From Synechococcus elongatus PCC 6301 (GTDB taxonomy: Bacteria; Cyanobacteriota; Cyanobacteriia; Synechococcales; Synechococcaceae), in NCBI RefSeq assembly GCF_000010065.1, contig NC_006576.1, positions 2,070,001-2,102,000 on the forward strand: 32,000 nucleotides of DNA, given 5' to 3'. This document shows, in pieces, positions 1 to 32,000 of the stretch (positions are counted from its first letter, which is position 1; each line of letters opens with the position of its first letter). The notes under the pieces were generated by a model. That model did no database searches. It saw only the letters and a list, made by a program, of their open reading frames with translations, and had not been told where the DNA came from. The position numbers and the translations under genes are program-made.

Positions 1-37
1 AACAACTCGGGATCCAATGGCATTTAGCGGTTGATTT

Positions 38-1423
38 TTAAGCTTTTTGGTTACGGCGTACCTGGCGAGGACCCTGTTCAAAACGCCGTTGTAACTGTTT
101 CAAGCCCCAAGCGATCGCAGCAGCACTCAAGCCTAGAACTGCAAGCAAGATGACCGTAGTCGCTGAAACACCAGCCACTGCAAGGATTGGGGCCAATGTC
201 CAACTAAGAGCCGCGATCGCGATCGCTACGGTTTGTCCTTGCTTCGAGCGTCGCCAAGCGGCGGCACAACTGCGACAGTGCAGCGTATGACTCTGATAGC
301 GCTCTAACAGCTCGGGAATGGAACGACTCGCCGGGAGCGGTTCATTGGGGAAAGGAACACCGGCATAGCGATCGACCCAGCGATGCAACGCCAGCACAAA
401 GCGATCGGCGGAGGTCGGCAAATAACACTGACGGCTGTAGGTGGCACTGCCGCCCTGCTGCTGAATCCGTCGTTCTTGGTGATGCAAAAAGATTTGGTCT
501 TCTTCCAGCACGGTGTTTTGCCCCAGATGCTGAAACCAAGTTGGGGCGATCCGCAGGAAAAAGCGCGGGATGGCGGACTTAAAGCGAAAGGGGAAGCGCG
601 CAAAAATCCGACATTCGCCAGCGCGAATCGGCGTGGCGTAGACCACGGTCATGGCTCGCCCGAGACTGTCAGCTTCAAGGTCGTGCCACATCAAGCTCGG
701 CGCAATAAAGGTCGTGGATTGGGTGCCCAGTTTGCCGCGCCGTGGCCCCTCAGGCCAAACACCCTGAAAGCCTTGGCGATCGCTCTCCACAATCTTCAGA
801 TCAGTCATTGGCCCCGCGTTGGCGCGATTCCCCACCGACCCGTGGTGAGTGAAGGGCAGGTGGCTGGGATCGAGCACGTTTTCCAGCAGCGTTAGGGCGT
901 CGTAGGGTAAATCCCGAAAGGTATCGATGCAAACCCAGTCCGCATCCGTCCCCCACGGTTCAACCAAAGGTAAGGGCACGCGATCGGCTCGCTCCGGCGT
1001 CCCAGCGTAAACAAACAACAGCCCTTGTGCAGTCGCCGTCGGGAGCGTTTTGGCGCAGGCGCGATCGCTGGTGTGGGCTTGCCCTGTGGTGGCTTGTTGG
1101 GGGATAACCGCGCAATCCCCCGTCCCTGTAAAAGCCCAGCCGTGATACGGACATTCCAGCCGTCCCTCGGCATCCAAGCGACCCTCCGACAGGCGCACTT
1201 GGCGATGGGGACAGGCATCCTCAAAAGCCCGCCATTGTTCAGCACTACGATCCCACCAAATCACCAGATCGCGACCCAGCAGGGTGAAAGCGTTCGGGCG
1301 ATCGCGATTGAGATCCCGCAGGTAGTGAACGGGATACCAAACCTCAGCCCAATCAAAGCGATCGCTGGCAGGCCCACCGGCGGGTAAAACCTGAGCATCG
1401 GCTAAAAGCACGTCAGCAGTCAT
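38..1423 (-). CDS. Rieske [2Fe-2S] oxygenase, pheophorbide-a-oxygenase (PaO/Tic55/Lls1-like) family, C-terminally membrane anchored
   Basis: 461-aa ORF with an ATG start. Rieske motif CPHRQVRLSEG...CPYHGWAF (CxH...CxxH) lies near the N-terminus. Two hydrophobic C-terminal helices (VAIAIAALSWTLAPILAVAG, VILLAVLGLSAAAIAWGL) are typical of PaO-family proteins. Confidence 0.85.
   Translation of the reverse strand: MTADVLLADAQVLPAGGPASDRFDWAEVWYPVHYLRDLNRDRPNAFTLLGRDLVIWWDRSAEQWRAFEDACPHRQVRLSEGRLDAEGRLECPYHGWAFTGTGDCAVIPQQATTGQAHTSDRACAKTLPTATAQGLLFVYAGTPERADRVPLPLVEPWGTDADWVCIDTFRDLPYDALTLLENVLDPSHLPFTHHGSVGNRANAGPMTDLKIVESDRQGFQGVWPEGPRRGKLGTQSTTFIAPSLMWHDLEADSLGRAMTVVYATPIRAGECRIFARFPFRFKSAIPRFFLRIAPTWFQHLGQNTVLEEDQIFLHHQERRIQQQGGSATYSRQCYLPTSADRFVLALHRWVDRYAGVPFPNEPLPASRSIPELLERYQSHTLHCRSCAAAWRRSKQGQTVAIAIAALSWTLAPILAVAGVSATTVILLAVLGLSAAAIAWGLKQLQRRFEQGPRQVRRNQKA
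213..226. repeat. Two overlapping HIP1 octamers (GCGATCGCGATCGC), an example of the dispersed cyanobacterial HIP1 palindrome
   Basis: Exact GCGATCGC at 213-220 and 219-226. The octamer recurs throughout the GC-rich parts of the window. It is absent from the AT-rich ORFs at 21378-21731, 22817-23428, 24071-25096 and 25736-26305. Confidence 0.95.
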
Positions 1424-1504
1424 GGCGATCGCAGATCCGCTTGTTGTTAAGACTTGTAACGAATCCTAACAACTCAGTAGTAGCGATCGCTTGCCTGGAC
1501 TCTG

Positions 1505-1993
1505 CTAGTTGCAGCCAAACACCGTCAGACTGTAATCGCTGCCGATCGCGCGTTCACCCCCCACAACCACATTGACCTGATAGGGCGCTTCGTAGGGGCG
1601 GCTAAACAGTTGGATATCAAAGGGCACACCTTGGGGCAGCTCAATTGACTGGTCAAATAACTTGTCGGTGTTGCTGTCGTTGTACTTGAGATAGGCGCGA
1701 ATCGTATATAGCTCTTGCCCCGCTGAGTCCCGAGTGCCAGACCCGACGGTTTTCGAGGTCAAGCTGACCAAAAATTGGCTGTAGCGACTTTCCGGCGGGA
1801 CAAAAAAGTCAGTGTTCCAGTTGTCACGTACAAAGAAGACGGTATTGGGCGAAACGCGCTTGCTGACCACCGACCCTTCGCTACCCACAGCTTTGAGAGG
1901 CACACATTGGGGTGCTGTTTGGGCGGTCGCCTGTGATGACCAGCCCAGAGACAGCACGCCAGCAAAAAGGGCAAGGCGAGAGAACAAAGCCAT
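1505..1993 (-). CDS. Secreted hypothetical protein (162 aa)
   Basis: The internal ATG at 1993 gives MALFSRLALFAGVLSLGWSSQATAQT, a classical signal peptide. The 130-codon upstream extension in the ORF track is low-complexity and has no support. No recognisable domain; Cys residues near both mature ends. Confidence 0.6.
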   Translation of the reverse strand: MALFSRLALFAGVLSLGWSSQATAQTAPQCVPLKAVGSEGSVVSKRVSPNTVFFVRDNWNTDFFVPPESRYSQFLVSLTSKTVGSGTRDSAGQELYTIRAYLKYNDSNTDKLFDQSIELPQGVPFDIQLFSRPYEAPYQVNVVVGGERAIGSDYSLTVFGCN

Positions 1994-2285
1994 AGCCAGA
2001 GTGAAGCAAGCGTCGCTACGAGAATACAGCACCCCTGCAACTCTGCTGCTGATGGCATACTGCTGGGACGATTTGGATTCTGCGATCGCATGCGGATGTC
2101 TAAGCAGGTTGTGCCTCCCCGAGCGGGCTGGCGATCGCCTCGACTGTGGCAACTGATTCTGTTCCTGCAGGTGATGAGCTGCCTGGCTCTGGCCTATCGC
2201 TATCAATCCCTTCAGCAAGCGATCGCCACCCAACAACAGCAAATCCAATGCCTCGAAGCGCGATCGCTTGATACTCGGGCCGATC

Positions 2286-3150
2286 TCAGTCGCTGCCGTC
2301 GTTAAGTAAGGAGGTATGCTTGATGGCCTGCCCGATTCGATGGCAATAGGTGAATGTTGGCAGGCAATCAAAGCGCTCAACAATTAAATGATCTTCGACA
2401 AAAGCATTGAACAAGAGATCCAGTTCAACGTTGTCGGTGTCGTCCCAAATCATCAGAGACCCATGCTTAGCTGAGTTGTGACAGTTCATGAAATCAGCAG
2501 TTGCCGTTTGGTAGGCATGAGTGAGAGCCGTCAATGTGGAGTAGATCAAAATAGACTGCTGGGTGCTCTAGCCGAAAGAGTGGAAGAGTTGTATTAGAGT
2601 CCCCCGCAATTAAGTCAATTCGGTGAGGGAAACGCTCAGCTAAAACGGCAAAACATCCTTCCGTATAACGATGTTCACAAATATCGAATGCCAATAGATT
2701 TGAGTTGGGATTCGCTAGCAGCATTAAAGCCGCACTATGGCCAGCATTGAAGCCAATTTCTAATATTTTCTGGGCTTGTGTGGCTGAGGAAAATAAGTTT
2801 ATCCGCTTGTTTTCCAACAGTGCAGATGGTTTAAGGCTGAGGTGATAGTAAAAACAATTGCCTTCTAGAGGCTCGCCAGACTCAACAACTACATGATCAA
2901 GGGCTTTGAAGAGTTGTTCTTCCTCAGTGACAATAGTTCGATAGCAATTGATTGTTTGAGAATCTAGGGATTGCTGTTCCGCTTTTGCTGCTTGTTTGCG
3001 ATCGCACCAAAGTATGAGCTGGTGGGCAGCAGCATAGTCTGGGACTTGCTTAATCAGGAACTGAGCAAAATTCCTGCAAGCCTCAAGACCAAAGTCAGGA
3101 CTTTGACTTAAGACTTGCAGAATTTGATCTAAGTCGAGACTGCCAGACAC
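2286..3150 (-). pseudogene. Class I SAM-dependent methyltransferase (Methyltransf_24/O-MT-like) split by a frameshift
   Basis: ORF 2494-3150 carries motif I (ILEIGFNAGHSAALM) and ends ...LLHIDGSHSCLPNGNC*. The overlapping ORF 2286-2549, in another frame, continues the fold (THAYQTATADF...HGSLMIWDDTD). A single-nucleotide shift near 2512-2526 would restore one protein of about 285 aa. GTG start at 3150, 12 nt after the aminotransferase stop. Confidence 0.6.
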
Positions 3151-3162
3151 CAGTAGGACCGA

Positions 3163-4317
3163 TTAAGAGCGGGGGAGAACGTCTGCCAGAATGCTCAGCA
3201 AGCGATCGACATTTTCGCGACGGCTGTTGTAGCCCATCAGGCCGATCCGCCAGACTTTACCTGCCAATTCGCCCAAGCCACCGCCCATTTCGATGCCGTG
3301 TTCATCCAGCAGTTGACGGCTGACGGCTTTGCCATCGACGCCCTCAGGAATCCGCACAGTCGTCAGGGTCGGCAGGCGATTTTCGACTGGGACGTGACAG
3401 GTCAGGCCCAAATCCTCCAAGCCTGCCCAGAGATATTCGGCATTGTCGCGGTGGCGCTTCCAGACTGTTTCGATACCTTCGTCGGCAATCAGGCGCAGCG
3501 CCTCACGGATGCCGAAGTTCATGTTCACCGGCGCAGTGTGGTGGTAAACCCGATCGCTGCCCCAGTACTGGTTGAGCAACGACATATCCAGATACCAGTT
3601 GGCAACTTTGCCCTTGCGGCGCGCCAGCTTCTCTTCAGCGCGGGGCCCCATCGTGAACGGCGACACACCCGGCGGGCAGCTCAGCCCTTTTTGGCTGCAG
3701 CTATAGGCCAAATCGACGCCCCACTCATCCAGCAGGGTTGGAACCGCACCCAAGCTGGTGACGGTGTCGATCAGTAAGAGGCAATCAAACTCACGACAGA
3801 GATCGCCAACGCCGGCTAGCGGTTGTTCAGCGCCCGTCGAAGTCTCGGCATGAACGAGAGCAAGGATTTGTGGCCGGTGTTCTTCCAAAGCTTGCCGCAA
3901 TTCAGCCAAGCTAAAGACATCACCCCAAGGCTTGTGAATGGTGCGCACATCAGCGCCGTAGCGACCCGCCATATCAACAAGGCGGTTGCCGAAGTAGCCC
4001 ATGACGCCGACCAGGACGACATCCCCAGGCTCGACGCTGTTGGCGATCGTGGCTTCCATGGCAGCACTGCCCGTGCCGCTGACGGGAATGGTCAGGCGGT
4101 TATCGGTTTGCCAGATGTAGCGCAGCAACCCCTGTACCTCGGTCATCAACTCGAGAAATTTAGGATCGAGGTGACCGATGGGTGGCCGACTGATCGCCTC
4201 CAGCACAGCTGGATGGGCGTTCGACGGACCGGGCCCGAGCAGCAGACGCTCCGGTAGCTCCAGCGGCTGGAGACGGACACGGTGTTTTTCGCTAACGCTC
4301 GGAAGAGTGACGGTCAT
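3163..4317 (-). CDS. Class V PLP aminotransferase (serine-pyruvate / alanine-glyoxylate aminotransferase type)
   Basis: 384 aa from ATG 4317 (MTVTLPSVSEK...). Motifs seen: LLLGPGPSN, SGTGSAAMEA, LVHAETSTG, and SCSQKGL with the PLP lysine. The 93-codon N-terminal extension in the ORF track overlaps the upstream gene and was trimmed. Confidence 0.85.
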   Translation of the reverse strand: MTVTLPSVSEKHRVRLQPLELPERLLLGPGPSNAHPAVLEAISRPPIGHLDPKFLELMTEVQGLLRYIWQTDNRLTIPVSGTGSAAMEATIANSVEPGDVVLVGVMGYFGNRLVDMAGRYGADVRTIHKPWGDVFSLAELRQALEEHRPQILALVHAETSTGAEQPLAGVGDLCREFDCLLLIDTVTSLGAVPTLLDEWGVDLAYSCSQKGLSCPPGVSPFTMGPRAEEKLARRKGKVANWYLDMSLLNQYWGSDRVYHHTAPVNMNFGIREALRLIADEGIETVWKRHRDNAEYLWAGLEDLGLTCHVPVENRLPTLTTVRIPEGVDGKAVSRQLLDEHGIEMGGGLGELAGKVWRIGLMGYNSRRENVDRLLSILADVLPRS

Positions 4318-4378
4318 CGGGCAACCCTGCGGCAGATGAGAGAAATGCTTAGAGCCATTAAAGCTTGTTACAGGTCGA

Positions 4379-5311
4379 CTACTGCACTGCATCGTTGAAC
4401 TGTTGCGGAGTGAAATAGTTGGCGCAGAACTCTGTAAGGGCTGCGATGAAAGCAGCAGTGGCTTCGTAGGGAAGAACGTTGCGACCGGGCAGAATCTGAC
4501 CCTGATTGCAGGGCATGACTTGGGCGTAAGCCTGTAGGCGATCGCGAGCGTCCTCCTTCCATCCATCGCGGCTGATACTACTTGCCCCTTCGCCAAAGAG
4601 CAGCAGCGTCGGTTGGGTCATTTTGGCAAGGCGATCGCCCCAGCCCTGTTGCCAATTACGACTGAGGAACGCGTAAACCGCATGACGGGAAGCCTTCTTC
4701 CGGCTGCCTTCTGCCAAGAGCTGCATCCATTCGCGATCGACTTGCTCCGCTCGGGCAAACAGTTGTCGCTGCGAGAAGCGGCGCAGGAAAAAGGGCGTGC
4801 GAGCGTACTGAAAAAAGAGCCAGCCTAGGGGTGAGCAAAACAGTCGCCAGAGCCGCCGCTGCTGTTGAGCCGTTTGTTTGCGCTCAATCACGCGCCAAGC
4901 GGGCGGCCCCGAAAACGCCAGCCCTAGGACTAACTCTGGCTGGATTTCAGCAAGAGCGACGGCTGCGGGCATCAACGCTCCTTGGGCCACCACGATCGCG
5001 GGCTGCTGAATTTCGATCTGGAGCAGATGTGCCAGTTGCTCAGCCCAATTTTGCGGGCTGTAGGGCTTCTGATCCATATCACTGTCGCCGCAGCCCAGCA
5101 GATCCGGCACGATCAGTGGGCGATCGCTCTGGGCGCACCAAGCCTGACAGAAGCGCTGCCAAAATCGCCGCCAAAGACCCACGCCCACCGGATGCACTAG
5201 CAGCAACGGTGTTTGACCGGTTGTTAAATCGCCCCAAATCTCGTAGATGTAGCGCTCACCGGTCGGTAGCTGTCCCTGACGTACTTGGGGAGTTGTCGGC
5301 GTCACAGTCAT
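4379..5311 (-). CDS. Alpha/beta-hydrolase-fold protein (nucleophile position apparently not Ser)
   Basis: 310 aa with an ATG start. Fold landmarks: LLLVHPVGVG (oxyanion-loop region), PDLLGCGDS, then IVVAQGALMPAAV where the GxSxG elbow is expected. Confidence 0.7.
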   Translation of the reverse strand: MTVTPTTPQVRQGQLPTGERYIYEIWGDLTTGQTPLLLVHPVGVGLWRRFWQRFCQAWCAQSDRPLIVPDLLGCGDSDMDQKPYSPQNWAEQLAHLLQIEIQQPAIVVAQGALMPAAVALAEIQPELVLGLAFSGPPAWRVIERKQTAQQQRRLWRLFCSPLGWLFFQYARTPFFLRRFSQRQLFARAEQVDREWMQLLAEGSRKKASRHAVYAFLSRNWQQGWGDRLAKMTQPTLLLFGEGASSISRDGWKEDARDRLQAYAQVMPCNQGQILPGRNVLPYEATAAFIAALTEFCANYFTPQQFNDAVQ

Positions 5312-5322
5312 CCTCAGTCTCT

Positions 5323-5356
5323 CAACGAAAACAGGGCAAGCGTTTGCCTGCCCTGT
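5323..5356 (-). terminator. Intrinsic terminator downstream of apcF
   Basis: Minus strand reads ACAGGGCA-ggcaaacgct-TGCCCTGT (8-bp stem, 5331-5356) followed by TTTCGTT. It lies 45 nt after the apcF stop. Confidence 0.55.
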
Positions 5357-5400
5357 CGATTCAATCCGGCTTCATCCCTGCGATCGCAGGCGCTACCGTC

Positions 5401-5910
5401 TTAGATGTCTTGCTCTGCGAGGTTGCGTCCGAGGTGATCGAACGGCACTTCAACAAAGGCGGCATTGCTGATGCCAGCCTGCTCAACTAGCTGCCGCACG
5501 CGATCGCGCAGGATAGCAATGCCGCGCACCGTTGGGCCGCTGGGCACGCCTAGGGACGTATAGGTTTCCCGCAGACCTTGGAGAACGCGCTCGTCAAGGA
5601 CTTCGGTGTTACCAGCCACCAAGGCATAGGTCGCGTAGCGAAGATAGTAGTCGAGGTCGCGCAGGCAAGCCGAGTAACGACGGGTCGTGTAGGCATTGCC
5701 GCCCGGACGCAACAGCTCAGGAACCTCTTCAAAGAGTTGAGCACTGGCATCGCGCACAAGGCTGGCGGCATTGGCGTTGATGATTTCTGCCGCTTGGACG
5801 CGGGCATTGCCTTCGGCAAAGTAGGCCCGAAGACTATCGACCGCATTGCGATCCAAGTATTTGCCAGCCAGGTCGTAGCCGGCAATTAGACTGCTAACCG
5901 CATCTCGCAT
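5401..5910 (-). CDS. apcF: Allophycocyanin beta-18 subunit (phycobilisome core)
   Basis: 169 aa, starting MRDAVSSLIAGYDLAGKYLDRNAVDSLRAYF. Contains NAYTTRRYSACLRDLDYYLRYATYALVAG with the bilin-binding Cys. Length and termini match ApcF rather than ApcA or ApcB. Confidence 0.9.
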   Translation of the reverse strand: MRDAVSSLIAGYDLAGKYLDRNAVDSLRAYFAEGNARVQAAEIINANAASLVRDASAQLFEEVPELLRPGGNAYTTRRYSACLRDLDYYLRYATYALVAGNTEVLDERVLQGLRETYTSLGVPSGPTVRGIAILRDRVRQLVEQAGISNAAFVEVPFDHLGRNLAEQDI

Positions 5911-6109
5911 GAATTGCGCTCCCGAGTGCTGACAAAACGGTTCAGATGTCGCTCGAATCGAGCCAGGGAATTTCAGAAAAAGACTACCATGCAGCCTTGT
6001 CCTGCCTGCGATCCAGCACCGCCGAGCCGGCTCGCCTGCAAGATTTCGTTACCAAACTTCATAAGATGGCACACTCAGGCTTGTCAGTGCCAATCGCCTC
6101 CATTTTTAT

Positions 6110-6151
6110 GTATCAGCTGTTACAAAAGTGCCGTTTCGGGCTACCTAGGAT
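6110..6151 (+). promoter_or_regulatory. NtcA-activated promoter of glnA (NtcA box plus -10)
   Basis: GTATCAGCTGTTAC (GTA-N8-TAC) at 6110-6123. Exactly 22 nt later comes TAGGAT (TAN3T) at 6146-6151. This is the canonical NtcA class II architecture, in the correct position and orientation for glnA. Confidence 0.8.
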
Positions 6152-6303
6152 GAAAGCGGTCAGCAATGCTTGTCTTCAGTTCCTGGTTGTGATCCAGCTG
6201 CGATCGCAGCAGCGTTGTTTCCACAGTTAGGCTTGTGGACTACCAATCCCAGGGCCTGCTTCGCTGAGCCGTACCACCAAGAGCACACAAGGAGTTGTCG
6301 CTC

Positions 6304-7725
6304 ATGCCTGAGACCGCTCAAGAGGTCCTTCAGCTTATTCAAGAGAAGGGTATCCAGCTTGTCGATTTGAAATTTATCGACATGCCGGGGATTTGGCAGC
6401 ACTTGACACTACACGTCAGCCAAATCGACGAAAACAGCTTTGTTGAGGGCGTTCCCTTCGACGGTTCCAGCATCCGGGGCTGGAAAGCGATCAACGAGTC
6501 GGACATGACGATGGTGCCCGATCCAACCACTGCTTGGATCGACCCATTCATGAAAGAGCCGACGCTCAGCATGATCTGTACGATCTACGAGCCGCGCACT
6601 AACACCCCCTACGAGCGCTGCCCCCGGGCGATCGCTCAAAAAGCGGTGGATTACCTCAAAGCTAGCGGGATCGGTGACACGGCTTACTTCGGCCCCGAAG
6701 CAGAATTCTTCATCTTTGATGACGTTCGCTTCGATCAGGCTGAGAACAAGAGCTACTACTACGTCGATTCGATCGAAGGCCGCTGGAACTCCGGCCGCGA
6801 AGAAGAAGGCGGTAACCTCGGCTATAAGCCTCGCTACAAAGAGGGCTACTTCCCAGTGGCCCCGACCGACACCAGCCAAGATATGCGTAGTGAAATGCTG
6901 CTGACCATGGCTGATTGTGGCGTGCCAATTGAGAAGCACCACCACGAAGTGGCGACCGGCGGCCAGTGTGAGCTAGGCTTCCGCTTCGGCAAGCTGATCG
7001 AAGCAGCGGACTGGCTGATGACCTACAAGTACGTGATCAAAAACGTGGGTCGTCGCTACGGCAAAACGATTACCTTCATGCCCAAATTGCTGTTCAACGA
7101 CAACGGTTCTGGTATGCATACCCACCAGTCGATTTGGAATGATGGTCAGCCGCTGTTTGCGGGCGACCAGTATGCTGGCCTGAGCCAAATGGCGCTCTGG
7201 TACATCGGCGGTATCCTCAAGCACGCGCCGGCCTTGTTGGCTCTCACCAACCCCACCACCAACTCCTACAAGCGCCTTGTGCCTGGCTTTGAAGCGCCGG
7301 TCAACTTGGCCTACTCCCAAGGCAACCGCTCGGCTTCGGTGCGGATTCCCCTTTCAGGCACCAACCCGAAAGCGAAGCGCTTGGAGTTCCGTTGTCCTGA
7401 CGCGACCTCCAACCCCTACTTGGCGTTTGCGGCGATGCTCTGCGCTGGTATCGACGGCATCAAGAACCAAATTGACTTGGGCGAACCGCTGGATGTGGAC
7501 ATCTACGACCTCAGCCCCGAAGAGCTGGCTAAAATCCCCAGCACCCCGGGTTCACTCAAGGATGCGCTGAAAGCACTAGAGGCCGATCACGACTTCCTGA
7601 CTGTGGGCGGCGTCTTCACGGAAGACTTCATCCAGAACTGGATCGAGTACAAGCTCGACAACGAAGTGATTCCGATCAGCCTGCGTTCGCACCCCTACGA
7701 ATTCGCGCTCTACTACGACTGCTAA
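6304..7725 (+). CDS. glnA: Glutamine synthetase type I
   Basis: 473 aa from ATG 6304, preceded by AAGGAG at 6289-6294. Conserved blocks: [63 protein letters not shown]. Confidence 0.97.
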
Positions 7726-7758
7726 TTCGTTAAACCTCACTGCGTCTTGAGAGTTGAG

Positions 7759-7792
7759 GCTGTTGCCGCTAGGCAGCAGCCCTTCCCTTTCG
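7759..7792 (+). terminator. Probable intrinsic terminator after glnA
   Basis: GCTGTTGCC-gcta-GGCAGCAGC (9-bp stem with one G-U pair) at 7759-7780, followed by a pyrimidine/T-rich tract CCTTCCCTTTCG. Confidence 0.5.
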
Positions 7793-7802
7793 ATGGACTG
7801 CT

Positions 7803-8297
7803 GTGATTGCTCTGGATCGGTCGACTGCGGGTTATCAATGGGCGATCGCAGCCATGAAAGCTGTGATGGCACAGATAAGGATGTGCCTTCTACAATCATT
7901 AGCGAACCACTCGGCTGTCTTTATGTTTCGCTTCTGCCTCTGTCTGCTCTTGCTGCTTGGGTTGATTTTTCCCCGTCCCGCAGCAGCTGCAGAAGTCTTG
8001 AGTGTGCGGGAAGGCGGATTACTGCGAATCGGAGATAGCAATCGCAGCTATACGGTGCAGATCGACTGTGTGCAACCGATCGCGGGCCAAGAGGTCGCCC
8101 TGCGAGATCGCCTCCAAACCTTGTTGCCTCGCCGGACTCGAGTTAATTTGCGGCCCAACGGTCTTGACTCTGCAGGTCGTGTTGTAGCAACGGTCTATCG
8201 GCTCCCTGATGGTCTCGATATTGGGGTGAAACTCCAGGAAGAGCAGCTAGCTACCCTGTCTGAGCAGTGTGCAAGCGCCACCGTCAGCCAAGGGTAG
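7803..8297 (+). CDS. Secreted SNase-fold-like protein with degenerate active site (start uncertain)
   Basis: ORF opens at GTG 7803. The best signal peptide starts at ATG 7923 (MFRFCLCLLLLLGLIFPRPAAAAEV). The mature part aligns by eye with the thermonuclease at 18013-18501 but lacks its DGDT and RL..IDAPE motifs (see findings). Confidence 0.55.
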   Translation: MIALDRSTAGYQWAIAAMKAVMAQIRMCLLQSLANHSAVFMFRFCLCLLLLLGLIFPRPAAAAEVLSVREGGLLRIGDSNRSYTVQIDCVQPIAGQEVALRDRLQTLLPRRTRVNLRPNGLDSAGRVVATVYRLPDGLDIGVKLQEEQLATLSEQCASATVSQG

Positions 8298-8325
8298 GAT
8301 CAGGCTGACTGTCGGACTGCTGACT

Positions 8326-8529
8326 ATGGCAAAAAACACCTATGCCCGAATTTTGACTGGGGTGCCTCTCCTGTTTGGCACGCTGGCCTTTACTGCTGGC
8401 GGCTTAGCAGCCCTGCGATCGCATTCTTCAGAAGTGGCCGCGATTGGCTTGATTATTGCTGGATTGCTGGCGATCGCCACGATTGGAATTTGGCGTCAGG
8501 CGGATGACACGGACCCCGATTTGAGCTAG
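8326..8529 (+). CDS. Small two-helix membrane protein (67 aa)
   Basis: ATG 8326 gives MAKNTYARILTGVPLLFGTLAFTAGGLAAL...AAIGLIIAGLLAIATIGIW, two clear hydrophobic helices. The upstream extension in the ORF track overlaps the previous gene. Confidence 0.5.
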   Translation: MAKNTYARILTGVPLLFGTLAFTAGGLAALRSHSSEVAAIGLIIAGLLAIATIGIWRQADDTDPDLS

Positions 8530-8602
8530 AAAGCAGTAATTCTAAGGCTCACGATCGCCTCTAGTTGTTCTAAGAATGAAATATCCGTTAGACATTTAAA
8601 AA

Positions 8603-9034
8603 CTAGCGATTGGGTTGCACTTTAGATGATGCATTGATGATGTGAAGAGTTCGCTCTGCGTAGCGACGAACATAGGCTTTAGGGGAAGTTAACGCTGCGA
8701 TCGCAGACACTTGCATCTGTTTGGGATCCAGCCGAACTGTCATGGATAGCTGATCCATAAATTGCTCAGAAAAACAGCCATCGATCAACCGTTGGATGAT
8801 GGCTGCGATCATCCGATTTTGCTCCTCCACCTCGGCTGGGGGATGATTCTTGAAGTGTCTACAAAGTTTGGCTCGCGCACGATTGTGCCAGAGACCAAAA
8901 CTCTCATGAGCTACAAAAAGAGCCGCTTTTGATACAGCATCACGATTGCCGGTCTTGACCTCTTCAATGAGCTGATGAAGATCATTTTTCGTTAGTTTGC
9001 TGATCCATGAGTGATTGATAGCAGGTTGCATCAT
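8603..9034 (-). CDS. Hypothetical protein (143 aa), first gene of the AT-rich block
   Basis: ORF with tandem ATG codons at 9034 and 9031 (MMQPAINHSW...). Predicted helical; no motif recognised. Divergent from the hlyD-like gene. Confidence 0.45.
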   Translation of the reverse strand: MMQPAINHSWISKLTKNDLHQLIEEVKTGNRDAVSKAALFVAHESFGLWHNRARAKLCRHFKNHPPAEVEEQNRMIAAIIQRLIDGCFSEQFMDQLSMTVRLDPKQMQVSAIAALTSPKAYVRRYAERTLHIINASSKVQPNR

Positions 9035-9386
9035 CCCACGACAGACGAAAGAGCACCGGCACAACCCACGAAGGAGGGGCATTCCTTCGCGATCGCAGGC
9101 TTGAGCAGAGCAATGAGTGGCTTGTTCTCAACTCAGTTATCAGTGTGGATTATAGACAGGCGGTCTCTGCAGCTCAATCTGCTGGTAACCCTAGATGTCG
9201 AAAATATAGTTGGCAATTCGTGGTTAGATCTAGGGACTAGCGGCTGAAAATCCGAGCTGAAGCGGCATTTTGTTTCACAAATTGAAAATAGGGCTAAGAA
9301 ACATAAAAAGTATTCAATGATTCTTGCACTCTCTGGGTCGCCTTATTAATTTAAGAATGCTTGTTCTTAAAGTTGAAAGCTAAGTT

Positions 9387-10646
9387 GTGCCAGAATCCAT
9401 CACTGAACCTAAGAGCTCGCCAACGCCCCGTCTGCCCTCGCCCCCCGATCGCCGCACCTTCTTTCGCTATGCCAGAATTGCCCTCGGCGTAGGCCTCATC
9501 TCGCTAGCAGCCTACATACTCTGGCTGCGCAACAGCAGCGTTTCCAGTCGAGTTGGCTATATTAATGGCACTGTTATTAAGTTATATGCCCCGATTCCTG
9601 GGGTCGCACAACTCAAGCCGCTAGAGCCGGGGCAAGCCTTGCAAAAAGGGCAGGTACTCGGTGAGATTACGAACGATCGCAATCCAGAATTGGAAACCGA
9701 TCGCCAAAATCTGGTGACGCGTTTGGCCCAAGCTGAAGCAGAGCGAGCTGCTTTCGATGCCCAAATCGCGAGTCGTGAGCAGGTGCGATCGCAAATTCTC
9801 AGCAAGGCCAATAACCAGCAACAACTTGAGGAACAGTTCTTTCAGCAGGGGTCTGACCGAACCCGTAATGAATTACGCCAAGCTCAAGAAAGTCTGGCCT
9901 TTGCGGAAATCGAGGCAAAACGATATCAAAGTTTGGTGGAGAGTGGTGCTGTCTCACAGCAACTAGCAGACGCTGCCTTGTCGCAGGCACGTGAGGCAAG
10001 AGCGGTAGTAGCGGCCAAACAAAATGAGTTACAGCGCCAACGAGCGTCCCTCTTAGCGATTCGTCAAGGATTACAGCTCGATTCAGCTCGAACTCTAAGT
10101 ATTCCAGAACTACGACTTCTCGATCTGGAAAAAGAACTAGTCGACCTGACTCTGAAACGACAGACTGTTAACACAACAATTCAAGAAATTCGCCTTGAGA
10201 TTATCAATATTCAAGAGCAGATTAAACTTCAGAAAAAAGCCTTAATTAAGGCTCCGATTCAAGGAGTTGTTTGGTCAATTATCAATCGAACTGGACTGTT
10301 AGGTATTCCACTAACGGCGGGTGATCCGCTGTTGGAAATGGTGACCTGTGAAGACACCTGGATCACGGCTTTAGTTTCTGAGCGCGATCGCAATCGACTG
10401 CGAGTGGGTCAACAAGCAGATATTCGTCTACTGGATGGCAGCAATACAAACATTTTGGGCCGAATTCGCTCGATTCGAGGAGGACCCGGTAAAGTCACTG
10501 CCGGAACTGATGTCGCAGTACCTCCGCCGGATTTAGTGCGCAATGAACTAGAAGTTCAGGTGAGTCTCCTCGAGAAACCGCCAGCCTTGGGAGCCGGAAA
10601 TTTCTGTGGCATTGGTCAAAGTGTGACCGTCAACTTTAATCCCTAG
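9387..10646 (+). CDS. HlyD-family membrane-fusion (periplasmic adaptor) protein
   Basis: 419 aa with a GTG start. One N-terminal TM helix (IALGVGLISLAAYILWL), a biotinyl/lipoyl-like segment (INGTVIKLYAPIPGV...KGQVLGEI) and a ~200-aa Q/E/A/R-rich coiled coil. A C-terminal beta-barrel segment follows (APIQGVVWSI...GQQADIRL). Confidence 0.8.
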   Translation: MPESITEPKSSPTPRLPSPPDRRTFFRYARIALGVGLISLAAYILWLRNSSVSSRVGYINGTVIKLYAPIPGVAQLKPLEPGQALQKGQVLGEITNDRNPELETDRQNLVTRLAQAEAERAAFDAQIASREQVRSQILSKANNQQQLEEQFFQQGSDRTRNELRQAQESLAFAEIEAKRYQSLVESGAVSQQLADAALSQAREARAVVAAKQNELQRQRASLLAIRQGLQLDSARTLSIPELRLLDLEKELVDLTLKRQTVNTTIQEIRLEIINIQEQIKLQKKALIKAPIQGVVWSIINRTGLLGIPLTAGDPLLEMVTCEDTWITALVSERDRNRLRVGQQADIRLLDGSNTNILGRIRSIRGGPGKVTAGTDVAVPPPDLVRNELEVQVSLLEKPPALGAGNFCGIGQSVTVNFNP

Positions 10647-10675
10647 TCTTTATCCTTTTTTGATCAAGCTACCCA

Positions 10676-12889
10676 ATGCAATTAAAACAACTGCGAAAAC
10701 TTGCTCCTGAAATCTCTTTTCTTCTAATTGCTGGCCTCACGTTACTTGCAATATTACTGCTGCAATTTGATTGGCAAAATGCTTTTGCTAACTTGATTGG
10801 ATTATGGTACTCAGGTCAAGCTCTGTTCAAGCCGGAGGGATCCACACTAGAGAACTTACTCTATCCCGCCTTTGTTTGGCTAGCGATTACTTTTCTACTC
10901 AAGGAGCTTTCTCCTCAACCGTCATTTTGGCCTCGACTGATCACGAGCATCGGCATTGCAGTTCTAGGAATCCGTTACGAGCTATGGCGATTCTTCGGAA
11001 GCCTCAATCTCGACGATCCCCTCAATGGCACTCTATCTGTTCTACTCTTTTTTGCTGAATTGCTGACAGTTGTTAATACAATCGCATTTTTTCTCCATAC
11101 AATTTTTAGCTATGATCGCTCGCCAGAAGCAGACATCCTCAGCCAAGCAGTGATCAGCCAAGCCTATCAACCAAGCGTTGATATTATTCTGCCCACCTAC
11201 AACGAAGGGGTTGATATCCTCAGAAGATCGGTCATTGCTTGCCAGGCAATGGACTATTCTAATAAAAAGGTCTTTCTTCTCGACGATACTCGTCGTCCAG
11301 AAGTTCGAGCGCTTGCAGAAGAATTAGGCTGCGGCTACTTCGATCGCCCAGACAACAAACATGCGAAGGCAGGTAATATCAACCATGCCTTGCCCTACTT
11401 ATCTGGAGAATTATTAGTTGTTTTTGACGCAGATTTTGTCCCTAGTAAAAACTTTCTAATTCGAACAATTGGATTTTTCCAAGATCCAAAAACGGGCCTG
11501 CTACAAACGCCTCAGCATTTTTTTAATGAAGATCCGATTTCAGTCAACCTTGGACTTGAAGGAATTTTGAATAACGAACAAAGTTTATTTTTTCGGTTTA
11601 TTCAACCAAGCCGGGACTATTTTAACTCAGTCGTTTGCTGTGGTACCTGCTTTGTTATTCGGCGATCGGCACTCGATGAGATTGGTGGAATTCCGACGGA
11701 AAGTATCACTGAAGACTACTTTACTTCGATTAAGCTGCAAACTCATGGCTATCGCGTCAAGTATCTCAATGAGGCATTGGCAGCAGGCCTAGCACCGGAA
11801 ACTATTAGCGCCTATGTTAATCAGCGACTTCGTTGGGGGCAGGGAACTCTCCAGTCCCTCTTTACAGATTCCAATTTTCTAACGGTCCCAGGCCTCAACT
11901 GGCAGGAGCGCCTTTCCCAGTCACTCAGTATCGTTTACTGGTTCCTATCGATTCCTAGAGTTGTCTTTCTCGTTGTTCCCTTAGCATTTCTGATATTTGG
12001 GTTGGCACCTCTCCGTGCTACTGTCAATGAAATTCTTTATTTTTTCCTTCCATATTACATCGCAAATATCATGGCATTTTCTTGGCTGACAGAAGGAAGG
12101 CGATCCGCATTTTGGTCTGATGTTTATGAGACGATTATTTGTGTGCCAATGGCAATTACTATTCTCAGGACTTTAGTTAGCCCTAAGGGAAAACCTTTTA
12201 AAGTGACACCCAAGGGGGATACTAATTCTGATGGAATCACAATTAACTGGTCGCTCATTACTCCTCTCTTAACAGTAATGATCCTGACTATAATTGGAAT
12301 TGTTATGAGGAGTTCTAGTCTGCAAGATACGAATGTAAATCCCGATAGCTTAGTAATTAATATAGTTTGGGCTGTTTATAACTTATCACTGCTGCTCATT
12401 TGTATTCTTGTCGCAATCGATGTTCCTCAACGCCGTCACACTCGGTTTTCCCATGAAGAAGCTTGTGAATTGCGTCTGGGAGCAGTTGTCTTTTCAGGGG
12501 TTACTGAAGACCTTTCAGAAGAAGGGGGGCGAATCTTACTGAATCGCTTCGAGGGTTTAGTGGATATTGAGGATGAAGCACCTCAAACTACTTTGGAAGG
12601 AATTTTTCGTCTGCGATCGCCTAGCCCTTTAGCTGACATGCCAATTCATGCAGAAGTGAGATGGCACGATCGCCGTGCTCTTGCTGCTCTACGTTTTGAG
12701 GCTGCTGTAACTGAGGTAGAGGTACGCCTTTACTTCTCAAATCTGACGCTTGCAGAACAGCGCCGCTTAATTCCTTATCTCTACTGCCAGCCCGGCCAGT
12801 GGCAAGACTTACAAGTGCCTGAATTCAAGACAGCTTGGGCTATGCTTCAATCGGTCTTTCGTCTGCATCCCTTGGCAAATAGCCGCTGA
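10676..12889 (+). CDS. Family-2 processive glycosyltransferase, cellulose-synthase (BcsA)-like, with C-terminal PilZ domain
   Basis: 737 aa with multiple TM helices. GT2 signatures: PTYNEG, LLDDTRR, VFDADFVP, TEDYFTS, QRLRWGQG (QxxRW). PilZ signatures near the C-terminus: QRRHTR (RxxxR) and DLSEEGG (DxSxxG). Confidence 0.85.
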   Translation: MQLKQLRKLAPEISFLLIAGLTLLAILLLQFDWQNAFANLIGLWYSGQALFKPEGSTLENLLYPAFVWLAITFLLKELSPQPSFWPRLITSIGIAVLGIRYELWRFFGSLNLDDPLNGTLSVLLFFAELLTVVNTIAFFLHTIFSYDRSPEADILSQAVISQAYQPSVDIILPTYNEGVDILRRSVIACQAMDYSNKKVFLLDDTRRPEVRALAEELGCGYFDRPDNKHAKAGNINHALPYLSGELLVVFDADFVPSKNFLIRTIGFFQDPKTGLLQTPQHFFNEDPISVNLGLEGILNNEQSLFFRFIQPSRDYFNSVVCCGTCFVIRRSALDEIGGIPTESITEDYFTSIKLQTHGYRVKYLNEALAAGLAPETISAYVNQRLRWGQGTLQSLFTDSNFLTVPGLNWQERLSQSLSIVYWFLSIPRVVFLVVPLAFLIFGLAPLRATVNEILYFFLPYYIANIMAFSWLTEGRRSAFWSDVYETIICVPMAITILRTLVSPKGKPFKVTPKGDTNSDGITINWSLITPLLTVMILTIIGIVMRSSSLQDTNVNPDSLVINIVWAVYNLSLLLICILVAIDVPQRRHTRFSHEEACELRLGAVVFSGVTEDLSEEGGRILLNRFEGLVDIEDEAPQTTLEGIFRLRSPSPLADMPIHAEVRWHDRRALAALRFEAAVTEVEVRLYFSNLTLAEQRRLIPYLYCQPGQWQDLQVPEFKTAWAMLQSVFRLHPLANSR

Positions 12890-12915
12890 CCTTCATTGGA
12901 TTGACAAACCTACGA

Positions 12916-12969
12916 ATAGGTAACGATGGCTGTTGAAGAGTGAGGCTGATCTTCGCAATCGTTACCTAT
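12916..12969. terminator. Perfect 12-bp inverted repeat between convergent genes (possible bidirectional terminator or RNA-stability hairpin)
   Basis: ATAGGTAACGAT (12916-12927) pairs with ATCGTTACCTAT (12958-12969). The 30-nt loop contains an inner GAAGA/TCTTC stem. No strong U-tract on either side. Confidence 0.4.
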
Positions 12970-13007
12970 CCATACTGTTCAAATCATCTGTCAGCTCTCT
13001 ATGTGAT

Positions 13008-14051
13008 TTATAGTCCGGCAAACTCGAATGGCTTGGCGTTCTGGAATGAATTGAGGGCATCACCCGCATAGACTTCATTGTTTGAAGCCAATAGTCGCTT
13101 GACAGGTCGGTTCTCGCTAAAATCAACTTTCTTGAGATCAACCCAGAAAGTATTGGGTGTTAGAGTTGTCTCAAAGTAGTAGACTAAATTTTTCTGGTCA
13201 GATAAAGACCGCCAGCGAGTTGAAGAGATATTCGGCTCTTCCTCAGAGGAGATACCGAAGGGCACAGATGCATTGCGAATTACACTAAAGACACTTGCAA
13301 CAGCGACCCTAGTATCTGTTGTCTTAGGAATGGCATCAATATAAAAAGATGCTCTAACAAAGCGATCAGCAGCCCGATTTGTTCCTGGCAGCATATTTAA
13401 ACCGCCAACTTGTTGCCAGTAGCCATCTAATGCCAACTGCTTTTCAAAGGTGGGGGAGTTCGTCATCACTGTGTAGTCCATGCTGTGATGAATGACGAGC
13501 TTGCCATCGATATATTCAAAGATGGCATTGTCTCCTTTCGCATCGGAAACTGAAAGGTGTAGTGTGGCAAAGCGGTCGGTGCCGGGAATGTTAGCGGATA
13601 CAACCACAAATGGTTCCGATCGCAGTGCATTTACAGCTTCTTCGACCGTAGCGAAATTATCGAGAACGTACTGAACCCAAGCAGCAACCGATAAGCCTTT
13701 CTGACTAGGTTTATACTCTGGATACTTCGACTCAGCGAGCCAAAGTAGATTAGCGACAAGGCCTTTCTCATTCATGCCATCTGCACTGGCAATATCGAAG
13801 GCACTGGCGACAACACTGCCATATTTTGAGACCCAAGTTACAGAGTTAGGTCCCACTGCTCCATCTCGCTGTAACCCTCTGGGAAACAACCATAGATTTG
13901 CTGGAATTTCATCCTTCCAATCCATCGATCGCCCCGTAATGATTGTGCCTTCAGGCCCTTGATAGACGGCCCTTGTACAGGCTTGAACTGGGGCTGAAGC
14001 TAATAAAAAGCAAGCACAGGCGATCGCAGCAATTCCGAGAGTATTGGTCAT
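13008..14051 (-). CDS. Secreted Ntn hydrolase, choloylglycine hydrolase / penicillin V acylase (linear amide C-N hydrolase) family
   Basis: 347 aa. The signal peptide ends ...ASAPVQA|CTRAVYQG, exposing the N-terminal nucleophile Cys typical of this family. Followed by GRSMDW and further family-like blocks. Confidence 0.8.
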   Translation of the reverse strand: MTNTLGIAAIACACFLLASAPVQACTRAVYQGPEGTIITGRSMDWKDEIPANLWLFPRGLQRDGAVGPNSVTWVSKYGSVVASAFDIASADGMNEKGLVANLLWLAESKYPEYKPSQKGLSVAAWVQYVLDNFATVEEAVNALRSEPFVVVSANIPGTDRFATLHLSVSDAKGDNAIFEYIDGKLVIHHSMDYTVMTNSPTFEKQLALDGYWQQVGGLNMLPGTNRAADRFVRASFYIDAIPKTTDTRVAVASVFSVIRNASVPFGISSEEEPNISSTRWRSLSDQKNLVYYFETTLTPNTFWVDLKKVDFSENRPVKRLLASNNEVYAGDALNSFQNAKPFEFAGL

Positions 14052-14198
14052 AGTTAGCTACTCTTTCTATTTTCAGCATAAGTGCCTGTATCTGTATTTC
14101 AAGACACTAGAGGTTAAGTGATAGTAACTTTCATGGCTTAGCCTAGCTTTCTAATTAGCCTAGTTAGGAACTATCCACTGTGCTTACGGGAAGAGCCC

Positions 14199-14236
14199 TA
14201 AAAAGCTGTGTTAATCACATGCCTAGCTCAACACAG
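14199..14236 (-). terminator. Weak candidate terminator after the ABC-2 permease gene
   Basis: Minus strand reads CTGTGTT-17 nt-AACACAG followed by CTTTTTA. The stem is AT-rich and only 7 bp. Confidence 0.3.
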
Positions 14237-14272
14237 TTACGACTAGAGGGTTATGCATAACCGTAAATTTGA

Positions 14273-15133
14273 CTAGCTTAGCGATCGCTTGAGGGCAGGT
14301 TGAATGAGTAGCAAAGCAGTAACGCAAAAGCCAGCGAGGATTGCCAAGCAGCCACCGATCGAAATCTCTGCAAAGGGTGTCGCGATCGCGATGTCACTCC
14401 ATTGCCAGCTGTCATGGAGATAGAGAAAGCGAATCGGCTCAATTGCGTAGCTAAGCGGGTTCAGGCTGGCTAACCACTGCAGCCAAGTTGGCATAAAGTC
14501 CAGCGGTGCAAGAGCCGTACTCGCAAACAGCAACGGCAAATTGGTGATAAAGATAGCAGCGATTAATTCAATATGGCCGGGCAAACTAAAAGCCAAGCCT
14601 AAACTCAATGCTGTTACGCCTAAGACTAAAAGCAGCACGATCGTAAGAACCAATAGGAGACCTGTCGCTGTTGGTAAGCCCGCACCTAAAGCTGAACTGA
14701 CGAGCAGAATTGCGATCGTTTGAATCAGGCTCAAGGTTGTGATGTAGAGCGCCGAAGCAACCACGATCGAAAAGCGTGAGGTCAGGGGTGCGACGAGTAG
14801 GCGATTGAGAAAACCAAACTCGCGATCGAACATCACGGGCAAGCCAGCATTCAGTGCACCACTAAACGCCGTGAAGACAATCACGCCCGCGCCCAAGAAT
14901 TGCCCGTAGCGAACTTCAGGCCCAAAGAATCCGGTTGGTGCATTCTGGAACAACGCCCCAAATAGAACGAGCCACATTAGTGGTTGAATCACACCGGCAA
15001 TCAGCGTTGTGGGGCGACGCTGCAACTGAATAAAGAGCCGCTTGGTCAGCCCTGCCGTTTCTTGCAAAAAGGCAGAAAACTCAGACGGTTCCGACAAGTT
15101 CGACAGCTCAGACTTCGGTAGCGTGGTAGTCAT
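14273..15133 (-). CDS. ABC-2 type exporter permease
   Basis: 286 aa with six predicted TM helices and ABC-2 family topology. Lies directly downstream of the ATPase gene. Confidence 0.85.
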   Translation of the reverse strand: MTTTLPKSELSNLSEPSEFSAFLQETAGLTKRLFIQLQRRPTTLIAGVIQPLMWLVLFGALFQNAPTGFFGPEVRYGQFLGAGVIVFTAFSGALNAGLPVMFDREFGFLNRLLVAPLTSRFSIVVASALYITTLSLIQTIAILLVSSALGAGLPTATGLLLVLTIVLLLVLGVTALSLGLAFSLPGHIELIAAIFITNLPLLFASTALAPLDFMPTWLQWLASLNPLSYAIEPIRFLYLHDSWQWSDIAIATPFAEISIGGCLAILAGFCVTALLLIQPALKRSLS

Positions 15134-15184
15134 AACGGCTTAGTTCAACAGAAAGAGATGAAAACGATCGTTCAGTGATTAGCG

Positions 15185-16207
15185 CTAACGTTGCATGGCG
15201 CGCTTTTTCTCAGCTTTCGGATCTCGGCTAGCGATCGCAGCGAGTTCTGCATCCAACAGCGTGCGGCCGGTAGCGGCAAGGTAAACATCATCCAAACTCG
15301 GGCGAGCTTGGGCAATGCCGAAGGTTGGGAGTCCTGCTGCTTGCAAGCTGGTTTGAATTGTCGCTAGAGCATCAGTCTGACCATCGACCACGAGGTTGAG
15401 CGAGTTCCCTTGGGCGGTGTTGATGATCACGTCCTGCACACAACTCAAAGATTTCAGTAGTTCTCGTGCTTGCTCCGCTTCATCTCGGGGGGAAAATTCC
15501 CGCAGCCGCAGGGTAATGCGATCGCCACCAACACGGGCTTTCAACTCGGATGGACTGCCGACAGCAATCACTTGTCCGCGATCGATAATCGCCACGCGAT
15601 CGGCCAGCGCATCAATTTCTTCTAGGTAATGGCTGGTAATCAGAATCGTGATTCCCTCTGCCCGCAACCGCCGCAGAAACTCCCAAACGACGACGCGGCT
15701 TTCAATATCCAAGCCCACGGTCGGTTCATCTAACACCAACAGGCGCGGTTGATGCAGCAACCCCGTCGCCAGATCCAGCCGCTTGCGAATCCCACCGGAA
15801 TACGTCCCACAGCGGCGATCGAGCCAGTCATCCAGCTCCAGCAGTTGACTCACCGCCGCAATGCGATCGGCGATCGCGCCTTTGGGTAAGTGATAGAGCG
15901 CCGCATGCAGCGCTAGGAGTTCTCGCCCCGTCAGCACCTTATCGATCGCGACTTCCTGTGCCACATAGCCCAGTCGCTGACGGGCGGCGCGGGGCTGATC
16001 AGTCACCGACAGGCCATCGACTTCTACAAGACCGGCATCCGGACGACTAAGGGTGCAAAGGCAGCGCAGCGTTGTGGTTTTGCCAGCGCCATTGGGTCCT
16101 AGCACCCCAAAAATTTCACCGGCGGTCACTTCAAAGCTGACGTCTTCGACCGCCACCACCGAACCATAGGACTTGCGCAGGTGCTCAATACGAACGGCTA
16201 GCGTCAT
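15185..16207 (-). CDS. ABC transporter ATP-binding protein (DrrA/CcmA-like)
   Basis: 340 aa. Walker A GPNGAGKTT, signature YSGGIRKRL, Walker B LLVLDEPTVGLD, H-loop SHYLEE. Has a C-terminal extension domain. Confidence 0.9.
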   Translation of the reverse strand: MTLAVRIEHLRKSYGSVVAVEDVSFEVTAGEIFGVLGPNGAGKTTTLRCLCTLSRPDAGLVEVDGLSVTDQPRAARQRLGYVAQEVAIDKVLTGRELLALHAALYHLPKGAIADRIAAVSQLLELDDWLDRRCGTYSGGIRKRLDLATGLLHQPRLLVLDEPTVGLDIESRVVVWEFLRRLRAEGITILITSHYLEEIDALADRVAIIDRGQVIAVGSPSELKARVGGDRITLRLREFSPRDEAEQARELLKSLSCVQDVIINTAQGNSLNLVVDGQTDALATIQTSLQAAGLPTFGIAQARPSLDDVYLAATGRTLLDAELAAIASRDPKAEKKRAMQR

Positions 16208-16303
16208 TGCAGATCCAGAAGTGATTCAAGCGTTAACCGTTTCCATTCTAGGCGGCTCCGTTAGCCTCACTCAGGCGATCGCCTGCTCACATCCCCCTAG
16301 CGT

Positions 16304-16714
16304 TCAAGTAAATAGCTGGTTGATTAGCGCTTCACCGCCTGGCAGTCGATAAATCCCAAAGTCTCGTCGATCGAGCGTCACGATCTCACTCAAGCCCCAC
16401 TGTCCGGCTACCCAAACCAAGGAAGCATCTGCCAAATCCATCGGGATATCGCTGTAACGCTCCATCAGATTGGCAATTCCCGTGATTGCGGTCGTTCCAA
16501 GTTCTTGCACTTCGAGACCGCCCAAAGCGACCCAACGCATAAATCGATTGACCCCATAGGACGGAATCAAATGACAGACCTCAGTTAGGACTGGCCATGT
16601 CGTTAGTAGTGGGCGATCGACGCTGCTGAAGAAGGAGCGGCAGCGATCGTGAAAATTGTCGCTCCGATCAAACCAAGCAATGAGTGGTCCCGTATCCACC
16701 AGTAGCTTAGACAT
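16304..16714 (-). CDS. vapC: PIN-domain toxin (VapC-like)
   Basis: 136 aa. MSKLLVDTGPLIA carries the first acidic PIN residue; later acidic residues are in TEVCH and DLADAS. Its start overlaps the upstream antitoxin gene by 8 nt. Confidence 0.8.
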   Translation of the reverse strand: MSKLLVDTGPLIAWFDRSDNFHDRCRSFFSSVDRPLLTTWPVLTEVCHLIPSYGVNRFMRWVALGGLEVQELGTTAITGIANLMERYSDIPMDLADASLVWVAGQWGLSEIVTLDRRDFGIYRLPGGEALINQLFT

Positions 16715-17021
16715 TGAACTGCTGCGACTGAGCGTGCCGGAGGGCTAGCTTATCTTTTAGGTGCTGAGCATGGTGTTGTCCTAAATCACCGACTCCACTC
16801 TCAAAACAGCCCACGAGTCCTAACTGCTCAGCAAGGGTAGCGGGAGAGTTCATGGGGGCAGTCAACTTTTGAATTCCTGCTTTGATTGCTTCTGTTTGGG
16901 TCACACCCGTACGTTGGCAATATGCCTGCAATACAGCATCGGTTTGCTCATCGAGTCGAACAGAGATCAGCCGACTAGCGCGGGAAGGAACACCCACAAC
17001 TTCCACCCTGAAGTAATACAA
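16707..17021 (-). CDS. vapB: Ribbon-helix-helix antitoxin (VapB/CopG-like); start codon uncertain
   Basis: SVRLDEQTDAVLQAYCQRTGVTQTEAIKAGIQKL is an RHH-type N-terminal motif. The ORF opens at TTG 17021, with in-frame GTG codons a few codons later. Overlap with vapC implies translational coupling. Confidence 0.65.
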   Translation of the reverse strand: MYYFRVEVVGVPSRASRLISVRLDEQTDAVLQAYCQRTGVTQTEAIKAGIQKLTAPMNSPATLAEQLGLVGCFESGVGDLGQHHAQHLKDKLALRHAQSQQFNV

Positions 17022-17119
17022 GTCATATTACAAATCTAACCTTGGCGATCGCCTTAGCCCCAGTAGATGACGCCGATCGCGGCAACGGGTGATGATGCGA
17101 ACAGTGCTCTGCGGTTTCT

Positions 17120-18007
17120 ATGGCTTCGACGTTGCGTGTCGCTCTGGCTCAACTGGCATTTAGCGATCAGCCGGTGATCGATCGCGATCGCGTGACAGCA
17201 GCGATTCGGGAAGCTGCAGCAGCTGGGGCAGAACTGATTGTGCTGCCCGAGATCCACGGCGGCTACTACTTTTGCCAGACCGAAGATCCAGCTCAGTTTG
17301 ATCGCGCCGAGTCCATTCCAGGACCGAGTACGGACTACTACAGCGCGATCGCCCGAGAACTGTCCGTTGTTCTCATCCTTTCGCTGTTTGAGCGGCGGGC
17401 AGCCGGACTCTACCACAACACTGCTGTCGTGATTGAACGGGATGGAACGATCGCGGGTCGTTACCGCAAAATGCACATTCCTGACGATCCGGCTTACTAC
17501 GAGAAGTTCTACTTCACGCCGGGCGACTTGGGGTTTGAACCGATTCAGACTTCGGTGGGCAAGTTAGGGGTTCTGGTCTGCTGGGATCAGTGGTATCCCG
17601 AAGCAGCGCGACTGATGGCGCTGGCTGGTGCCGAGTTGCTGATCTATCCGACCGCAATCGGCTGGGATCCGCAAGACGTGCCCGAGGAACAACAGCGGCA
17701 ACTCGAAGCTTGGCAAACCGTGCAGCGGGGTCACGCAATCGCCAATGGAATTCCCGTGTTGAGTGTCAATCGGGTTGGCTTTGAACCCTCGCCCGATCCA
17801 GCTGCTGCGGGCAGTCAATTCTGGGGCAGCAGTTTCATTGCCGGGCCGCAGGGGGAATGGTTAGCAAAGGCTGGCGATCGCGAGCCGGAACTGCTGATTG
17901 CTGATCTCGATCGCGATCGCAGTGAACAGGTGCGGCGGATCTGGCCCTTCCTGCGCGATCGCCGCATCGATGCCTACGGCGATTTAGTACGTCGCTATCG
18001 AGACTAA
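17120..18007 (+). CDS. aguB: N-carbamoylputrescine amidase (nitrilase superfamily)
   Basis: 295 aa. Blocks seen: LPEIHGGYYFCQ, YRKMHIPDDPAYYEKFYFTPGD, VLVCWDQWYPEAAR (catalytic Cys), LIYPTAIGW. Confidence 0.85.
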   Translation: MASTLRVALAQLAFSDQPVIDRDRVTAAIREAAAAGAELIVLPEIHGGYYFCQTEDPAQFDRAESIPGPSTDYYSAIARELSVVLILSLFERRAAGLYHNTAVVIERDGTIAGRYRKMHIPDDPAYYEKFYFTPGDLGFEPIQTSVGKLGVLVCWDQWYPEAARLMALAGAELLIYPTAIGWDPQDVPEEQQRQLEAWQTVQRGHAIANGIPVLSVNRVGFEPSPDPAAAGSQFWGSSFIAGPQGEWLAKAGDREPELLIADLDRDRSEQVRRIWPFLRDRRIDAYGDLVRRYRD

Positions 18008-18012
18008 CCCCG

Positions 18013-18501
18013 ATGCTCAAACCCCTGTCTGCGCTCGGTCTGCTGCTCTTACTGGCAACCAGTAGCTGCCAAACACCCGGTCGATCGGCTGAAGTCAACC
18101 TGATTAGCGACGGTGACACATTGACTGTGCAGCAAGACGGGGAGTCAGTCAAAATCCGCTTGGCTTGTATCGATGCGCCAGAACTAGGGCAGAAACCTTG
18201 GGGGGAGCGAGCCCGTGGGGTGTCAGGTGTCTTGGCTCCAGTTGGTAGCGAAGTGACGGTCGAGTCCTTTGAACGCGATCGCTATGGCCGTACGGTGGCG
18301 ACGGTTTGGCGGGAAGGGCGATCGGTCAATCTCGAAATGGTCCGTCGCGGCTGGGCGATGGTCTACCGGCAACACCTCCGCAACTGCGATGCCAGTGCCT
18401 ACTTTGCGGCGGAGACTGCAGCAAGACGCGATCGCATTGGCTATTGGCAAGCAGGTCGCAATCCCCAACCGCCCTGGGAGTGGCGTCGCCGTCAACGCTA
18501 A
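18013..18501 (+). CDS. Secreted thermonuclease (staphylococcal nuclease, SNase fold)
   Basis: 162 aa. Signal/lipoprotein-like N-terminus LLLLLATSSCQ. Motifs DGDTLTV, KIRLACIDAPE, DRYGRTVATV, NLEMVRRGWA. The start is 5 nt after the amidase stop. Confidence 0.8.
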   Translation: MLKPLSALGLLLLLATSSCQTPGRSAEVNLISDGDTLTVQQDGESVKIRLACIDAPELGQKPWGERARGVSGVLAPVGSEVTVESFERDRYGRTVATVWREGRSVNLEMVRRGWAMVYRQHLRNCDASAYFAAETAARRDRIGYWQAGRNPQPPWEWRRRQR

Positions 18502-18733
18502 CTCAGGGCAACAGCAACTATCAGCTTGAACTGATCGTTCTAGCTCGATTGACGTAGCCGCAATCCAAGGTCAACACCGGCTTGTTTTACCGGCTGCGAT
18601 CGCCGCTCAGCCGATATGTCCCATCCAAAATCTTGTTGCAGGGGGGCTGGGGAACTCGACTCCCCCACGGACAGCAAGTTTCGATTTCTATCGAGTCCAG
18701 TCGAGCTAGTCCCAGGCCAATTGTTATCGTCAC

Positions 18734-18761
18734 AAAAAAGTCCCGGCAGAACTGCCGAGAC
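18734..18761 (-). terminator. Strong intrinsic terminator about 100 nt downstream of trpB
   Basis: Minus strand reads GTCTCGGCA-GTTC-TGCCGGGAC (9-bp GC-rich stem including one G-U pair) followed immediately by TTTTTT. Confidence 0.7.
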
Positions 18762-18859
18762 TTGCCAATGACCCAGGGTAATTCGCTGTATCCATGCTGG
18801 GATTGTTGTAGGCGATCGCAGGCCGGTGCTTCTGCCACGCAAGCTACAAATTGCCGCCC

Positions 18860-20122
18860 TTAAAACTGGAGTCTTTGCGCCACCGTCTGTACGTCTTTAT
18901 CGCCACGTCCCGAGCAGTTGATCACCAAGTTGGGATTGCCGCTCAAGGTTGGACAGAGCTTCTCAAGGTGAGCAAAAGCGTGGGCTGTTTCCAGCGCCGG
19001 AATGATGCCCTCCAGTCGCGAAATTCGTTGGAACGCTTCGAGTGCTTCGTCATCGGTGACGCTGTAGTACTCGGCACGCCCCGCATCCATCAGGTAGCTG
19101 TGCTCAGGGCCCACACCGGGGTAGTCCAGACCAGCGCTGATTGAGTGGGCTTCGATCACCTGCCCATCGTCATCTTGGAGCAGGTAGCTCATCGCTCCAT
19201 GTAGGACGCCGACGCGGCCTTTAGTCAGCGTGGCGGCATGTTCCGGCGTATCAACGCCGCGACCGGCAGCTTCCACGCCAATTAATCGCACCGAAGGCTC
19301 ATTAACGAACTCGTTGAACAGACCCATGGCATTCGAGCCACCGCCAACACAGGCCAGCAGAATATCTGGCAGGCCGCCCCAGAGTGTCTGGGCTTGCTGG
19401 CGCACTTCGCGGCCAATCATGCTGTGGAACTCCCGCACGATCATCGGGTAGGGGTGCGGGCCTGCTACTGAACCGAGGATGTAGTGCGTCGTTTCGACGT
19501 TGGTCACCCAGTCGCGAATTGCTTCGGAAGTGGCATCTTTGAGCGTTCCAGAGCCTGCTGCCACACCCCGCACTTCCGCGCCCATCAAACGCATCCGGAA
19601 GACGTTAAGAGCCTGGCGCTCCATGTCATGGACGCCCATGTAGATCACGCACTCCAGACCAAAGCGGGCGCAGACCGTCGCTGTGGCTACGCCATGCTGA
19701 CCTGCGCCGGTTTCCGCAATGATCCGCTTTTTGCCCATGCGCTTGGCCATCAAAGCCTGACCCAGGGCATTGTTAATTTTGTGGGCGCCCGTGTGGTTGA
19801 GGTCTTCGCGCTTCAGGTAGATGTTGGGGCCTTGACCGTCGGGACGGCGGTAGTATTCCGTCAGTCGCTCGGCGAAGTAGAGCGGGTTGGGGCGACCGAC
19901 GTAGTCGCGTAGCAGTCCTTCAAATTCCGCTTGAAACTCGGGGTCGCGGCTATAGCGAGCAAAGGCTTGTTCCAGCTCTGCCAAGGCTGGCATCAGGGTT
20001 TCGGGCACGTATTGGCCGCCAAAGCGACCAAAGCGCCCTAGTGGATCGGGCCGTTCGCCCAAGTTTGCGATCGCGTTGGCCCACGCGTTGGTGGTGGATG
20101 GATTGACCGGCGTTTGTGTCAC
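18860..20122 (-). CDS. trpB: Tryptophan synthase beta subunit
   Basis: 420 aa with a GTG start. Blocks seen: [28 protein letters not shown] (PLP Lys), [35 protein letters not shown]. Confidence 0.95.
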
Positions 20123-20226
20123 GATCGGCTCTGAACCCCAGGCAGAACGTCAGTTGCTTCCATTGTGCCACTGGTCAGAGAAGCCCAGAAACAGGACGGG
20201 GAACGGACGCACGGAGAACTCATCCC

Positions 20227-20562
20227 TTGGCTCAAAAGAAAAATAGCGATCGCATTGTTTGGCGCGAGTTTGGTAGTCAGGATGCTGCGTTGGAACGAGG
20301 GCAGCCCGATCGCCCGCCCGCTCAGCATGATCTCCGCATCCAGTGCAGCCGTAAGGGGCGCGGCGGCAAAACCGTGACGATCATCACGGGCTTCCAGCAT
20401 CGGCCAGAAACGCTGGCGAGCCTGTGCAAAAAACTGAAGGCGCGTTGTGGCAGTGGCGGTACCGTTAAGGACGACACGATCGAGATTCAGGGCGACCACC
20501 GTCAAACCCTGCTAGAGGCACTCAAGGGCTTGGGCTACGGTGCAAAACTGAGCGGCGGCTGA
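20227..20562 (+). CDS. SUI1/YciH-family translation initiation factor homologue (probable TTG start)
   Basis: The SUI1 domain (RIQCSRKGRGGKTVTIITGF...KKLKARCGSGGTVKDDTIEIQGDHR...LGYGAKLSGG) occupies the last ~85 codons. There is no ATG between 20116 and the domain. The in-frame TTG at 20227 lies 9 nt after GGAGA (20213-20217) and gives a family-typical 111 aa. The 148-aa version would overlap the trpB start. Confidence 0.75.
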   Translation: MAQKKNSDRIVWREFGSQDAALERGQPDRPPAQHDLRIQCSRKGRGGKTVTIITGFQHRPETLASLCKKLKARCGSGGTVKDDTIEIQGDHRQTLLEALKGLGYGAKLSGG

Positions 20563-20999
20563 AGCTCTGCGCTGGCTTTTTCCTGCAGGAGTCGGCCTGC
20601 TTCCAGAGCTGGTAGGGGGATTCCCTTTTCGGTGGGAATGTAGATCACGGTGCGATCGCTTTGGTTTTGGCTCTCAGCGACACTTGTAATCCAAAGCCAC
20701 TGCAGATAGACCTCGTTCTCTTTCAGGGAATTGCCAATGATTTGGTTGGACTGGGCTAAACCCCGCGCCCGTTCAACTTCGGCTTGGGCTTGAAGTTTGG
20801 CGCTATCCAATTTGGCTTGTGCTTCAAGGACGGCGATGCGGCGAGTGTATTCCGCTTCTTTGAGCTGGGCTTCACCGCGTAGCTTTTGCACATAAATCCC
20901 GTACTGCGGCCCTAGTCCGAGCCAAAGACCAATCAGTAGAACGAGGGACAAGGCGATCGCCAGAATCGGACGCCAAGACGGAGGTGTATTTTTAGTCAT
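20535..20999 (-). CDS. Single-pass membrane protein with coiled coil, resembling the C-terminal part of SPFH/prohibitin proteins
   Basis: 154 aa with an ATG start. TM helix ILAIALSLVLLIGLWLGL, then an A/E/Q-rich coiled coil and ...YLQWLWITSVAESQNQSDRTVIYIPTE. Its 3' end overlaps the convergent SUI1 gene by 28 nt. A decayed copy lies at 25516-25700. Confidence 0.6.
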   Translation of the reverse strand: MTKNTPPSWRPILAIALSLVLLIGLWLGLGPQYGIYVQKLRGEAQLKEAEYTRRIAVLEAQAKLDSAKLQAQAEVERARGLAQSNQIIGNSLKENEVYLQWLWITSVAESQNQSDRTVIYIPTEKGIPLPALEAGRLLQEKASAELQPPLSFAP

Positions 21000-21377
21000 T
21001 GCGCTAACTGCAACTGTAGCAAAACTGCCCCTGTTGTAGCTGATTTAGGCTTGAAGCTAGATGAGCTAGCTATTTGGACATGAGCGACGCGACACTGTAC
21101 TGCTTTGATGCTATTCCACCCATTTCAAGGCGCGATCTTAGCTTTGTTGACTACAGGAAATGCACAAAGTAGACACCAAACTATTAAGGCTTCCTCACAA
21201 ACATTGTGGTGACTTTCACTTAATCATCTCCAGATAATCGTTTGGTTTTGAGCTAATTGAAAACTCCAGCAAAGTAACGATCTCGTTGTGTGTGTTGATC
21301 GTTAGTCAATGGATTTAATAAACAATAGTAACTATTGCGCCTTTAGAAACTAATGATTAGAAAAAATTTGTTAAAGC

Positions 21378-21731
21378 TTACTCTGGAGAAACGAGTTTAT
21401 ATCCTGCATCAGACGGCGACACGACAGAAATAAAAATCAATGGCTCGTCACCATTGTTGAACACTCCATGTACACAGCCAGTGGGAGCAATTACCACGTC
21501 TCCTGCAGCAATCGCCTTCTTCGTTCCTTCTGCATCCAGACAATATTCTCCCTTCCCACTCAAAATAGTCCAGGTATCTTGTCCATGAGGATGGATATGC
21601 GAATGGATTTCCTGCCCTGGCTTGATATACCAACCTACAACAACAGCTTCCTTAGATTCAGTTATGACTGATCGAATAGGCTCTTCGTCGGCTGGCCGAA
21701 AAAAATCAGTAGCTCTGTATATTCTGCTCAT
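21378..21731 (-). CDS. Cupin-domain protein (cupin_2)
   Basis: 117 aa. GQEIHSHIHPHGQDTWTILSGKGEY...GDVVIAPTGCVHGVFNNG shows the two cupin motifs with metal-binding His residues. AT-rich, with no HIP1. Confidence 0.8.
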   Translation of the reverse strand: MSRIYRATDFFRPADEEPIRSVITESKEAVVVGWYIKPGQEIHSHIHPHGQDTWTILSGKGEYCLDAEGTKKAIAAGDVVIAPTGCVHGVFNNGDEPLIFISVVSPSDAGYKLVSPE

Positions 21732-22122
21732 ACCTAACTTTTCTCTTTGTTCCAGATCAAAAACAACGTAGGTGGAAAGAATAGACTGATCTCACAAGGC
21801 TTTTTGTGTTGCTGACAACATTTCAGTGACTCAGATTTGATTGAATGCTAGGCGATTTAATCTCACTGTTTCTATACAAGTGATGCAAGCTAAATACCAT
21901 TCCAGTTGAGCAGCTGCAAACAGCTTCAGTATGACCAATAAGATCTCTTTTCAGTTTGCTCTAACTGGGTTGTTGGCTAGGAGTAAATCTGATGAGAAAT
22001 AGCTCTGTAGATACTGTAAAGCAAGGCGTTTCGTTTCTATCACTAGATGCTGCCGAAATGATTGTTCTTGACCAAGGGCAAGCCATAGTAACGTGCCGAT
22101 CGCTTTAACCAACACAAAGGCT

Positions 22123-22221
22123 ATCGCCTAATTCAACCCTCAAGGTTTATCAGCCGTAGCCGTCTTTTTCGTAGTAATTCAGTGCGGCAAGGACTTGGAG
22201 AATCATTAGCTAGCGATCGCG
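22123..22221 (+). repeat. 99-bp direct repeat, copy 1 (begins at a degenerate HIP1 site and ends at an intact one)
   Basis: 88 of 99 positions are identical to 23779-23877 with no gaps. It starts at GGCTATCGCC (a degenerate HIP1) and ends at AGCGATCGCG. Confidence 0.9.
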
Positions 22222-22287
22222 AACATCGTTTAGTTACACAGGTCAGTGCTGCTTTAAACTTCTGTTCGACGTCACCTAGCCCACGGA

Positions 22288-22695
22288 TCACTCCTTAAAA
22301 GCTTTCGCCCAGTAATACGGCTGGACCTCCCCAAGCGTCTTGGCGATCCACCTGCGAGCATCTTGAGCGGTGGGCGTGGCGACCTCCACGCTCTCTCCCC
22401 AGTGAAATAGGCGCTCCTGACAGATTCCACACGGGGTCAGGATCATAATTGGGCCATCGCCCGACAACCGCGAGACGCACACCGAAGCCGTGATCCGTTT
22501 GTCTAACTTCACTGCTTCACAGATGGCGCCCGTTTCGGCACACAATCCACCCCCGCCCCACTCAGGCTGGAAGACAACGCTCGTTAGGATCTGACCGTCG
22601 TCCGTGTATAAAGCTGCCGCAATCCCTTCTGCCATTGGAAAGCGTTGTTCCAAGAGATCAATGGCAGCGTCGACTAGCGCTTGGTCAAGCTTCAT
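22288..22695 (-). CDS. Cytidine deaminase-fold zinc enzyme, blasticidin-S-deaminase-like
   Basis: 135 aa from ATG 22695, preceded by GAGGAG with a 6-nt spacer. LCAETGAI (C-A-E zinc/catalytic motif) and PCGICQERL (PCxxC). The overall layout resembles small tetrameric CDA/BSD enzymes. GC-rich, unlike its neighbours. Confidence 0.8.
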   Translation of the reverse strand: MKLDQALVDAAIDLLEQRFPMAEGIAAALYTDDGQILTSVVFQPEWGGGGLCAETGAICEAVKLDKRITASVCVSRLSGDGPIMILTPCGICQERLFHWGESVEVATPTAQDARRWIAKTLGEVQPYYWAKAFKE

Positions 22696-22816
22696 CGCTA
22701 TCTCCTCATTCTGTTGCATTGCCACTTCTCGGCAGCTCAACGTTCCGCTTCAGCCGCTGCGACGCTCTCTCACTCCTAACCGATACCCTTGATACGGTCG
22801 GTGTGCAAGCGGATTG

Positions 22817-23428
22817 TTACGCGTTTTCTCTCGCCATTTTTACGTAGCCAGGAATGCTCTCAAAATCTTTGAACCATCGCTGAATATTTTTGTACTCTGA
22901 CAAATCAAAGCCACCCTCATGGGCGACATGCGTGTATGCATACAAACTGATATCAGCAATGGATGCATTCACACCAAGGAAAAATCTATTTTCAGCTAAA
23001 TGTTGTTCCATCACGGTAAGAGCCTTATGCCCACCAGCTTGCTTCGCGTGATATTCTGCTTCCCGCTCTTTGGGTAATCCCAAGTACTTATTGATGTATC
23101 TTGCTGTTGCAATATATGGCTCGTGACTATATTGCTCAAAAAACTGCCACTGTAAGACTTTAGCCCTTTCATACTTTTCTTGTGGCAGAAATTCAGTTCC
23201 TTCCGCAAGGTAATTCAAGATTGCATTAGACTCCCATAGATACTTGCCATCATCCAACTCTACGACTGGTATTCTTGCATTTGGATTCATCCGCTTAAAT
23301 TCTTTGGTATGAGTTTCGTTAGCAAGTATGTCAACATGAACCCATTGATGGGGCATATCAATAAATTGCATCAGTAATTTGATCTTGTAGCAGTTCCCAG
23401 ACAACATATCTCCGAAAACCTTATACAT
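22817..23428 (-). CDS. Glutathione S-transferase
   Basis: 203 aa. The N-terminal thioredoxin-like domain has SGNCYK, RIPVVELDDGKYLWESNAILNYL (cis-Pro and ES motif). The C-terminal domain is helical. AT-rich, with no HIP1. Confidence 0.85.
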   Translation of the reverse strand: MYKVFGDMLSGNCYKIKLLMQFIDMPHQWVHVDILANETHTKEFKRMNPNARIPVVELDDGKYLWESNAILNYLAEGTEFLPQEKYERAKVLQWQFFEQYSHEPYIATARYINKYLGLPKEREAEYHAKQAGGHKALTVMEQHLAENRFFLGVNASIADISLYAYTHVAHEGGFDLSEYKNIQRWFKDFESIPGYVKMARENA

Positions 23429-23497
23429 ATGCTTTTTGTCCTCAACTCACGTATTCTTCATGGTCAACTAACTTTACAACTTTTCTTGTCCGCGTAA

Positions 23498-23722
23498 TGC
23501 ATAACATATATATCTCCGGCTAATGCTTGGATGTCTACTTGTATATCTATAGATGAAATTATTGATGACTTTCCTGATCTAACAGAAGCTGATATCAGAT
23601 TCATCGATCAGCTGATTGAGGTTGCTACACGCCTCAGTAGCAGTAATCCTGATCATGACAAACCTCTACGCATGCTCAACTCTTCATCAAGAGTACGCTT
23701 TCCGGTACTTACGGCAAGTTAA
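23498..23722 (+). pseudogene. Possible remnant of a DUF433-type (antitoxin-like) gene
   Basis: ISIDEIIDDFPDLTEADIRF resembles the C-terminal eeIl-dyP-Lt-edI signature of DUF433. The expected N-terminal half is missing (in-frame stop at 23495-23497) and the tail is unrelated. Weak call. Confidence 0.25.
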
Positions 23723-23778
23723 CCGTCGCGCACAACGCTAGCTGAGATATATGGGTGTAGATGGGCTCGTTGATGGCG

Positions 23779-23877
23779 ATCGCCCAATTCAACCCTCAGG
23801 GTTTGTTGCCCGTAGCCGTCTTTTTCGCAGTAATCCGGTGCGGCAAGGACTTGGAGAATCGTTGGCTAGCGATCGCG
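23779..23877 (+). repeat. 99-bp direct repeat, copy 2 (begins and ends at HIP1 sites)
   Basis: Partner of 22123-22221. It starts at GGCGATCGCC and ends at AGCGATCGCG. Confidence 0.9.
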
Positions 23878-24070
23878 CCATTCAAAATCGGGTCGCCTGA
23901 TCAGGGGACCGCAGGCAAAAAACCTAGGTGCGATCGCCATCTGTAAGTGAAGCTCAATAAAATGATAAACTATCAAAGCTTTCGCGGAAAAGCAGCAGCG
24001 TAAACCTAGGTATTTACAGATAATCTCTAGCTGCTTTCTTCCTGAGAGTTCCAGTAGTACAACGGTAAAT

Positions 24071-25096
24071 TTAGCTAACTTTTCTAGCTTCTATAATGTT
24101 TTTCTCAATGCTTTTAACAACAAAGGGAGATATCTTTGTATGTCTAGGAACAGGAGTAATTCCCTTCGATTGAGGATGCTGCCAAATTTCGTGTCCACCT
24201 CCTTCTCTAATTTTTATGAATCCTTCTCTTTGTAATAACCGGATAATTTCTGATTTCGACAACTCAGAAAATTTAACTATAGAAAAGTTTGATTTGCGAT
24301 TAAAATTTTCTTGAACTTTGGCTTCAAAATTAAGAATCGAATCCTCAAAAAAGGAGCTATATTCGTTAGCAGCAGAAGTTAGGATTTTGTAAACTGGTTC
24401 AACAAGACTGAGGGTTTTGATATTTCTTATCTTGACTTGATAATCTTTAATATAGTGTGACTTCTCAAGCTTTTCTTTAATCTTCTTTTCTAGGTTGTCA
24501 ATCTTAATTGATCCATGTTTGCTAGCCATATTTTCGGTGGATGTAATAATTGACCAATAAATAGATTTTATGTATTCATAAATATTTCTGTCAGTCTTAT
24601 TAGGCAAGATAATAACTATACGAGAGCTATCAAAGCTTGCCCAAAGAACGATCGCTGGTAATTCAGACAAGTTAATCCCAAACCCTTTAGCAGCAATTCG
24701 AGCCGCTTCATGTGCCTGTTTTTTGCCGCAAAAAAGAGTAGAGAGCCAATCGTTACTATCTGCCATGTAAGCATCAATGTCTTCTGCCCCTAACTCCTGC
24801 AAAAAGGCTCTTATTCTGTTGTGAGCGGGTTTTAAAATCTCTTCTATGTATACATGATTAGAATGCAAGAATTTAATGTTTGGGGTATAAGGCAAGTAAA
24901 TATTAGGAGTACGACCTGTTCGGTTATGTAGCCACCAAGCGAGTTGAGGGTTTTGATCGCTTAATGCTGTATCCCATTCATCCAATTCACAATCATGCAA
25001 AAGAAGCGAAGATGACCATATTTTACTGTAATGCTGCCTCAAATGAGAAATAAATCCAGAAACAGCAAAATAAGAAAGGTCAGGAATTGGAATCAT
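24071..25096 (-). CDS. 341-aa protein: unknown 278-aa N-terminal domain fused to a C-terminal HicA/YcfA-type mRNA-interferase toxin domain
   Basis: ATG start. The C-terminal ~63 aa (nt 24074-24262) read LSKSEIIRLLQREGFIKIREGGGHEIWQHPQSKGITPVPRHTKISPFVVKSIEKNI. This fits the HicA pattern (L..xGF, G-[SG]-H, hP.H, I..hh..I). Very AT-rich, with no HIP1. Confidence 0.75.
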   Translation of the reverse strand: MIPIPDLSYFAVSGFISHLRQHYSKIWSSSLLLHDCELDEWDTALSDQNPQLAWWLHNRTGRTPNIYLPYTPNIKFLHSNHVYIEEILKPAHNRIRAFLQELGAEDIDAYMADSNDWLSTLFCGKKQAHEAARIAAKGFGINLSELPAIVLWASFDSSRIVIILPNKTDRNIYEYIKSIYWSIITSTENMASKHGSIKIDNLEKKIKEKLEKSHYIKDYQVKIRNIKTLSLVEPVYKILTSAANEYSSFFEDSILNFEAKVQENFNRKSNFSIVKFSELSKSEIIRLLQREGFIKIREGGGHEIWQHPQSKGITPVPRHTKISPFVVKSIEKNIIEARKVS

Positions 25097-25329
25097 TTTT
25101 GAGTTAACACTTAGAGGTTAATATATAATCGCAGAATTTTACAGTCTCATGATAAGAGCTTGCTACCGAGAGACTTAAATAGCTAGCTAACATATACATC
25201 TCTGACTAATAACTGAATCTCTACTTTAGCCAAGGCTTTCTCCTTTGCTTCATAAAGCAGTACCCCGTTAGGGTTGAATAATCACCACCTTGTAGATTAG
25301 TCCTCTTGTCAAGACTTTGATCTGGCTTA

Positions 25330-25515
25330 ATGGACACCAACACTCCTACCCCCAGACCCAGAAAGCTCCTGGAGCACATCACTAACGTGCTCTAGGTCAA
25401 ACACTGCTCCTACCCAACTGAGAAGGTTTATCTTCTTTGGCTCTGTCGCTGTATCCTATTGCACCATAAGCAACACCCAAGGGAGAGAAGCGACGGAGAG
25501 GTCAATGCCTTGCTC
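25330..25515 (+). pseudogene. N-terminal remnant of a tyrosine recombinase with SAM-like N-domain (integron-integrase-like), in-frame stop and 3' truncation
   Basis: The translation is MDTNTPTPRPRKLLEHITNVL*VKHCSYPTEKVYLLWLCRCILLHHKQHPRERSDGEVNALL. It parallels the conserved N-terminus of IntI-type recombinases (..LLDQ.R..IR..HYS.RTE.AY..W...FI.FH..RHP......EV.AFL). Stop codon at 25393-25395. Homology ends abruptly at ~25515. Confidence 0.6.
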
Positions 25516-25700
25516 TGTGGGATGTAGATCAGGGTGCGATCGCTCTGGTTCTGACTTTCAGCCACGCTGGTAGTCCAGATCCACTGGAGATAAACCTCGT
25601 TCTCTTTCTAAGAATTGCCAATGAATCGCGCAGACGGGACGCCATGAAGGCGATATGTTTCCAGTCATTTCTCTGACTGCAGATAAGGCAAAACTGTTAC
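25516..25700 (-). pseudogene. Decayed partial copy of the 154-aa membrane-protein gene at 20535-20999
   Basis: 25516-25624 aligns with 20631-20740 at roughly 80-85% identity by eye. 25624-25696 aligns with about 20955-21027 (start codon and 5' leader). About 214 bp of the middle is deleted, which shifts the frame. The C-terminal homologous part carries a stop (IGNS*KENEVYLQWIW). Confidence 0.75.
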
Positions 25701-25735
25701 TTACATAGGCAATCGCTCCCTAAAATTCATAGGAT

Positions 25736-26305
25736 TTACGAATGTAGCAGTTGCCATGCTTTATAAAAATTGTTTCTTAAGTGTGATTCAGATTTATCAC
25801 GGATTGTCATTACATAATTTGAAAAATGTTGGTCAATACTATCGACCAATGAATATCTGTCAACAAGAATAAACTGAATCGAGTTGTCTTGAGAGTTGAT
25901 CATGAGCCTAAAGGTAGGCGAGCCATCCTGAAGTAAAACTTTTGTTCGCGTCATCCCAAAGTGAGAAAGTCCACAACGTCCATCTTTATAGAGAATTTTA
26001 ATAAACTCATCCCATATTGACTGCTGATATTGACTTGGCTTGGGAAAAACAGAATTGAAACCTTCTGCGAAAAATTCCTTTGATCTCTTGTAGCTATCTT
26101 CACCCCTGAAAAAGATTGTATAACTTTCAAAATAAGCAAGCGCTGTTTGTAAGACACCGAACCCTGCGTGCTCATGATGATTCAAAATCCTTCCGCAATT
26201 TATTAGCCATCCCCTGACCTTATCTTCATAAACATCTACAATGTCCTCCAACAAACCCGAGTCTAATTTGGTCGAATAATACTTGGGACTAATCTTAAAA
26301 GCCAT
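25736..26305 (-). CDS. 189-aa orphan protein with an Rx4H (HEPN-like) motif
   Basis: ATG start; AT-rich, with no HIP1. The N-terminal two thirds look helical. ILYKDGRCGLSHFG contains R110-x4-H115 (codons 25976-25978 and 25961-25963). No other motif recognised. Confidence 0.6.
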   Translation of the reverse strand: MAFKISPKYYSTKLDSGLLEDIVDVYEDKVRGWLINCGRILNHHEHAGFGVLQTALAYFESYTIFFRGEDSYKRSKEFFAEGFNSVFPKPSQYQQSIWDEFIKILYKDGRCGLSHFGMTRTKVLLQDGSPTFRLMINSQDNSIQFILVDRYSLVDSIDQHFSNYVMTIRDKSESHLRNNFYKAWQLLHS

Positions 26306-26384
26306 TCCAGTTATTCCTCTGGGTTTGTTGTTATCTTAGCTACCTAGTTTATTAAGTGTGTTTGTTTTCCAAGGTGAAGGATCA

Positions 26385-26432
26385 ACAAAGAAAAACTCCA
26401 AGAGTACCGTTAGCATAAGTACCTCTTGGAGT
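26385..26432 (-). terminator. Strong intrinsic terminator of chlH
   Basis: Minus strand reads ACTCCAAGAGGTAC-ttatgctaacg-GTACTCTTGGAGT (13-bp stem with one bulge, 26395-26432) followed by TTTTTCTTTGTT. It starts 35 nt after the chlH stop. Confidence 0.75.
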
Positions 26433-26466
26433 TGTTGGGATATGTTCGAATTGCCCTAGGCTCTAG

Positions 26467-29400
26467 TTATTCGACGCCTTCGATTCGGTCTTCGACCTCT
26501 TGATAGAGCTCTTGCAGGCGTTGGATATTTTCGTCACTGGTTTCCCAGTAGCCGCGACCTGCAACCTCTAGTAGCGTGCCCACCATGCGGCGGAAGCTGT
26601 GGGGGTTGAGATCCATCAGGCGCTTCTGCATTTCCGGATCAGAAATGAAGGTCGTATTCGCCTCCTCATAGACCCAGTTATCAACCGCGCCCGCCGTCGC
26701 TGACCAGCCCGAAGTGTAGTTCAAGCGCTTAGCAATTTCCCGCACGCCTTCATAACCGCTGTTCAGCATCCCTTCGTACCACTTGGGATTGAGCAGCTTC
26801 GTCCGCGAGTCCAGCCGCACCGTTTCATTTAGCGTCCGCACTTGGGCATTCGCCGTGGTCGTGTCGGCAATGAAGCTCGCCGGTTTCTTGCCGTCTTCCC
26901 GCAGGCTCGCCACCAACTTGGTCGGGTCGCTGTCGAAGTAGTGGCTCACATCCGTCAGCGAAATTTCCGACGAATCCAAGTTCTGGAAGGTAACATCCGC
27001 TGTCTTCAGCGATTCCCGGAACAGTTCCTGATTTTGGTTCATCATGCCGGGGTTGTCGCTATCAAACGCGAAGGATTTACGCTCCAGATACATGTTCTGG
27101 AGTTCGCTTTCCTCTTCCCAGCTGCTGTTCTCGATCGCCAAGTTGACGTTGCTGCTGTAGCTACCGGAAGCGTTGGAGAAGACACGGCTTGCCGCTTGGC
27201 GCAGCTCAATGTTCAGCTTCTTGGCTTGCTCCAGCGAGTGCTTGCGCACAAAGTTCATCTCCAGCGGCTCATCAGCTTCGGCAGCCATTTTCACCGCTTG
27301 GTCGATCAGCGCCATTTGGTTGATGAACAGATCGCGGAACACGCCCGAACAGTTGACGACCACATCGACGCGGGGACGACCCAGCTCTTCCAGCGGAATC
27401 AGCTCCAGCTTGTTGACGCGACCGAGGCTGTCCGGCTTCGGCTTGACGCCGACAAACCAGAGGATTTGCGCCAGCGACTCGCCGTAGGTCTTGATGTTGT
27501 CGGTGCCCCAGAGAACGCAGGCGATTGTTTCTGGCCAGTTGCCGTCATTTTCTGCCCGCTGGCGATCGAGCAGGCGATCGACCACGACTTTGGCCGATTG
27601 CACCGCTGCGGTCGTCGGAATCGACTGGGGATCCAGCGCGTGAATGTTGCGACCGGACGGCAGCACGTTGGGGTTACGAATCGGGTCGCCACCCGGCGCG
27701 GGCATCACATATTCGCCGTCCAGCGCCTTGACGAGGTTCTGCATTTCCAAGTCGGCGCAGACTTGCTCCAAGCAGAATTGCAGATAGTCGAACAGGACTT
27801 TCAGCGCATCCTCATCAACCTTGTAGCCCTTGGCTTCCAAAGCCCGTTGGTAGGCCGGTTTCAGTTTGATGTTGAAGAAAGCCAGCAGCTTTTCGATCCA
27901 GCCAAAGCGTTTGACCAGCGAGACACGGCCATCACTGCCGGTGACTTCCCGCACCATCGCTGCCACTGAAGCACGAACCGCTTCGGTGATCGACTGGTTG
28001 AGGTTGACGTCATCCAGCACGCCCAGATCAGCGCTGCGGAAGATTTCTTCCATCTCGCGACCGAGGCTGCGGGCAATCAAGGTCGGTAGGCCGGTGATCC
28101 CTTCTTCATCGCGATCGAGGCTGGCGATGTTGACGAGGGTGGCGATCGCTTCTTCGGCAGTTGGCGGTTTGCCAATCACGTGCAGACCGCAGGGCAGCAG
28201 ACGGCTCTCGATTTCCATCAGCTTGCGGTAGACGTTGCCCACTAGGCGATCGCGATCGTCGGCGCTCAGTTCTGCGGCATCAACGTCCGGTAGTTCGACG
28301 TCTTGGTCGAGGTTGACCTGACGGCAGGTTTCCACAATCGAGTTGCAGATGGCGACACCGCGGCCACTTTCCCGCAGGGTTTGGTAGCTGCCCACCAGCT
28401 CGCTCAGTTCCTTCAGACCCTTGTAGAGACCCGCGTTTTCAGCGGGTGGGGTCAGGTAGCTGATCGTTTCGGCATAGCCCCGTCGTTTGGCGATCGTGGC
28501 TTCTGAGGGGTTGTTCGCCGCGTAGTAGTAGAGGTTGGGGATCGTGCCGATCAAGTTGTCGGGGTAGCAGGCACCGCTCATGCCCATCTGCTTACCAGGC
28601 ATGAACTCCAGCGAGCCGTGGGTGCCGAAGTGCAGCACCGCGTTCGCCCCCCAAATGTGGTTGAGGTAGGTGTAATAGGCAGCAAAGCCGTGGTGAGGGC
28701 TAGCGCTCCGGCTGTAGAGCAGCATCATCGGGTCGCCTTCGTAACCGAAGGTCGGCTGGACGCCGATGAAGACGTTGCCAAACTGCTTACCGAAGATCAG
28801 CAGGTTTTCGCCGTCGCTGTTCAGCTGTCCCGGAGGTGGCCCCCAGTTTTCTTCGAGGCGTTCCGCGTAGGGCGTCAGCCGCTGGTATTCGCTCACCGAC
28901 ATGCGGTAGGCGATGTTCAGTTCCGGCGAGGCGTATTGGGCTTGGGCGTCGTGGATGACTTCCTCCATCAACTCCTTGGCGGTCTTCGGCATCCCTTCCA
29001 CGGTGTAGCCTGCCGCTTTCAGCTCTTCCATGACGCGATGGATCGAGCCGAACACGTCCAGATAGGCCGCCGTACCAACGTTGCCCTTATCCGGCGGGAA
29101 GCTGAAGACGGTGATCGCCAGCTTTTTAGTGGCGCGAGGCGTGCGGCGCAGGTTGGCCCAGCGGATCGATCGCTCTGCGATCATCTCGACCCGATCTTGC
29201 AGGGTGTGGGCTTTGCCGGTGGCGCTATCGCGGCCAGACATAATGATCGGCTCGATCGCGCCGTCTAGCTCAGGAATGGCGATTTGCAGCGCCACTTGCA
29301 CGGGGTGCAAACCGAGGTCGCTCTCTTCCCACTCTTCCGTGGTTTGGAAGACCAGCGGCAGCGCCACCATGTAGGGACGATTCAGCTTTTTGAGGGTTTC

Positions 29401-30453
29401 GATCGCCTTGGGATGGTCTTGGCGCGCAGGGCCACCCACCAGCGCAAAGCCGGTCAGCGAGACGGTTGCGTCGATGATCGGTGTCTCGGGATCGAGGGGA
29501 TCGAAGAAGTACTGCTGCACCGGCTTCGAAAAGTCCAGCCCGCCGTTGAAGACGGGAATCACTTTGGCACCGCGATATTCCATCTCGGAAACGACCGCCA
29601 CGTAGTGCGCATCGTCGCCGGTGACCAAGTGGCTGCGCTGCAGCACCAGGCCGATGGTTGGACCATCTTGCTTGGGCAGGTCTTGGCGCGACTGATACCA
29701 GTTGAGGTACTCCTTCAAGTCCTCAAACATCTGGGGTGCCAGCGGGTGCCAGATGCCTTGGTCGGGGTAAACGACTGGCTCTTCAAAGTTGACGTTGACG
29801 TCGCTGTCTTTTTTGAAGACGTAGCGATCGGCAATCATCAACAGGAAGTTTTCCAGGTTCTCTGGCGAACCCCCCAGCCAGTACTGGAAGCTAAGCATGA
29901 AGTTGCGAGCGTCCTGTGCCTTCTCAACCGGCAGGTACTTGAGGACGTTCGGCAGGGTACGCAGCAGCTTGAGCATGGCGTCTTGGAAACCTGCTCCACC
30001 CGCTTCCTTGCGCTTCTTCATGAAGCTGGCGATCACGCTCTTGCTTTGGCCCAGCTGCGCCATCGAGAAGGAGCCGAGCTTGTTGAGGCGCATCACCTCC
30101 GGCATCGAGGGGAAGACGATCGAGGCGGCAAGGCGATCGCGCACCGGTTGCACGGCGCTGACCACTTTCTCAGCTAGGTCTTCGATGAAGATCAGCGAGC
30201 CGATGAAGATATCTGCATCCTGCAGATCGGCTTTAAAGGCGTCGTAGTTTTCGGGATCGCGCAGTTCTTCGATCAGGTAGCCGCTCAGTTCAACAGCAAC
30301 TTGATGGGAGCCAGCATTGATCGATCGGACGGCGGCCGAGAGCGCACTCTGATACTGCGCTTCCAAGACGACGTAGACCACTTTCAGCCGCGATCGCCCG
30401 TTAAGGTCCTCGGGCACGATGCGACGGATTGCGGACTTGACCTGGGTGAACAT
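26467..30453 (-). CDS. chlH: Magnesium-protoporphyrin IX chelatase, H subunit
   Basis: 1328 aa from ATG 30453 ([36 protein letters not shown], the conserved ChlH N-terminus). CobN/Mg-chelatase similarity runs throughout. The 29-codon TTG-initiated extension in the ORF track was discarded. Confidence 0.97.
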
Positions 30454-30742
30454 GCGCTTAGCAGCCTCCGGCGTGTTCTCGAGATGCGGGCGATCGGGTA
30501 CAGGGCCGGCAAAAATACCCAATCGTGACAAATCACTCAAGATTGAGTTCTAACAGAAAATCCAGACTGGGTGGGGCCTCCCGGCGATCGCAGATACAAT
30601 TTGCAATCCCTTTTGACAAGTAACTTCATAAAACTTGACAGAATGGCGATCGCTCCTTTTCCCCTAAGAGCTAAGGCGGTTTCGACCGCGCCCCGCCATT
30701 TCAGGAAACAATGGCAACAGTGCAAGATTCTGTGACTGGTTT

Positions 30743-31564
30743 ATGGCTCACCCGATTCCTGTGGTTGTCAATGGGGCGACTGGCAAGATGGGGCGCGAAA
30801 CGATCAAGGCGATCGCAGCGGCGGATGATGTGACCCTCGTGGGGGCGATCGCCCGCAGTGCGGATGTGCAGGGGCAAGACATCGGCGAGATTGTCGGGCT
30901 TGGGCCGCTGGAAGTGCCGGTGACCAATGACCTTGAAGGAATGCTCTGCCTGGCTTCGCAGGAGCGGGAAGTGCCCGTTGTTGTCGATTTCACCCACCCT
31001 GACTGCATCTATGACAACGTCCGCAAGGCGATCGCCTATGGTGTGCGGCCAGTTGTGGGCACCACCGGCTTAAACAATGAGCAGTTGCAGGAACTAGCGG
31101 AGTTTGCCGAAAAAGCCAGCGTTGGCTGCTTGGTAATTCCTAACTTTTCGATTGGCATGGTGCTGCTGATGCAGGCAGCGATTCAGGCCAGCCGCTTCTA
31201 CGACCACGTCGAAATTTTGGAACTGCATCACGACCAAAAGGCGGATGCGCCCAGTGGCACGGCCATCAAAACCGCGCAGATGCTGGCAGAACTGGGCAAA
31301 ACCTTCAATCCTCCCAAGGTAACCGAGAAGGAGACGATGCCCGGCGCCCGCGGTGCTGTTGGCCCTGAAAATATCCGCATTCACAGCGTCCGTCTGCCGG
31401 GACTGATTGCCCACGAAGAGGTGATCTTTGGTGCGCCCGGTGAAATTCTGACCCTGCGTCACGACACCATGGATCGCAGTTGCTATATGCCGGGTGTGCT
31501 GTTAGCAGTGCGGAAGGTGCGGCAACTGACGGGGCTGATCTACGGCCTCGATCGCATTCCCTAA
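30743..31564 (+). CDS. dapB: 4-hydroxy-tetrahydrodipicolinate reductase
   Basis: 273 aa. N-terminal NAD(P)-binding [13 protein letters not shown], plus [17 protein letters not shown] ([19 protein letters not shown]). Confidence 0.95.
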
Positions 31565-31573
31565 CGCAGGACC

Positions 31574-32000
31574 ATGCTGATTCCCATCACCGAAGCCAGT
31601 ACGAGGCAACTGATTCCTGCGATCGCGACGGGGCCGCAGTATCGCTACTGCTGGGGAAAGCCTCAGGACTTTCTGCGGCGGCTCCTGATCTCCGTGATCG
31701 TAGCGGTGGCTGCCTTGCTGGCCGAAACCCTGGCGGGGGTCTCCGGGGAAATTGCCCTCGTCGTCGGCATTCTGGGCGGCTTCTTTTGGTGGTGGGCACC
31801 GATCGCGATCGCTGCTCAACGCAACTACCGCCTGCGCCGCTATCGCTATGCCGCCTTTTGGGAGGGGGAGATCGTTGATCTTTACCGCAGCCAAGCCCGC
31901 ATTGGTACAGAGGAAACGGTCAATTCCCAGGGGCGGTTGGTGCTGATTGACAAGGTCGAAACTCGCGTCAATCTGGAGCTGCTGGACGAGAACGACTTTG
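31574..32000 (+). CDS. Conserved-looking membrane protein, 5' part (runs off the window end)
   Basis: Open frame from ATG 31574 to the window edge, with no stop, so it is absent from the ORF track. It reads MLIPITEASTRQLIPAIATGPQYRYCWGKPQDFLRRLLISVIVAVAALLAETLAG...IALVVGILGGFFWWWAPIAIAA, with two clear TM helices. Starts 10 nt after dapB. The track ORFs 31480-31878 (+) and 31502-31894 (-) are in other frames and are low-complexity. Confidence 0.55.
   Translation, partial: MLIPITEASTRQLIPAIATGPQYRYCWGKPQDFLRRLLISVIVAVAALLAETLAGVSGEIALVVGILGGFFWWWAPIAIAAQRNYRLRRYRYAAFWEGEIVDLYRSQARIGTEETVNSQGRLVLIDKVETRVNLELLDENDF

Follow-up and report, generated by a model that had tools for sequence, protein, structure and literature searches.

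The genetic contexts in which HicA toxins occur were sorted into 14 classes by Gerdes (2024; PMC10865869), one of which, Class 13 or 'fused HicBA', comprises monocistronic genes joining HicA to a large, mainly α-helical N-terminal region, with a total length of 340-440 amino acids (exemplar WP_067334119.1). In the same work CapRel-SJ46 and EzeT were discussed as mechanistic models, and a CapRel-like logic was proposed for the fused HicA proteins of Classes 11-13. A single E. coli gene with a C-terminal HicA, DS-10 ('ZAPB', WP_087897267.1; 472 amino acids), was validated as anti-phage in the DefensePredictor study (2026; PMC13092281), in which protection against phage Bas1 amounted to about 5 logs. 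Fused HicA proteins lacking a partner are so far represented by this bioinformatic catalogue and this one anti-phage example from E. coli. An initial reading of the locus studied here, made from the DNA alone (the sequence-only reading), took such a system built on HicA to be apparently undescribed; Class 13 and DS-10 both precede it, and the RefSeq name of the protein (WP_011244264.1) is already HicA family toxin.

The DNA analysed, hereafter the window, is a stretch of 32,000 nucleotides from Synechococcus elongatus PCC 6301, and one of its genes encodes a protein of 341 amino acids that is 100% identical to BAD80144.1 / WP_011244264.1. The features of this gene, in window coordinates, are the following.

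24071..25096, minus strand: complete gene for the 341-amino-acid fusion protein (ORF list; exact match to WP_011244264.1 / BAD80144.1)
25097..25191, minus strand: 95-bp upstream region travelling with the gene (blastn homology to the Pseudanabaenaceae locus L001, 88%)
24287..25096, minus strand: N-terminal domain, residues 1-270, known solely in fusion with HicA (profile search, AF2)
24656..24658, minus strand: codon of invariant Pro147 (invariant in 22 sequences; directly precedes the strand at residues 148-152)
24074..24280, minus strand: HicA module, residues 273-341 (Pfam, PHROG 353, PDB sequence matches, Foldseek, hhalign)
24098-24253, minus strand: match to Pfam PF07927, residues 282-333 (44.1 bits)
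24191..24193, minus strand: codon of His302, the predicted catalytic histidine (aligned with His24 of a characterised HicA structure; kept in 21 of 22 family members)
24140..24148, minus strand: codons of Pro317-Arg318-His319 (Arg318 and His319 invariant)

The copy in strain PCC 7942 (ABB58168.1) differs from the PCC 6301 protein solely by P64H, and the ORF is unbroken in both strains. No literature on the S. elongatus gene was found under its putative PCC 7942 locus tags. Its description as AT-rich and devoid of HIP1 was borne out: with 35.3% GC it has the lowest value among all ORFs in the window (52% overall), the stretch 24241-24300 holds 17 G+C in 60 positions, and HIP1 sites are absent from 23931-25535 as against 65 in the window as a whole.

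The C-terminus had been read as a full-length HicA module, and both profile and structure comparisons agreed. PF07927 (HicA_toxin) matched residues 282-333 of the full protein with 44.1 bits (cutoff 27, E 2.3e-11) and the isolated C-terminus with 48.4 bits; PHROG 353, annotated 'toxin', matched the same region (E 5e-14), and a PDB sequence search returned the Burkholderia pseudomallei HicA entries 4c26 and 6g26. In an AF2 model of the full-length protein (pLDDT 78, pTM 0.73) the module folds as α-β-β-β-α, with helices at residues 273-290 and 324-340 and strands at 294-299, 302-306 and 313-317. This modelled unit superposed on chain F of 6g26 with a target-normalised TM of 0.77 and an rmsd of 1.6 Å (Foldseek probability 1.00), and hhalign paired the C-terminus with the HicA set of Gerdes (Table S1) at 98.3% and E 2.5e-14. 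The histidine singled out beforehand, H302, aligned with the catalytic His24 of B. pseudomallei HicA, which is replaced by alanine in the 4c26 mutant, and this histidine, in a G-x-H motif, is retained in 21 of 22 family members. The downstream P-R-H noted at first sight is likewise present as P317-R318-H319; R318 and H319, together with R297 and G299, are invariant across the 22 members. PF07927 matched 19 of 20 homologues, in some cases under its cutoff. Sequence and modelled fold identify the C-terminus as a true HicA module, complete and with its catalytic histidine, and it is very probably an active RNase.

The 278 residues that precede the module had been left without a placeable motif, and they found no match in Pfam, NCBIfam, PADLOC or PHROG; a PDB sequence-profile search with a profile of the N-terminal domain (N-domain) also returned nothing meaningful. 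Modelled alone, the N-domain reached pLDDT 78.9 and pTM 0.79. Residues 1-270 comprise 156 helical and 23 strand residues. The modelled topology has a β-α-β unit, a helical insert (74-138) and a β-β-α unit, after which come one more helix, a strand and the long helix 235-264. Foldseek gave no significant fold match for this model, and the best scores (probability 0.25-0.44) went to thioredoxin folds of the PDI b' type; the marginal matches were repeatedly thioredoxin-fold proteins, namely PDI b', Wind and viral thioredoxin-fold proteins. Pro147 may occupy the position of the cis-Pro loop of that fold, and the site equivalent to the thioredoxin CxxC is occupied by an invariant W41 and a near-invariant D42; a CxxC redox motif is absent and no cysteine is conserved in the N-domain family. 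On account of the topology, Pro147, the position of W41/D42 and the recurrent marginal Foldseek matches, we tentatively propose, with low confidence, that the N-domain adopts a cysteine-less thioredoxin-like fold. Thioredoxin-like folds without cysteines are usually binding modules.

A Lys/Glu-rich stretch between the two parts had been taken for a coiled-coil linker, an assignment that the model contradicts. In residues 198-227, modelled with pLDDT of about 92, a helix of 13 residues is followed by a loop and a β-strand, so that the stretch is predicted to be integral to the N-domain fold, and the connector in the model is instead the long helix 235-264 followed by a short coil. The pTM of 0.73 for the full-length protein, compared with 0.79 for the N-domain, weakly suggests a defined arrangement of the two domains.

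A HicB-like antitoxin joined to its toxin, a possibility raised along with the sequence-only reading, was not borne out. No HicB or DUF1902 Pfam family matched the protein at E values up to 10, and hhalign of the N-domain with 32 HicBs (Gerdes Table S1) gave a probability of 0.8%, against 98.3% for the HicA positive control, which rules out the N-domain as a HicB. HicB chains were also missing from the Foldseek matches listed, among which the HicA chains of 6g26 and 4p78 were found. No DNA-binding domain of the HTH or RHH type was matched in the protein by Pfam or NCBIfam families.

The fusion is conserved well beyond S. elongatus. A search of a 5.8-billion-protein database returned ten homologues with identities down to 38%, all with a precomputed HicA domain, and the full-length homologues align from residue 1 through to the end. 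When the 270-residue N-domain profile was run against 1.84 billion cluster representatives, 24 matches were obtained, two of which were repeat-protein false positives; all full-length matches (326-402 amino acids) end in HicA, amounting to about 20 full-length homologues, and the short ones resemble contig-end fragments. Neither a free-standing N-domain nor one attached to another effector was found among the 1.84 billion representatives. Family members with a named organism are all cyanobacterial: S. elongatus, a Pseudanabaenaceae MAG, Nostoc sp., Umezakia/Chrysosporum ovalisporum and a Cylindrospermopsis plasmid. A scan of a genome collection returned the Pseudanabaenaceae MAG alone, and missed S. 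elongatus itself. No relatives were found in phage genomes or viral contigs, a result that is neutral as to a role in defence and provides no link to phages.

Relative to the 89%-identical Pseudanabaenaceae copy, dN/dS was 0.11 for the whole gene (N-domain, 0.09; HicA, 0.19); both domains are under purifying selection, as in a functional gene rather than a decaying one. Divergences of the N-domain and of HicA were correlated (Mantel r 0.80 over 20 sequences, with none of 5000 permutations as high), which fits a single ancient fusion that would have been inherited as a unit. These data also bear on whether the ORF is an artefact, in which a frameshift or the assembly has joined two genes, or a pseudogene in decay; its unusual length for a HicA protein might point that way. 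The architecture recurs, however, in about 20 full-length homologues whose assemblies are independent and whose identity falls to about 30%, the whole-gene dN/dS is 0.11 and neither PCC 6301 nor PCC 7942 has a broken ORF, and we therefore discard an artefact or relic, whose probability we regard as negligible.

The GC content of the gene is about 35%, against 52% and 45% in its two hosts. When the S. elongatus locus was compared with the Pseudanabaenaceae locus by blastn, homology was confined to 25191..24071, that is, to the ORF and 95 bp upstream, and ended exactly at the stop codon. The conserved 95 bp presumably hold a promoter or regulatory region, and a simple scan found no sigma-70 consensus site in them. 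Such restricted homology, together with the deviating base composition, sustains the earlier suspicion that the gene is probably foreign. Since its GC content is foreign, the S. elongatus and Pseudanabaenaceae proteins share 89% amino acid identity and DNA homology does not extend past the ORF and its 95 bp, the gene appears to move horizontally among cyanobacteria as a one-gene cassette, which tends to land in defence islands.

At its S. elongatus position, the gene lies among a GST, a cupin, a deaminase-like ORF, a DUF433 fragment, repeats, an ORF of unknown function of 189 amino acids and a large chelatase-like gene, and this neighbourhood is not a clear defence island. On either side of the low-GC patchwork around it stand two paralogues, one of them degenerate. 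Of the two neighbours recognised from the sequence, the downstream repeat element stood (23750-23900, with a second copy at 22119-22221; the repeat bears HIP1), and the supposed recombinase remnant did not: this upstream remnant is a degenerate paralogue of a 154-amino-acid gene at 20535..20999, which belongs to PHROG 11227 'protease'.

The absence of an adjacent HicB-like ORF, noted originally for the immediate flanks, extended to all loci searched. A HicB profile, built from Class 2 HicBs only, gave no match to any stop-to-stop ORF of at least 35 amino acids in the window or in 19 related loci. No neighbour gene is conserved across about ten independent contexts, and the neighbours in the window have no homologues in the 19 fetched loci. 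Two further candidates were considered and rejected. A 31-amino-acid ORF (25104..25199), a conceivable mini-antitoxin, does not form an open frame at the homologous locus, which is 89% identical; and the 189-amino-acid upstream ORF (25736..26305) is unrelated to an ORF of the same length at one related locus (L007) and has no homologue in the related loci.

An antitoxin acting from elsewhere in the genome has also to be weighed, in which case the HicA domain would be neutralised in trans, for example by the HicB of a canonical host pair (ABB56900/ABB56901), and the N-domain would have an unrelated role. S. elongatus PCC 7942 does encode a canonical Class 2 hicBA (Table S1, PMC10865869), whose HicA is 33% identical to the fused HicA domain. 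The gene was, however, transferred alone between distant cyanobacteria, and no HicB was found in the 19 related loci. Type II antitoxins are usually cognate-specific, for which reason cross-neutralisation is improbable at an identity of 33%. We consider neutralisation in trans very unlikely.

Many homologous loci lie in defence islands or mobile regions, as emerged from a survey for such settings of the kind suggested along with the sequence-only reading; Hma, DpdA/HerA, type IIG and AbiEii contexts were found. On a Nostoc/Umezakia contig (L009), two paralogues are placed between genes of an Hma helicase-methylase-ATPase system, flanked by HmaC (E 2.4e-93), HmaB (E 7e-74), a four-helix gene of the 23S-rRNA-IVP type and an SNF2 helicase matching BrxH, DrmD and HmaA models; one of the two copies has Asn in place of the catalytic histidine, and dN/dS between the paralogues is 0.6, indicating relaxed or diversifying change. 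Another copy (L004) adjoins DpdA, HerA-like genes, a GajB-like UvrD and transposases, and a third (L006) directly follows a type IIG restriction-modification gene, with PIN/DUF433 and PLD-helicase genes nearby. One copy lies 13 bp after a UvrD-like helicase gene (L012), one follows a 1691-amino-acid DEAD+UvrD helicase (L016), and HerA and a KAP NTPase lie near another (L014). The copy on a 146-kb Cylindrospermopsis plasmid (L011) is near AbiEii and an integrase. Helicases of UvrD/RecQ types occur in four contexts, those of L001 and L016 alone being clearly homologous, and the window has none; a helicase was accordingly not accepted as a part of the system, and the linkage is an unproven lead.

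Free HicA is normally toxic. Because of this toxicity and of the missing antitoxin gene, the N-domain would be expected to restrain the RNase in cis; with no conserved partner acting in trans, a toxic HicA would need such control. By homology, the HicA domain is very probably a His-dependent, translation-independent, mRNA-cleaving RNase; it would be held inactive in cis by the N-domain, which would also act as the input domain, a logic established for the fused toxin-antitoxin CapRel-SJ46. The trigger would most plausibly come from the phage, either as one of its components or through its interference with a defence system encoded alongside, upon which HicA would be released, RNA degraded and the infected cell arrested (abortive infection). 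This mechanism, in which one chain combines a sensor and an RNase, is plausible and fits the defence-island contexts; no PADLOC model matches the protein. The obligate fusion, the purifying selection on both domains, the acidic N-domain beside a basic HicA and the similar pTM values of the full-length protein and the N-domain also speak for it, if indirectly, and DS-10 is an experimental precedent for the architecture. For the chain as a whole, a self-inhibited single-chain RNase toxin, probably serving in phage defence and moving horizontally as a one-gene cassette, is a reading to which we give about an even chance. A specifically anti-phage role is held with less confidence than an active HicA RNase.

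The exclusive linkage of the N-domain with HicA would fit a substrate-targeting role equally well. As a targeting or adaptor domain, the N-domain would bring the RNase/dsRNA-binding HicA domain to one particular cellular RNA or complex, where RNA would be processed in a regulated manner, and the protein would serve neither as a toxin nor in immunity. An obligate, co-diverging fusion is what a targeting domain would produce, a possible non-catalytic thioredoxin-like fold (compare the peptide-binding PDI b') would suit the binding of a partner, and the S. elongatus copy is found amid metabolic genes. The distribution of the family is very patchy, however, with 24 representative clusters in 1.84 billion proteins, and the foreign GC content, the transfer as a single gene and the recurrence in defence islands and in an Hma operon are typical of conflict systems, not of housekeeping. 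The relaxed or diversifying change between the Nostoc/Umezakia paralogues (dN/dS 0.6) also argues against it, and we consider targeting an unlikely explanation of the fusion.

The pI of the N-domain lies between 5.0 and 6.9 in 20 of 21 sequences and that of the HicA part between 9.7 and 11.5, a pattern of acidic N-domain and basic HicA that resembles antitoxin-toxin pairs; the S. elongatus N-domain is near neutral (pI 6.8). The same architecture and charge pattern would be expected of a fused toxin-antitoxin serving as a selfish stabilisation or stress module, in which HicA would be set free once the N-domain is proteolysed and defence against phages would not be a dedicated function. EzeT is a precedent for a cis-antitoxin without a known phage role (cited in PMC10865869), and one copy lies on the 146-kb Cylindrospermopsis plasmid. 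Most copies are nonetheless chromosomal, beside restriction-modification, Hma or Dpd-like genes, and a single polypeptide affords no classical post-segregational killing unless the stabilities of the two domains differ. Stabilisation is in our view improbable, to the same degree as targeting.

Within the reading of a self-inhibited toxin employed in phage defence, a more specific version can be formulated. The N-domain could be an undescribed, cysteine-less thioredoxin-like sensor confined to cyanobacteria, which would free the HicA RNase either on binding a cyanophage protein or on detecting that a phage inhibits a restriction or Hma-type system next to it. This version is speculative and rather doubtful. 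If true, the gene would be a cyanobacterial single-chain abortive-infection 'guard' module, able to intercalate in operons of other defence systems, of which the Hma locus of Nostoc/Umezakia would be a case. That locus, with two copies in Hma and one of them without the catalytic histidine, suggests a link between the toxin and its host defence operon. The family offers a compact example, of 341 amino acids, in a genetically tractable model cyanobacterium, and because the N-domain occurs nowhere else, a phenotype could be attributed to the input domain. Few anti-phage systems of cyanobacteria have been characterised so far, and the family would add to their number.

Compared with the systems already described, the protein shares the HicA fold, the catalytic histidine and PF07927 with canonical type II HicAB (B. 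pseudomallei 6g26, E. coli), from which it differs in lacking a hicB gene, any HicB-like domain and a DNA-binding domain for autoregulation; unlike canonical HicAB, its HicA is the C-terminal fifth of a 341-amino-acid protein. With CapRel-SJ46 and EzeT it has in common a toxin and a regulator in one polypeptide and no separate antitoxin gene. This likeness is a functional analogy only: neither shows a sequence or fold relationship, their toxin chemistries (tRNA pyrophosphokinase in CapRel-SJ46, UNAG kinase in EzeT) are unrelated to the RNase considered here, and the domain order of CapRel is the opposite. DS-10 is likewise a single gene in which a long uncharacterised N-terminal region precedes a C-terminal HicA; it is, however, an E. 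coli protein of 472 amino acids whose N-terminal region is unrelated to ours (hhalign probability 0.3%, best BLASTP E 1.2).

A further close counterpart is Class 13, all of whose architectural traits are displayed by the 341-amino-acid protein when compared by description (solitary gene, helical N-terminus, HicA at residues 273-341), and the CapRel-like cis regulation proposed for that class is the same as the one favoured here. The Class 13 exemplar WP_067334119.1 is not among the named family members listed, and the 'HicB' of the class name does not suit the present N-domain, which has no similarity to HicB. The kind of system is therefore already known, with one validated example in DS-10; the novelty lies in the characterisation of one cyanobacterial family of N-domains, which is linked to HicA exclusively and whose members are intercalated, at one locus, in an Hma operon.

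The segment upstream of the fusion gene (341-aa product, HicA toxin domain at its C terminus), which the sequence-only reading had taken for a recombinase remnant, proved instead to be a degenerate, internally deleted paralogue, with blocks of 84% and 73% identity, of a 154-aa gene matching PHROG 11227 'protease' (E 1e-43). Because the two copies bracket a low-GC patchwork of ~4.5 kb, they suggest an old insertion or duplication event. The features concerned lie in the window as follows.

20535..20999, 154-aa gene
22119-22221, copy of a repeat element of ~100-150 nt
22288-22740 (-), 150-aa cytidine/dCMP-deaminase-like ORF
23531-23722 (+), 63-aa ORF, convergent with the fusion gene
23750-23900, copy of the same repeat element
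25430-25700, degenerate paralogue of the 154-aa gene
25736-26305 (-), 189-aa ORF of 37% GC, upstream of the fusion gene and on the same strand

The two repeat copies are 88% identical and contain HIP1 (GCGATCGC) sites; one is placed directly 3' of the fusion gene, the other directly 3' of the deaminase-like ORF. The latter scored just under the Pfam cutoff (23.4 bits against 25) and has a host-like GC content of 56.5% despite the surrounding low-GC stretch, being flanked by a GST gene (40% GC) and a cupin gene (45% GC). The antitoxin-like family DUF433 is matched in its C-terminal part by residues 1-22 of the 63-aa ORF, at an E-value of 7.5e-4 that falls short of the Pfam cutoff; this ORF is probably the remnant of another toxin-antitoxin pair. 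Searches of Pfam, NCBIfam, PADLOC and PHROGs gave no match for the 189-aa ORF, and none of the 19 related loci contains a homologue; the named sequences of its 90%-identity cluster are all from S. elongatus.

Among the related loci, the fusion gene was directly adjoined by a helicase gene in four independent contexts.

L001:957-2543 (-), RecQ-like helicase gene (Pseudanabaenaceae MAG)
L016:628-5703, gene of a 1691-aa DEAD+UvrD helicase
L004:9111-11420, helicase gene
L012:5510-7987, helicase gene

The N-terminal half of the 1691-aa protein and the RecQ-like helicase are homologous, at 34% identity across 386 aa (E 4e-47); the window lacks such a helicase. At another locus, L006, the fusion gene and a type IIG restriction-modification gene sit between two ORFs of the same length, one of which matches DUF2726 weakly, while the other gave no match to any family.

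L006:79-882, 267-aa ORF
L006:5389-6192, 267-aa ORF

Two paralogues of the fusion gene occur on the Nostoc/Umezakia contig CAWUDK010000016.1 (L009).

L009:8001-9005, copy 1
L009:12138-13142, copy 2

They are 83.5% identical to each other, with a dN/dS of 0.6. In the second, the catalytic His is replaced by Asn, and given this substitution the copy might act as an inactive decoy or regulator. Both are intercalated among the genes of an Hma (helicase-methylase-ATPase) defence system, with HmaC and HmaB, as well as a 23S-rRNA-IVP gene and an SNF2 helicase, flanking them.
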